Assembly: GCA_951406725.2 (NCBI GenBank)
Contig: OX597818.1
Coordinates: 69,192,001 to 69,256,000 of the forward strand
Length of the DNA: 64,000 nucleotides
Direction of reading: 5' to 3'
Source of the DNA: Octopus vulgaris
Lineage: Eukaryota
Shown: piece after piece, positions 1 to 64,000 of the stretch
Layout of the letters: each line of letters starts with the position of its first letter
How positions within the stretch are numbered: the first letter of the stretch is position 1
The notes under the pieces: model-generated
What the model was told of the DNA's origin: nothing
Seen by the model: only the letters and a program-made list of their open reading frames with translations
Databases searched by the model: none
Program-made: the position numbers and the translations under genes

Positions 1-225
1 TTTACTATAACAATACAAGGTTATTTCACATTGTCGATCAATTGTTGCAATCGTTGCATGTTGCAGGACATTTATGCAGCAGTCGGGAAGGGGGGGAGGG
101 GGACGTCTCCTGTCATTCGCCAGAAACATGCCATGGAAACATAAATAAATAAACAACGTTGTTTATTTGTATGTGTGCTTCACTTTCGATGTGCGTATGT
201 GTTTGTGTGCATGCGTATACAGACT

Positions 226-460
226 CATATACATGTGTATATATGTATGTAAATATATACATACATATATGGACATACACACGTACACATATACATGTGT
301 ATATATATGTAAATATATACATACATATATGGACATACACACACACGCATATACATGTGTATATATATGTAAATATATACATACATATATGGACATACAC
401 GTACAAATATAGACACACACACACACATATACATGTGTGTATTTATGTAAATTTATACAT
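226..460. repeat. 60-bp minisatellite (~3.5 copies) built from TA/CA/TACA microsatellite units
   Basis: Lines 241, 301 and 361 are nearly identical in register (atatatatgtaaatatatacatacatatatggacatacac...). Confidence 0.85.
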
Positions 461-516
461 ACATACACACACGCATGCACAGACAAACAGACACACACAC
501 ATATGTATGTATGTAT

Positions 517-800
517 ATCACAGTGTCATGGTATTGACCAGACTATCGGATTTTGTTATACATCACTGGTCACAATGTGCTTTGTATTATTTTAGCTTTT
601 GAATGATGCCACCTGACCAGCAAGGCAGGCCGACATTGCTTTTGATTGGAAGGTTAGTCTGTCACAGGGTGATACATTTACGGCCGAGTGGACTGGAACA
701 ACATGAGATGAAGTGTTTTGCTCAAGATCACAATGTACTGCTTGGTTTGGGAATCAAGCCCATGATGTAGCAACCGTGAATGCAACACCCTAACCACTGT
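517..800 (-). mobile_element. tRNA-derived SINE, degenerate
   Basis: Minus-strand head agtggttagggtgttgc...cttgattcccaaacc; central cttgagcaaaacacttcatc motif also at 5990-6325; 3' part shared with the 1074-1387 SINE. Confidence 0.7.
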
Positions 801-1036
801 GTGTATGTATGTATATATGTATATGTGTGTGTGTATATGTGTATGTGTGTGCATGTGTGTTTATATAATATATATATAAATATATATATACTTAAAATTC
901 AGCTGTAAAACACGATAAATGTTTTTATTTTTCATTCCCTTTGAAATTGCTCTTAACAGTGTTTTGTACTTTTGGCTGTTCCTTCTAGCATGTAAGGTGA
1001 CCTGTTAATGTACACTAATTTTATGTGTGTGTATAC

Positions 1037-1073
<37 letters not shown>

Positions 1074-1074
<1 letters not shown>

Positions 1075-1387
1075 ATCACCGTGATTCTTTTCCGTGACCG
1101 ACCAGGCCATCAGATGTTACACATCGCTGGTCACAATGCGCTTCGCATTGTTTTAGCCTTCAAATGACTGCTCCGCGCTGGCTAAGCGAGCAGGCCAAAA
1201 GAAGAAAGAGTGAGAGAAAGTTGTGGCGAAAGAGTACAGCAGGGATCGCCACCACCCCCTGCAGGAGCCTCGTGGAGCTTTTAGGTGTTTTCGCTCAATA
1301 AACACTCACAACGCCCGGTCTGGGAATCGAAACCGCGATCCTACGACCGTGAGTCCGCTGCCCTAACCACTAGGACATTGCACCTCC
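1074..1387 (-). mobile_element. tRNA-derived SINE, well preserved
   Basis: Reverse complement starts ggaggtgcaatgtcctagtggttagggcagcggactcacggtcgtaggatcgcggtttcgattcccagacc (A box, B box); tail homologous to 517-610. Confidence 0.8.
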
Positions 1388-1431
1388 ATATTTTTTTTTT
1401 TTTTTTTTTTATGTATATGTATATATATATG

Positions 1432-1516
<85 letters not shown>

Positions 1517-1551
1517 TGGAGTTAAATGCAGGCGTTATTCAAATACTTATA

Positions 1552-1637
1552 CTTCTGACATGTTTCGAAGATATCATTGGTATTATTCCAAAGGAATAAA
1601 ATGGTGGAAAACAATGTAATCTTCTCTTCGGGGAAAT
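1552..1637 (-). ncRNA. Type I hammerhead-like motif, core variant CCGAAGA
   Basis: Minus strand: CCGAAGA-GAAGAT..ATCTTC-GAAAC-AT-GTC; homologous to the intact copy at 4400-4481. The core carries U4C. Confidence 0.55.
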
Positions 1638-2159
1638 GAGGAAAGGAAACTCGTCAATAAGACATTTTAACAGAATATGATGGATATGTATATGTTTATG
1701 GTTGATTGTCTCAATTTCAATACCTTATGATAAAGGCAAGGAATTCTGTTTTCTCTGTAATTCTGAACCATATTTCATTCTTTTTTCTAAAAATCCCCCT
1801 GTAAACACGGTTACAGAGCATGCATACTGATGTAAACATTGGCAGAAACACACCTTTAGTTCATATAAGTGATATCTATATCATTCTATATAATTTAAAC
1901 ATTAATTTTCTTCTTACATTTCACATTCACTAGATATATCTTTTTCCAAGACTATTAGGTCTTATTTAATTTACATATCGTTATATACTTCTCATTTATT
2001 TGGGTTTTTTCTTTCCTTTACCCCTCCTCTTTCTATAGGCTACCTTTGACTTATATCTTCTAACGTTTTTTTAAAACAAACTTAATAGCGTTCAGTTAAT
2101 CACTATACATATCCATCATATTCTGTTAAAATGTCTTATTGATGAGTTTCATTTCTTCA

Positions 2160-2246
2160 TTTCCCCGAAGAGAAGATTACATTGTTTTACACCATTTTAT
2201 TCCTTCGGAATAATACCAGTGATATCTTCGAAACATGTGCCAGAAG
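2160..2246 (+). ncRNA. Type I hammerhead-like motif, degenerate
   Basis: CCGAAGA-GAAGAT..ATCTTC-GAAAC-ATGT-GCC; cleavage triplet mutated to GCC. Confidence 0.5.
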
Positions 2247-2302
2247 TAAAAGAATTTGAATAACACTTGCGTTTAAATCCATTTATTTATTTATATATTA
2301 TA

Positions 2303-2660
2303 CATCATTTAGCGTCTGTTCTCCATGCTAGCATGGGTTGGACAGTTCAACTGGGGTCTGTGAAGCTGGAAGGCTTCATCAGGCCCAGTCAGATCTGGCA
2401 GTGTTTCTACGGTTGGATGCCCTTCCTAACGCCAACCACTCCGTGAGTGTAGTGGGTGCTTTTTACGTGCCACCCGCACAGGTGCCAGACAGAGCTGGCA
2501 AACGGCCATGAACGGATGGTGCTTTTACATGTCACCGGCACGGGGGCCAGGCAAGGCTGGCAACGGACATGAACGGATGGTGCTTTTACATGCCACCGAC
2601 ACGGGGGCCAGACAGGGTTGGCAAACGGCCACGAATAGATGGTGCTTTTACGTGTCACCA
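2303..2660 (-). mobile_element. 3' tail of an RTE-related SINE/LINE family, with three internal ~63-bp tandem units
   Basis: Conserved ggttggcgttaggaagggcatcc.gccgtagaaac block and (ATG)n tail; tandem ggtgcttttacgtgccacc units at 2455-2660; many paralogs in the window. Confidence 0.8.
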
Positions 2661-2669
2661 TGTTATACA

Positions 2670-2820
2670 AAATATTTCACGTAAACCCGGAGTTTCTACC
2701 TTAAAAAACAAGGAGTTACAACCTTTTTACTTGTGTGATTTTTTTGCTACCCTACAAACTATTTATCTATTTTCCCCGTGTTAATTGTTAACAAGGGAAA
2801 AATACACACATCTATTTATA
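2670..2820 (+). mobile_element. Distal 3' tail fragment of the PLE family seen at 4200-4610 and 43787-43976
   Basis: Shares aacccggagtttctacctt...ttttgctacc...tgttaa with those loci. Confidence 0.6.
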
Positions 2821-2832
2821 TATGTGTGTGTG

Positions 2833-2892
<60 letters not shown>

Positions 2893-4014
2893 GTTATAAA
2901 TAAAAAGAGAAATATAGTGTGATAAAATTTATTTAAAGATTGGAAATTCTTACATCATAATTGTTTCACAACTTAAAACATGCATTAATAGAAGCATCTT
3001 TAAATTAATGCAGATATTAAGCTCGCTCATTGAGTGAGAAAATATCTGATATGCAATAATATACACACATATGAACCATTAATCCCCACCCATTTTGTTT
3101 CTCTCTCTATTTCTCTCTCGGTTTTTTTTTTCTCTCAATCCTTCTGACAAAGAGTATATGCTTGAAATGTCATACACACACATCTTTAAACGCATATATT
3201 TGTGCAAGTATATGCTTCTTCTAATTTCTATGTATGTCTATCAATATGCTTCAATGTATGCAGATGTATAAAAGCTTATATATATATATATACACACTTA
3301 TACATTTCCATATAAACACACGGACATACCCATCACCACAAGCACCATACACACATGCAAATTTTACATTCCACTTCAAAATTCTTCCATCCCTTTTTCA
3401 ATGTTCCATTATTCCTCCTTTCTCTCTTTAATTCTCTGTTGCCATTCTCTTATAAACCCAGGGTTTTGCACTTTAAGTTTTAGTTTTTACTATAAGCTAC
3501 CAGTAATCGACTTTACTTACAAAGAAAAATCATATTCCAGATTTAGTTTCAAATATTTCTTAAATCTCTTTATCCATAAAATAGCTACCCCTACCGATTC
3601 TAGCACATTCCATACAGATTCAGACAGGTACACACACACACACGCACAGACCTGCAATCACAGTCACCCACACACACATCCATCTCCTCCAGCTTTTCCT
3701 ATTGTTCATCTCAAATGAACACCAGACTTCAATTCTATAGATCGCTGCCATCAATTGATGTCATTACCAAAGATACTTCAAATACTTCAAATTTACTCTG
3801 TATTATTCCTTAAATACCATTTTTACTATTCAGCTCTTTCAGCACCGCACACCCCCACCCACCCACCCTCACACACACTGATATGCATTCAGCCACAATA
3901 TTGGACCTATCTTATAGAAACTTTGTGATTTAAAGTCTACATTTAAGGAAATTGCTATAAATAACACAGAAATATTATAGAGTTCGCTTTCGGATTCAAT
4001 TAATTACCCACGGA

Positions 4015-4180
4015 GATACAGGCGTGGCTGTGTCATAAGAAGTTTGCTTTCTAACCACGTAGTTCCAGGTTCAGTCCTTCTGTGTGGCAACTTGGGCAAG
4101 TGTCTTCTACTATAGGCGCAAGCCAACCAAAGCCTTATGAGTTGATTTGGTCGACAGAAACTGAAAGAAGCTTGTTGTAC
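4015..4180 (+). mobile_element. SINE 5' half (family of 13208-13760)
   Basis: ggcgtggctgtgtc...ggttcagtcc...cttgggcaagtgtcttctactatag...gaaactgaaagaagc. Confidence 0.75.
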
Positions 4181-4199
4181 ACGTTGTACATATATATAT

Positions 4200-4610
4200 A
4201 TAAATGGATGAATGAATTATCCTTTGTTTACCGTTAACATGGAAAATTCTATAAACAGTTACCAGGGTACCAAAATTCATGCAAGTAACACAGATGAAGC
4301 GACCTATTCAAAGGTAGAAACTCCGGGTTAATGTGCAGTAATTTGTGTATCATAAGTAAATAAATGGAGTTGAATGAAGATGCTATTAAAATTCTTTTAC
4401 TTTCGACATATGTTTCGAAGACAACATGGTATTATTCCAAAGGAATAAACGGTGTAAAATGCAATCTTCTCATCAGGAAAGAAAGAGAGCCTATCTCAAC
4501 AACAAGACATTATATTCTTTAACCCTTCTCTTCCTAGTATCTGCCTTTGACGTTGAATCTACTAACGGTTTTTTAAAATACTTAATAACATTTATTTACT
4601 TATATATATA
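4200..4610 (-). mobile_element. PLE terminal-repeat remnant with internal inversion, between (TA)n tracts
   Basis: 4200-4510 is the minus-strand tail plus hammerhead region. 4515-4595 matches 2010-2095 on the plus strand. Confidence 0.7.
4400..4481 (-). ncRNA. Intact type I hammerhead ribozyme motif
   Basis: Reverse complement: CTTTC-CTGATGA-GAAGAT-(39-nt loop containing ttattcc/ggaataa hairpin)-GTCTTC-GAAAC-ATAT-GTC-GAAAG. Stem I CTTTC/GAAAG, GUC cleavage site, palindromic ACATATGT in stem III. Confidence 0.85.
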
Positions 4611-5695
4611 TATATATAATAAGTAGAAAATGGAGAACAATTTTGATCGATGAACAAACAAATTGACCAACATCAGTTAATTATTTTTTAATACAAAACA
4701 TAACGTAACGTTTCTTTTGGCTGTTTTGGCATCCAATGTCAGTCGGTGCCTACAAAAAAAATTCCGAAAATAATATTCATCATCTTTATAGCACATTCAA
4801 TCTAGTGCATGGGGCTTCATCAGAGTGAATGCAAATACATAAAATAAAAGAAGGGAGGCAGGAAGTGGCTCCATTTTCTGCTTATTTTAAGTTTGATTGG
4901 CTCTTTTGGCTGGATTTATTGACAACCAATCAGTTTTTAGCCAAAGATTATAGAACTGAGCATCTTTGGTGACATAAAATAAAAGAATATCAGCACCAGT
5001 GACACTGACATCAGAGCAAACATACAGCGAAACAGCTGTAATGACTGAGGAGTTGTGCAGCAAGCCTTCATAGTCAACAGCTGAGCAAGTAATAGGACCT
5101 CAGTTACTGATATTCATTGAAAGAACCAATGGACAACATTTGCAGTGAATGGTTCTCCTCTTTCAGTGCTTTTTACAATCAAACTAGTTTAACTTACTGA
5201 CTAATATAGGGTAACTGCAGTATAAACTCGTTTGTGTATCTCTGTTTTGAAAGGCCAATATAACTGCAGAGATCATATTCACGTTTCATATTTGTTGACT
5301 GCACACACACACGCATATACTCTCTTTGATAGACTTGTGCAGACAAATTGCATATACACACATACACACACACCAACACAAGCACATACACACACTCACC
5401 AACACAAGCACATACACACACACTTAGACAACCACCTCAACAGACACACACGTGTGTTAATTTCTGTAATCAACAACATTTCACCAATTTTAGGAAAAAA
5501 CTCTTGACTAGAATTCAATCTCATGTTATATGCAACATTAATTTTAATTCTATCTCTCAGGCTTGTCACAGCCAAATAAATTCCTCTCAAAGTAGCAAAT
5601 ATATTAACCCATTCTGTAATTAGAACATAATAAAACCATTTTATCTTTTATTTTGGGTTTCATCTTGTTGCCAAATTTGTATTTTCTACAGCACA

Positions 5696-5850
<155 letters not shown>

Positions 5851-5989
5851 ATACTCCCCTCCCCCACACACAAAAACATAGGTGCAGGCGCAGTTATAGA
5901 CATACACTGATGGGTTAAGAAGCCTAATTCCACACTATGTGCTCTGAAGTTCAATCCCTCACACACACACAAAAAAAAAAACATAGGAG

Positions 5990-6325
5990 GAGATCCTCTT
6001 TGGTCATGGATGATCATGGGATTGCACCAAGAAAGTTACCCTCCGAGGTACAAGTCCAGGCAATGTTGTTTACAGAAGGCCAGCAGTCGCCCATGCATAC
6101 CAGCCTCCCCCTCTCCATGCCACTGATGTTATCCAAAGGAAAGGCAAAGGGGCCGATACAGCTTGGCATCAGTGATATCCCAACTTATTTCTACAGCTGA
6201 GTGAAATGGAGCAATGTGAAATGAAGTGTCTTGCTCAAGAACACAACACGCAGTCCGGTCAGGGAATCAAACTCACAACCTCACAACCATAAGTTTGACG
6301 CTCTAACCACTGAGCCACGCGCTTT
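5990..6325 (-). mobile_element. tRNA-derived SINE
   Basis: Minus head gcgcgtggctcagtggttagagcgtcaaac...gtgagtttgattccctgaccggac, then cttgagcaagacacttcattt core. Confidence 0.75.
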
Positions 6326-8163
6326 CACATAGACACTCATATATATTATATCAGGTGTAAGAAATTTTCAAGAGAGTTGAACATCAGAAGGCCTTCAGAG
6401 AAGAATCCTCATCCACTCAGTCACGTGTTTTGGATCTTAACCTCTTATCTTCCAAGAGGACTGGGCCACATCTAGGTCATGACCCCTAGGTACCATTCTA
6501 CTGACACTTTTTAGCCACTTGGATATCAGAGACTTGTGCATTGAAACCACTTGGAGATTTCCTCTAGTTGTAACTTCTCCCCATTGACTCAGCTCTCAAG
6601 CTCATTCTTAAAGAAGAAATAATCTTGGTTGCCATGTTAGTGGTGAAACTTAAATGCTACCACAATGACTCACTCAGACTTATTTGTCTTAGCATTGAAA
6701 TATGAAAATTGCCTTCAAGCAGTATGGAGTTTATTATGTTATAACATATTATATCATATTATATATAACACTGGGAAATATTTCAAAACTTTAAACAGAC
6801 CCATAACCTGTATGTATTCTTTTGACAGGAACTGCCTGGAGCTCAGTAGTTGGGTAGAGAGTAGGGGGAAGAGAGAGAGAAAAAGCTGGCAGTGTTGTCG
6901 ACATTATGGAAATTTCTTCGCAATAAGCAGGGAAAATGCTCCTTATTTTTATCTCCTATTAGCTCAGCCAAGTCTACAAACTAGAGAGACTGCAGAAAGC
7001 CCTTACAAATGAAATACAGTTCCATTCTTTGGAACGTTCACGTCAATGACATGTCATCATATGTATGTTGAAGATTCTTGAAAATCTTGTTCCAGATATT
7101 TGTTTAAAGAGAGAAAACATGAAGAAAAGTTTAAAATAATGTTGGATGCCGACATTCTCATAGACTTTCGTGTGAGGAACTTATACAGCAATGGTTTATT
7201 AAAGCCCTCACTTTGACGACTGTCTTGTAAAACACTTTGCAGAACATAATCAAAGTTTCCTGCCAATTCTCTTACAGTGTGTCAAGATGAATTCCTCTCT
7301 AGATCCCAGATCTGCAAAAGGCTGCAACCCAGAAGGGGTAATCTCCACCATTTGGTTAATCAACCAGCTGTAGATGCCACATAAAGAAAGAAATGAAAAC
7401 TCTACAACTTTTGAGGTGATGTCACAAAATACATAAAGCATTTATTTCCAAAGACGCTGTTTCGACATAGTCTCTTTCATGATGGCATAATCGAAGCACA
7501 GGACAAAAGACACACACATACCGACAAGCAAATATGTACACACACACACACGTGTGTGCGTTCACATGCATATTAATGGGAGCAAAATGAAACGTTGAGA
7601 TATGTAAGACTCAAAGGAAAACCAGTGAATGTGTGATTTTAGCAAAGAGACATTCAACTTTCCAGTGGAAGACAGACATGACAGTTAAACCAAAACTTTT
7701 CTGTGATCAGAAAAAAGAATAACATCCATTCCACTGGTCTCTGATAATACCAAAGTGTCATCAAAGATCAGTTCCATGTTACTAGTCACAGAAGTGAAAG
7801 CTGCTGACCGTTATTTATGGTAGACACACAAACCCAACCGGAACCATATTGATTCATTGCGAGGAGCAGGAATTTAAGATAAACTTACAAGGGTTTAAAC
7901 ACATGCACTTAAGTTTACGCTACATATATATATATGTACATATGTATGCATGCATGCATGTATGTATGTGTGTATTTATGCATGCATGAATGCATACATT
8001 TATGCATGCGTGCATACATGTGTGTATGTAGGTCAGGTCACTGTACGTCATTGTTCAGGTCATATTTCAAGATTTCTTGCCAACAGAGAAAGAACCAGTT
8101 TCTAACCTCAATCCAAGACTCCCTCATTGGAACTTCAACATCAACAAAAGGGTATTTTTGTTT

Positions 8164-8220
8164 GTATGTATGTATGTATGTATGTATGTATGTATGTATG
8201 TATGTATGTATGTATGTATG

Positions 8221-8251
<31 letters not shown>

Positions 8252-8520
8252 GTATGTATGTATGTATGTATGTGAGTATGTATGTATGTATGTATGTATG
8301 TATGTATGTATGTATGTATGTATGTATGTATGTATGTATGTATGTATGTATGTATGTATGTATGTATGTATGTATGTATGTATGTATGTATGTATGTATG
8401 TATGTATGTATGTATGTATGTATGTATGTATGTATGTATGTATGTATGTATGTATGTATGTATGTATGTATGTATGTATGTATGTATGTATGTACGTATG
8501 TATGTATGTATGTATGTATG

Positions 8521-8551
<31 letters not shown>

Positions 8552-8692
8552 GTATGTATGTATGTATGTATGTATGTATGTACGTATGTATGTATGTACG
8601 TATGTATGTATGTATGTATGTATGTATGTATGTATGTATGTATGTATGTATGTATGTATGTATGTATGTATGTATGTATGTATGTATGTATG

Positions 8693-8723
<31 letters not shown>

Positions 8724-8984
8724 GTATGTATGTATGTAAGTATGTATGTACGTATGTATGTATGTAAGTATGTATGTATGTATGTATGTATGTATGTATG
8801 TATGTATGTATGTATGTATGTATGTATGTATGTATGTATGTATGTATGTATGTATGTATGTATGTACGTATGTATGTATGTATGTATGTATGTACGTATG
8901 TATGTATGTAAGTATGTATGTATGTATGTATGTATGTATGTATGTATGTATGTATGTATGTATGTACGTATGTATGTAAGTATG

Positions 8985-9015
<31 letters not shown>

Positions 9016-9036
9016 GTATGTATATATGTATGTAAG

Positions 9037-9067
<31 letters not shown>

Positions 9068-9100
9068 GTATGTATGTATGTATGTAAGTATGTATGTATG

Positions 9101-9131
<31 letters not shown>

Positions 9132-9132
9132 G

Positions 9133-9163
<31 letters not shown>

Positions 9164-9280
9164 GTATGTATGTATGTATGTATGTAAGTATGTATGTAAG
9201 TATGTATGTATGTATGTATGTAAGTATGTATGTATGTATGTATGTATGTATGTATGTATGTATGTACGTATGTATGTATG

Positions 9281-9311
<31 letters not shown>

Positions 9312-9356
9312 GTATGTATGTATGTATGTATGTATGTATGTATGTATGTATGTATG

Positions 9357-9387
<31 letters not shown>

Positions 9388-9493
9388 GTATGTAAGTATG
9401 TATGTATGTATGAATGTATGTATGTATGTATGTATGTGTGTACTATGTATGTATGTAAGTATGTATGCATGTATGTATGTATGTATGTATGTA
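8164..9493. repeat. Very long (TATG)n microsatellite (~1.33 kb) with TAAG/TACG variant units
   Basis: Direct reading; it produces the 530-aa and 448-aa artefactual ORFs. Confidence 0.98.
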
Positions 9494-10354
9494 TGGACGG
9501 ATGGATGGATGGATGGTTGGATGGATTTCATGTCACTTGTGAGGCTCTCGTGAATGCTACTGGTAACATGGAACCCAGTACAACCCGTTGCATGGTCAGG
9601 TTGTTGGTGACTAAGCTGCCACCCCACCACCAGGCTACCCTGATGGTGATGATTGTTGGAAACCCAGCAGGACTAAAAACAAGGCCTAGTGCAGGTTCAA
9701 CGAATGTCTAACAATATCACGAGCATGCAGAAATTCCGGGATGGTGTCCAGCGTGCTGGAAGACCCCCTGGGAGTGAGGCACCTCTTAGCTCTTGTTGAA
9801 GCATGTCACTGGGAGAAGGCTTCTCTGATATAAAACCAGATTTGCAGGAAATGGCACAGAACATTTGGGGAATCTTTTGCTTATGCTTGAAATCATGGAA
9901 CTCCTACAACCCTTAACCTGCAACTCGTATTGGCACCAGGCATCTTGCCTCGGCTTGTCTCTGGATAATGTCAATAGAGTGAAGAGGATCTCTGAAGTGT
10001 TGTACAAGTCTTATTGGACCTAAAACTTTGCACAGGCATTGCTGACTTTTTCTTTTACATGTGCATTGTATCTCTTTTTTTTTTCTTTTTTTAGATATAT
10101 ATTTATATATATATTTGTTCAGAAGTCCTGCAGCGATAGGAAAGTGGTGAAGCATGCAGACCTGATGGGTTGGAAGCATGTAGTCAGTGATCTGCACATA
10201 GGCAGTCCATGTTAGATATAAAGTCGTCTCCTTGTCACCCAAGACAGCGATGAGATTCGATTGCTGCATGGGTGACTGAGCAACTTCGTTTGGGGAGAAG
10301 ACTGTTCACGTGGAGGCTGGGGAGGTTCTAGAAAGGGTGAACCAGCTATCTTGG

Positions 10355-11195
10355 TCGAAGGAACAATAATGAAAGTGGTAGACAGGTTTGTCTACCTGGG
10401 CAGCTCACTCAGCCATTCTTGCTCCCTGGATGATGAAAGATCTTTCAGGCTGCAGAGAGCAACTGTTCCCTTCGGGTCTTTTGAGCCTCATGTCTAGTCC
10501 CAACATGACATCACAAGGTGAACCAAAATTGCTGTGTACTGTGCATGTGTACTGATATCACTCCTTTACTCATGTGAGACATGGGCCCTTTACAAATGTC
10601 AGGTAAAAGTCCTTGAACGCTCCCATCAGAGATGTCTGAGACACATTCAAAATTTTGACTGGATTTTAAAATCTCCAGATATACAGGTCCTGAAGAAAAC
10701 CGATATCCTGAGTATTGAGGCGATGGTGCAAAAACACCAGTTATGTTGGACTGGACACCTTGTTCGTATGAATGATAGCAGGTTCCCTAAACAGATGCTA
10801 TATGGGGAACTTGTTAGTGGAAAGCGACCCTGGCAGAAGCCAAGACTGTGATTTAAGGACTATGTAAAGTCCTCATTAAAGGCCAATGAAATGTTGGACA
10901 CTGATTGAGAGAACAATGCTTGTCATCACCACGGATGGAGGAAACAGGCAAAGGAGGGATTCAATACCTTTTGAAAGAGCATGTTTTCTTCATGAAGAAT
11001 TTAAGCATGCTGCTCAAAAATGCAAGTGTAATGAATGGGGAGAGCTTGGTCTGCAATGTTTGCAGTCGTGTTTGGTTGTGAGGAGCAAAGTTCATTAGTC
11101 ACCAATGGAGCCACAAGTGTGAAGTATAAGCTAGTCTCGAGCACAAAGTGTTTCTAAAGGTCAGTAATTCTTTGGTCACAAGTGGACAGCAATCA
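10355..11195 (+). mobile_element. RTE (BovB-like) LINE 3' fragment, inactivated
   Basis: Translates to ...VVDRFVYLGSSLS...LLYSCETWALY...LERSHQRCLRHI...QLCWTGHLVRMNDSRFPKQMLYGELVSGKRP...FKD with in-frame stops; ends at (GT)n. Confidence 0.9.
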
Positions 11196-11825
11196 TGCGT
11201 GTGTGTGTGTGTGTGTGTGTCTAAGAGACTTGATTTTGGAGTTGAAAATGCACCAGGGTTTTAGAATGAAAGGCAGTTTCTTTCAAAATTTTTTTAAAAA
11301 TTAATTGAAATACCAGTTTTAACATTTTCTGGCATTTTTTTATTTTCCAATGGTAAATATAAAATTTTAAAAAAAATCTTAGAGTTAAAAAAAGCAGAGA
11401 ATGCACAAGAAACCATTCCATGGTGATAAAGCAAGTTGAAAAACATCAAACTGTTCAATAGGTTTAATAGCAAAATTACACGAGGAAAATTTAAGAGTTC
11501 AATAAGTTTCACGGCAATAAGAAACGATGAAAGTTCAAATGTCCAATAAATTTCATAGCAAAACACGTACACACACACACACACACATACAAGCATTTAT
11601 AGATGAGAATGTATAAACTTTGAGAGAAGGCGGAAAATTCTCTCTTGGAAATTTGGATTTCAGGTACTTCACAAAATAATAGCATATGGATATTGGGTTG
11701 AAAAACGCCTTTGATAGAAAATGTCAAAGGCTTTTTCGATCCAGAAGAGTTTTCACCTGTAATTATTTATAGGTTTATGTGATGTGCCTCAAGATCCAAT
11801 ATTCAAAATCATTATACATATATGT

Positions 11826-11915
<90 letters not shown>

Positions 11916-11977
11916 AAATAATATATATATGCATGCATATATGATATATATACACACACTTATCTGCATATATATAT

Positions 11978-12175
11978 AATGGTTTCAAATTTTGGTGCAA
12001 GGCCTACAAGTTCACATCGACCCCAGCATATAACTGGTACCTATTCTATCAACCCTGAAAGATGAAAGGCAGAGTTAACCTGAGCAGAATTTGAACTCAG
12101 AACATAAAGATGGACAAAATACTGCTCAGCATCATTTCATCCAATCTGCTAATTGTTCTGTCAGCTTGTGGCCTT
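11978..12175 (-). mobile_element. SINE (family of 50081-50830), degenerate
   Basis: catcgaccccag...actggtac...gatgaaaggc...agaatttgaactcagaac. Confidence 0.7.
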
Positions 12176-12189
12176 TATAAATGTTATGA

Positions 12190-13175
12190 AAAAGGGAGAA
12201 CTTTGTCATGGCAAATAGAAACGATTTTTGTACCTATTTCAGTCGTTTCAAAAAACTTCTTCCTGCTGGAATAAAACGGAGACGAAAATTGAAATAAATT
12301 TTATTAAATTTTCGTAATTTCTGTTTGTGGAAATTCACCTATTTTCCTTGTAAAAATCAAATGCTTCTGTATTTCATGTCGTTCTGATTGTTGCTGGTTG
12401 GTAGCGATGGTCTGCTAATAAAAGATGTTGGTGGTAGGACAGACAGTAATAGTAGCTGTAATATTTTGGTGGCTTTTTGATTCTATGGTAGAGGTAGGTC
12501 TGTTGCTGGTGGATAAGGGACAGTGAGGGTTCCCTGTTACTGCTACTGCTGCTGCTGCGACTACTACTACTGTTACTACTACTAATAGTCTTTAATTTAG
12601 CTTGTAATAGTAGTTACTACTAGTCAATTGGTGTTCAATCTTTGTGTTTATATATCTTTATTCAGAAGCATTTGTCATGGCCCCCAGCAGACAAAAATGG
12701 AAACGGTGATGCCTCAGATGATAGTAGTAGGCTTATAGTAGTTTTCCATTTCTAAGCTAGAGGTAGTTGTAGTGGTGACCCCAGAAGGGGTTACAGTATT
12801 GTTGGTAGTGCTTCTTGTTGTCTCCCACAGGAATTAAGATGTGGTTGGTGTTTTATAGTGAAGGGCATTTATTTCTTACTGTGTTAACATTGAGATGTAT
12901 TATTGCAAGACTTATAGAAAGGAAAAGTTAGGTTGTTTGTTACCAGCATGTTTGTCTATATGCTCAGCCAGCCCTGTGTTCTTATAACCCCGCATTTTAA
13001 TTTGGGATCTATACAAGACTATTCATTGATGTAAAGCATTTTTTTGCTTTTCCGATGTAATGCTCCCCACATTCCAATCATGTCGTTACATAAATTAGAT
13101 CTTCAGATTAAGTTATTTCTAACTGTAAAGAGCAGTTCCTGTTTTAAACAGATCCCTGACATGTATTGCGCCCTT
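12190..13175 (-). mobile_element. Degenerate PLE GIY-YIG fragment with 3' region
   Basis: Minus translation near 13105-13040 gives EDLIYVTT*LECGEHYIGKAK (LIY..C..C..YIG), followed by LAEHIDKH; parallels 42280-42560. The left boundary is uncertain. Confidence 0.6.
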
Positions 13176-13207
13176 TAAATTAATAATATATATACACATA
13201 TACACAT

Positions 13208-13760
13208 AGATGCAGGAGTGGTTGTGTGGTAAGTAGCTTGCTAAACAACCACATGGTTCCGGGTTCAGTCCCACTGCGTGGCATCTTGGGCAAGTGTCTT
13301 CTGCTATAGCCCTGGGCCAACCAATGCCTTGTGAGTGGATTTGGTAGACGGTAACTGAAAGAAGCCTGTCGTATATATCATCATCATCATCATCATCATC
13401 ATTTAGCGTCCGTTTTCCATGCTAGCATGGGTTGGACGGTTCTGCTGGGGTCTGTGAAGCCAGAAGGCTTCATCAGGCCCAGTCACACTTTCAGCACACC
13501 CGCCCCCGCTGTATATATATATATATATATGTATGTGTGTATGTTTGTGTGTCTGTGTTTGTACCCCTAGCATTGCTTGACAACCGATGCTGGTGTGTTT
13601 ACGTCCCCATCACTTAGCCGTTCGGCAAAAAGAGACAGATAGAATAAGTACTGGGCTTACAAAGAATAAGTCCCGGGGTCGATTTGCTTGACTAAAGGCG
13701 GTGCTCCAGCATGGCCGCACTCAAATGACTGAAACAAGTAAAAGAAAAAGAAAGAAAGAA
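13208..13760 (+). mobile_element. Full-length bipartite SINE with internal microsatellite and a nested fragment (13378-13485) of the RTE-tail family
   Basis: Head gcaggagtggttgtgtggtaag..gggttcagtccc; 3' half gcttgacaaccgatgctggtgtg...ccagcatggccgcactcaaatgactgaaacaagtaaaaga. Confidence 0.85.
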
Positions 13761-13968
13761 AGAAATATATACATACACACACACACATACATCACATATA
13801 TTTCTCTTCTCTCCTCTCTTTCTCTCATCTCTACATCTTTTCTATTTCTTGCATTTCCTCCTTCATTCACTATGCCTATCTCTCAGTCCTTGACCAGCTC
13901 ACATTCCCCAATCCTGTCCTCACACTCCTGTTCCTCTGTATCATTGCTATTGTTGATGTTGTTGTTCA

Positions 13969-14345
13969 GGTCACGGCCTGGAATCGAACTCGGAATCTTT
14001 GGGTTAGTAGCCTGCGCTCTTAACCACTACTCCATATTCCCGTGGGCATATAGCATAGTGGTTAAGAGCGCGGGCTACTAACTCCAAGATTCCGAGTTCA
14101 ATCCCAGGCAGTGACCTGAACAGTAATAAAGATGATGATGATGATGATAATAATAATAACAACATCGAAAAATACCTGAGGAATGAGAACCCAGGTTCGA
14201 AATTTTCCCAAGACACCTGATGAAGGCTGGAGGGTATATCAGCTGAAACATTGTGTTAACAACAAACAAGATGAGGACAAATATCCATCAAATGTAAATA
14301 ATGTAAATAATGTACATAATTCCTCATCTCTTAAATATAGAACTG
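13969..14345. mobile_element. Palindromic tRNA-head/hammerhead element, copy 1
   Basis: Head-to-head tRNA-like units at 13969-14041 (-) and 14044-14116 (+), GAT/AAT spacer, hammerhead at 14212-14257, conserved tail ending aaatatagaactgt. Confidence 0.85.
14212..14257 (+). ncRNA. Minimal type I hammerhead motif with CpG-decay substitutions
   Basis: GACAC-CTGATGA-A-GGCTG-loop-CAGCT-GAAAC-ATT-GTGTT; the intact version is at 33932-33977. Confidence 0.65.
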
Positions 14346-14859
14346 TTTTACCCTGTTTGTTGTTCTATCACTGCCTCTGGCTTTGGTTTTCTTGTTTAAT
14401 TATGAACCATATGTTTATGTAGATATGTGTGTGTGTGGGTAGGGCACGTATATGTATACATTTATGCATGCACAATGGTCTCTAAAATAGGCAGAATCGT
14501 ATATTCTTTAAGCTGAGGAATTTAAGCATTGAATTAAATATTTAAGTATTAAATATATTCTCTAAGCTGAGAAATTAATGTATTGAATTAATCAATTTAA
14601 GTATTAAATTAAGTATTTAAGTACTTAATGTGTTCGTTATGAAGAGAAAGAGGGCCCAGTAACATGGATATATGCTTTATCAATCCATTGATAAATATTT
14701 TATTCCCTGTCATCACATTTGTCTTTGAGAACAGCAGGAGTTAAAATGGTTCTATTTTAAGAAAGTTTAGCAACTACAGAAATAAACTCCAATTAATTCA
14801 TGAATTATGGGATTGTTGATTAAATACATTGCAGGTTAACACTGTATCTGTAAATTTAT

Positions 14860-14995
14860 TGTGTGGTCAGAAAATTGCTTCCCAAGTACATGGTTCTGGG
14901 TTCAATCCCACTGCATGGTACCTTAGGTAAGGATCTACTGCTATAGCCTCAGGTCAACCAAAACCTTAGGAGTATATTTGTGAAAAGCCTGTTGT
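14860..14995 (+). mobile_element. SINE 5' half, degenerate
   Basis: Homologous to 13215-13370. Confidence 0.6.
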
Positions 14996-15004
14996 GTGTG
15001 TGTG

Positions 15005-15052
<48 letters not shown>

Positions 15053-15869
15053 TGTGTGTGTGTGTGTGTGCATGTGTTTGTGTGTGTACAGTTAAAGTAC
15101 AGTTAAAGTAGCAACATGGCAGGGTCAATACAACATTCAATAGATATGACTTGTGACCCTTAAATTGTGATACGAGATAATGAGATGATGTGTGATGCAA
15201 CAATTTAGCTTTTTTGTGCCTCACCCTTGTAGCTGAAGAATGGCAGGTATTTCTGTATCCCCAACCGTGCTCAATGAAGAGCAGACAGCCCCATACATCA
15301 ACAAAAGCTTTTCTTTTAATTGGTTGTTTAAGGATCACAGAATGCCGTTTTACTTTCTTGAGACTAAGAATGCTAGTTTCCTCATTGCCCTTTCTTGGAT
15401 AAATTTCTTATGCATGGAATCACTGTCTTTTGTAATGAAGACTGCCAAGTGTTTGATTTATGTCCAGAATAGCCTTACTCTAGCAACAACAGTGGAACTG
15501 CTTCCATTGACATAAACATGTTTGCTCAACAAAATGTGTGTGAGGTTTTGATGTAGCTTTTGTTGGTATTATTGTCAAAATTGTCACTGGAAATGTTCTT
15601 GCTAACATTGCTGTCTGCAGAAGTATCACCGTTTCTTTTGTCAGAATCTGTGTGCCTTATTACAAATATGTTGTTCATTTTTTCTTTTTTGTGTCTCTCT
15701 TTCTTTTTTGTTTTACACCATGAAAATTTGTTCTTTCTGGTTCAAAACTTTTTTGAGGGCGTTCCTACTTGAAGAAGCTATTTTGTTTCTTTGCAAATGA
15801 AAAAGAAAATAGTTTTCTTGTGAAATAAAGGGGAATATGAAAAAGTATTAAGAATAGAAAATTCTAAAG

Positions 15870-16790
15870 ATGGAAATCATGAATACAGCAATAATCTCAA
15901 GGTAGAAATAGTTAAAGAACTAAAATCGATTGAAAATCTTGCTGTGGACCAACGAAATCCTTTAAAAAAGTTACTACTTCATGATAAAGAAGCAACAACA
16001 ATAAAAACAGACACAAACATGAATATCACCAGAGTAAACCAAATAACCTACGCAGTTGCCACAGTATTTACAAAGGAAACATGGTTAACAAACCTGCAGA
16101 AAACGATGGCAAAATGATGGAAAAGATCTTTTAGTTGTTAATGAAATTAATAAAGAAAAGATGCAAATGATAAAACAAAAGGGACAGAAAATATTCGAGG
16201 AATATAATGTGACACAAAAAAGCTGCTGAAATCAAAGAACGCCTGAAACAAGAGATTCTCTCTAAATCGACAATTTCTATTGCTATGAAAAGCAACCTCA
16301 ATTCTTTGAACAAAACAAAGAGTTCACTTGCAATCCAAAACAATTTTATCCAGAACTAGGTAAAAATAAAACAGAAATCAATGTGCAGTGCCAACAACAA
16401 AGCAAGAAGAATTGTTGGGAGGAATATGGTCTGTGAAGGGATCGGCATGAACGTGATTATTCAAAACATCAAGTCCTGCAAATGAACAATTGTAAATGGC
16501 CATCTGAATTGAAGAAGAAACCTAAACAGAACAACCCCACCCCACAGAAAAAGATCAGCTAAAAGACATCAGAAAATTGATAAAATTTTAAACTTCTTTA
16601 TTGAAATATTCAGCAAAAACATGCAAATTGCTGGCAGAAGTATTTAATAGCATATTTGGAAAATGGAAACAACACCTGACCGTTTCTCTGAGAGTCAGAT
16701 TATCTTAAGCCACCACAGTAAAGAAATAATTTACACCTCGATGTAAAGATCTATAATCTGCCTTCATACTGCTTGCAAATCCTTAATTGT
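15870..16790 (+). mobile_element. R4/Dong-like non-LTR retrotransposon fragment, heavily decayed
   Basis: Frameshifted translation EIKERLKQEIL..YEKQPQFFEQNKEFTCNPKQFYPEL..GIWS..LLAEVFNSI..PDRFSESQIIL..RSIICLHTACKSL resembles the pre-RT and early RT region of R4-clade elements. Confidence 0.55.
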
Positions 16791-17439
16791 GAGAATATTT
16801 GAGTTCTGGTTGAGTTGTGTGTGTATAGAGATGTACAACTGGGCCTTTTACAAATTCTTTTCCTCCTCAACTTGCCTTAACCACAGCCCTCCCTCAACAC
16901 AATTTACTTTTCTTACTACACAGAATTGTTTCACTTGTTATCCCCATTCTTCCATTAAGGCTGCTCTCTTCATCAAACATTCAATGACCACCCCACCCAC
17001 CAGGCATTCAACTATTATCCTCCCCTCCTATTCCATACATCCTTCATCCGTCTTCTGCACTTTACCCACCCCTTACTTTTCCACCCACTCCTGCAATGCA
17101 TGCAACATCAACCCTCTCCTGTCTTTCTCCTGTCTACTGCTGTATCATTGCTATTCTACTGCAGAGCAGTGCCGGTCATCACCTACTCTCCCCAACCATG
17201 AATCTATGACTCCACTCAATTACTCTCATCCTCTCTTCTAAAATATGAGAAGCCATGTAACTATTCTGCAGCAGGAAATTTGTTTCGCTTCTGACTTCAT
17301 CTCTCAAAAAGCTACACATGTTTTGCTGTCCCTTCTCCGTGAATCTCATCTCCCACCTCTCTGGGGCTCATGGTCTTGTAACCAACAGGACAGCCTCAGT
17401 GTTGGTCGTATGTATAAAGCACCCACCCTGGATACACAG

Positions 17440-17600
17440 GTAAGTGGTTAGAAGAACATCCAGCTGTGGAAAGCATGCCAAAGCATACCCTGGGGTGTGA
17501 TGCAGTTCTTGTACCCATCAGGTTCTGTCAAGCCACCCAAGCCATACCAACATGGACTCATAGGCATTAAATGTTGTTGACGATGATGATGATGATGACG
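17440..17600 (+). mobile_element. RTE-tail family fragment
   Basis: ttagaagaacatccagctgtggaaa...ccataccaacatgga...cattaaatg followed by (GAT)n. Confidence 0.6.
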
Positions 17601-17917
17601 AGAAGGAGGAGGAGGAAGAAGAGGACTACAGCGACAACAACAATGATGACAATGACAACGAAGACAAAGACAAGGTATATAATGCATAACACAGTAATCT
17701 AGAACTGAAATAAATTTAGATATCATAAAACCTCACAATACGACAGGAAAACACATACACACATACATACATACACACACACATACATACATACATACAT
17801 ACATACATACATACATACATACATACACACATATATGTGTGTGTGTGTGTGTGTGTATTTCTCTCTCTATATATGTAATATATGTAATAGGATATATGTG
17901 ACAGTATGTATATAAAT

Positions 17918-17952
<35 letters not shown>

Positions 17953-19860
17953 AATATATATATATGTATATTTATATGTGTGTGTGTGTGTGTATTGTAT
18001 AACATATATTTGAAAATTGAAGCTGTTCTATGAACGAAACTTGTGTGCACAGATCAGGAGGTTTCCAGGTGAAGCGAGTGTAGAATTCAATTAATAAGAG
18101 TCTTGGTGTGTGAGCCACTCTGGTAGTTTGCCAACAACACTCTCACTCCAGATCATTATTTCAGAAAAACTATATAAAACTAAACAACCTATATTCTAAA
18201 CCAATTGATTTTCATGGTAAATCTAATGAGAGCAGAATATAGTTTGATGGAGATTCTACCTTTTATATTTTTATGTGTGTTTTATTATTTTTATTTTTAT
18301 TCCCTGGCTGGTGTTTATGGTTTAAAAGTTCTATATTGTATTTCGTGAACAATAGTGTTGGGGTTAGTTACAGGTTCTCAATGGTCCCCTTCATGGTTCA
18401 TTGCATTTATGATAGGGAAAAATGACAAGGGAATGCCTGTACAACATGGGCTAATCAAATATTCTTGGGTGTTTTTGTTTGAAGGCAAGGATTAAGAAAT
18501 TTGCTTCTCACCCACATGGCTTCAGGTTCAATCTCAGCATGAGGTACCTTGAGCAGGAGTCTTCTATTGTAGCTGTGGGTTGACGTCAAGGTCTTTCGGC
18601 ATTTTGGCAGAATTTTGTTGGTGGAAACGGTACAGTGCCTCAAGTGCATTTGGATTTAGTTCCATCAGGACCTGGGCAATTGAATTCGGCTACAGCTCTG
18701 AGCCAATCAAAAAGCCTTGTGGGTGCATTTGGGAAACGGAAAGGGAAAGAAGATGACCAATAAAGTAGACAGCAACAACATCATCACCAACATCACCACC
18801 ACCACCACCACCATGGCCACCACCACCACCACAATCACCACCACCATCACTACCACCGCCACCACCACAATCATGCTACCAGCCAGGTCAGCTGGTCAAA
18901 TTCAACTTTAAATTGAAAAAAGGAAATACACATACATAAATGCACACACACACACAAACATTGCACGCATTCATACACATACACATTCATATGTTCATAC
19001 AAAGCCTATACCCCCCCCCCTATACATAAGACTTTTATAGCCAAGCACACAAAAGGCAGCAGGAGGGGGGGGTAGAGTCGTTGGAGCACCAGGTAAAATG
19101 CTTTGTGGCATTTTGTCCGTTTGTACATTCTGAGGTCAAATAATGCTGAGGGTCGATAAAATAAATACCAGTTATGCACTGGGGTTGATGTAATTGACTT
19201 AACAACAGTGATGATGACAATGCCGATAGTGGTGATGATGATGTTAATGATGACAGCAATGATGGTGGTGGAGATGACGATGGTAATCAGGATGATGATG
19301 ATGATGATGATGATGGGGATCATCATGATGATGACGACAATAATTATATGATGACAATGGTAATCAGGTTGATGATGATGATGATGGATATAATAATGAT
19401 GAGGATGAGGGGGAGCGTGAAAGTGATGAGAACGATGACAATGAAGTCATTTCTGTGATTATGATGGCATTTTAATGTTATATCAATTTTATGATTCTTG
19501 TGTATATGCATTCTTAAATATATGTTTGTATATATATATATATATATATATAGTTATACATATACACATGTGTGTATATGTGTACATGCATATATATGTG
19601 TGTATATGTATGTATTTATCTATCTATATATATATATATATCCTTGTGTGTGTATGTGTTTATATATGTAAATGTTTATGCATATATGTTTGTGTCCATG
19701 AATGTATTCACATGTAGATATATATGTATGTATATATATATCTGAGTGTATATATATATATACATATATATGTATATGTGTATCTCTCTCTCTATATATA
19801 TAATATTATATATATATCATATATTATATACATACATACATATATATATGTGTGTGTGTG

Positions 19861-19959
<99 letters not shown>

Positions 19960-20536
19960 GTTGATAGATAGATAGGTAGATATAGATATATGGCATGCAA
20001 ATACTTGAAGTGTGTTACACAATATAGCTGTAACAGAAGACCGGTAAATTCTCAGGTGGTTCTATGACAATAAACAAATCATTCCAGAGAAATCTGATAG
20101 AAAATCAATGTTGACTTGAGTGCCAGACTGAGTAGAATTGGTTTGAAGCAATGACCAAAGGCTTCGACATATTAATGACCAATATCATCAGAAATTCCAG
20201 TCTTTTACAGTCATGTTTTCTCTACAAGGAAGAATTTTGCTAATGTCCTCTCGAAGTCAAAACAGCAATCGGGTTTTGGTTATTTCATGAAATGTGTAGA
20301 TTTGAATTACTTTGAAGAACAGAATATGTCTGTAGTGAGAAGAGAATAAAGCTGTTTGGGAACTGATCTTTTCTTTGAGAGAGTGAATGAGAGAGAGAGA
20401 GAGACAGAGAGAGAGACAGACAGACAAACGGAGGGAGAGAAAGAGAAAAAAGAGGGAGAAGAAAGATGGAGGGAGAAAAAAGCAGCCAAACCAAAAGATT
20501 TTACATCACACACACTCACACACACACACACACACA

Positions 20537-20626
<90 letters not shown>

Positions 20627-20789
20627 GAATAAAATCGTTAAAATTAATGAATTTTTTTCAATGGCCGCATGTAAAATGGTAACCTATTTGGTAAAATTCA
20701 TGGTGTCTATTTTCAGCATATAGGCATGGTTGCTACTGTACCCTTAATTATAATTATATTCTATACAATTATCTCTCTCTCTCTCTCCC

Positions 20790-20821
<32 letters not shown>

Positions 20822-21553
20822 CACATTCAGAGAAAGAGAGAGAGATGTTTATCTTCAGCTTTAGAGTTTGATGAGCCATCCATGGGGTTACACCCTTTGT
20901 AGATGTGAAACCATTGGTCATTCTAAAAATGACAAGAAAATAAATATTGTAATAGGACGAAAACAACACAAAAAAAAAATTTGAATTACTTCAAATGAGT
21001 AAAATCAAAAATGATTTTTTTGTCTAGCACTATACCAACCCCGTCAGTTTCCTACCCGACTAAAATCAAATATATTGAGCTGCTGAGAAGCATGAGTACT
21101 TTATATGAAAAACCCAAGAAGTATCAAAATATTATCAACAAAATTAGAACTTGTGACCTTCATGTGCAGAGAAAACAGAACTGTAACAATTAGACTACTA
21201 ACACCTCTCACTTTGGAAAGTTATGATTTGTTGTTCCTGAAATACAGCTACGATTCTGGTTTAAAACCTACAAGGATTAATTAAAGATTTTCATTGCCAT
21301 TAGAGATCAGAGACTTTCTATCAAATGATAACACAAATCTATTGCAGTCCTATCGGAATAAACATGTCATGCAAAATGTTTAACATTCGACTATTTTCTT
21401 ATCATGGCAAAGCAGTTCAACTATAATTGGGTACATGGCTTCATTCAAGATTTATTTCAGTTGTGGAAGTTGAAAATTAAAACACAGCATGGAACTCAAG
21501 AACAAACGGAAAAGCAAAGCAAGATAACGAAGATGTAAACATATATGCATTCT

Positions 21554-21599
<46 letters not shown>

Positions 21600-22144
21600 A
21601 ACACACATACATACATACATACATACATACATACATAAACATTCATGTTTCTTCACATACACACATATGAATGCACACACTGATATATATGTATGTATGT
21701 ATGTATTCACACACACATACACACATAATATATATTTATGTATGTATATATATATATAGAGAGAGAGAGAAATAGAGAGATAGAGAGGGAAAGAGACAGA
21801 GAGACGCCCATTCACATGCACACATATGCAACACATACACATACATACACACATGCATTCACACATACACACACACACATATATATGATATTAAATGGTA
21901 TTAAATGATGTAAATGTTGGATATTTTTAAATAAGATATTCTTTTCTCATGGTGGAATAGATGTAAAATGTTTCCAACCCTATACAAACAAGAAGCAGCG
22001 TCCCATGTGTGCAACTTTGAAACTCGTGAAGGAATCATAAGTTAAGGGTTTCTGTAGCCAGAAGCCAAGCATCGAATTATTCTGAGAATAGAAACCTAGT
22101 TTCCAGGATGACCAGAATGTGAAACTCTATTTATGTCACCCTAG

Positions 22145-23316
22145 GGTCCAGTGGTGACATTGTTGTTTAGAATTAGGATAGCCTGGGCAATGTCCAGAAA
22201 GCTCCTACCTCTGATGGTAACAAAGGACTTCTTGCTCTGAGTGAAATGTAAACTGTATGATGCATGTGTGTGAACTGCCATCCTACATGGCAGTGAAACA
22301 TGGGCCGTAATTACTGAGGACATGCGTAGGCTTGAAAGAAATGAATCTGCTATGTTCCATTGGATGTGAAATGTCAGTGTGCATACACGGCAGAGTGTAA
22401 GCACCCAGAGAGAAGTGTTGCACGTAAGAAGCATCAGGTGCGGTGTGCAAGAGACAGCTGTGCTGGTATGGTTATGTGCTGCTTATGGATGAGGAGAACT
22501 GTGTGAAGAAGTGTCACACCCCAAGAGTGGAAGGAACCCATAGAAGAGGGAGACCCAGAAAGACATGGGATGAGGTGGTGAAGCAGACCTCTGAACGTTG
22601 GGCCTCACAATGACAAGAGACCAAAACCTTTGGAGATATACTGTGATTGATAAAATCCAGGAAGTAAAGTGAGATCACAGTCATGGCCAAATGCCAGCAT
22701 TGCATAACCAAGCCATTTAAAAGTACCCTTGAATCGTTGGGTGATACACTGTGCTTGAGAAGACCTGTTGAATCAAGTGATATTGAATCATGACCTGGCT
22801 AGGAAAGGAAAACCACAGCCGTGGCCAAATACCAGTGTTGCATAACCAACCCACTTAAAAGTACCCATGAATTGTCAGGTGATACACTGCACTTGAGAAG
22901 ACCTATTGAGTCAAGTAAAATCAATCAAAAATCAAAGTAAAATCGAAATCAAAATGGAAATTGTAGTTGTGGCCAATGCCAGTGCCACCTGACTGGCTCC
23001 CAGTGCAGGTGGCATGTAAAAGACACCATTTGAACGTGGCAGATGCCAGCCTCCCCCACCCCACTCTCACACAACTGACTCCTGTGCTGGTGGCACATAA
23101 AATGCACCATCTGACTGGGGTCGATGCCAGTGCTGCACGACTGGCTCCTGTGCTGGTGGCATGTAAAAGGCACCCACTACACTCTCTTGGAGTGGTTGGC
23201 ATTAGGAAGGGCACCCAGCCGTAGAAACCTTGCCAGATCAGATTGCAGCCTACTGGCGTGCCAGTCCCCAGTTAAACCGTCCAACCCATGGCAGCATGGA
23301 AAACGGACACTAAATG

Positions 23317-23348
<32 letters not shown>

Positions 23349-23352
23349 GATC
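22145..23352 (+). mobile_element. RTE LINE 3' end with duplicated 3'UTR segment and family tail
   Basis: RIRIAWAMSRKLLPL..KLYDACV*TAILHGSETWAV..RRLERNE..WYGYVLLMDEE..VEG..RRGRPRKTWDEVV; a ~100-bp unit occurs twice (22677-22780, 22815-22917); tail ends in (GAT)n. Confidence 0.9.
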
Positions 23353-24017
23353 CTGTGACAACCAAAACAAGCAGAGTCTAAGATTCAGGCATGATTGTAA
23401 GGTTAACAAGTTCAATTCTTAGATTTTTGTTTGAGTAAAGTCTCTATCATTGGCTCAAGATGATGACAGTATGATAAACAGGTGAGCATCGATGATGGCA
23501 TCTCTTGTTAGTGAGGCAGAGTGAGGCGAACATTGTTAAATTCTTTGTTTTAGTCTGTCACCAATTGCTTGTCACTGACCAAGTTGTATTGGTCAATGGA
23601 GATATATTTCGTTAGCCGCGTGAATATTAACTGAAGTAAATTCCTGAACATTTGACTGAAATATTTATTGCCGGACATAAAAGTATTTAGTGTTGGCTAT
23701 TTACAATGGACAACATAAATGTTTGCTGAATGGGAGAGAGAAGAGAAAAAAACCATGTTGTGTCTGTGGAAGTTAATTCTGAGACCTTGTGTGGGTGTTC
23801 AGAATGGATCTGAAGCTGTCTGCGTAAATGCCCAGAACAATCAACATGGCAAGAGTGGAGGCGTGTGAGTCAGGTGGAGGCATGTGAGCCTTTGAGAGGC
23901 AAGAGTGGAGGCATGTGAGTCAGGTGTCTGCCTTTGAGATTCTGTGATTGAGTACCAAAATGCTTTTTTATTGGAGAAAAGAAGAATATTTAAGAAAACC
24001 ACATCATGCCACAGCCA

Positions 24018-24133
24018 CATGCTGATTGGTCAATTTATAGACCAGTCCTATGAAGCATGCTGATTGGTCAATTTATAGACCAGTCCTATGAAGCATGCTG
24101 ATTGGTCAATTTATAGACAAGTCCTATGAAGCA
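24018..24133. repeat. 38-bp tandem repeat x3
   Basis: catgctgattggtcaatttatagaccagtcctatgaag at 24018, 24056 and 24094 (one mismatch). Confidence 0.95.
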
Positions 24134-26180
24134 ATGATGCTTCACCTGTTGTATCTGACCAAAGTAGTTCTCAGTTAGGTTTTGAACCACTACAACAAGA
24201 TCATTATATACTTTCTGTGGTGCCATCTCATGTAAGTGTCTTCTGCAATAGCCAAGAGTTAAGCAATGTATACACACACACATAAACACACACATTCTGA
24301 TATAGAAGTAGAAAAGCATGGAGAGATGTGTGTTTAATGAATATATTTACATGAAATACAAAAAAAAGAAAAGCATGTTAAAATTGTGGAATGAAGGATA
24401 CAAAGAAAACGAAAGAAATCCTTTAAAAGTTTTGGTTGCAACAAGGCTGAAGCCATAACCCTGCCCATCCCATAATAAAGGCCCCTAATGCTGTAAATGT
24501 ATGGAATAACAAGTTCCTGTGGATCTGTTAAGCAGGGCCAACTGTCCCTCATCAGAAGAGTGTCCCCTTTTGTGACCATTCATTCACACTCGAGTCTATA
24601 GTATCAAGCTTGAACCTGTAACAGCGACAGTTTGTTCGTAAGAGGATTGTATGAGATTAACCAGATACACTTGTTGACAAATAGGATGACGATGATGATG
24701 ATGGCAGTGGTGGTCGTCGTAGTGGTGGGGACGATGGTGGTTGTAGTAGTAGTGGTGGTGCAGGTGGTAGCAGTTGTGGTGGTTATGATGATGATGGTGA
24801 TGATGCTTCAATGGAGACATCTGCTAAATGGAATGGTAATTGTTCCTCTCCCAACCTTGTCTTTGGTAAAATCTTCAACCGCAACTTCGTTCTTCCAGCA
24901 GTTCCAAATCTAAAACCAGTTTCGGTCAAAACCAATTTTGTCACTCCACTTGGAATTACATCCTGATTGTACTCCAAGACAAGAGGGTTGTGACAATAAT
25001 AGTGAGGAAGTTGATGAGGCTGACGATGACGATGATGATGCTGATGATGAAGATGACAATTCCAACAACAATGCAGATGACGGTGTTTGTGATAAAGGTG
25101 GTACCGATGACGGTAGGATAATGGGGGGGGGGGAGTAGGATAACGACATTGATGATAATGATGAAGGTGATGGTGGGGATAACGATGAGCAGGAGGCTGA
25201 GTAATGATGATGATGATGATGACGTCGGTAACCACGGCGATGGTCTTTGCAAGCATTGTCATCATTTTTGAAGATATGTTGAGACTGTTATCTCTCTGTC
25301 ATCTTTATCTTCTGGAAGTAATATAGAACTAATCATTTTTAGAACATTTCCCAAAAGACTTATTTCTAATCGGAGCCGGGGTCAGCCAGGGTCGTTTTCA
25401 TTAAAGTTCCACATTAACACTGTTTCATCAGCCAACCTTTACTAAAACGATGTCCGTCTCATCTTTTGCCCAAATCAGATTCTTGAAAGTAAAACAAATG
25501 ACCCAGAATTATCGTCATTTTTACACTTCAGCAAATAAATGCGTCCTCCTAATACATACATACGTACACACAAGCACATGCACACACACACATATATACA
25601 TACACACACACATATACATACACACACATACATGCATACATGCATGCATACACACACACATCTCTATATGCATGTATGCACATAGAAGTGTATATGTATA
25701 AATATAGGAATACATGTATATGAACATATATATGTATATATGTGTATTTGTGTGTGTGTATGTGTGTGTGTATATATATATACATGTATATAGATATGTA
25801 TGTATGTATATATATATATACATGTATATAGATATGTATGTATGTATATATATATATAAATGCTTATATAGACATGTGTGTGTATGGGTGGGTGCATGTG
25901 TGTGTGTGTGTGTATTATGTAATTTTATATTTTGGTCTTTGGAGTCTTCATTCCAGAGAAACATTCTTCTACTTGCAAAGTCTCTGAAGGAAGAAACGCT
26001 GAAGAACCCACAGTTGACCTTTTCACATCCGCAACTGTTTGTGTTGACGTTTAAATGCTACAAATGCATCTTGTTGTTATTGCTGTTGTTGTTGTTGTTT
26101 ATGTAACTAACTTGTGCCAGTGGACATGTACGAAGGAATACGGCATTGCATGAAGAACATACTGGCTTCAGGACTGTTGG

Positions 26181-26260
26181 CATCATCACCATCATCATCA
26201 TCATCATCATCATCATCGTCATCATTGTCGTCATCATCATCATCATCGTCATCATCGTCG

Positions 26261-26292
<32 letters not shown>

Positions 26293-26374
26293 GTCATCAT
26301 CACCATCATCATCATCATCATCATCGTCGTCGTCGTCGTCGTCGTCATCACCATCATCATCATCATCATCATCC
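26181..26374. repeat. (CAT)n/(CGT)n trinucleotide tract
   Basis: Direct reading. Confidence 0.95.
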
Positions 26375-26757
26375 TGATCACTGTCATTATTGACGTTGAC
26401 ATCATAGTTTAACTTCATAGCTTCAAGCAGGTCCAGCATTCACACACACACACACATACACACACACATATACACGCACACACACACACGTACAGCTGGT
26501 CCCATGCTGCTTATCATATTCTAAGCCAGAGAGAAATTCTATCCAAGCCAGTCTTGCCATTCACTCGTTTTCATTCTTCCAACCCCTTGGCTAACATTAC
26601 TCACACCAGTTGCACCTTCAGGTTATACATGTATCGCTACATGCATATTACATGTATGGCTACATGCATATTACATGTATCTATATTGAAGAGAAAGAGC
26701 ATGCGTGTGTTAACATTTCTATTTTATTCCATTCTGTTACAAATATGATTTAATCAT

Positions 26758-27492
26758 AGGCACAGGGGTGGCTGGGTGGTAAGAAGCTTACTTCCCAAAC
26801 ACATGGTTCTGGGTTCAGTTTCATAGCATGCATATGTCTTCCACGGTAGTCCCAGAATGACTAAAGACTTGTGACTTGATTTGGTAGACAGAAACTGAAA
26901 GAAGCCTTTCAGGCGCCTAAAGGTGGTGAGCTGGCAGAATCGTTAGTGTGCCAGCTGAAATGCTTAGTGGTATTTCGTCTGCTATTATGTTCTGAGTTCA
27001 AATTCCGCCACAGTTGACTTTGGCTTTCATCCTTTCGGGGTCGATAAATTAAGTATCAATTATGCACTGGGGTCGATGTAATCAACTTAATCCCTTTGTC
27101 TGTCCTTGTTTGTCCCCTCTGTGTTGAGCTCTTTGTGGGTAATTAAGAAAAAAGAAACTGAAAGAAGCCCATTGCATATGTAACAAACTAAGGCTGTGTA
27201 GATTTTAGAACATTTATAAATAGAAGGTTTTGAAAACGTGTTCCGGCGCCCAGCGGCACGATGCTAACACAGCCTTGTGTTTGTGTTTGTTCCCCACCAC
27301 TGCTTGACAACCAGTGTTGGTGTGTTTACATCCCCATAACTTAGTATTCAGCAAAAGAGACTAATTGAATTAGTACCAAGTTTTACACCACAGGTACTGA
27401 GATCGATTGAACTGGCTAAAAATTCTTCAAGGCAGTGCCCCAGCATGGCCACAGCTTAATGCCTGAAAGGTGTGTAAAAGATAAAAGATAAA
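26758..27492 (+). mobile_element. Bipartite SINE interrupted by a second SINE (26907-27152) flanked by a 17-bp duplication
   Basis: agaaactgaaagaagcc at 26890-26906 and 27153-27169 flanks a ggtggtgagctggcagaatcgttag.. SINE. Confidence 0.85.
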
Positions 27493-27680
27493 CATTATAC
27501 CCCAGTGACTTAATCTGGCTTTCAAACTATTTAACTCATTATCCTCATCCATTCACTTTATTCTCCTTTCCACCCATTCCCCACCAACCACATCTTCTGC
27601 GTAGCTACACTGGACCTCAATCCCATGATTTTCTGATGCTACCAAATTCCTAGTACCATTCCTGTGTGCAATTGGCTAGC

Positions 27681-28617
27681 ATCTTGGGGTTAGTAGCCCA
27701 CACTCTTAACCACTACGCCACGGGTATATGGCATTGTGGTTAAGAGCACAGGCTACTAGCCCCAAGATTCTGAGTTCGATTCCAGGCAGTGACCTAAATA
27801 ATAGTAATAATAAAAATAATAATGGGTAGCAAGCCGACCTTCCCTGAATGATATCTCAGCTTCAATTCCCACCATCCATACAGTGTAAAGAGAGGGATTG
27901 CTCAGTGCCTAAAACGTTGAGCAAAGAATATAAGGAGCAATCGTGATACACACCACAAAGAAATGATGAAGCTCAGTAACAATCTATTAAGCAACAACTA
28001 CCCCAAAAGTATATACTATCCACTGCAATTATGAAGAAGAGAGAGGATGAGGCCAACCTACCCTATGTGAAAGGCCTCTCCAAAAAGATACAAAAGATAT
28101 GCGGTCCATATGACATCAGGACAGTATTCAAAAGTAATACAACACTTCAAAATATTTCCTTTGAGTAAAACCACCAATAGAAGAGAATATGACTAAGAAC
28201 TGCATGTACTCCATCCCATGCAGCTGTGGTAGGTTATACAAAGGTGAAACATGCCACCCCCACAAAATAAGGGTAGAGGAACATCACAAAGCTGTGACAC
28301 GAGGAGATATTGATAAATCGGGTATTGTTGATCATGTATGGAAAAATGGAGACCACCTCCCCCTGTGGGATGAAGTTAAAATAATAGACAGAGAACACCA
28401 CTGGAAAATGAGAAAACTAAAAGCATCAGCACATATGCTAGGACACAACAACCTCCTTAGCAGACCGAGTGCAGATATGGGCAGCATATGGGAACTGGTA
28501 TTAAGGAAAGAAAGGAAATAGCTGAAATGTTGTGTTAACAACAAACAAGATGAGGACAAATATCTGTCAAATGTAAATAATGTACATAATTCCTCATCTT
28601 TTAAATATAAAACTGTA
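27681..28617 (+). mobile_element. Palindromic tRNA-head element, copy 2, fused to a Penelope ORF fragment
   Basis: Partial minus head 27681-27720, plus head 27722-27794, (AAT)n, PLE ORF remnant, then the 3' half of the hammerhead and the family tail at 28520-28617. Confidence 0.85.
27829..28521 (+). pseudogene. PLE RT-thumb/linker plus GIY-YIG endonuclease, disrupted
   Basis: KPTFPE*YLSFNSHHPYSVKRGIAQCL..LPYVKGLSKKIQKIC..MYSIPCSCGRLYKGETCHPHKIRVEEH..SGIVDHVWKNGDH..WDEVKIIDRE..RKLK; stops and frameshifts. Confidence 0.88.
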
Positions 28618-29249
28618 TATTTGCAGTTTATCATATATAACCCAAGATGTTGCTCATCCATTGGCGCATACTAGCTTTATTCCATGTCAGTCTTCACTCA
28701 ACACCAGAATCTCACTACCATGGAGCATTGCCATTTTTACACAAGCATCATACAATCTACCTTTCACTCTAAAAGAGAGAGAGTCCTTCTGTTGTCAACA
28801 GAGATAATAGCTCACAGAACTTCCTCCATCCTATACTTCTTCATACAACAATATTTTCAGAACATCATCCTCCTCAGTTAATTTGGTTCCCTAGGTAACA
28901 GAAACCATCTACAATCTTCAGGTTATCCTCTTGGACATTTGAGAAAATCCAATTCTTATGTGTCCTTAATATTTATTAATCCTGTGCAACTGCCACACGT
29001 AAGATGACCCATGATTTTTCTCATGTGTCCATAGCTTTCACTAGGGGCAACAAATGGAATTCCTTCCAATACCTCTCCTTCTTACTATGCAGGGCCATTT
29101 ACCTGGTGGAAAGAGAGTCTTATCCACCTTTGATTCTAGGTTTTACTTCCGTACCTGAAATTTTGGTTTCTGATTCTGCCACAGATTCTGCATCGAAAGT
29201 TCTCATTTTTTATGAAATTATCACAATATATTTGTTTTGAATTCTTCAG

Positions 29250-29605
29250 TTATGGCCTGGAGGATTATGACGAGTAAAAGGAAACTGAGAACCTCACTTT
29301 GGTAAACTCCCTCTTGTTCACTGAACTTTAATTCACTGTACTCATAGCCAATTCTCAACCTGTTGACAGCAATCCTATACATAAACTATACAGCTCTAAT
29401 GAGTCACTCATTTTTTAATTCCCTTAGAGACCACCAGGGATTCTGTCATACTTTTTTCCAGCACGACGAAAGTCAAGTACAATGGTTTACTTTTGGCCAG
29501 ATAGTTCTTCCACAGCTGCCTCACTATGAAGGTGGCATGTGTAGAACTCTTTCCTGGCACAATTTCAAAGAGCATCTCATCTAGCTTAATTATATTCCTA
29601 ATCAA
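29250..29605 (-). mobile_element. RTE LINE reverse-transcriptase fragment
   Basis: FEIVPGKSSTHATFIVRQLWKNYLAKSKPLYLTFVVLEK matches the FGF.PG.ST.DAIF.VRQLQEK..L.LAFVDLEKAFD pattern. Confidence 0.8.
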
Positions 29606-29777
29606 TTGGGGTATAACATTTCTTGATCTTTCACACAGACACACACACACGCAAAGACAGATAGACAGACAGGCAGGCAGGATGATAGATCGATAGGTGT
29701 GGAGGTAGATAGATAGATAGACAGATAGATAGATGGCTGGGTAGGTAGATAGATAAATAAATAGACCGGTAGGTAAA

Positions 29778-30187
29778 TATCTTTCTTTATTAGCTGCACA
29801 GGGCTGGACACAGACGGGACAAATTACAAAGTGGAGCTTTTCTTTTTGGAGAGAAAAAAAAATGGGGTAGGTTTTCGATCAAAAGGGATTGTAAAAAGGA
29901 ATAAAAAAGAAAAAAAGAAAAATGAAAAGAAAAAGAAAACGATCAATAGGGATCGTGTATCACAGAAATGTCATGATGTAAAGTGTAAAGAGAGATGTAA
30001 AGTGTAAAGGTTTATCCATGGAATAGAAAAGCCTACAGAAAAGACCATGGTAACTTCGGTCATTAATGTCACATGTTAACACATTTATTTGCAAGTAACT
30101 CTGTTTTAAATTTTTCCAGGTTCATAGGATTATGCTCAAGGTGGCTTTGGCATTCTATGTGCCATCCTTGCTACATTCGCCCATCTT
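29778..30187 (-). mobile_element. Probable LINE 3' end (possibly Tx1/L1-like) embedded in a (GATA)n tract
   Basis: Unique ~410-bp sequence between two GATA arrays; minus strand has a short RW..V..M coding remnant, T-rich UTR and a terminal aataaagaaagat. Confidence 0.35.
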
Positions 30188-30188
30188 T

Positions 30189-30225
<37 letters not shown>

Positions 30226-30242
30226 CAGATAGATAGATAGAC

Positions 30243-30301
<59 letters not shown>

Positions 30302-30539
30302 CAGATAGATAGATAAATAGACAGACAGACAAACAGATAGATCGATTGATAGATAGATATACATACAGAGAGATGGTGGAGGGGAGGGTTAATACAGATG
30401 TTAGATATTTAAAGTGTAAACTTGCCGGCAAAATAAATAGCTTTTTGAGCATTTTAATTTAAGCTTTTGTGTAAAAATACAATCTATAAAAAAGCATCTG
30501 TTACTATTTTAGTTTTTAAATTCTAACTTCAGCAGCAAT

Positions 30540-31300
30540 ATTTTCTTCTTGTCCGCCACTTTTCCGGGCTTAATTACTGCTTGTCCTCTACTTTTTCAAG
30601 TTCAGTACTTAAAAATATTCTAATACTCTGCACCTACGGTTTTCATTCTAGTCCGTTTTCTCTGTGCAATTTCTAGAATTATAATTAATTGTATTTACCT
30701 TATACTTTTTATTCTAGCTAAACTAAAAATAAAGCAGAAATTTTTTAGCTGAATACAAATAAATATTTAAATCAAAAACATTTACTAACATAAAAAAAAT
30801 TGCAAAAATTATTTAAAAAGTGCACACATATTTGATGAAGAATTTAAGAAATTTATGCTGATCCAACTTTTTCCAAACACCTTTAGTTTCGTTGTCTTCG
30901 GCTTTTATTTTGTAGCTAGTCACCTGATCAATATCCTACCATTTTCTCCAATATACTGAGTCAACATTTGCTTGCCATATTAAAAGCAGCAAAGGATGGT
31001 AATCATTGATAAATTTTTCAGATGATTTTCTTTGAAGCTGATGAAACTTTTTTAACACCTTTTCTCTTTCTTTTTCATTTGACATTTTCAGCAACAATGA
31101 AGAAATTAAACTCTTCTTTCAGCCTTAGGAAAGCCAAATTTACATTTTTTTCCCTTTTCCACAAATTCTTCAACATGTTTTTCTGCATGAATGCATTTGA
31201 AAACAAGTGACCAAATTCTAAAGAGTAAAGCTAGATATTGAATTTGGCAATCTGCATGTAATATATTGTTCTATAATTTTTGGAATTTTTTCTTGAGAAC
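30540..31300 (-). mobile_element. Helentron/Helitron Rep domain fragment, decayed
   Basis: Minus translation HSCRKTC..KKCKFGFPK ... RKSSEKFINDYHPLLLLIWQANVD.QYIGE..VTSY.IKAE matches the H..TC..CRF.FP / IN.YNP.LL..W.ANMDIQY..Y..KAE Rep pattern. Confidence 0.7.
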
Positions 31301-31589
31301 CTTTGTGCACCCAAATTCTCATATGGACATAAGGAGCCCCTCTTTGTTGATACTCTATTCTCCAAAACTAACATGTGATGTTGCCAAAAATTGGATTCAG
31401 TGATTATAATATTAATTAACAGCCACACACAAAACACTTCTTATGACAGTTTGAACATATTTTCATAAACAGATGTTTAAGTGCCAAGTTGGTATTTTAC
31501 AGAAATAAAAGTAATCATCGAAATCAAAATGAAAGTAAAATCGGTTAAGAAGAATTGGTAAATATCCTGAGAAGAAGGAAGAAAGTGGC

Positions 31590-31670
31590 CAGCAGGCTGC
31601 TATCAAGAATCGAACCCTGTATCTCTAAAATTCCAGCTATGTGCTGTGTACCATTAAGCTAAGTGATCCC
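31590..31670 (-). mobile_element. Isolated tRNA-like SINE head
   Basis: Reverse complement gggatcacttagcttaatggtac...cagggttcgattcttg has A and B boxes but a poor cloverleaf. Confidence 0.5.
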
Positions 31671-31699
31671 TGACATCTGATACTGTCTTTTATAATGGT

Positions 31700-32660
31700 T
31701 ATCATCATCCAGATCCTTTGACTGATGCAGCCAGTCTTTGAAGTGCCAGCCTCAATGCATTCATAGTCAGTCATCACCCTTTGTCTCTGTTCTCTGTCTT
31801 GTTTAACAGGTTCACTGCGTTGTGACCTGTTCAGTCCATGACGATGTCAAACTAAGGAATCCTTTGTCTGCCTATCTTTTGCCCCACCCTCAACATGCCT
31901 TGAAGAATGGTTTCGAGTTGTGGCAGGATACATAACTGTACCAGGAAAGCTTTCATCTTCTGCACCTGCGCATGGAGTCGTTCCTGTCTGCCAGAGTATT
32001 TATTGACTTTATGCTTGACAAATATGACCGTTTTGTGCTGTGTACTGGATGTGAAACAGCCTTCAGAAGCATTTGCACCCAAATGCCTGGATTCTTCATT
32101 CCATGTCAGCGGTAAGACTCCAGCTCTCAGACTCATACAGAAGGATTGAAGTCACCAGGGTCTTGCTGGAAAACTAATGGAATTGTTTTGCCATGTTGTT
32201 CAACTTCAGCACAGCAGCAGACGATAGGCTGAGTCTTGTTGTTATCTCCTTTTGATATCTGTTGTTCTTGGTTAAAGTGGATCCTAGGTACTTGAGGGTC
32301 TCCACTTCATCAAATCTCTCTCTCCATTTAACATGATGCTTGTTGCTTTGTTTTGTTTGTTACTAGTAACCAGGATCTTGTTCTGTTGATCTCCATCCCG
32401 TAGACTCCCGGTACTTTTTCCAATCTAGTGGTGAGCTCCTGTAGTTCTGCTTCAATGCTTCCTAACAGGTCAATATCATCAGCAGAGTGCATGTTGGAAA
32501 TAGACCATTCTCTCATGGAAACAGAGAGGTAAAGGTCTTGAAGTGTCTCCTGCAGGATATTCTCCAGGAAGATGTTGAAAAGCACTGGAGAGAGGAGACA
32601 TCCTTGTTGAATTCTTACTGTTATCCTGAAGAGTTCTTCAATGTTGTTATTCAGGAGAGT
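31700..32660 (-). mobile_element. RTE-type LINE, RT to 3' end
   Basis: QQGCLLSPVLFNIFLE..SADDIDLL..ELQEL..YGMEIN..KYLGS..LLYESESWSL..RIQAF..ILQG; (ATG)n tail near 31702. Confidence 0.9.
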
Positions 32661-33555
32661 AAGTTCAGTCATCTGCTGTACACCAGCATCCACCAGGTTC
32701 ATCACCATTTGTGTGGTTGCAAGTCCACAGAATATTATCATCATACAAGTCTATGGTCCAACACTTGAACCTGATGAGGAATTCAATGATGACTTGGAGA
32801 AAATCGCCCAGGCAGCTCCTTATGATGTCCTCATAGTCCTAGGAGACTGGAATGCCAAAAAAGGGCTGGATACATATGACCAGTGGGATGATTTGGGATT
32901 GGAGAAACCAAAAACAGCAATGACCATAGGTGATGCTAGCCACCACATTGTTCCCCAACAAGACCTCACACAGAACGACATGGCATGCACCCAGAAGCAA
33001 GTCTCACAACCAAATTGGCTTCCTCTTCGCACCTCAGAAGTTCAAGTCCAGTATCAACAAGGCTAGGACTAGGACTCTCCCTGGTGTGGACACCAACAGT
33101 GATCATGATGACAATGAGGCTCAAACTGAAAAGGACCCACAACAAAAAGGGCCACACATATTAGGCTTAAGGTAGACAAACTGAACGATCCTAAGGTTAC
33201 ATCTGAGTTTGAGGCAAAAGAAGATGGTGGTTTGTAGCTCTTAACCTTCTACAAGATTATAGAAGCTCCAAAACGGAAAACATCAATGAAGCACTTTGAG
33301 AAATGGCTCCAGAAGTGCTGGCGAGAAGAAAAAGGAAAAATAAACCATGGAACACTGATGACATCTTGGATCAATGCGATTTAAGATGGGTCCTGAGGCA
33401 GACCAAGTTAATGAGTCAGGAGGTAATGAGTCAGCAATCAAAGCACTGAAAAGGTAGGTTAAGAAGAAAATGCCTCAAGTCAAAAGAGAAATATGGAGAG
33501 CAGACCAGTTCAAAATAACTGAAGAAAGGATAAAGAAGGGCAACCGCATACAGGT
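32661..33555 (+). mobile_element. Inverted APE-endonuclease/linker part of the same LINE type
   Basis: IIQVYGPT..EEFNDDLE..LIVLGDWNAK..TWHAP..NQIGFL..RTLPGVDTNSDHD. Confidence 0.88.
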
Positions 33556-33567
33556 ATACATTTTTTT

Positions 33568-33785
33568 TTACCTGTTTTAATCATTAGACTGTGGCCATGC
33601 TGGGGTACCACCTTGAAGAATTTTTAGTCAAACAAATTGATGCCAGTACTTATGTTTTATTTGTTTGTTAAGTCTGTTACTTACTCTATCGGTCTCTTTT
33701 GCCAAACCACTAAGTTATGGGGATGCAGACACACCAACACTATTTGTCATGCAGTAATGGGGACAACACAGTCACAAAGACATGC
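33568..33785 (-). mobile_element. SINE 3' half (family of 13208-13760)
   Basis: tcattagactgtggccatgctgggg...tctatcggtctcttttgcc...taagttatggggatg. Confidence 0.75.
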
Positions 33786-33851
33786 ACACACACACACACA
33801 CGCACACACATTGGTATTTTCAAAGTTTTAGCATATGACACTTGCTCAAGT

Positions 33852-34274
33852 ACAGTTTTATATTTAAGAAATGAGGAATTATGTACATTATTTACATTTG
33901 AAGGATATTTGTCCTCATCTTGTTTGTTGTTAACACAACGTTTCGGCTGATAAACCCTCCAGCCTTCATCAGGTGTCTTGGGGAAATTTCAAACAAGGGT
34001 TCTCATTCACTCTATAATTGCCCACAGGCATATGGCGTAGTGGTTAAGAGTGCGGGCTACTAGCTCCAAGATTCCGAGTTCGATTCCAGGCAGTAACTTG
34101 AATAATAATAATAAGAAGAAGAAGAAGAACATCGAAAAAATACCTTAGGAATGAAAACCCAAGTTCGAAAATTCCCCCTAAGACACCTGATGAAGGCTGA
34201 AGGGTATATCAGTTGTGTTCACAACAAACAAAATGAGGTCAAATATTCATCAAATGTAAATAATGTAAATAATG
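33852..34274. mobile_element. Palindromic tRNA-head/hammerhead element, copy 3, with 13-bp TSD
   Basis: Minus tail plus hammerhead at 33852-34008, plus head 34026-34098, plus tail to 34274; cacttgctcaagt at 33839-33851 and 34275-34287. Confidence 0.88.
33932..33977 (-). ncRNA. Intact minimal type I hammerhead motif
   Basis: Reverse complement: GACAC-CTGATGA-A-GGCTG-GAGGGTTTAT-CAGCC-GAAAC-GTT-GTGTT; loopless stem III with palindrome AACGTT. Confidence 0.75.
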
Positions 34275-35328
34275 CACTTGCTCAAGTGCCACACCATGGC
34301 AGCAGGGGTTGTCCAGTGCCTATTTACCCTTGGTTGGTGATGACAAATGGAAAGTAAGCCCCTTATTTTGATAAGTAAGGTATTTTAATTTGTTTTACAA
34401 ACAGTTTTCCAAGTCAGAATGGAAAAGTTTTCAACTGTTCAGACATAAAACAAATGAATGAACAAGCAGATTTTTGCATGTGTGCATGTGTGCATGTGTG
34501 CACCTTGATGTGCATGTGTGCATGTATAAAAGTATGCACCTTGATGTGCATGAGTGTGTGAGTGAGTGTAATTCTATAATAAGATTAAGATGCTGCAGTG
34601 TAAAAATAAATAATAATCTTTTTACCTTCATTTTATTTTTTAAATAATAATAAAGAATAAAAATGCCTAAAAAAAATACAAACAAATAAACCAGGAGTTA
34701 CAAAGAAAAAATAGACAAAGAGATAGCGATAGAATAAATAAATTTATAAATTAAAAGGATTGGTGTGGTGGTGGTGGTGGTGGTGGTGGTGGTGTGTGGG
34801 GCAGCGATATTTTAATTTATATTTCTCTAAAACAGTTTTTCTTCTTCACTAAGCATACAAAAAGATGATCCACCCACATGAGGAAATGACTCGCTACGTT
34901 CAATGATATTGATTCTGTTGTTATTGTTGTCATCACAATTTATCATTCAGCATTTTCTTCATCCGACCCACCTTTGTTGCAGCTCCAGATATGATGTAGA
35001 TAAGAGAAATTCAAGTCAGATGATCTTCAAATGCACCAGGAAAAAAAAATAAAATAAAATAAATATATAAAATAAATAAAAATAAAGAAGAGAAATGGAA
35101 ATTATAAAAAGATTCTTGAGAGTAGGATGAATTTAGGTCTGTTCAGAGAAGGTAAAAAGAGGGGGAAAAAGGGGAAAAAAAGAGGCTGCTCTTATTTACT
35201 CCAAAGATAACTTCACTTTACATATCATAGATTCATTTTCTTTTTGTCTTGATAAATCTGGAAAAAATAAATGCAAAATGTATTTTTTTTCAGTTAAACT
35301 ATTTACAAATATATACATACATACATAA

Positions 35329-35380
<52 letters not shown>

Positions 35381-35404
35381 CATATATATAAATACATGTG
35401 TATG

Positions 35405-35469
<65 letters not shown>

Positions 35470-35540
35470 GTATATATTTATATATACATATGTATATATA
35501 TTTATATATATATGCATGTGTATGCATGTATGTGTATGTG

Positions 35541-35576
<36 letters not shown>

Positions 35577-35652
35577 ATGCACATGTATATATGAATGGAA
35601 GAATATAACTAGGAAAATTTAAAAAATAAATTTTGGAGTTTTCAGATATCTG

Positions 35653-35695
<43 letters not shown>

Positions 35696-36543
35696 ACAGA
35701 CATTATATCTTTGCATGTATAAAGACCAATGTGCGTATGTAAAAGTCTGTGAGTCTGTGTTCATATGTACCTGGCTGCATAAAAGCGTGTGATGTGTGCA
35801 TGTGCATGTGTGCATGTGTGTGTGTGTGAGTGTGCGTGTGAGTGTGTGTGTGTGTGTTTGAATGCAGTGTGTCTGTAAGTGTGTATAACCTTTGGAAACC
35901 TAAGTAGACTTGCTGATGTAATGCCAGCGATAAGGTCATTAATTGCACTTCTCGCAAAAACAAAATAAAATGAAGTTGGGAAGGAGAAGGCGTGGGGGGA
36001 GGGGGATCAGCCTCCTCACCCCCAAAAAATACAAAACAACAACACATAAATAATTACATAGATGAAGAAAAAACAGAGGGAAATGGTAAAAAACAGATAT
36101 AAGAAAAACTGGTAAGCAGAATAAAGGAAGCGTTTAGAGAAAACCATTTCTTCTTTTGCGTCCTCCTTTCACAATGTCACGTTTTGTGTGATTCTGTATA
36201 GAAAGATGGCCGATAGTAAACAGTGCAGTCTATCACTTTTGGCAAAAAGGTTTCCATCTGTAGTGTTTTGTTTTTTTTGTTTTTTTTGGATGAGTTGAGT
36301 ATACATACATATGCACATTCATATATACATACATAGATATAGATATAGATATGTATACATCTCGTTGAGAGATTTACAAATAGTAATTTTCTATTTCATG
36401 TGTATGTATATATATATATACATACATACACACATAAGCACATTTACCAATATACATATATAAACATATATCCATATATATGTATGCATACAAATATACA
36501 TGAGTGTGTGTGGGGGGGTGTATACATATACATATATACTTTA

Positions 36544-36602
<59 letters not shown>

Positions 36603-36793
36603 CACATATATACACACACGCATTATTGAATTCACTTACGTTCGTGCAATGTATGTGTACATCAAATAAGTAAACCAGAGCAAAATAACCTTCACCTTAG
36701 TTATGTTGAGCTATTTAACATAAAATTTACAGGAATGCCTACCTCTTTCTCTGTTTCTCTCTTCCTCTCTCTGTTTAAATGACATAATATATG

Positions 36794-36828
<35 letters not shown>

Positions 36829-36837
36829 CAGAGAGAG

Positions 36838-37126
36838 GAAGGTAGTGAAAGCTACTTCCTTACATGTTGAAAAATAGATGCACCAATGAACATCCACAAT
36901 AATAGCCTTGATACACGGCAAATTTAAATTCAATCAATTTTTTTAATTAATTTATTTAATTTGAATGTTTAACTCGAAACTATATTCCATTATTAACCTA
37001 CTTTAATATTAGAAAACTTTATTCATCTCGCCCTTTTCACAGCTATTTCGTATCGAGGCTATTATTGTGGATATTCACTGGAGCATCTCTTTTTCAACAT
37101 GTAAGGAAATAGCTTTTACTACCTTC
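36838..37126. repeat. 77-bp inverted repeat pair (36838-36914 / 37050-37126)
   Basis: gaaggtagtgaaagctacttccttacatgttgaaaaa.. versus its reverse complement, with a few mismatches. Confidence 0.8.
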
Positions 37127-37250
37127 CCTTCTCTTTCTCTTTCTATACACACACACACACACATATATATATTTGCGGCCTGGCATAAGCATGTTGAAAC
37201 TTGGTGAGAAAGTTAATCTTTCTTATCCTCTAACCGTTTTTGAAATATAT

Positions 37251-37480
37251 ATCATCATCATCATCACCATCATTGTTTAACGTCTGTTTTCCATGTTAGT
37301 ATGGGTTGGACGGTTCGACCAGGGTCTGGGAAGCCAGGAGGCTGCACCAGGCTCCAGTCTGATCTGGCTGTTTTTCTGCAACTGGATGCCCTTCCTAATG
37401 ACAACCACTCCGTGAGTGTTGTAGGTGCTTTTTTACGTGCCAGGGGAGGCTGGCAGCGGCCACAATCGGTTGCTGCTTTT
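37251..37480 (-). mobile_element. RTE-tail family copy
   Basis: Homologous to 2303-2480. Confidence 0.8.
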
Positions 37481-37511
37481 TAAGATATATATATATATAT
37501 ATATATACATA

Positions 37512-37838
37512 CAATCGAAATCGAAATCGGAATCGAAATTGAACCAATCCTACGACTGGCACCCGGCAGATGCCAGGACCACTGGACTTGTGGCATGTAA
37601 AATGCACCAATCCAACCGTGGCCATTGCCAGCCTCGCCTGGCACCTGTGCAGGTGGCACGTAAAAAGCACCCACTACACTCACGGAGTGGTTGGCGTTAG
37701 GAAGGGAATCCAGCTATAGAAACACTGCCAGATAAGACTGGGCCTGGTGCAGCCTTCTGGCTTCCCAGATCCCCAGTCGAACCGTCCAACCCATGCTAGC
37801 ATGGAGAACGGACGTTAAACGATGATGATGATGATGAT
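37512..37838 (+). mobile_element. RTE-tail family copy, inverted relative to 37251-37480
   Basis: Starts with (aaatcg)n as at 22920; ends acggacgttaaac(gat)n. Confidence 0.85.
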
Positions 37839-39469
37839 ACATATATAAAAAACTTGCAAAGAATTTTCAGATGCAAGTGTTACTAGTTGAAAGCCTTGCA
37901 TACTGGAAGCTAACAAGCTTATATGGTTATCAGGAGAGAAAGGACATCATTTTGAGGCCTTCCTCTTTATGGCATTATTGCACAACAGCCCTACTCACTG
38001 TGGTGAGGACCCACTTGCTAAATCAACTGGTTACCGGGTTTCGATCAATATATATATATATTAAGAACATTTAGGTAGTTAGAATTTTGGATAATTATGG
38101 AGTATTTTCATCGCATTTCAGCGATTGATCAGAAATGATTTCTTTACAGAAAATTTATGCTTTTTACATATATGTGAGTTAGCTGATATTTATGCATTTA
38201 TGTATGTATATTTTTTTTTATATATTACCTGTCATAATCTGTACTTGATTCTAGTTCACCTTGTGTTCGGTAACCCTTCCTTTACCTTCCATAATATCTT
38301 ATTTGAAGAAACTCTTAACTCAGACCACATAACATGTAGTAAACTTAAAATCCAGCATTCTAAAGTTAAACCGGACACACTTATTCCGCTGCATCTATTT
38401 GACAACATGGATCTGCTCAAAGCAAACAGATTGAGAAACAAATGCATGAGCTGTCATTTATGGTCTGGTCTTTTACACAAACTCTGGAAATTAAATTCAT
38501 AGTTGCTTTGCAGACATAGTTACCAATATATCATGGAATCACACCCCAATGCAATAGTTGAAAAGAAATAATTATTCAGCGTTTTTTGAGGTAGACATTG
38601 CATCCCAGGAGGCACAAGCTGATTTTGGAAATATAATTCTAATAAAAAATACTGCTGAGTCACGTGGTCTGCCCACATGACTTCGCTATATCTGGCGTTC
38701 TGCTATTGGAAAAAAATTGGCAAGCAAACTAGTACACTACTGATAGACCTCATGAAGTGAAATCCTCCGACAACGGCTTCCTCCTTTGTGGCTCACTGCC
38801 AGGTATTACTGTAGAACACAAAACTATGCTCTTCACTTTAACTGAAACTATCCATACTACACACCATGGAGATTGCATTAGACTGCTGACCATCACTGCT
38901 GCTACTGATATCTGGCTGCAACTGCCATCAATGATTTGCATGCTCAACACATTGATAAGCACCACTTGACTGCAAGGAGAGCTGTTTGCAATTGCAAGTG
39001 CAGTGTAATAAATGTTCTTTGTAAGTGGATGACTTTGTGAATTCAGTTGACCCTAAAAAATTTCACAGCATGCAAGAAAGACATGGAGTAATTTCAAAAT
39101 AATTTTAAAAGAAAATAGTGCACTATCCATGCTGCAAAACAAAATTGCACAAACAAAATGTGTTTTGCACAAGACACATCTATACATGCAGCTCCAGGAT
39201 ACTCAGCTGAAATTGAGCAACAGCTGGGTACTGGTGCAGCCTTCTCTACCCCCTCTCATCCCCAGGTATCACATCTCTGGTGTTCTGGTAAGACAAACAT
39301 GAGAGTGTCAAGTGAGTGCCTACAGCTGTACAGCTGTATGAAACAATTAGTAAAATTATGCAACAAGCTACCAGGTCATGTTAATTAAACAAGCACAGGC
39401 TAAGTTAATTATTATTTAGTGATCCTAACTAAAGATGACCTTAATGGTATCAGTGAAGATATCCCTAAT

Positions 39470-40320
39470 TTGTCATCCGTGAAATAAAGTTTCGTGCATC
39501 ACATGTGATAGTAGAAATGAATGAAATCAACAAGTCCTATTCAGAAATATGCCTAAGGGCCATTCTTAAGCCCTGAAGGAATGTCATGAAACAGCAAAAG
39601 GAAAAGTTCAGAGAATGACTTCAGTTCCATAAAGATTATTGAAGGAGCAAACGAGCAGATAAAATGTCAATTCAACAGAGATGCTGCCAGTCAGTTGGTG
39701 AAGCACAACAATTTACTGCTAAACAAGAAAGACTTTGACCTCATCAGTTTTGAAAAGAAGGATTAAATAGGAAAACAACTGCTCACAGAGTCTAACAATA
39801 ATGGAAATGTTAGAGCAATTGTTCGCGAAAATCTCTGCTCCAATACATCAACAATAAAGTTAGTATGGCTCATGGCACAAGTTGATTGAATCTTAGAACT
39901 TACTGGCTCAAAGATCTAAGTATTATCCTCCTTCTGTTCATTAAAATACCAAACAAAATATCACAGGAATTGAGGCACCTCAGAAGACAATTATAAAAAT
40001 GTAAATACCATATCAAGCCTTCGTTACGCGGATCGTCACAATACATTCCACTTCAGTATTCTCTAACACTACTCTGAATGATGTATATTATGCACAATGT
40101 GTATAACATACAATCAGGGTTGTATATAAAAAAACAGATGGAATTGCCTAATGATGCTTGCATCAAATTTTAAAATCAAAACGAGGGACACAATACCACA
40201 CAAATTTGGGAGTTCTGGCTTACAAGCAATTTGTAGCCTAATTTCTTTTACTTATGAGAAGTGAACATTAAAAATTTCCCCTGACCCACTTCCGGTTATT
40301 GCAGAAAACGGAACTTGTAG
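39470..40320 (+). mobile_element. Possible very old hAT transposase remnant
   Basis: Scattered weak motifs in the expected order: KVSCITCD, TSR*NVNSTEML (cf. TRWNST..ML), EFW...PTS. Many stops. Confidence 0.25.
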
Positions 40321-40869
40321 AGGTATAATCCTAAATATCTCTACATGTCCCATATTGTAAATTGTAGCTTTCCACTGGTATTCATTTGTTATTTGCAACT
40401 ACTGAAGTGGACCATGGCGTTATAATGGAGGCACTTATAAGTGGCATCAGTATTGGTGCTTTTGATGAGGCACCAGAGTATAAAAAATAATTTGTTACAA
40501 AAATATATTCAAAATGGAATTATTAAAACTTTACTCTTCACTTTAGATAAAACAGAAGCATTACACGCGGGATGGAAGAGTTGCTGAAGAGGTCACAGGT
40601 GTGTGATGAAAGATTTTCAGACAATGGATGTAAGATAAAATAAGACTAATAGTAAATGAGTGAAGAACTAATATATAGTGCATGGGTTTATTTGAAAAGA
40701 AAAACGTGGCCATCTCAAAATGTAACAATATTTCCAGAAGTTTCAGCTCTAATGCATACCTCACATAAACATAACGACCACATACTCAATGCTAATACTG
40801 GAATAAATAGATGTGCTTCAAGAGGACACGGCTTGGATTTTAATCCCATCTCCATAATATATATATATC

Positions 40870-41404
40870 ATCAGTAAACCATAAATCCAAAAGAGGAATA
40901 CACTCTAAGTTATAGAGTGGTAGAGTATTTAGATAAAGATAGTAAGGGCCGGTTTATAGCGTTACCCTGGGTTTTCACGTCCATAAAGCGCTTAGCTTTG
41001 CAAAGTCTTGCTAGACCCTAATGGCCGATGGTCTATAGCCTCTCTTCCTCGTGGCTAGTTATTGAACACACAGACAAAGGAGAAAGGTCAAATGCAACTG
41101 ATTGTCTCTTTTAGACCACTATCAGGCATCCAACCAGTCAGCTTTCGGGTCCCAAGATTTCAGTAGGCATTGCCTGAAGTGTAAGCAAAGCCCAAAAGCT
41201 TCTGTCCTAGAATTTAAGATGTTCCCCAGATCGAAAGAATTCTTTAATATACCCGCCTGTTCATCTATGTGCAGCTTGCTGCGTTTGCTTCCATCAATTT
41301 AGGGACCAGGATTTCCTAGGATTTTCTATGCGATTACATGTAGAGTCCCTTCGTCCTTCAGGTGCCACATATCGCTGGCCAAGGAAGTGGCATAACATCT
41401 TTAG
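40870..41404 (-). mobile_element. PLE C-terminal fragment plus 3' region
   Basis: Minus: ATSLASDMWHLKDEGTLHVIA*KILG..SKLHIDEQAGIL..ILNSRTEAFGLCLH..LL, matching T.L...W.LK..W.IL..LN.R.E...C.H. Confidence 0.75.
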
Positions 41405-43048
41405 GAAAAATAAAAGTTTAAAATGCACAGAATAGTTAAAATATTTTTTATTAATTTATTTAAAGCTTTAACCGGTTTCACAGTTTATACCGATTTTCAA
41501 AAAGTTCAAATAGAAAGACATGGGTTTATGTCGCAGCTGCCTTGCTTCTGACTAGTGTTGAAGCTTACCCTATTTTTATAGGGAGTTCATGCTCAAATTA
41601 GTAAATGTTTTGAATAGGATTTTGTTGGTAGAAGATAGTCACATGATTGATCTTAGATAGTTTTGTAGCTATCCCGTTACGTCTGTGTGTTAGTATCAAG
41701 TGATAATGTTTGGCGTCGTAAGTTAATACTGACACGATTGGCTGAACATGTCCAATCAATAATATCCCTTTTAATCTAGCAAGAAGAATTTTCACAATTG
41801 TCTAAAATCCCGAAATTCGCAATAAAAGACTCCAAGAACTAAAACAGGTACTACTTAAAAGACAATATCCATTAATGCTAATAGACAACGGAATAGAATG
41901 TGTCAAAGCAATAAATATTGAAGAACTATGAAAAACGAAAAACGCTCCAGATATATCCAAAAATCTACCCTTTATCACAACACCCAAGAAACACAGAGGT
42001 TTACAATATTATCCACTAGAACATGCCACTACTAAAACAAGACCCAAGAATGAAAGAATCATTCGAAGTACATAAAGTAATCAAACATAAAATACAATCA
42101 AAGTCCCTCAAAAAATTCCTCACAAGTGCTAAATTAACTTCCATAATTACTACACCAACAGTCAAAAAGTGTGGCTGCCCCGACTGCGGGACCCCCATCA
42201 ACGTTATTCAAGACACAACATACAAATTCAAATCAGGACAGATTTTTAGCGTAAAAATCACTTTACATGTTCTTCAAGGAATTTAATATATACTATCAAA
42301 TGTCAAGGATGTAATGAAGATTACATAGGTCAAACAAAGCTTACTCTAAGAAATAGACTGACCATTCACCGACAACAAATATGAGACCCCAGTACTAGAC
42401 ACATTCCACTGAGTGGACACATAGACATATGTGCAAAAATAAGTCCCCCAAATTCCAAGTTTTCCCATTTTACCTATGTTCAGAGAATGTCACAAATGAA
42501 GTACGGATAAACAAAGAAAATGTTTTCATACAAAATTTCAACCCAAGACTTAAACTTTAACAGAGCACATATACACAAAAAAATTATTCACACACAAAAC
42601 TCATTCTGCCACTTATCATAAGGAACCTACACAGCTAACAAACTAAAATTTAGCCACTGGACTACATAAAAACGACTCCAGTCCACTCTCCCACCAGACA
42701 GATTAAATTTGGTCTGTCTTGATTATAACTAAACATGTTCCCGTAACTGTGTCAGCCTTCTTTTTAGGCGCAAAATATGCTGTCACGTGATACTAACGCA
42801 TAGTCGTAGCGGGAAACGAACAAAAGGTTATAAACTTAGTCATGTGTTCATTTTCTACAAACACATGACAGAAAACATTCAGAGCATTGATTTTGGGGAT
42901 ATTTTCAGTCAACCGTGTCAACCTTAGCTTACGACGCCAAACATTGTCACTTGATACTAACACACGGACGTAGCGGGAACCTACAAAAATTTCTAAGACC
43001 AGTCATATTACTATCCTCTACCAATCAAATCCTATTCAAAACATTTAC
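41405..43048 (+). mobile_element. Penelope-like element with inverted 5' pseudo-LTR
   Basis: ORF remnant 41758-42560: NIPFNLARRIFTIV..L.ELKQVLLKRQYP..KKCGCPDCG..NLIYTIKCQGCNEDYIGQTKLTLRNRLTIHRQQI..HID.C..KENVFI..P.L; 41599-41725 is the reverse complement of 42925-43050. Confidence 0.88.
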
Positions 43049-43421
43049 TATCAGGTTGAATAAAAAGTAAGCAACGTTTTAAAACATGAAGTTCAACACA
43101 ATATCTTTCAACAATGCGGAAATTTTATTCATCAAAGTAAGTACCATTACAATCAACAGATTTTTGTCAATGAGTTACAAGTTTGTTTGTTCGGGTAACA
43201 TAAAAATATGGAGTTCTGAAGCTGATGAACTGAACGCATTTTCAACATCGTATTAATTATTGAACTCCTTCTCCCACAGGAAACCATCAAGGTAATTGAA
43301 AACGTGGTAGTTGGTAGAAGAAAGGTCTGGGGAATAAGCTGAGTGGGGAAGTACTTCGTAACCAAGTTCCCTCAACTTCTGGGACGTCATTAGTGAAACG
43401 TGTGGTCGAGCATTGTCATTT
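43049..43421 (-). mobile_element. mariner transposon 3' fragment with one TIR
   Basis: NDNARPHVSLMTSQKLRELGYEVLPHSAYSPDLSSTNYHVF; terminus tatcaggttgaataaaaagtaa resembles mariner TIRs and begins at TA. Confidence 0.9.
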
Positions 43422-43460
43422 GATTTTCATTCAAATAGTGTGGTACAGATATACATATAC

Positions 43461-43500
<40 letters not shown>

Positions 43501-43710
43501 ATGTGAATGTGAAGAATAGTTAAGGGATGGAGTAGACAAAATCCAGACTACAGATATTTCATAGCAAGCGGATTCTCAATACGAAAAACATCCCAACTCA
43601 ATAAACCAATATTGCCCCTGAAATTTGTTTTTATTTTTATTAAAGATTGCTTGAAGTTAATTTTCTTCCTACACCACCATCCCTGGATTTTACACGTATG
43701 TATATATATG

Positions 43711-43786
<76 letters not shown>

Positions 43787-43788
<2 letters not shown>

Positions 43789-43976
43789 TAAATAAATAAA
43801 CTCCATTTATTTATTTACTTATACTACACAAATTACTGCACATTAACCCGGAGTTTCTACCTTTGAATAGGTCGCTACATCCTTGTTACTTGCGTGAATT
43901 TTGCTACCATAGTAATTGTTTATTGAATTTTCCATGTTAACGGTAAACGAAGGATAATTCAGTCATTCATTTATAT
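43787..43976 (+). mobile_element. PLE distal tail copy between (TA)n tracts
   Basis: Reverse complement of 4200-4372; begins with a small inverted junction aagtaaataaataaa/tttatttatttactt. Confidence 0.75.
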
Positions 43977-44029
43977 ATATATATATATATACGTGTGTGT
44001 GTGTGTTTCTGTGTAGGGGTTTGTGTGAG

Positions 44030-44405
44030 TGTGCCTTTGTGTCTGTATTTGGCCCCTGTCACTGCTCAACAGCTGCTGTTGATGTACTCACATCGCCATG
44101 ACTTAGAGGCTGAGCAAAAAAGGGTGATAAAACAAGTGTCAGGTTTAAAGAATTTTTAAAAAGTGTAATGGCAGCTCTTCATTGAACTGAAATACTTCAA
44201 GACATCGCCACAGTCTGATGACTGGAACAAGTCAAAGCTTTATAGAATGAGGTTTTAGTGTTTTTCAACCAAATTCACTTTCAAGGCTTTGGTTCTCCTG
44301 AGACTACGGTACAAATCACTAGAAAAAGGTGTCACGAAGTAGAATTGATCCTGAAACAATATATTTATGAAGTAAACCTCTTCCCACGTAGCCATGCCTG
44401 CACCT
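44030..44405. mobile_element. Two degenerate halves of the bipartite SINE (3' half +, 5' half -)
   Basis: Diverged matches to 13550-13745 and 13208-13350. Confidence 0.55.
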
Positions 44406-44881
44406 ATACACACACACACACACACACATGCACATACGCACACACACATATGGATGGCCAGATGGATGATGGGAGGGATAAATAATATACTGTTGCCACA
44501 AACTATATATATTAATGGTAATCAATATATGTTTATGATATAAGGAATTTAAAATCCACATTTTGTGATACTTTCATCCAGAAAATTCCAAAGAGAATTC
44601 TAATTGTGTTAAGCTTCATAAAAAATAGAAATTATTTGTGTTTGTGGTATTTCAGTCATTTCCGTACATCTTAGGCTTCTGTGCAAGCACATTTATAATG
44701 CTCTCTGCACTTCCGCTGATGAAGGTACCACATGGACCTACACTTCAATGTACGCCTGATTAACAGGTAAAAAGTTATATCTAGACGAAGAACATACCAT
44801 ATCACACACACATCTACATGTATGTATGCAATGTATAATATATATGTGTGTGTATGTATGTATGTATATACATACATATAT

Positions 44882-45002
<121 letters not shown>

Positions 45003-46168
45003 TGTATATATGAATGTGAACTCGTTTGATTTTCAAGTGATTTTTTTATGATAGCTGTATTTATGTATCATTGCGTATGTATGTGTATGTGAACATTGGT
45101 TTGCGTATGAGTGTGTACGTGTGTACGTGTTTGTTTCTTTGTTTGTGTGTGTATGTGTGTGTTAATTTAGTGAATTCTTTTTATGTTTCACTTTTTATTT
45201 CTTTATTTTGCAGACAGAAATCAAAATCAATATTTCCCAGCATCTTTTTTGTTTTTTATATTTCCTTCATTTCTTTTTCTTGTTATTATTGTTGTTATTA
45301 CTATTGTTATCATTATTATTATTATTATTATTATCATCATTATTATTATCACTATTACTGTTGTTGTTTTTTTTCGGCTATTTTTTATTATTAATATTAA
45401 CATTTTTAAACATTATTTTTATTGTTATTTTTGTTGATGTTGTTGTTTACTGCATTATTTTGTTTTTGAATTTTATGTTTTGTGTAAGTGAGACAAACAT
45501 TTTTTTTTCTTTATTTTCTATTTAATTTAAAATTTATTTTTCTCACTTATTGTTTGAGAGCAAAATGTGCGTTTTCTATGTGTAAACATGAATTTTGCCA
45601 AGTGTTAAGGTGTATATTTGTGCGAATATGTGTTTGTATAAGTCTGGGAATTTCTGATTGTATGCTCTGTGTGTGTGGACTTGTATTAGTTACAAGGTTA
45701 CATGAAACTCACAGAATGAGAGATGGCGGGAAAGAGAAAGACGGAAAGAAAACAGAAAGACAAAGAAATAGAGAGAAGGTTTGTTTGTGTGTTTGTGGGT
45801 TTGATAGAATGTAAGAGATGCAAACAATAATTGTTTTAATATAAAAACAGGACAATGTTGAACAATTTCTAAATTTATAAATTTTAACAATGACTAAATT
45901 GTCACATTCCAAGCAAAAGAATCAGAATAAGAAGCCAAAAGAATCGGCAAACCAAAACCAAAATAAAAGAGCACAATAATAAACCAAAGACTAAGGAAAC
46001 TAGGAAACAACATCGACTAATAAGTGGGTGAAAGTTGTATATAAACACTGAACCAGTCGGCTGTGTTTGATAGTTTCTTGGCTGACGATAATTTACACTT
46101 TTTTGTTCCCTCCCAAATGAAGACTCTTTGTTTACCTACAGCTCATATGTGACAGGACCTTTATACAT

Positions 46169-46409
46169 TCATACATACATACATACATACATACATACAT
46201 ACATACATGCATGCATGCATGCATACATACATACATACATACACACACACACATACATACATACATACACACACACATACATACATACATACATACATAC
46301 ATACATGCATGCATGCATACATACATACATACATACATACATACATACATACACACACATACATACATACATACATACATACATAAACACACATACATAC
46401 ATACATACA

Positions 46410-46502
<93 letters not shown>
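46169..46502. repeat. (TACA)n/(TA)n microsatellite
   Basis: Direct reading. Confidence 0.95.
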
Positions 46503-46505
<3 letters not shown>

Positions 46506-47739
46506 AGTATGTATTATGCATGTGTGTATGTATACATATATAAATGTATGTATAAATATGTATGTATGAATAAAAAAATTTTTTTCACAATGAGATAAAA
46601 AACGAAGGCTACGAAGGGAAATGCCAGGGAATTATTTAATCTCTGCTGAAGTTTTACCTGAGACAAGAGCTTATAATCGCGAGAAATGGAGGTTATGAGA
46701 GGTAATGGTGTCAATAAGACCGAAAGGTGTCAGGTAATGCTGAGTAAGTGCTATGGACAGATCATAGTTAAGCACCAGATTCAGTGATTATATATTTCAT
46801 TAAAATCTGCTGAAATATATATATATATGTCTTTTTATATATGTATATGTATTTATATATATATATATATATTTCAGAAGATTTTAATGAAATTTTTTAT
46901 AAAATTTTCTTGCTATAGACATATTTAAAAAAAAATTATTATGTTGTATTATTATATTGTCTGGGGAAAATAAAAACTAATTACAGACTTTATGTATGCA
47001 CTTTTGTCTATTTTCAGTTCCTCAAATTTATTTGCAAGTAGTTTTTAGAAGTGTTCTTCACGATTTCGGATTTGGTTTGGGATTTTGAATTCTCATTATG
47101 TATTCTTCTTTATTCTTCTATAACTGATTCTTTTTTTTTTTGTTCACTTTATAAAATATTTCAAACAGATACGTAGTTAGGATCATTGATGTCTTGCTTA
47201 TGAACCCTGACCCACTCTATTAATTTCTAACCTGTTTTGCTTATCTAATTTTCATTGCATTGTGAATGTATGAAGCAGTAAATAATAAGTTTCATTTGGC
47301 AGTTTATTTTTGGATTCACCTTCAATTTCTTTCCCATTTTCCAATTTTGTTTTATTATCTTCATTTAATTGAAACATCCAACAGTGAGGGACTTCATGGT
47401 TTGTTACCTACATTAATTCATCTCTTATGTTAATTTCATATTTTGAAGCATCTTTTAACATTTGGTGGCTGCTCTACAGCTGTTATTAACAGGTGACTCT
47501 TCAAATATTTAAAATTTGATATTAAGAGCAGAATTTATTGTTTCACCGAAAGTAAAATGTTGAGGTTTTTGGGGTTATGGGTGACTAGGAATGGAATATT
47601 TCTGTTTGTGTGTTCCCATTCAGGGATTGAGATTCCTTAAGTTTTACGAGTATTTCTCTCTCTATCCCCCCTCTTTCTCTCTCGCTCTCTCTATCTCTCC
47701 CTCACTCTTTCCCGTTATATGTACACCCTCATCCTATAA

Positions 47740-47925
47740 TCATCATCAACAACATTTAACGATCGTTTTCCATGTTGGTATGGGCTGGATGGCTTGAAAG
47801 GAACTAACAAGGCCAGGGTCAACACCCGGTTCCATCATCTGTTTTGGCTTAGTTTCTGCAGCTGGATACCCTTTTTAGCCCAAACTACTTTACAGAGTGT
47901 ACTGGGTACTTTTTAGATGGCACCT
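47740..47925 (-). mobile_element. RTE-tail family copy, degenerate
   Basis: catttaac..gttttccatgttggtatgggctgga..gtttctgcagctggatac. Confidence 0.6.
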
Positions 47926-48050
47926 TGATTTTAGGATTTCAATCCTCTTGTGGTGCCTGTATCTTCTCAAGTACAGTAATCTGTCATATATCTTGGTGGG
48001 AGAGAGAGAAAGAGAGACAGACAGAAAAATTCACACACACATTCATACAT

Positions 48051-48400
<350 letters not shown>

Positions 48401-49399
48401 ATTGGTGGACAAATAGATAGATGGATAAGTTGAAACATATATATAAATATATACATATGCATTACCACAAGTACATACACACATATATTCATGCATGCAT
48501 GCACAGACGTACATATGCACGCAAACACACGCGCACACACATACTGGGTTATTGTAAATTCTTTGTGCATTTTAAAACTTGTTTATTTCATGGCATACAA
48601 AGTAGAGTTAATCCATAAGAAGAAAAAGTGAAACAATTTAGAACTATTTCAATATTTAAATAGATTAATTCTTGAGACATTAATTTTCAGTTTTTCCGAT
48701 GCCACAACGGCTACAAAGCACAAAAAGATTCTGGAATTCCAGGAATATGTTTTGCAGTTGATTATTTGCACTGAATAACATTACTTTTTCCGGCCCTGGA
48801 AAACATTGTTGGTATGATGTTTAGTTGAATGAACAATAAGCTTTACATGTTCTGCTACAACATTTGAAATAATTCTATTGATTTTAAAATTAATAAACGA
48901 GTACTATTAAGTTTTTGACTGATGTCGATACAATAGGAATATATTAGATAACGATGAAATATTCCAAAGATATTAGACTTCTTAGCATTCTTTGTGAAAA
49001 AGATGGAACGAACCTGTATGAGACAATCAGTGGTGTACTCCATCAAGATGTTCATTATACAAAGGAAAACCTAAAGGTGCAATTGCCGGCAAACTGGGGT
49101 TCGGGTCTGGCCGGTATGGTGTCTGCAGGGAAGGAGGGCATGGTGCTGATGCCCAAATCTTAAACCTCTGTGTGGATATATATGCATATGAGCATTTATA
49201 TGTGTGTGGTTGAGTGTGGTCAACACTGTGTTGGACTCGCAGTTTATGGTGATGAGTAAATCTAAGGTTTATGAATATAGGTAATCAATCACATACTTCC
49301 TTTCATGTGGGCGTAAGCAGAAAAGCTCGTTCTGGCAGAGTTAGGTTGGTGTCCAGATGAGGTGAGTTCTTTATGATAGTTCTTTTCTCAGCTAGATGT

Positions 49400-49950
49400 G
49401 TCCTGCACTTCCAGCTACAGTTGAAGTAAGGCTTGCAATTCACGAGCAGTCTGCGTTTGATCTTATAATCCAAGGTGCTTTTCTTCCAAGCCAAGACATA
49501 TTATAAGAGCTTCTTTAAGCTATACACCAAGTATGAAGAAACTATTAGTAGGTAGACCCATACCTGAGACAGAGGCACTTCCACATGTCCTCTTAATGAT
49601 ACAGAGACCGTTTTATATGAGAATGGGGTGATGACGATGATCTCCAAGGGACATAAAAATGCGGGGAAGTAAGTGTATGCAAGAGGAGGTCCTTTCAGAA
49701 TCAGATTGAAGGACCACAAGTCCTCCTTCCATATTCAGAAGAGACAAATCCCCAGATACCTTTATCAACTTGCACACAAAGTATCAAGGGAAAGACTATT
49801 ATCTTTGCTGCTTACACCGTTGCTTCTGTACTTACCTAATAATGTCTTACCTATTACCAACCACCATAAACCAGGTACTGAGCGCAGTTGACGCAGCACC
49901 AATATTAAAGAAATTGTCTAACAAGGCCAAAGACTCCCATCTACTTTACT
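49400..49950 (+). mobile_element. Degenerate PLE GIY-YIG region
   Basis: LSYTPSMKKLL..TCPLN..TVLYE..GPFRIRLKDHKSSF resembles SYSC..N+..CPL..VVY..FK.R...H..SF. Confidence 0.5.
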
Positions 49951-50080
49951 CCAGACACATACCTTTTATATATGTTCATTATTTGCCGTTTGAAAACGGG
50001 GATTTATTTCATCCATAAATACAATTTTTTGTCTTCTTTCCAATAAGCAATCATCACGTGGTTAATAATTGGTTGTCTAG

Positions 50081-50835
50081 AGGCGGCGAGCTGGCAGAAT
50101 CGTTAGCACGCCGGGCGAAATGCGTAGCTGTATTTCGTCTGCCGTTACGTTCTGAGTTCAAATTCCGCCGAGGTCGACTTTGCCTTTCATCCTTTCGGGG
50201 TCAATAAATTAAGTACCAGTTACGCACTGGGGTCGATGTAATCGACTTAATCCGTTTGTCTGTCCTTGTTTGTCCCCTTGTGGGTAGTAAAGAAATAGGT
50301 ATTTCGTCTGCCGTTATGTTCTGAGTTCAAATTCTGCCGAGGTCGACTTTGCCTTACATCCTTTCGGGGTAGATAAATTAAGTACCAGTTACGCACTGGG
50401 GTCGATGTAATCAACTTAATCCCTTTGCTTGTGTTTGTTTGTCTCCTGTATGTTTAGCCTCTTGTGGGTAGTAAAGAAATAGGTATTTCGCCTGTTGCTA
50501 CGTTCTGAATTCAAATTCCACCGAGGTAGACTTTACCATTCATCCTTTCGGGATCGATAAGTTAAGTACCAGTTGAGTAGTGAGGGTCGATGTAATCGAC
50601 TATGCCCCTCCCCCAAATTTCAGGCCTTGTGCCTATAAAAGAAAAGAATCCACATTGGAAAAAATGCGAAGCAGAATTCTTTCTGTCTTTACAATTTTTG
50701 AGTTCAGATGCCATCAAGGACAACTTTACCTTTCATCATTTTGGAATCGATAAAATAAGTAACAGTTGAACGCTGGAGTTGATTTAATCGACTTACCCCC
50801 TTCCACAAACTTGCTGGCCAGGTGCGAAAATCTTT
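50081..50835 (+). mobile_element. SINE tandem tetramer
   Basis: One complete head (aggcggcgagctggcagaatcgttag; B box gagttcaaattc) followed by three head-truncated units at about 50298, 50482 and 50675. Confidence 0.9.
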
Positions 50836-53099
50836 AAATCAGAATTTGGTTCTCTTTATATTTAATCTGATTAATATTGTGTTGTATCTCCGAAATTTAT
50901 CTCTTCATATTTTTACCAGTAATTTATCTGTTCTTTAACATCCAGATACTTCTACTTCCTCGGTGATGGGTCTCCTTCATTTGACTTTGAGGATTCCCGG
51001 ATTCTATTAACATGGAATCAGTTGAGGATCACACAGACATATTTACCTTCAATGCAATTCTCAAGCAGAAACAACATGACACAATCTAAGAAAAAAGTTA
51101 CAACCCAATCCACGACCTTTTAAAAGGTTTCTGTCACCCCTATTTCCTACACAACGCATCAGTTGACTCGAGGCTATAGGACATGACATTGGCCCAAGGT
51201 TCTACGCAGTCATATCGAACTCCAGACCTTGTGGTAGTGAAGCGAAATTACGAACTTCAAAACCATTCAGTCATACCGCACTTACATCTGTGTATGTCTA
51301 CATGTAAGCATGTATGTATATAATGTACATAATGTAGGAACTATATGCGAGAAGTTTGATGTTGCATAGTAATGAAACACGGGTATTAAATGTTGAATGT
51401 ATATTCGCATCGGCTGAAGAGAAATGATTTGGGTATGTATCATTGAATCTGCTATGTTAACCTCTGCGAAAGATGGAGCACAAGTCACAAGTGAGATGAG
51501 AGAGAGCATTTGAGCATTAACAGCTCCAACCGATTTATGCAAGAGAGATCTTTGCAATGAAATTGATATTGAAATGTGAATAGAGTATGAGATACTGGCT
51601 TAAAAAGTAAGTGTTCTCTGCTGACTGTAGAACAACGAGGAGGAAAGAAGAGGTGTGGGGGGAGAGATGTTGATATCTCAAGTTGTTGCACCTCACAAAG
51701 TCAAAGTGACAAAAGAATTACTATAATTCACCATAAATATAAGCCACCCCGATTATGTGCCACCATGAACATAGCTTATTGCATCAGAAGACAGATATTA
51801 AATTCCGACGATGAAAGAAGATTGTGCAGAAAGACCTGACTCAGATGGTTGTCATCTGAGAAAAGGGGTGCAGTTTGACTCAGAATTGTATTGTTTAGAA
51901 TGCTATCACCACCCGATTCTCTTTGAGGAACACAGAGACAGCGTACCACATGTATATCTACATACACTCACACACATATAAACATGCATATGTGTATTAC
52001 TGGTTAGTTGTGTATAAGTTGGAAATAAGCATACTCTAAAAGACAAATTGAGCAATTATATTTTATATTGTTGAGCATTATATCATTTGCTTTGACGTAT
52101 AACAAGTGATAAAGTTACCATTGGTAACTTTAGACATAGTAGCACTTTAGACATTCTGTCCGGAAGTGCAATACCTCTTCTTTTGCAGGAGATGGATGAT
52201 CAAAAGGAGTTACTAGTACTTTCCTGTTTTCTTACCTCTAATCCGAAAAAGGGGACAAAACACGTTATCAAAATGAATTTTCTATCGTGAGGGCAGCAAC
52301 AAAATATCTAACTTTTTTTTTAGTTCAGGAAGGTAGCCAGATCAGATAAGCTCTGATTTTCAAGATTTGCAATCCAATATATCCCAGACATGATCACGTA
52401 AGATATAATAATTAAGATACAATGTATTTAGGACAACATTATCCAATGCATACGTTTTTCTTTTGAAGAGGACAGACTGTGACTTTAAAAAAAATTTCAC
52501 TGCTGTTTCTGGAAGGCAAAATATATGTGAAGAGTATCATTTGAGACATTGTTTAGGGTAATTACGTTGCTAGCTACCCCTATCTTATGTGAATGGAAGC
52601 TTGTATGGGATTATGTGCTTGACTAGTGAAATACAACTTTTATTTCCTGGGATGTAAGCAACCTGATTAACTTCCAAAAGAATGCTTTCGCTCATCTCAC
52701 ACGGAATAATGCACTAAATTTGATGCGGCACTTTGTTAGCTTTTTATTCTGTTATTTTTTTACTTGATTCCCTCATTGGACTACGGCCTTTCTGGGGCAC
52801 CGCCTTAAAATGCTGGCTTTATTATATAATAATTGAATATTAAAATTGTTTTAAATCAGAAATCGATGCATGTATAGCATTTGGCTATCAAAAGGAAACA
52901 GATGCACCAGTGCCGTGCATTCAAAATATTTAAGCTTGCTGTCTTGATGTAGCGATCTCATGCATATGACATTTTTCTTTACCATTGTCATGCATACTGT
53001 TTTAGCCAGCCTAAGAGCCATTTTTGGCGCATCAAATAGATCGTGTGATATTTTGGCCAACCTAAAGAGCCATTTTTGGCACGTAAAACGGATCATGGT

Positions 53100-53276
53100 C
53101 GAAAATCTTAGAGCAAGATTATTTCATTGTTTCCGTGTTTTTACTGTAATTCCTTCTACAATTTCTTTTTGTACAAGTAACCACAACCAAGATATATTCC
53201 ACACATTGCACCAGAAATCTCTGCCCTGTCCACTCTCCCAGCTTTTGCAGGTCCTCAATTTCCTGTTGTGTGTCAC
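53100..53276. repeat. ~180-bp dispersed direct repeat, partner at 54369-54548
   Basis: gaaaatcttagagcaagattatttc..aagtaaccacaaccaagat..tcaatttcctgttgtgtgt in both places. Confidence 0.85.
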
Positions 53277-53773
53277 ATTCATTTTGGCCAATCAAAATCT
53301 AATAGCTGGTGAGATACTTGGGTTGGTATTAAGCAAGTCTAAATCTTTTCGTTCCAATGGTTCATTCACTTGACACCGAATATGTATGCTAGTAGTAGAT
53401 ATGGTTAACCATTCCGTCTCATTCTCACTGATTATTTTGGTTAGCAGACTGTATTGTGTTTTACCCTCGACAAAATAATTTTCCCATCTCAAATACATAA
53501 ACATTTCATCCATTTTCTCATTTACTGATTGTAGTTAGTGTATGTGCACGCATTTTAATCTTCCATGGAAATTATTTCATTTACGTTAACATTTTTCACA
53601 CAAGTAATCAGATTGTTTTCGTGGGAAACTAAAATACCTGTGTACATATAACAAGTGTGTTCGTATAACCTTTACTCCGAATGATGTAAAATAAACTCTA
53701 TTATTTTTCCATTGTGATATTTTCAACGTTGTTTTCCTTGTCTGTATTTTCAAACTACACGCTTTCTAGCAAA

Positions 53774-54176
53774 AGGCGGCAAGCTGGCAGAGTGGTTAGC
53801 ACGCCGGGCGAAATGCGTAGCCGTATTTCATCTGCTGCTACGTTCTGAGTTCAAATTCCGCCGAGGTCGACTTTGCCGTTCATCCTTTCGGGGTCGATTA
53901 AATAAGTACCAGTTACGCACTGGGGTCGATGTAATCGACTTAATCCATTTGTCTGTCCTTGTTTGTCCTCTCTGTGTTTAGCCCCTTGTGGGTAGTAAAG
54001 AAATAGGTATTTCGTCTGCCGTTACGTTCTGAGTTCAAATTCCACTGAGATCGACCTTGCCTTTCATCCTTTTGGGTCCAATGAAATAAGTATCAGTTAT
54101 GCACAGGGGTCGATGTAATCGACTTGTTCTCTCTCCCCAAATTTCAAGTTTTGCGTCTATAGTAGAAAGGATTATT
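53774..54176 (+). mobile_element. SINE tandem dimer (same family as 50081-50835)
   Basis: The second unit restarts at ggtatttcgtctgccgttacg (about 54006). Confidence 0.9.
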
Positions 54177-55215
54177 TTACCAGCAAGATCCGTCGAAATC
54201 TAGTTTTTCAGGCAATCAAAAATAAAGGAAATTATACACAATCAGTTTTGTGTTTATATCTATAAACAATCTCTCAGTTTTCTAAATTATCATTTACAAA
54301 CACTTTTCAAAAGCGCAAAGCACATCCGTAGACCTCACACAACACAACTATGTTGCAACAAAATGGCTGAAAATCTTAGAGCAAGATTATTTCGTTGTTT
54401 CCATGTTTTACTGTGATTCCTTCTACGATTTCTTTTTCTTCAAGTAACCACAACCAAGATGATACACTCCACCCGTTGCGGCGCCAGAAATGTCTGTCCT
54501 GTCTCCACCGCCTTAGCTTTTGTAGGGTCTCAATTTCCTGTTGTGTGTTTCTCCCAATAAAGTCAATATCGCTGAGTCTGTTAAGGTGTGGAAGTCCACA
54601 AAGTATTGACCAGTTGTTCAGCAGGACAACAGAGACCAGCAAAGCTTACCATACGCTGAACTACTATAGCAGAGATGGTGGAATGTTTCAATACATATCT
54701 TTCATCTTGTGCTTATGCCATGAGATGCTTGAAACCCTCAGGAAAAACTTGATGTACAAAACAAAGAAAAATTCAGAAAAATACCCAACAATCTTGTTTA
54801 TTTTAATTTATTGTGTAATAAATGTTAATATCACGCAAGAAATTATTCTAAGGATGCAAGAATGATACAAAGCGCTGCTCTATAGGTTTTGGTAATGACT
54901 ACTTCAGTTGCTTGCTCCGCTGAACTGCATATCGATAGAATAATTATAACGTAAATAGCTGAAAATTCCACAAGCTCTTGTACTCCTCACTGATTTTGAT
55001 TTACAGACAGTTCACCTGACAGGTTTCAGCACAGTTGCCACTCACCCTCACCTCCAAGATCTGGAGTTGCCTGAGGCTATAGGACACTTGCTCAGAATAT
55101 CACGCGGTAGGATTGAACCTGTAACCTCATGTTTAAAGTATGCATCCTAACCACTTGGCCATTTGAGCAACCAATAATAATGCAGCAAATGTACACAATA
55201 ATATATACGCAGTCA

Positions 55216-56012
55216 TCTCTTTATATATAAACGGCAGTTTGTCTGTCTGTGTGTTTGTGTGTCTGTCAGGTTGTACCCTCACCCTGACCACGGCTTTCAA
55301 CCGATTCTTATGAAACTTGACACACACATATCCCAATGTCATAATTCAAAACTAACGCAGCGAAAATTTTAAAAGTTCCCCTAGTTCTGAAAAGAAATCG
55401 ATAAATTCGACATGGGTCGAGAATCTAAGCTTTTATATGCAACACATTTTCTACAGACTGTCTAGGGGACGCAACTCGACCTTTTTAACTCTCGGAACAC
55501 GTGGGGTAAGTATCCCAAAATGTATAAAAATGTACAAAAACGGCAAAAAAGCGGGCAGCAATGTGAGTGACAACAACGAAAAAGTCAAAAGTGACCAAAC
55601 TGAACAAACGAATGGAAAAGGTTTTTTGATGCACACGACAAAAGCGGTTTATAATAAACCAAGAGTTTGCAAGTGGCGTCCGAGGACCCTTAGGGTACGT
55701 CAAAAATTTAAGGTAAAACGTTTGGGGTGGTAGAAAGTGTAAACAAAAAAAGTATTCGAATAACTTGCGGCTGCAGCAGCTATTAGCAGAAGTGGCGGTG
55801 TTGGGGGTAAAGTCTCGAATGTAATTTCTTCCTGGTAGGAATTGGTTGGGTTGAATTATCGATAGCTGTTTGATAGTTATTTGGGAGTGAAGAGAAGACA
55901 TTGCAACCTACACATGCGCCTTCGTTCCCTAGAGGGAAAGGACTAGATTGGGATTAGTCGTTGCCTACTAGGAGCTCTTACATATCCGGGCAACGCCGGG
56001 CTATGCTGCTAG
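55216..56012 (+). mobile_element. Complete non-autonomous Helitron
   Basis: 5' TCTCTTTATATATAA; 3' GC-rich imperfect hairpin tccgggcaacgccggg (55985-56000) eight bases before CTAG; inserted between host A and T with no TSD. Confidence 0.9.
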
Positions 56013-56293
56013 TACAGTATACATACACAGAAATTTATTGCAATCTGCACGTGAATAACAAACACAAACTTTTTTATAAAACCAATATATATATTTTTAA
56101 TGAAATCTCCAAAATATGAGTCTGGTGCTTCTTTTGTTTCATAAATAGTTTGATGAATTTTATTATGTAATTACTATGCAATGCACGAAACAGCTCTGCA
56201 GTCAATGACCGTCATACAAACATACATACAACACACACGTTGTTGGTCAAGCAAACAAAACAAATTAACACACACACATAAATATACACACCT

Positions 56294-56515
56294 ATCATCA
56301 TCATCATCGTTTAATGTCTGCTTTCCAAGCTGGCATGGGGTGGTTGGCTTGACTGAGGACTGGCAAGCTGGGAGGTTGCACCTGGCTCCAATCTGATCTG
56401 GCAAGGTTTCTACAGTTGCATGCCTTTCCTCCAGGAATGTAGTGGGTGCTTTTTATGTGCCACCAGCATGGGTGCCAGTCAGGCGGCACTGGCACTGGCC
56501 ACACTCAAATGGTGA
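56294..56515 (-). mobile_element. RTE-tail family copy
   Basis: Homologous to 2303-2530. Confidence 0.75.
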
Positions 56516-58676
56516 AAATACTTATGTGTATATACAACCATACACATATACAAAAATGCATACGCTTCGTTGCCACACCGCCTTTTACCAACCAGAAACA
56601 ACATAATCTCTCAGTCAATCTCCTTTTCTTCGACACACTCTACCATCTCCATTAGTTCAACTCACACTATTCCCCCTCACCTCCACTACATCCATGACCT
56701 TCATCATCATATCTGCTAGCACAACAACAACAATCACATTTTACTTCATAACAATCGCCTACAATAATCACCACCAATGCAATTCAGAAACACTCACCTA
56801 CACACCTGTCCTCAACAGGACCAGAACACTACCAACATCATCATCATCACCACCATCTTCATCATCATCATCATCACCACAACAGCAGCATCTACTACCA
56901 CATAAAATCCCTGCCTCCCACCCAGAAATCAGCACATTCCAGCAGAAATCTCCATCTGCCTTTATCTTTTATTTTTTCTTCTTTGCTAGATTATTCCTTG
57001 ATTATTCCTTGACTTGGAAAAATGGACTTCAAAACCACGGGAATGATGGCACAAACGCATAGAATAAGCTTCTATACATTTTCTGCACCTAATGTTACAC
57101 AAAATGCTTTACTTATACTGGAAACTATTCTTGAAGAGAACTGCCCAAAGTTCTACGCAGTAGGATTGAACCTGGAACAGCGTGGCTTCCAAGGAAATTG
57201 CTTGACTACACAGCCACGTCCTGCACGCATGTGAACCATTATTCACAACCAAATACCTTCGTTTCTGAAATTCAGAGAATAATAACGTTCAGTTTGTATT
57301 AATCTATGTGGAAGAAGAAAATATATATTCCAGCTTATTAAGACTTACTTTATTATTTTACGGTTTTTTTTTTCATATTTTCATTTATCAAATTTTTTCC
57401 ATTTTTCCACGTTGTTTTCTTTTTCATAGTTTTCCTTCTTCTCTGTCCTTTTCATAATTTAATCATGAAACTTATTGTTATGTTATGATTGGAGAGAGAG
57501 AGAGAAAAAAAATAATAGCATGAAAGTCAATTACCTTTAAAAAATATATTTAAGTTGGGAAAACAAAAATGAGAGAATGTGAACTATCAACAGAATTGTA
57601 AGTAAATTTTCATCAATAAAAGTTCCCCTTCTGATATATTGGAATGAAAATCTCTTCTCTTCTTTTCTTTCTTTTCTTTTTACCAGTTTTGAATCTTGAC
57701 ATTTCGCACAGAGAATACAGACAATTCGAATAGAAATGAGAGCAGGTAGGGACATTTTCCACAAATTATACGAGCAGACGTATTTTGTAAATGTCTTTCT
57801 GGTTCTGTATTCAATGTAAAGAAGAAGAAAAAAAAATACAAGGTAAAGGTAGAAAAAAAAATGAAAATATTATAATTCTATATTTATGTTGAACACAATG
57901 ATATTCTGGTTTTCTAATCAGGAATCTCAAATATGTTTTTACGAAATGTTAAGAAGTAGTTATGGAGAGCATTATATGAAGTTTCTCTTCCTAATAAGAT
58001 TACACAGAGTTAGATTGCAAGATTACATGTAGTCTTTTAGTGATTCTTTTGTCTTGTTTCTCTAAGCTGGTAAAGGGACCAGTTTAGAGTAGTTCCACAA
58101 AGAAAATAATTGGGTATAAATTCGTTCACATCATTCAATATTGGTTTCACTCATTTGTATGGTGCAGCCACTGCCCCCACGGGTTCTTTTATCGTTGATC
58201 ATATTCAGTACAGTGCTCGCTTGAGTTTGGTACATTCTTTCTTTTTTATTGATCTGATAGATTAAATGACTAAGTTATACTTGTTAACACAGCCTCGAGT
58301 TTACAATAGCAAATAAAAACACAAGCATATATATATATATATATACACTCATACATACACACATGGACACTCTCAAAGATATAGATCCATTTATTTTTCC
58401 TTGTGTAGCTTTAATCTCATAGACATAGATGACTCAAAATTTATCTGAACAGTTGTTGAGTTCTTTTGCAGAAATTCTACCTCACAAAGACAAACCATCA
58501 TTTATCCTCTTAGCAACATATTTCCAAGTGGTTCCATATTCCAAATTAGTTCCCATCTACCAAATTATACTCACAAAGCACTAGACAATGCAAAGCTACA
58601 GTAAAAGAACACATGTCGTACATAAATATAATCTATATTATACATACCATATATGAAATAATATATTTGTGAATAA

Positions 58677-58892
58677 AGGCGGCAAGCTGGCAGAAGCGTT
58701 AGCACACTGGGCGAAATGCTTAGCAGTATTTCGTCTGTCTTTATGTTCTGAGTTCAAATTCTGCCAAAGTCAACTTTGCCTTTCAACCTTTCAGGATCGA
58801 TAAATTAAGTACCAGTTGCATACTGGGGTCGATCTAGTCAACTGGTCCCCTCTTCCAAAATTTCGGGCCTTGTGCTTAGAGTAGAAAAGGAT
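58677..58892 (+). mobile_element. SINE monomer (family of 50081-50835)
   Basis: aggcggcaagctggcagaagcgttagc..gagttcaaattc..ctggggtcgat..agtagaaaaggat. Confidence 0.88.
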
Positions 58893-58924
58893 GTGTGTGT
58901 GAATAAAATAATGAGTATTATATT

Positions 58925-59280
58925 GTTTCTTTTATCTTTCAACCTTTACTTGCATCTGTCATTAGAACATGGCCATACTGGGGCACCATCTTGAAAGGTT
59001 TTTAGTTCTTATAATATTGATCTTGTTTGCCAAACTGCTAAGTTATGGAAATGCAAAGACGTGAACACAGGTTGTCAAGTGGTGGTGGTGGGGGGAGAAT
59101 ATTTAGGCAAAATCACATGGTCTTCTTTCAGTTTCCGTCTAGGAAATCCTCTGACAAAATTTTGGTCAACTCAGAGCGCTAGGTGAAGACACTTGCTCAA
59201 GGTGCCATGCAGTGGGACTGAACACAGAACCCTGTGATTAGGAAGCAAGCTTCTTAATCGTATAATCAAACCTGTATCTA
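58925..59280 (-). mobile_element. Bipartite SINE, degenerate
   Basis: ggccatactgggg..ttctttcagtttccgtct..gaagacacttgctcaaggtgcca..gggactgaac. Confidence 0.75.
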
Positions 59281-60377
59281 TATGTTAACAGAAATGCAAG
59301 CTTATATGTAGGACATGTGAATATACATCATATATAAATGTGATATATATATAATATATTTACCTTTGCTCTTTTACTAGTTTCAGCGCAAGGGTGGTTG
59401 CCATGCTTGGACACCACCAACAATGTAAATAAAATACTTGTTATATAGGACAAAGGACCAAGACAACCGGCAATTTGCTGCACTTAAGAAGGTCCCTACA
59501 GCTAAGTAAAATCGAGGCCCTAAAGGCATGTCCTTTATGTCCATGCCCCACCCATCCTTATACACAGTCCTTAGCTGACAAACCCTTTCTGCCTCATTCC
59601 AGCTTTACTATACCCCTTTCCTCATCCATGCTCACCATCTGTTCTATTCCACCAAAATTTCAATATGGCACATCTCAGTAATAACTTATAATGAATCCGA
59701 ATTTTTTCCATTTCACTTTCCTGCAAAACATCAGCCTTAAGGCGAGAAACCAGAAAAGGAATCAGTGTCCCAGCTCTTAATTTGGCACCACTTTATGGTG
59801 GGATTTGACGATTTCCAAAGAACTTCTTCAAGAGGATTCTGTTTGGTAGCCTTTGCACTAACTTGACATGGATTCAACTTGTCCCAGCAACCACTCACAC
59901 TCACATAAATAGCTGCAACAGGTTCTTAAATAGCCATAGAACAAGAATGGTCTCATTTGAGTAACTTTGTCAACCTAACACCTCTACTCAAAAGGTTTTG
60001 AGAAGACTGGTCTAACTCAGAACCAAACTGAGTGAAAGCTTCAGCTTCACTTAGACTGAGCCAAGTTAAGTTGGCCCAAGTGAACTCAGAACACACAACA
60101 AATAGACATGGAACTGTATAGCATAACACTTCTGTTCTGTGCTGACTGATTCTGGTACCATCAGCTCACCATACTTATTGTGTTTTTGTTATCTACAGGA
60201 ATAAAATAACTAAATTTAAAATTAATTCTAAATACAATTACTAACAGCACACAAGTGACCCCTGCTTCATCTCTCATTCCTCACACACACACGTATATAT
60301 ATGTATATATATATATGTATTTATATATATATAGTAGAATAATAAAAAAAGTTCTTGGTATGGTATATGTATGTGTG

Positions 60378-60448
<71 letters not shown>

Positions 60449-60750
60449 TTACATGTATATATATATATATATATATATACACTACAAAAGGAGAAAGTAA
60501 ATAAATATATATATTTATTTATTTACAGTAAAAATATATAAATTTGTCATAGCTATTGAAATCATGAATCATCAGAAAGTGACAATAGAATATACAAGGG
60601 GAACGGGGGAGGAGGGATGAAGTGCGATGGTTTATTGTCTACATAAATGTCTATTATATTTACACATATCTAATATAATATGTGTGAGCGAGGTTTATAC
60701 ACAAACATATAAGCAGTATGAATATCTATGTTATGTACATATATGTATAT

Positions 60751-60784
<34 letters not shown>

Positions 60785-61517
60785 ATGCATATGTGCATGT
60801 AAGTGTGACTGCATGTTTATGTATGTTAACATTGTTTTAGAAACAGAGTTTTACTGTTGTCCATTGAAATTACGAAAGTGTTTTATACATTTATAAACAC
60901 ACACACAAACACACATATATATATATACATATATGCTTATATATATATCTATATAAACATACAGATGTTTATATGTATGTGTGCAATTATATATGCATAA
61001 ATACATACTTTCATATATGTACATGCTTATATATATACATACATTCCTGGTTATGACAAGATATACATGAATACATATATATATATATATATATACATGC
61101 ACAAACAAATGTACATATGTGTATATATGTATATATGTATGTATACATGCATACATACAAACATACATACATATATGTGTGTGTAGTACATTAAGAAAGA
61201 GAAAGGGGGAAGTGAGAGAGAAAGAGAAAGAGAGATGAATGAACTAGATTTGGGCCATATGTGGGTGTGTGTAGAATTGTTCGAGTGTGTGCTGATCTGA
61301 TATATACACTCTTTCATCTTTGATTTGTAGGTATACAAAGGAAACATGAAAGTGTTGGAGATTGACTGAGAAATCTCTTTAAAAATATGTAAACACATAT
61401 TTACTATCCAATTTATCCAGGACCAGAAAGAAATAAAATCTAAATTTAATATCTATCTATTTATCTGTCTATCACTTTATCTTATTCTATCTCTCTCCAC
61501 ACACACACACACACACT

Positions 61518-61554
<37 letters not shown>

Positions 61555-61594
61555 GCCTATGTGTGTATACTCCTATACATAATATATATATATC

Positions 61595-61625
<31 letters not shown>

Positions 61626-61999
61626 GTATGCATACACACACATATATATATACATACACACATATGCACATACCCACACACATTTGAATGTTATGTGTGT
61701 TTTGTTAATTTTTTGGAATCCTTCCTTTGAAGTCAGTGCCTGTTTCTAACAAAGAAACAATCCATTTCCAGAATTCAGATAACAACATTGAAGAATTATT
61801 TGCTGAACTTTAGGAAAACCTTGCAAGGTTTTGCTGTTCTTGCACTTCAATTTCATTTATAGTATTCTGTTTTACCAGGTCACTTTCTTTGGTTAAAAAC
61901 TCCAACTTTTCAAGAGTACTATTTGACATTTTTACAAACCAAGAATTTTTGGTACAAAGGAAATTTATGATCTGGTAAGAGAAGCTGTTATTTTCAAAG

Positions 62000-62480
62000 T
62001 ACAAGGTCTGTTCAAAAAGTCTCCAACTTTATTTTTTCCTTGCAAAACTAATGCTGCAGTGGCGAAATCCTTTGGGTGGAAGGTGACCCCCACCCTTCTG
62101 CACATGCATGAAAATGTGGAAGGCCATGTCAGTTCTCAGCTGTTACACTTATTAGTGTATAGGTCTGTAATGTAGGCTCTTCAGATTTTTGTTTTCATGC
62201 AAGATGACCAAACACATCAATCGGAGACCATAAGCCCATATCTCTTCCCAAGTGATGATGGTCTTCATGAAGTCTGGGTCATGGTTTCCACTGTCCAGCC
62301 TATCCTGAGAAATTTCCATGGGCAGTTGCTTTTACTGCTCCACCAGCACCTTTGGGAGGAATATCGTTGACACTCTCTGCATGCACAAAGCCTCCGTTCA
62401 CATGAAATGCACTGATCTTGTGCGTAATCCCACTTCTTGAGCAATTTCCTGGATTGGTGCAGCCACGTATGAACTAGTTG
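62000..62480. mobile_element. mariner remnant: 5' TIR/UTR (+) joined to an inverted transposase fragment (-)
   Basis: tacaaggtctgttcaaaaagt TIR-like start; minus 62225-62420 gives LCMQRVSTIFPPK..EQ*K..EISQDRLD..PDFMKTIITWEEIWAYG (cf. IITGDE.W). Confidence 0.7.
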
Positions 62481-63007
62481 TGCCTCTTCTTCAACTGATG
62501 TTTGCCCATAATGCCATCCCCAAAACCCTGCTGGGTCTTCTGGATGGTTTGAGCTTGAGTATCACCAAAACTGATGAGGATGCACTACACATCTCTGCTC
62601 TAGGATTAACAGCCAACAACTGACATGGCCTACTAGCACAAAAAGGTTGACATATGCCAAGGAAGGGTGGCGTCATCTCCCACCCAAAGAATTTTACCCA
62701 CAAAGCATTAGTTTTGGCAGGAAGAAAATAAAGTCTGATACTTTTCAGGATTTTCTTTATTTTTCCTTGGTTTTCACAGAAAATTTTCATATTTGCAGCC
62801 CAGCTGGGCTCTGTGATTGCACAAAATCTGCAGCCCAGCAGGCCTTTGTAAATCTATGGAGTTTGTTCGTTGGTCGTTTCATGACTCAGGCTGTTGTATT
62901 TATCCTGGTTCTGGGTGCATTGAGGAATTTTGATGGAAATCTTTGACTCTTATTGCTTCTATTGCAAATTAGGTAAAGTATGTTTTTATGCATGTAAGCT
63001 TTCACAG

Positions 63008-63265
63008 CACACCGGTGCTGGTGCCAAGTAAAAAATAAACACTGATGCTGGTGCCATGTAAAAAGCACTTAATACACTCTGTACAGTGGTTGGCATTAGG
63101 AAGGGCTCCCAGCAGTAGAAACTAAGCCAAAACAGGCAATGGAACCTGGTGAGGCTCTTGTCCTTGCCAGCCCCTGTAAGGCCTGCCAACCCATACCAGC
63201 ATGGAAACCTGACGTTAAATGATGAGGATGATGATGATGATGATGATGAGGATGATGATGATGAT
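63008..63265 (+). mobile_element. RTE-tail family copy
   Basis: tggttggcattaggaagggc..agtagaaac..ccagcatggaaac..gacgttaaat(gat)n. Confidence 0.8.
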
Positions 63266-64000
63266 ATGTTTTTATGCATGCTTGTATTCTTTGGCTGGGT
63301 TTTGCTGTAACAAGCCTGTAAAAGATTTATTCTTAGCTAAATTTTAGTTTTGTTTCAGATGTTTCCATTCGAAGGATAACCACAGTCAGTTTTAACATGA
63401 TTTTAGAGTTTTACGTTTTTCAAGAATGACCCCAGACACAAACCTGGGTATTCCAATGCCCTGCTTATACATATGTCTCTCTCTCTATATATATATATTC
63501 ATTATCTTCCTTTTAAAATTATTTGATTTTTTTCCTACAAAGGGTTTATAATAAAGCAACAGAACTGCAATGGACTGGGAATTGAAAACCATCTCCAGCG
63601 GATCCTTCCACTGCCATCAACAGTTTATTCAATAACTGCAATTCGGTTTTCCAACTTGAGTCCCTTTCTTTTACTATGACCATCACCATTAGTCATTATA
63701 TAGATTTTATAATAACATGATGAAGGCCATATTTCAAGTGTTTACTATAGAAGTCAAGAAATTTCGTCAGTGATTTTGCTGTAGGGCCTATCATTTTGAC
63801 AAACCAATTGACAACAAATTGTTTCAGGTAATTTCTGATAAAGAAAAGACGTAACGTTTTTCTGTTTAGTCATTTTGATTTTTTCCCATTGATTCTATTT
63901 GTTATTTTGTTTAATGCAATAATTTGTGTTAAATTCCTCCTCAACATGAAAAAGAAACAAATTGAAATCACTGTGTATGCCACCACCAAAATGATTGTGA

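Follow-up and report, generated by a model that had tools for sequence, protein, structure and literature searches.

Head-to-head copies of the end repeat of an octopus Penelope-type element carry a tRNA-derived head that is probably an internal Pol III promoter

What kind of mobile element leaves two tRNA-like units back to back, with a hammerhead ribozyme motif behind one of them, is the question raised by a locus of the Octopus vulgaris genome (2.8 Gb). The window, i.e., the whole stretch of DNA analyzed, comprises 64,000 nt (OX597818.1, 69,192,001–69,256,000), has a GC content of 28–44% with plentiful simple repeats, and holds three copies. In copy 1, a tRNA-derived head forming an inverted arm on the minus strand (13965–14041) and a tRNA-Arg(TCG)-like head on the plus strand (14044–14120; A box 14051–14061, B box 14094–14104) are 87% alike, and the back-to-back arrangement claimed by the original prediction is borne out. 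The centre between them is GT (14042–14043), lies within the 5-bp inverted repeat TGCCC-NN-GGGCA, and reads AC in the native element. Behind the right head, all on the plus strand, come the predicted trinucleotide spacer, which is variable in length ((AAT/GAT)n, 14121–14163), a 5′ leader with the start of a Penelope ORF (14164–14211, ATG at 14183), a minimal type I hammerhead inside this ORF, recognized by its core motif (14212–14257), and a tail (14258–14345) that corresponds to ORF codons ~26–54. Two zones of RT start fall on this tail, one near (~14301–14321) and one far (~14342–14351), the latter being the end of the copy 1 arm. The left arm carries neither hammerhead nor tail, and its outward side is a decayed trinucleotide tract.

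The heads of copy 2 (27681–27798) comprise a partial inverted head (27681–27718), in which positions 1–9 are missing and a break occurs at position 47, an AC centre, and a complete head (27722–27798). A broken Penelope ORF fragment with the RT thumb, linker, and GIY-YIG endonuclease (27826–28518, plus strand) sits between this head and the 3′ half of a hammerhead with its tail (28520–28615, plus strand). Copy 3 is a whole two-armed insertion (33839–34289) flanked by a 15-bp target duplication (33839–33853 and 34275–34289), and it consists of a long inverted arm (33853–34008) in which the predicted mirror-image tail was found, the native linker plus AC (34009–34025), a head (34026–34102), and a short arm that extends to 34274. 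A complete head preceded by either orientation of the centre, as had been proposed, is indeed present, with GT in copy 1 and AC in copies 2 and 3; copy 3, however, is no double head, as its AC is preceded by the native linker of the element and not by a mirrored head.

When the endonuclease fragment of the window was used as a genome query, 150 scored matches were returned and 30 loci were fetched. In 27 of the 30, the head lies on the same strand ~45 nt past the endonuclease match, followed by the spacer, hammerhead, and tail, and the suspected link to Penelope is confirmed by this position of the head behind the end of a GIY-YIG ORF. An upstream walk could be read for 28 loci, in 23 of which the tail continued directly into the N-terminus of the ORF. 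The order of the unit is ORF end, 30-nt linker, head, (AAT)n, ATG, hammerhead, tail, and rest of the ORF; one locus (L218) is a true tandem in which ORF end, linker, head, spacer, hammerhead, tail, and ORF follow one another, and two others (L199 and L215) are ORF-bearing copies with the head as their start. The head-(AAT)n-hammerhead-tail segment constitutes the pLTR, or end repeat, of an autonomous Penelope/Poseidon-type element, and the arm, originally taken for an independent retrozyme, is this pLTR together with the start of the ORF.

The majority frame that begins at the ATG ahead of the hammerhead contains no stop in its three scored parts, and the hammerhead and tail encode the N-terminus of the Penelope ORF. 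The same hammerhead-encoded N-terminus is present in a full-length relative of 847 aa (P0003; 45%, E = 3e-29 to L213, and E = 5e-4 to copy 1). RT was recognized in a 569-aa open frame (L091; RVT_1, E = 2.7e-6, just below the Pfam cut-off), and a GIY-YIG-type domain with CCHH residues (YSIPxSCG..YKGET..EH..DH) was assigned by eye; Pfam gave no endonuclease match for the endonuclease fragment of the window. No CX2-5CxxC finger of the RT-EN linker was seen by eye when compared with its definition in the available part of PMC8557442. Judged by its domains and linker, the protein is of the Penelope/Poseidon type. The element has the following features of EN+ Penelope-like elements (PLEs): RT with a C-terminal GIY-YIG domain containing CCHH, a partially tandem pLTR with a type I hammerhead, inverted 5′-truncated copies, and an optional 30–40 bp tail. 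No relative of the element was found among viral contigs.

Three other assignments were tried and rejected. SINE2 elements share the tRNA-derived head with A and B boxes, but the body here is the ORF start of the partner and the head is a part of that partner. A non-LTR retrozyme does not fit short copies that are single arms or inverted pairs with no same-direction tandem hammerhead units, and a Tc1/mariner MITE, suggested by the CAG..CTG-TA ends, does not fit asymmetric ends, duplications of 10–16 bp, and a TA after the tail that is ORF sequence. SINE, retrozyme, and MITE thus each miss a defining feature, and the short copies would be SINE-like if the Pol III assignment discussed below holds.

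The majority head aligns without gaps to the genome's own tRNA-Arg(TCG) at 44 of 72 positions (z = 9), the best score among 27 tRNA sequences, and the A box, the CT-ACT-AA loop, and the B box are seen, as originally described, in the majority of 208 heads. Both boxes are intact in the majority head and the cloverleaf stems are lost, a combination that is usual in SINE heads and makes a poor substrate for RNase P. Heads of the older subfamily (n = 4) also match tRNA-Arg at 44/72, and of the nine differing sites, four are nearer to the tRNA and four farther from it. ARAGORN reported nothing in the window and scattered low-threshold matches in relatives, and Rfam searches of the whole window, copy 1, L002, L068, and L342 returned microsatellite and hairpin noise with no tRNA or hammerhead match; the tRNA origin of the head rests on direct alignment and the identity of the ribozyme on the core motif. 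Since PLE sequence follows the head in 44 of 51 cases, the head is no free SINE; six of the other cases end in microsatellite. Long (AAT)n tracts without hammerhead or tail follow the head in L421, L459, L460, L462, L467, and L002, which may have been microsatellite-primed or later deleted.

PLE promoters are located in the pLTR upstream of the ORF, as is the head here, according to the parts consulted of PMC6765202 and PMC2377424. In the 2663-nt majority sequence, the sense strand has 31 A4 runs but lacks T4 runs altogether (4.8 on average in shuffles, P = 0.005), an absence that is weak by codon shuffles (P = 0.095 and 0.39) and shared by 3 of 20 head-less relatives. As far as its sequence indicates, the tRNA-derived head is likely to act as an internal Pol III promoter and to define the 5′ end of the RNA. 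One of 35 relatives with post-ORF sequence, a distant full-length PLE on a metagenome contig (L342, 38% identity), carries, between the end of the ORF and the hammerhead and thus placed as in the octopus element, a tRNA-like stretch with A and B boxes and a short AAT tract (2820–2910 and 2986–3025). This stretch gave no alignment to the octopus head and no Rfam match, and its tRNA promoter may have been captured independently, which is noted as a lead only.

The claimed minimal type I hammerhead with a palindromic stem III is supported by the majority sequence, in which the core CUGAUGA / GAAAC-GUU is accompanied by stems I and II and stem III is loopless and palindromic, as described for minimal type I hammerheads of PLEs in the portion consulted of PMC4209133. 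In copy 1, stem I (14212–14216/14253–14257), CUGAUGA (14217–14223), GAAAC (14245–14249), and a predicted cut after 14252 can be placed, with GAAAC-ATT for GAAAC-GTT (AUU versus the majority GUU) and a broken pair in stem III. The strict core is kept in 90 of 368 copies, and no non-CpG site varies more than the free core position (T 78%, A 20%). The hammerhead is predicted from these motifs to be an ordinary PLE pLTR ribozyme. Because cleavage would separate the upstream head from the rest, the template must be RNA that was left uncleaved, as with PAc (Poseidon_Ac) of Anolis carolinensis, which does not need ribozyme cleavage (PMC11167929, in part). In RNA-seq of organism B (~6% of each of three runs, with reads placed at an identity of at least 82%), 10094, 7644, and 7016 reads fell on the element, alike in both directions and with loose ends at the two tail sites, and pile-ups of starts or ends, including at the cut site, were not seen, the library type being unsuited to revealing them. 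This pattern is consistent with read-through of many copies and is silent on Pol III and cleavage.

The double head, used as a genome query, hit 41 loci, each of them matching on both strands, and a perfect 22-nt centre occurs at 351 places as against 0 for the reversed control; the double-head feature is therefore real. Complete copies with tail, hammerhead, and head on both sides, which had been postulated, are many among 30 fetched records. A 21-nt head anchor occurs 4117 times in the genome, and a random sample of 40 stretches of 10 kb contained fragments in five and heads in two, too few for counting classes, which were counted from exact-pattern loci. The median divergence of copies from the majority is 4.4% (non-CpG), with <1% in 15 of 358. 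Several loci on contig 1 (L237/L238, L426–L428, and L470–L473, 7.9–9.1 Mb) are near-identical with shared flanks, which points to segmental duplication and slightly inflates the counts. An older subfamily (L511–L530) shows the same order of head, spacer, and hammerhead with variants in the A box and variable loop, and at least one of its copies is ORF-linked (L520).

The 3′ ends of the arms are bimodal and form two clusters ~40 nt apart. Among 122 two-armed elements, which were drawn from all own-genome loci fetched and are not a random sample, 107 combine one long and one short arm ending at the far and the near tail site, respectively, whereas 57 mixed pairs of the 115 classed as long or short would be expected from independent ends (P = 1e-23). 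A target duplication with a score of at least 10, typically 10–16 bp in length, flanks 76 of the 122, as compared with 0.75 for shuffled pairs. Derived variants are shared between arms 3.5 times more than between random pairs (68 in 9361 sites), so many arm pairs stem from one source or were homogenized; on the other hand, arms are discordant at subfamily sites (12 T/A pairs versus 13 A/A and 60 T/T), and they differ at head site 64 in 7 of 34 double heads. Taken together, the variant excess and the discordance indicate that the arms often have one source and often two, and that they are no plain copy of one cDNA. In the available text on PAc, its protein nicks and extends both strands in vitro and RT starts at two internal sites (PMC11167929). 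PLEs are also known for inverted copies whose tail is one-sided (PMC8557442, in part). From the long/short pairing and this two-strand, two-site behavior of PAc, we infer one cDNA per target strand and one per tail site.

At the centre, the native junction TGCCC-AC-GGGCA is a 5-bp inverted repeat inside an imperfect hairpin, and its exact native form occurs 376 times, about as often as the perfect mirror (351). A fixed centre had been expected; instead, junctions vary, and among the first 50 perfect-centre loci listed, the mirror spans 10–25 nt in 48 and a whole head in two (three by a looser test). Beyond the short mirror (n = 47), the sequence continues as an inverted partner arm in 31, as a same-strand ORF in one, and as neither in 15. 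Heads with an intact start number 1781; among the first 100 in the list, ~24 are native and six are full mirrors by eye, and of the first 30, classed by script, 10 are native, three of which are one duplicated segment, and one is a full mirror. Roughly one in three or four heads is continuous with the ORF. When heads were picked by their 3′ end, 20 of 30 departed from the native sequence between +6 and −7, three departed in the preceding 50 nt, and five ran on, a few of these loci being duplicates. The truncations of ORF-linked copies are instead spread evenly farther upstream, with 5 of 70 in the first 25 nt, 28 at 26–139 nt, and 37 beyond. The first base of the head is a true hotspot of cDNA 5′ breaks. 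That the mirror limit reflects an RNA start near −22 is not supported, since ORF-linked copies show no truncation there. At one locus (L524:1440–1500), two inverted heads are joined via a repeated unit made of the centre and the first 22 nt of the head, which matches the mirror limit and suggests repeated jumps.

In the 47 short-mirror loci, the longer head is preceded by AC in 19, GT in nine, AT in 18, and GC in one; GT was found in none of 100 native centres listed and in a few entries of other lists of ORF-linked heads. GT copies require either transcription of an inverted head or a flip of the centre at a later time. Full heads after GT (9) and AC (19) would be compatible with transcription from either head and are no proof of it. 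A subfamily marker showed no association with the class of the centre, and no diagnostic site tying double heads to one lineage was found.

Based on these observations, we propose, with a probability of roughly 60%, that the pLTR of an autonomous Penelope/Poseidon element is copied twice head-to-head per insertion and that its tRNA-derived head likely serves as an internal Pol III promoter. The RNA would start a few nucleotides upstream of the head through type 2 A/B boxes, and Pol III, meeting no T4 terminators, could traverse the whole 2.7-kb unit; the head of the 3′ pLTR may also give short head-hammerhead-tail RNAs that are mobilized in trans. A GIY-YIG/RT dimer would nick both target strands ~13 nt apart, and each nick would prime one cDNA, one per tail site and often on different RNAs, after which the two cDNA 3′ ends could be joined via microhomology. 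A cDNA that reaches the start of the RNA may fold back on the native TGCCC-AC-GGGCA and gain a mirror of up to ~25 nt by snap-back synthesis, a reaction carried out by host end-joining polymerases. If the partner cDNA has got as far as the head too, the mirror would anneal perfectly and a full double-head palindrome would form. The palindrome is the shortest class, and the most rarely symmetric one, of ordinary inverted Penelope insertions, i.e., a by-product and no new class of element. Several points weigh against this reading: the RNA-seq shows no sign of Pol III in a library type blind to starts and ends, the junction is itself an RNA hairpin that could stall RT without a promoter, Rfam and ARAGORN recognize no tRNA in the head, 15 of the 47 short-mirror loci have no partner arm, the mirror limit of ~22–25 nt and the GT-type copies are accounted for by inference only, and arm pairs share derived variants well above random.

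A bolder extension, which we advance tentatively and rate somewhat short of an even chance, is that a tRNA-Arg promoter was captured by an autonomous, protein-coding retrotransposon and lets Pol III make its 2.7-kb mRNA, one sequence thereby acting both as a LINE-like element and as its own SINE; the inverted heads of double-head copies would fire both ways and seed further rounds, and L342 may be an independent capture.

The rival view, in which the Penelope element and the double priming stay unchanged but the head is a dead relic of a tRNA or SINE, with RNA made by Pol II or read-through and the hotspot caused by the hairpin (RT stalling and snap-back) or an RNase P-like cut, seems unlikely. 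It gains from the native junction hairpin, which at −16 kcal/mol is imperfect and reaches head position ~23, near the mirror limit, from the quarter or so of heads that are crossed by cDNAs continuing into the ORF, and from the discrete RNA ends absent from the RNA-seq, although that library type would not show them. Moreover, Penelope of D. virilis has a LINE-like internal promoter according to the part consulted of PMC2377424. However, the breaks centre on the loop and the first base, many of them without any mirror, where a stall would presumably be expected at the base of the hairpin; furthermore, the majority head has kept its A and B boxes while losing its stems, and no T4 run interrupts 2.66 kb.

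The original prediction itself has become very improbable; it posited a fold-back master of ~600 bp, non-autonomous and mobilized as a unit by Penelope, whose two Pol III promoters diverge and whose transcripts each contain a ribozyme. At least 41 double-head loci do share one centre position, and many are two-armed, and full heads after GT in 9 of 47 loci, set against none among the native centres, suggest that some templates may be inverted heads. Nevertheless, the arm is the 5′ end of the ORF itself, uninterrupted double heads account for two of the 50 perfect-centre loci, and the arms are often discordant at subfamily sites, with no site diagnostic of double heads. As junctions between the arms vary, an outcome that the original prediction had itself named as refuting, there is no fixed fold-back master, and as one arm is cut at the near tail site, no symmetric master was copied.

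That mirrors and centre flips arose after insertion, through quasi-palindrome correction at replication forks and deletion in long palindromes, is scarcely credible: the native quasi-palindrome reaches about as far as the mirrors, inter-strand switching inverts palindrome centres, and a few ORF-linked heads have GT. Such later changes may account for part of the GT class. However, correction in place would keep mirrors on the ORF end, which was seen in 1 of 47, and random-length deletions would give no sharp stop at 25 nt.

One of the known systems close to this element is PAc, in which RT is joined to a C-terminal GIY-YIG domain, the hammerhead of the pLTR marks the start of the ORF, RT starts at two internal sites 30–45 nt apart that delimit an optional tail, targets are AT-rich, and both strands are primed (PMC11167929, in part). 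In contrast to PAc, the octopus element has an A/B-box tRNA-derived segment upstream of the ORF start with a strong 5′-end hotspot there, and the portion consulted of PMC11167929 makes no mention of such a segment. The inverted and partial-tandem PLE insertions of Craig et al. (PMC8557442, in part) likewise place an inverted 5′-truncated copy beside the pLTR with a 30–40 bp tail at one end; in the octopus, a centre recurs in the shortest class, which on rare occasions forms a perfect double-tRNA palindrome, and the pairing of a long and a short arm is quantified. The SINE-like repeats SM-alpha and Sj-alpha of Schistosoma also have a Pol III-type promoter followed by a hammerhead; they are described as non-coding tandem repeats (PMC6765202, in part), whereas the octopus element is protein-coding and autonomous and its short copies are inverted pairs. 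Metazoan non-LTR retrozymes, which are PLE derivatives, share the short, pLTR-related type I hammerhead, but form tandem units with two same-direction ribozymes and circular RNA (bioRxiv 10.64898/2026.07.22.740005; PMC7761336; both in part). Mollusc SINE heads derived from tRNA-Arg are similar in having a tRNA-Arg-like head with A and B boxes (PMC4758252, in part), as are the octopus SINEs OR and OK, reportedly described by Ohshima and Okada in 1994. The heads of the element differ in mostly running into PLE sequence, without a SINE core or LINE tail. No PLE with a tRNA-derived pLTR or such a palindrome was found in the literature searched, although Repbase, Dfam, and SINEBase may contain the consensus. 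Two features are new within that literature: a head of tRNA origin at the probable start of the RNA of an autonomous PLE, and the strict pairing of long and short arms.

These observations bear on how PLEs form inverted insertions and on what drives their transcription. The genomic signature described here (a far and a near RT start per insertion, a duplication of ~13 bp, and partly different templates) makes a testable insertion model of the two-strand priming seen in vitro for PAc. If the head works as a Pol III promoter, the mRNA of a protein-coding retroelement would be made by Pol III, which would be undescribed for a Penelope-type protein-coding element and would blur the boundary between SINEs and autonomous elements; it would also suggest a route by which Pol III-plus-hammerhead repeats such as SM-alpha arise. 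Thousands of such fragments are liable to be mislabeled as SINEs or MITEs.

Another abundant SINE-like repeat, presumably the common octopus SINE, lies beside all three copies in the window (pieces at 13500–13750, 14868–14960, 27290–27470, and 33570–33780). A tetranucleotide (ATGT) array of ~1.5 kb lies at 7936–9460, and simple repeats yield all of the miRNA noise in Rfam. Remnants of LINE-like RT and AP endonuclease were recognized by eye in open frames at 29411–29878 (minus strand), 32331–32750 (minus strand), and 32611–33063 (plus strand), and a similar peptide segment is common to the open stretches 52948–53370 and 54380–54862, which suggests two copies of another repeat.

Follow-up and report, generated by a model that had tools for sequence, protein, structure and literature searches.

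An octopus locus points to a PLE clade that most likely carries a tRNA-like cassette in its pLTR and sheds SINE-like copies

Results

Anatomy of a decayed tRNA-hammerhead/PLE locus

The window analysed here is a 64-kb stretch of Octopus vulgaris DNA with the composition of AT-rich animal DNA (GC 0.36, CpG observed/expected 0.43). For positions 27681-28617 the initial annotation had described an inverted partial tRNA-like head, a full head and an (AAT)n run that lead into a remnant of a PLE thumb and GIY-YIG endonuclease (EN), followed by half a hammerhead and a tail, and each of these parts was found in its place (Table 1). The hairpin that involves the inverted partial head has an energy of -56.1 kcal/mol (z -9.8). 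The PLE remnant (27831-28518) spans 688 bp in three frames, contains stops and two frameshifts, and is aligned by tblastn of P0002 with an E-value of 9e-75. Within it lies an ORF of 110 codons (28189-28521), which was rejected as a separate gene, as it begins at an internal Met of the frameshifted remnant. The TAG that closes this ORF (28519-28521) may be a product of the junction; P0006, which is 86% identical to the window ORF, extends four residues further, and two contig pieces cease to match at 28518 with 17 and 10 letters left. From 28520 to 28617 the locus matches the hammerhead 3' half and tail of other copies at 94% (E 2e-38) and 86% (E 3e-31), and loose ends in all four sequencing runs reveal that other copies have the hammerhead 5' half ahead of position 28520. 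The locus had been put forward as a candidate autonomous partner of the tRNA-headed elements; because it has no RT and only half a ribozyme, it is unable to move itself, and we regard it as a dead, rearranged copy. No target-site duplication is evident around it. Downstream, at 28955-29610 (-), a decayed LINE reverse-transcriptase remnant is recognizable by eye, and Pfam was blank on three of its frames.

Table 1. Positions of the parts of the locus and of the ORF-less copies in the 64-kb window
Feature	Position	Strand	Remarks
Inverted partial tRNA-like head	27681-27720	-	Self-match; 92.5% to 34033-34072; fold-back at the head's 5' end
tRNA-like head	27722-27795	+	82-84% to 13962-14129 and 34022-34126, E 7e-33 to 6e-27
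A box of the 27722-27795 head	27729-27739	+	One conserved base changed
B box of the 27722-27795 head	27774-27782	+	
(AAT)n microsatellite	27796-27823	+	Within the putative pLTR; its end is the first junction
Decayed PLE RT thumb and linker	27831-28150	+	Two in-frame stops, two frameshifts; tblastn with P0002, P0005 and P0039, 48-81% identity per piece
Decayed PLE GIY-YIG endonuclease	28150-28518	+	CxC...H...H pattern retained; 67-86% to P0002, P0039, P0006 and P0008
3' half of minimal hammerhead	28520-28536	+	Stem II 3' strand, GAAA, cleavage triplet, stem I 3' strand; 5' half absent; second junction
Tail	28537-28617	+	Optional extension past 28584/28590
ORF-less copy	13962-14346	+	Head-to-head palindrome, (AAT)n, middle, whole hammerhead (core 14217), tail
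ORF-less copy	33851-34273	.	Inverted hammerhead-tail, 21 nt of the spacer between ORF and head, head, (AAT)n, tail

The ORF resembles PLEs of the Penelope/Poseidon type

By its sequence, the ORF is that of a PLE of the Penelope/Poseidon type, with which it agrees on most of the testable points. An RT followed by a C-terminal GIY-YIG domain in a single ORF is seen in its relatives, as P0039 (806 aa) and P0002 carry RVT_1 ahead of a C-terminus that is 67-68% identical to the locus, and the locus itself keeps the thumb, linker and EN. The CCHH residues of the EN (C19, C21, H40 and H57) are invariant in six of six sequences, and the linker of P0039, P0002 and P0005, examined by eye, has no cysteine cluster and no Neptune-type Zn-finger. 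A minimal type I hammerhead is represented by two descriptor matches in the window and by matches behind the ORF in 4 of 17 records considered below, and the optional 30-40-bp tail and inverted 5'-truncated copy are represented by the tail ends, the inverted tail-head joints, the segment 33851-34008, and P0008, P0046, P0071 and P0078. Among the Atlas clusters that match the same part of P0039, 12-18% of members are GIY-YIG. Pfam did not name the 110-codon ORF or the EN region, a PDB sequence search with P0039 returned weak RT matches only, and of the pattern matches that an alignment of the ORF gave, 222 in metagenome contigs and 39 in viral contigs, none was confirmed.

The nearest named proteins are Octopus models (P0005, 80%; P0008, 85%; P0096, 86%). 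A tree of 17 EN-region rows, which contains no reference PLE proteins and groups only the near kin of the window ORF, placed the latter with P0006 and P0008 (97/98), apart from two sister families that are ~60-70% identical. P0096, a model from Octopus sinensis, starts with ~36 residues read in sense from the middle-hammerhead-tail part and continues as a receptor-like host protein; this fusion could reflect exonisation or a first exon driven by the pLTR. The window also holds a second, unrelated decayed PLE endonuclease remnant at 41760-42560 (+), with a weak tblastn match at 42136-42423, a cysteine-rich linker that appears Neptune-like by eye, and an inverted repeat around it (41599-41760 / 42886-43050).

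Motifs of the head and the hammerhead

The head was scanned with the consensus A- and B-box motifs. The combined motif matches four times in the window, twice in heads of this family, against a shuffle mean of 0.12; the boxes are 34 nt apart in two of the three forward heads, and the strict motif misses the mutated A box of the 27722-27795 head. Further A/B-box heads, which belong to other repeat families, lie at 55161 (-) and 31661 (-). ARAGORN reported 0 tRNAs in the window and did not tell random back-translations of 15 records apart from shuffles, and Rfam called neither a tRNA nor a hammerhead in the head and hammerhead parts at the gathering or the E-value level. Because ARAGORN and Rfam call no tRNA, the label 'tRNA head' rests on the A/B-box motifs. 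The best blastn matches of the head among phage sequences were tRNA-Gln genes, but with an E-value of 2. The minimal type I hammerhead descriptor matches twice in the 64 kb (14217 + and 33972 -) and in 0 of 30 shuffled windows. Stem III of the family's hammerhead is a 6-nt palindrome, a feature that the available text of PMC6765202 reports for PLE hammerheads. The 3' end of the unit thus described is a PLE hammerhead plus tail and its microsatellite is internal, so that it does not have the LINE-derived poly(A) or simple-repeat end of a tRNA-SINE.

ORF-less copies and the two ends of the tail

The ORF-less copies in the window are likely solo pLTRs. In the 33851-34273 copy the inverted hammerhead-tail occupies 33851-34008 and has an intact core at 33972 (-), and the copy sits between 13-bp direct repeats (33839-33851 and 34275-34287); the 34022 copy shows no run of four T through the tail. 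The window copies are single or inverted, and no tandem array of hammerhead-bearing units was found at 25000-36000. Other dispersed repeats, some of them partly tandem, occur at 26755-26910, 26917-27150, 27275-27461, 50077-50795, 53772-54172 and 58673-58892, and palindromic or inverted-repeat stretches unrelated to this family at 36794-37170, 43783-43823 and 46794-46893.

In contigs of the sequencing runs the preferred 5' end of copies is near the head; many copies start there, with joints that have 1-8 letters between, and the consensus of the loose ends fades after 14 letters. Joints of 27720 to 28550-28574, with 1-8 letters between, connect an inverted tail to the head. Downstream, copies in three DNA runs end either at 28584/28590 or at 28618, 28-34 nt apart, and the far end lies 87 nt past the predicted cut, as compared to 85-92 nt in Poseidon_Ac (PMC11167929). 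These ends fit the optional 30-40-bp tail that is a signature of PLEs.

Several protein records place the tail next to the ORF. P0008, an O. vulgaris model, opens with 15 residues of inverted tail, of which 13 match (E 3e-4), and then continues in this ORF, possibly with an intron between the two, and P0046, P0071 and P0078 contain an inverted tail or hammerhead-tail beside a truncated ORF, with the family's hammerhead/tail as the best match in the window. Over 18 nt, the inverted tail of P0046 fits residues 9-14 at the N-terminus of P0039 free of conflicts (0 of 300 shuffles), and therefore the tail is the start of the ORF in the P0039/P0046 family. A pLTR-ORF-pLTR tandem in which the tail runs into the ORF is bridged for that family only. 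The tail at 28537-28617 is likewise likely to be the start of a next ORF. A search with the tail's sense frame gave 3 matches of 590 candidates, none with an RT; the P0039 N-terminus by itself does not find the tail, and the tail pattern had 0 matches in metagenome contigs.

The head and hammerhead lie behind the ORF in other copies

An antisense translation of the ORF end was compared with 1.84 billion proteins and retrieved 44 junk ORFs from other copies, whose N-termini provide a readout of the DNA 3' of the ORF. Three of them, P0053, P0055 and P0066, which were chosen by eye and also stood out when 37 of the 44 records were scanned, bear on the window's own family. Their first 9 residues each rank first at 34005-34031 (-) among 127,948 places, with bit scores of 19.9, 17.8 and 21.9 (runners-up 12.8, 11.3 and 11.7) and a sum of 59.5 bits vs 21.2. 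This segment comprises the first bases of the head and the 21 nt that precede it in the 33851-34273 copy; it is situated 45-48 nt beyond the position of 28520. The three records run from the 5' end of the head into the ORF end after 45-48 nt. In a test of 13 records, their base conflicts in 96 number 10-13 against the window/P0006 ORF and 14-20 against the sister families, which places them closer to the former. In addition, 27720 and 28508 are joined on opposite strands in three of the four runs (X2, X5 and X12; one contig each, shorter side 18, 37 and 27), which on our reading would be an ORF end followed by a head. Taken together, the three records and this joint indicate that in this family ~40 nt separate the ORF end from the head that follows it. 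The C-terminal extension of P0006 showed no significant agreement with the spacer (5 of 100 at best, and 18 of 300 for the last codons).

The sister families present the same order. At least 50 residues beyond the ORF end are available in 17 of the 44 antisense records (P0052, P0080, P0085, P0092 and others), which are copies of few families and not independent of each other. The head follows the ORF in sense, at p<=0.05, in 7 of these 17 (wrong-sense control 1; Fisher 1e-7), and the hammerhead in 4 (wrong-sense control 0; Fisher 3e-5); in P0052, P0080, P0085 and P0092 the best head match falls between ORF and hammerhead in every case, the head match alone having a p of 0.07 in P0052 and 0.10 in P0092. 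Between P0052 and the P0003 family there are 0 base conflicts, and the RT-bearing P0039 of 806 aa belongs to the cluster of that family. By eye, a low-complexity run similar to (AAT)n is seen between the head-like part and the hammerhead in P0052, P0085 and P0092, that of P0052 being alanine-rich in its antisense reading. The initial annotation had tied a tRNA-headed hammerhead element to a PLE family, and had named full-length members that never carry the tail or hammerhead as what would speak against it. The tie holds up, as elsewhere the head and hammerhead follow the ORF and the tail occurs beside it; what falls away is the head as a foreign cap, since it appears to belong to the PLE's own 3' UTR/pLTR.

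Depth of the family and of the locus in sequencing contigs

Contigs from four sequencing runs were aligned to the window at 80% likeness, a setting prone to repeat artefacts. Run X15 was taken to be RNA by guess, and where X5 and X15 left the 5' flank partly uncovered, this did not count as absence. Summed depth, which in these runs does not equal copy number, falls in run X2 from the tail (5.0M) to the head (0.75-1.1M), the ORF end (0.7M) and the thumb (0.16-0.27M), and is ~40 on the 5' flank of the locus. This gradient from tail to thumb is that of a high-copy, 5'-truncating family. Over the bin of the (AAT)n-ORF junction the depth is 1,000-2,200, and on account of this low value the chimeric form of the locus was rejected as a multicopy subfamily. 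No listed contig of the four runs bridges either junction of the locus; its 5' flank is seen in them only as diverged contigs, and 28743-28950 is identical in X2.

Discussion

Interpretation of the locus and its family

We consider it probable that the locus is a decayed, rearranged PLE copy whose tRNA-like head, (AAT)n, minimal hammerhead and tail are its own pLTR, and that the ORF-less copies are solo pLTRs which the enzymes of this element inserted. The order that this implies for the family, which is read from translated junk ORFs and single short contigs rather than from full-length DNA copies, would be ORF end, ~40 nt, head, microsatellite, middle, hammerhead and a tail that is the start of the next ORF. 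How the present arrangement came about is less certain. We lean somewhat towards a copy of the pLTR-ORF-pLTR form that lost two internal stretches, one of ~2 kb following the (AAT)n and one of ~220 nt following the ORF end; a solo pLTR in which the middle was replaced by an ORF of the same family is a serious possibility, if a doubtful one.

The unique junctions of the locus, with a depth of 1,000-2,200 at the first of them and no evident target-site duplication, are what a one-off nested insertion would leave, or a template switch from a SINE to a fragment of an unrelated PLE. Other records, in which this one ORF family goes with head, hammerhead and tail, largely refute this reading and make it remote; the template switch between unrelated RNAs that had been suggested is not needed if the head lies within the PLE's own pLTR. 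An assembly chimera of repeat copies would account for the lack of a listed contig across a junction and for a 5' flank that is unseen at high identity in the four runs. It is nevertheless very improbable: at each junction the sequences brought together are non-homologous, divergence separates the two arms of the head, and private changes are numerous in the ORF, much as an old copy in the genome would show; gaps in contig cover, for their part, are no proof of anything. The result for the family is independent of a possible local misassembly, and the link would stand anyway.

The remaining alternative concerns the family as a whole. In a classic SINE birth, the hammerhead and tail would derive from a PLE, a tRNA head would have been fused to them once, and the hybrid would have spread, with heads after ORFs as SINE insertions behind PLE ends. 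The A and B boxes in the head and the many copies that start there suit this account, and PLEs are described as inserting near their own ends in the available text of PMC6765202. Against it, P0053, P0055 and P0066 share the spacer length of 45-48 nt and the spacer letters of 34005-34025, and sister families that are 60-70% identical carry head-like sequence at the same place; we therefore hold it to be improbable. Most likely, the feature belongs to a clade of PLEs that have a tRNA-like cassette within the pLTR and give off SINE-like copies.

A possible route to the copies

In Poseidon_Ac, the start of reverse transcription lies 111-118 nt inside the ORF, and the tail is what separates two such starts (PMC11167929, in the text available). 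By analogy, reverse transcription in the octopus family would start at two sites in the tail, producing the two tail ends, and would proceed in the direction of the head. Where a cDNA stops at the short palindrome that precedes the head, it could then fold back, as in the head-to-head arrangements at 13962-14122 and at this locus, or gain an inverted tail, and 5' truncation or a short RNA would yield solo pLTRs. Such an RNA might come from a Pol III start at the head through the A/B boxes and would run across the start sites of reverse transcription, which would account for the many copies that begin at the head. The portion of PMC11167929 available also states that sequence beyond the tail is required for protein binding in Poseidon_Ac, which needs ~55 nt past the RT start. 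If the same is true here, solo copies scattered through the genome would leave no further copies, and full-length loci would be their source; on this point a self-propagating non-autonomous family would differ from pLTRs shed by full-length loci.

Comparison with known elements

SINEs are held to pair with LINEs, and to our knowledge the promoters of PLEs are thought to lie in a pLTR without a tRNA part. In their available text, PMC11167929, PMC8557442 and PMC4209133 describe Poseidon_Ac and other Penelope/Poseidon PLEs with an RT plus C-terminal GIY-YIG ORF, a type I hammerhead in a pLTR that overlaps the ORF start, an optional tail, an inverted 5'-truncated copy upstream, and solo and opposite-strand hammerheads, all of which recur here; hammerheads in pLTRs with solo and inverted or opposite-strand copies are in print in PMC4209133, and the optional tail and non-autonomous PLEs such as Chlamydomonas MRC1 in PMC8557442. 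The octopus pLTR differs in that its hammerhead is preceded by a tRNA-like head with A/B boxes and by a microsatellite. The word 'tRNA' occurs 0 times in the accessible part of PMC4209133 and once, in an unrelated context, in that of PMC8557442. A Pol III-type promoter followed by a hammerhead is shared with the Schistosoma SINEs Sm-alpha and Sj-alpha (PMC6765202); these have canonical hammerheads, are often tandem and, in the text available, have no PLE partner named, whereas the octopus unit has a minimal hammerhead with palindromic stem III, is dispersed, has PLE-type inverted ends and lies within a PLE. Non-LTR retrozymes and MRC1 are likewise ORF-less units akin to pLTRs, likely moved by PLE proteins (PMC7229834, PMC7761336, PMC8557442, as far as their accessible text goes), and retrozymes have been presented as PLE derivatives (bioRxiv 10.64898/2026.07.22.740005, PMC7229834, PMC7761336). 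Retrozymes are defined as tandem repeats with a hammerhead per unit, and the main text of the bioRxiv study, as accessible, does not contain 'tRNA'; the octopus copies are instead dispersed and tRNA-headed. In the open literature available to us in part, including the octopus repeat papers PMC13282606 with its supplement and PMC8967140, we found no tRNA-like head inside a pLTR; this search extended to neither Repbase, Dfam and SINEBase nor subscription papers.

A link to previously described octopus repeats is conceivable, as the SINEs of Ohshima and Okada (1994) may include this head.

These SINEs are reportedly similar to tRNA-Arg. They are cited in the available part of PMC4758252, which names OR2 as a CORE SINE; the tRNA-like head in an octopus repeat is alike, and the hammerhead/PLE end differs from a LINE-derived tail.

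Significance

A tRNA-like A/B-box cassette in the pLTR of an apparently intact PLE clade would let a SINE-like passenger arise directly from an autonomous PLE, and it offers a model for promoter-plus-hammerhead elements such as Sm-alpha. The use of solo pLTR RNA as a template is testable with the purified Poseidon protein assay described in the accessible text of PMC11167929. According to the available portion of PMC13282606, SINEs make up 11.6% of the O. vulgaris genome and most recently active SINE families are unclassified; a tRNA-bearing pLTR could reclassify part of this SINE mass. Tentatively, then, a Penelope/Poseidon clade in several hosts may have captured a tRNA gene that now serves its pLTR as an internal Pol III promoter, such that the PLE protein copies, in trans, a short Pol III RNA with head, hammerhead and RT start site. 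A 'SINE' that ranks among the most abundant in octopus would in that case be PLE-dependent, and the schistosome Sm-alpha may share its origin.

Follow-up and report, generated by a model that had tools for sequence, protein, structure and literature searches.

A small tRNA-headed element with a Penelope-type end, inserted in one step into an older SINE of Octopus vulgaris

Introduction

Short interspersed elements (SINEs) are normally parasites of LINEs. In a 64,000-nt stretch of the Octopus vulgaris genome (assembly GCA_951406725.2, contig OX597818.1, positions 69,192,001 to 69,256,000 of the forward strand; hereafter the window), an initial annotation drew attention to two opposed arms bordered by a repeated 13-mer, and proposed that the two-armed structure, rather than a single arm, is what moves. 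The locus thus raises three linked questions: did the structure arrive in one insertion, what was copied, and which enzyme did the copying? We find that it is a small decayed element, inserted in one step inside an older repeat, and that the insertion partner of its family is a Penelope-like element (PLE), not a LINE. The architecture is an already published PLE insertion footprint and by itself is no discovery; the less familiar aspect of the family is that it is tRNA-headed, PLE-dependent and SINE-like.

Results

Three copies of the family

The window is composed of AT-rich, animal-type DNA, rich in microsatellites. Searches with BLAST and nhmmer identified three copies of the family in its 64 kb, and no others. 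Copy 1 (~13947-14346, plus strand) consists of an inverted head of ~95 nt, a GT centre, a full arm with a hammerhead motif at 14212-14257, and a tail. Copy 2 (~27678-28616, plus strand) has an inverted partial head of ~42 nt, an AC centre, a head, an (AAT)n tract, the broken 3' part of a PLE open reading frame (ORF; ~27829-28521, RT thumb and GIY-YIG), the 3' half of a hammerhead, and a tail. Neither copy has a target duplication. Copy 3, the structure described in the initial annotation, is the element at 33852-34274, between two copies of the 13-mer.

A single insertion into an older SINE

The 13-bp direct repeat reported at the borders of copy 3 is exact, with a left copy at 33839-33851 and a right copy at 34275-34287 (both plus strand), each abutting the element; these are the two exact matches among seven window sites with up to two mismatches. 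The last T of the left 13-mer is possibly derived from the element (copy 2 continues with a matching base), so that the duplication measures 12-13 bp. To gauge chance, pairs of windows 435 bp apart were placed at random: an exact shared word of at least 13 nt occurred in 3 of 3999 non-low-complexity placements (6000 draws, of which 2001 were discarded as low complexity). The same test unfiltered gave 42 of 3000, the long matches being taken as microsatellites.

The flanks themselves are informative. When they are rejoined around a single 13-mer, the sequence forms a continuous 57-nt match, scoring 12.9 bits, to a profile built from 12 SINE heads in the window; the best of 500 shuffles reached 4.1 bits. 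The head of this older host SINE lies on the minus strand, at 33806-33838 to the left of the insertion, and resumes in register at 34288-34298 to the right. Under the SINE matrix, the score of the 11 nt to the right of the right 13-mer is equalled or beaten by 86 of 127,978 window 11-mers, and that of the 13 nt to the left of the left 13-mer by 968 of 127,974 window 13-mers; the element sides of the two 13-mer copies score -8.8 and -19.5. The earlier suggestion that the target resembles a SINE is thereby borne out. Because the rejoined flanks rebuild a SINE head with one 13-mer, the duplication was created by the insertion of copy 3. A duplication older than the insertion had been named as a finding that would speak against this; the rebuilt empty site, which is an in-window substitute for the orthologous site and not that site itself, holds the 13-mer once.

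Could two independent insertions, or a chance repeat, mimic one unit? The arms of copy 3 differ at 14 of 124 nt, as two separate arrivals might. Nevertheless, one and the same duplication encloses the two arms, the SINE continues in register in the flanks, neither host DNA nor a second duplication lies between the arms, and a chance repeat is met by the 3 in 3999 given above. We consider such a history very improbable and, as first proposed, read copy 3 as the product of one insertion event.

At copies 1 and 2 no target duplication is present, the longest words common to the flanks being 6 nt and 4 nt, respectively, and the left flanks of these two copies do not align with one another (score 38, reached by 6 of 50 shuffles). 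The duplication is thus found at one of the three copies, which is also the sole copy with two tail-type ends.

Two side observations concern the target. The rebuilt site (33839-33851 plus 34288) forms a near-perfect palindrome, in which 2 nt separate 6-bp arms and which covers nearly the same bases as the duplication; it is perfect only through the absence of one SINE-consensus base. Chance may account for it, or such a site may favour a dimeric nuclease. In addition, all three family copies lie 76-205 bp from a body segment of a bipartite SINE (13548-13744, 27276-27473 and 33566-33776), of which the window contains seven; random placements fall within 250 bp of one in 11-14% of cases each, with a threshold of 250 bp chosen post hoc and n = 3.

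Anatomy of copy 3

The left arm (33852-34008, minus strand) is an inverted, 5'-truncated PLE pseudo-LTR of 157 nt with no tRNA head. It differs from copy 1 at 10 of 157 aligned nt and from copy 2 at 6 of 97, and lacks ~110-120 nt, head included. Its distal end carries a one-sided PLE 'tail' extension, 34 nt long relative to copy 1 (33852-33885, minus strand) or confined to 33852-33877 by direct arm comparison: the left arm overhangs the right by 25-26 nt when the arms are compared directly (two mismatches), and the overhang becomes 34 nt if the right arm is fitted to copy 1 (no mismatch). The extension has the same terminal base in all three copies, each of which retains it.

Proximally, the left arm meets a junction with a degenerate remnant of an inverted head (34009-34023, minus strand), comprising five exact bases beside the centre and up to ~15 degenerate ones. 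The AC centre noted earlier was located at 34024-34025; it is the centre of a head-to-head palindrome and stands just before tRNA position +1. This placement recurs in all three copies, with GT in copy 1 and AC in copies 2 and 3, while the left remnants beside the centre vary from ~5-15 nt (copy 3) to 42 nt (copy 2) and 95 nt (copy 1). In the inverted head of copy 2 (27712-27721) the first 8 nt beside the centre are missing, an arrangement consistent with a microhomology deletion.

To the right of the centre follow the tRNA-like head (34026-34102, plus strand), an (AAT/AAG)n spacer recognised from sequence and alignment (34103-34129, plus strand), and the direct PLE pseudo-LTR arm (34130-34274, plus strand), which ends without a tail. 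The GAAAC said to be deleted from this plus tail is indeed gone, as part of an 8-nt deletion at 34212/34213 that breaks the hammerhead of this arm. The right end of copy 3 fits copy 1 without mismatch, including an extra 9-nt unit; the left arm, like copy 2, is without it. Readings of the right arm with and without the unit differ by zero versus two mismatches.

Opposed arms invite comparison with a DNA transposon, and a MITE-like element assembled from SINE and PLE parts would account for the long inverted repeats (62 nt at 90% and 37 nt at 92%) and for the short non-coding body. However, the termini of copy 3 differ and are offset by 25-34 nt, and thus are not mutual inverted copies; the duplication is 12-13 bp long; a hammerhead and a link to a PLE ORF are present; and copies 1 and 2 have no paired ends. 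The MITE reading is largely refuted, to the point of being extremely improbable, and the preference of the initial annotation for retrotransposition over a MITE is upheld by the termini.

The hammerhead motif

A minimal type I hammerhead motif lies on the minus strand at exactly 33932-33977, where it had been annotated. Its stem I is 5 bp and its stem II 6 bp long, an additional base follows A9, and stem III is palindromic. The type I minimal descriptor matches two sites in the window, this one and that of copy 1 on the plus strand, and none in 30 shuffles. The palindromic ACGU stem III is kept only in copy 3, copy 1 having ACAU. Cleavage of the copy 3 motif is predicted between 33937 and 33936, 85 nt from the distal end.

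How far the motif is 'intact', as first described, depends on the yardstick: the word stands by the descriptor and by the literature, and is not backed by Rfam, which returned no hammerhead (and no tRNA family) over copies 3 and 1 at E values up to 10. Over the whole window Rfam gave 242 matches, and among the 150 listed almost all are microRNA models on microsatellites. Thermodynamic folds of the hammerhead are no better than those of shuffles (z from -1.0 to +0.45), as expected of a dimer-type motif; unconstrained co-folding did not yield the active dimer. PLE hammerheads of metazoans are described as sharing the layout of the copy 3 motif, and are thought to work as dimers and to be weak in vitro (PMC4209133). 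The same source describes opposite-strand pairs of minimal hammerheads, 100-700 bp apart, in schistosomes.

The tRNA-like head

The plus-strand head of copy 3 contains both internal promoter elements, an A box at 34033-34043 and a B box at 34078-34086, in keeping with its earlier description as tRNA-like. The two boxes are 34 nt apart in all three plus-arm heads, which make up three of the five matches to the pattern in the window (0.04 expected per shuffle); the remaining pairs, at 31661 and 55161 on the minus strand, come from other tRNA-derived repeats. The pattern missed the inverted head of copy 1. ARAGORN with default settings reported no tRNAs and with relaxed settings reported pseudogenes with inconsistent anticodons, and a phage search with the head produced one match to a phage tRNA, at an E value of only 8. 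Sense-strand runs of four T are absent from both arms of copy 3 and occur once each in copies 1 and 2.

Within the heads (14044-14121 and others), CpG sites are changed at 12 of 48 positions, compared with 16 of 264 at other sites. Such decay suggests germline methylation of these repeats.

A Penelope-like partner

Copy 2 identifies the source of the 3' end. Its head is that of the other copies; an (AAT)n tract and a broken ORF of ~690 nt come next, and it closes with the hammerhead's 3' half and the terminal bases that the others have. As this head and tail are linked in copy 2 with a PLE ORF, the tail is a PLE pseudo-LTR: the 3' end of the family is PLE-type and does not derive from a LINE partner. 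For the ORF piece to lie where it does, with the tRNA head on one side and the hammerhead's 3' half on the other, either a template switch or two deletions would be needed. Frameshifts and stops interrupt the RT thumb of the ORF (27829-28521), and its GIY-YIG part is open over 116 aa.

Of 75 longer candidates, 37 proved to be related to the copy 2 ORF at an E value of 1e-5 or better, with 53-81% identity. Seven of these 37 have a precomputed RT domain; RVT_1 was found in four of the six relatives scanned, three of them above the cut-off; and the stretch 27831-28515 matches residues 343-578 of an RT-containing relative across three frames. The only named relative is Octopus sinensis LOC118763458 (81% over 62% of the query). 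The GIY-YIG label rests on the Atlas and on visible motifs: GIY-YIG proteins make up the closest Atlas clusters (0.94-0.95), 20-29% of whose members carry PF01541, and Pfam recognised neither of the two pieces of the copy 2 ORF and no GIY-YIG domain in the six relatives. DKG is present in 2 of the 37 relatives, most of which are fragments, and no linker zinc finger between RT and endonuclease was seen by eye in protein P0002. An RT followed by GIY-YIG, within a hammerhead-bearing repeat, marks the partner as a Penelope-like element, and we infer that it belongs to the Penelope/Poseidon clade, with which its domain order agrees.

Searches further afield were of little help. The PDB gave group II-like RTs and telomerase, and no PLE structure; the bacterial and archaeal genome collection gave no match to the tail pattern and, with the protein query, one irrelevant weak locus among 16 candidates. 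The sole other match in the window to a PLE relative (42274-42423; 34% over 50 aa of the GIY-YIG region, E 0.026) is weak and is possibly another old Penelope fragment. A purine-rich stretch at 33000-33550 looks, by eye, like a decayed LINE-like coding fragment. PLEs are given as 6.83% of the O. vulgaris genome (PMC13282606), in a paper whose supplement does not mention hammerheads.

Comparison with known elements

The footprint of copy 3 has close counterparts among Penelope and Poseidon PLEs. Rotifer Penelopes are described with inverted pLTRs, duplications of 8, 9 and 10 bp, a 31-bp tail on one end, head-to-head junction palindromes, and ORF-less pLTR-only units mobilised in trans (PMC3846280). 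Drosophila virilis Penelope shows variable inverted ends and a 34-bp terminal repeat (PMC2377424), the same layout is depicted as typical in Fig. 2 of PMC8557442, and the features are listed for curators in PMC8969392. In the account of the anole Poseidon protein in vitro (PMC11167929), both target strands are cut and extended and two internal RT start sites bound the tail; the protein is a predicted dimer, does not need ribozyme cleavage and prefers AT-rich sites, and in the anole element the hammerhead cut falls at +26 and the RT starts at +111-118, to be compared with the 85 nt between predicted cut and distal end in copy 3.

Inverted ends, an apparent one-sided tail of ~30 nt, a junction palindrome, a short duplication and a minimal hammerhead are common to copy 3 and to Adineta vaga Pen2/Pen2a/Pen3a, D. 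virilis Penelope and Anolis Poseidon, and the order of RT then GIY-YIG and the existence of ORF-less units mobilised in trans, in the octopus case only likely so, are common to these PLEs and to the octopus family. A tail of 30-40 bp at one end only serves as a criterion for PLEs; the extension in copy 3 is 25-26 or 34 nt. The differences are that copy 3 has no ORF and bears a tRNA-like Pol III head, whereas the promoters described for these PLEs are of Pol II type, that the centre is fixed at tRNA +1, and that the duplication is 12-13 bp, against 8-10 bp in the rotifer Penelopes.

Among hammerhead-bearing repeats, schistosome Sm-alpha and Sj-alpha elements are described as tRNA-derived, apparently Pol III-transcribed and equipped with a type I hammerhead (PMC2770079, PMC6765202). 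They differ from the octopus family in being tandem or dispersed and in having hammerheads active in vitro; the descriptions consulted mention neither a PLE tail nor inverted arms, and neither a head-to-head centre nor a connection with a PLE ORF. The non-LTR retrozymes of animals are short non-coding hammerhead elements proposed to be non-autonomous PLE derivatives (10.64898/2026.07.22.740005, PMC7229834). They are head-to-tail tandem repeats that make circular RNA, whereas the window contains no head-to-tail tandem hammerhead units and its three copies are all dispersed, inverted and tRNA-headed. Short non-autonomous Penelopes are described from butterflies (10.1101/596502), and a survey of cephalopod repeats treats SINEs and Penelope separately (PMC8967140).

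The remaining comparison is with SINEs themselves. In a classical tRNA SINE, A and B boxes lie in a tRNA-like head, the 3' region is taken from the autonomous partner and the target duplication varies in length. The family differs from such LINE-dependent elements in its PLE partner, in a fixed internal start site in place of a poly(A) or repeat tail, and in its inverted 5' structures.

Discussion

What was copied?

All three copies share one arm of head, spacer and pseudo-LTR, and in copy 2 this arm is linked with a PLE ORF. The reading that we favour, as the probable one, is that copy 3 is one insertion of a non-coding tRNA-like head joined to a Penelope-type end, in which the template was likely the Pol III RNA of a single arm, likely inserted in trans by a Penelope RT/GIY-YIG protein that built both arms at integration. 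The tRNA-like promoter likely allowed the element to borrow the Penelope enzyme. The initial annotation had made the two-armed structure the mobile unit, and on this point we are more reserved: the ends are asymmetric, the left arm is headless, and in copies 1 and 2 the left arm is partial and a duplication is lacking.

The steps, all of whose priming, fold-back and joining we infer, might run as follows. Pol III would transcribe the arm from tRNA +1. If it behaves as the anole Poseidon protein does in vitro, the endonuclease would nick the two target strands 12-13 nt apart, and both nicks would prime cDNA. Synthesis of the right arm, which has no tail, would begin at the inner start site, and that of the left arm, which has one, at the outer. 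The right cDNA would reach the RNA's 5' end and fold back over a few bases; the left cDNA would stop after 157 nt and be joined to the right. If fold-back takes place at the RNA 5' end, then the centre should be fixed at tRNA +1, with left remnants such as those of ~5-15, 42 and 95 nt. Since the left arm has a tail and the right arm does not, the left was not simply copied from the right. Copy 3 later decayed, with CpG loss and the 8-nt deletion among the changes. The scheme departs from published explanations, which attribute head-to-head palindromes to self-priming on an antisense template (PMC3846280) and the tail to resolution of an intermediate by the endonuclease (PMC8557442). The copy 3 target, at 52% AT, also differs from the AT-rich sites preferred by the anole enzyme. 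The scheme rests on three copies.

A challenge to it comes from the centre of copy 1, the reverse complement of those of copies 2 and 3. This suggests that complete two-armed copies existed, either arm of which was able to become a source; different source subfamilies could be an alternative cause. Under a simple model, a flipped, AC-centred two-armed source is 27-121 times likelier than CpG decay of one GC-centred source. Derivation of the AC centre by CpG decay alone from a perfect palindrome was also considered; the decay is real, as the counts for the heads attest, and the simple model disfavours it as the sole cause.

Did a pre-formed two-armed palindrome then serve as the source, with a promoter outside it driving transcription and the PLE protein retrotransposing it in full? 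Copy 3 would be a full copy minus ~110-120 nt of the left arm, and the other two copies would be 5'-truncated in theirs. Such a source would explain, besides the likelihood ratio for the flipped centre, why the centre is the same in all three copies, and its two arms might have differed slightly, for the right end of copy 3 carries the 9-nt unit of copy 1 and the left arm does not. Against this stand the presence of a tail at one end only and the internal Pol III promoter, which faces away from the left arm. The two-armed RNA would, moreover, form a very stable long hairpin (predicted at -173 and -185 kcal/mol for copy 3), the arm-specific variants are inconsistent across copies, and in known PLEs the inverted arms vary in length from one insertion to the next. 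We regard a two-armed source as unlikely.

A third possibility shares with our favoured reading a one-arm RNA, and differs in what integrates. Fold-back of the cDNA, or self-priming on an antisense transcript, would give a full palindromic DNA intermediate, trimmed asymmetrically by the endonuclease and inserted as a unit, the gap in the left arm being a later deletion; the two-armed form would then be the integrating unit and not the template. Such an intermediate matches the published readings of PLE palindromes and tails, would make complete left arms able to serve as flipped sources, and accords with two subfamily-type sites shared by the arms of copy 1. It requires an extra deletion, however, and the arms of copy 3 appear to differ in the 9-nt unit (zero versus two mismatches), while the anole protein in vitro primes directly on both target strands. 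We judge this route distinctly improbable.

Distances between arms are of limited use here. Within copies they are no smaller than between copies: the arms of copy 3 differ at 14 of 124 sites and the heads of copy 1 at 12 of 82, as against 6-16% between copies, with heads differing at 11-13 of 82 sites and tails at from 6 of 97 to 14 of 124. As the arms of one copy are no more alike than those of different copies, the distances do not settle the origin of the arms. Informative sites conflict, and their patterns do not separate the models: two unite the arms of copy 1, one splits those of copy 2 and one groups the right arm of copy 1 with that of copy 3. At one, the left and right arms of copy 2 are unlike, a difference not predicted by fold-back.

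A SINE with a Penelope partner

In literature that covered few subscription papers, we found no description of an element that combines a tRNA head and a PLE tail with inverted ends and a fixed head-to-head centre; the family may already be present, unnamed, in Repbase, Dfam or the O. vulgaris consensus library on Zenodo. If the pattern holds genome-wide, a tRNA-headed element with the full PLE insertion signature adds a PLE-dependent type of SINE, for which the schistosome alpha elements are the nearest precedent. More tentatively, and as a possibility that we hold at less than even strength, the family can be pictured as an octopus SINE whose Pol III RNA, with its fixed 5' end, hijacks the RT/GIY-YIG dimer of a PLE. 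Each insertion would regenerate a palindrome at tRNA +1, with two outward-facing Pol III promoters, and either arm could found a flipped lineage, as in copy 1; copy 3 would be a case of twin priming from two RNA molecules.

The origin of the head-to-head palindromes and one-sided tails of PLEs is, in the accounts consulted, not settled (PMC8557442, PMC3846280, PMC11167929). Should the bolder picture above be true, the family would be a natural experiment in the making of inverted ends, palindromes and tails by PLEs. Genome-wide, a template whose 5' end is fixed and whose copies are probably numerous would allow sense-strand fold-back, antisense self-priming and twin priming to be told apart by counts of junctions.

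The copies themselves are old. Divergence amounts to 3-8% per copy and, given an octopus substitution rate of 0.0036 per site per million years (PMC13282606), a rough estimate of their age is ~10-20 million years. Copy 3 is probably inactive.
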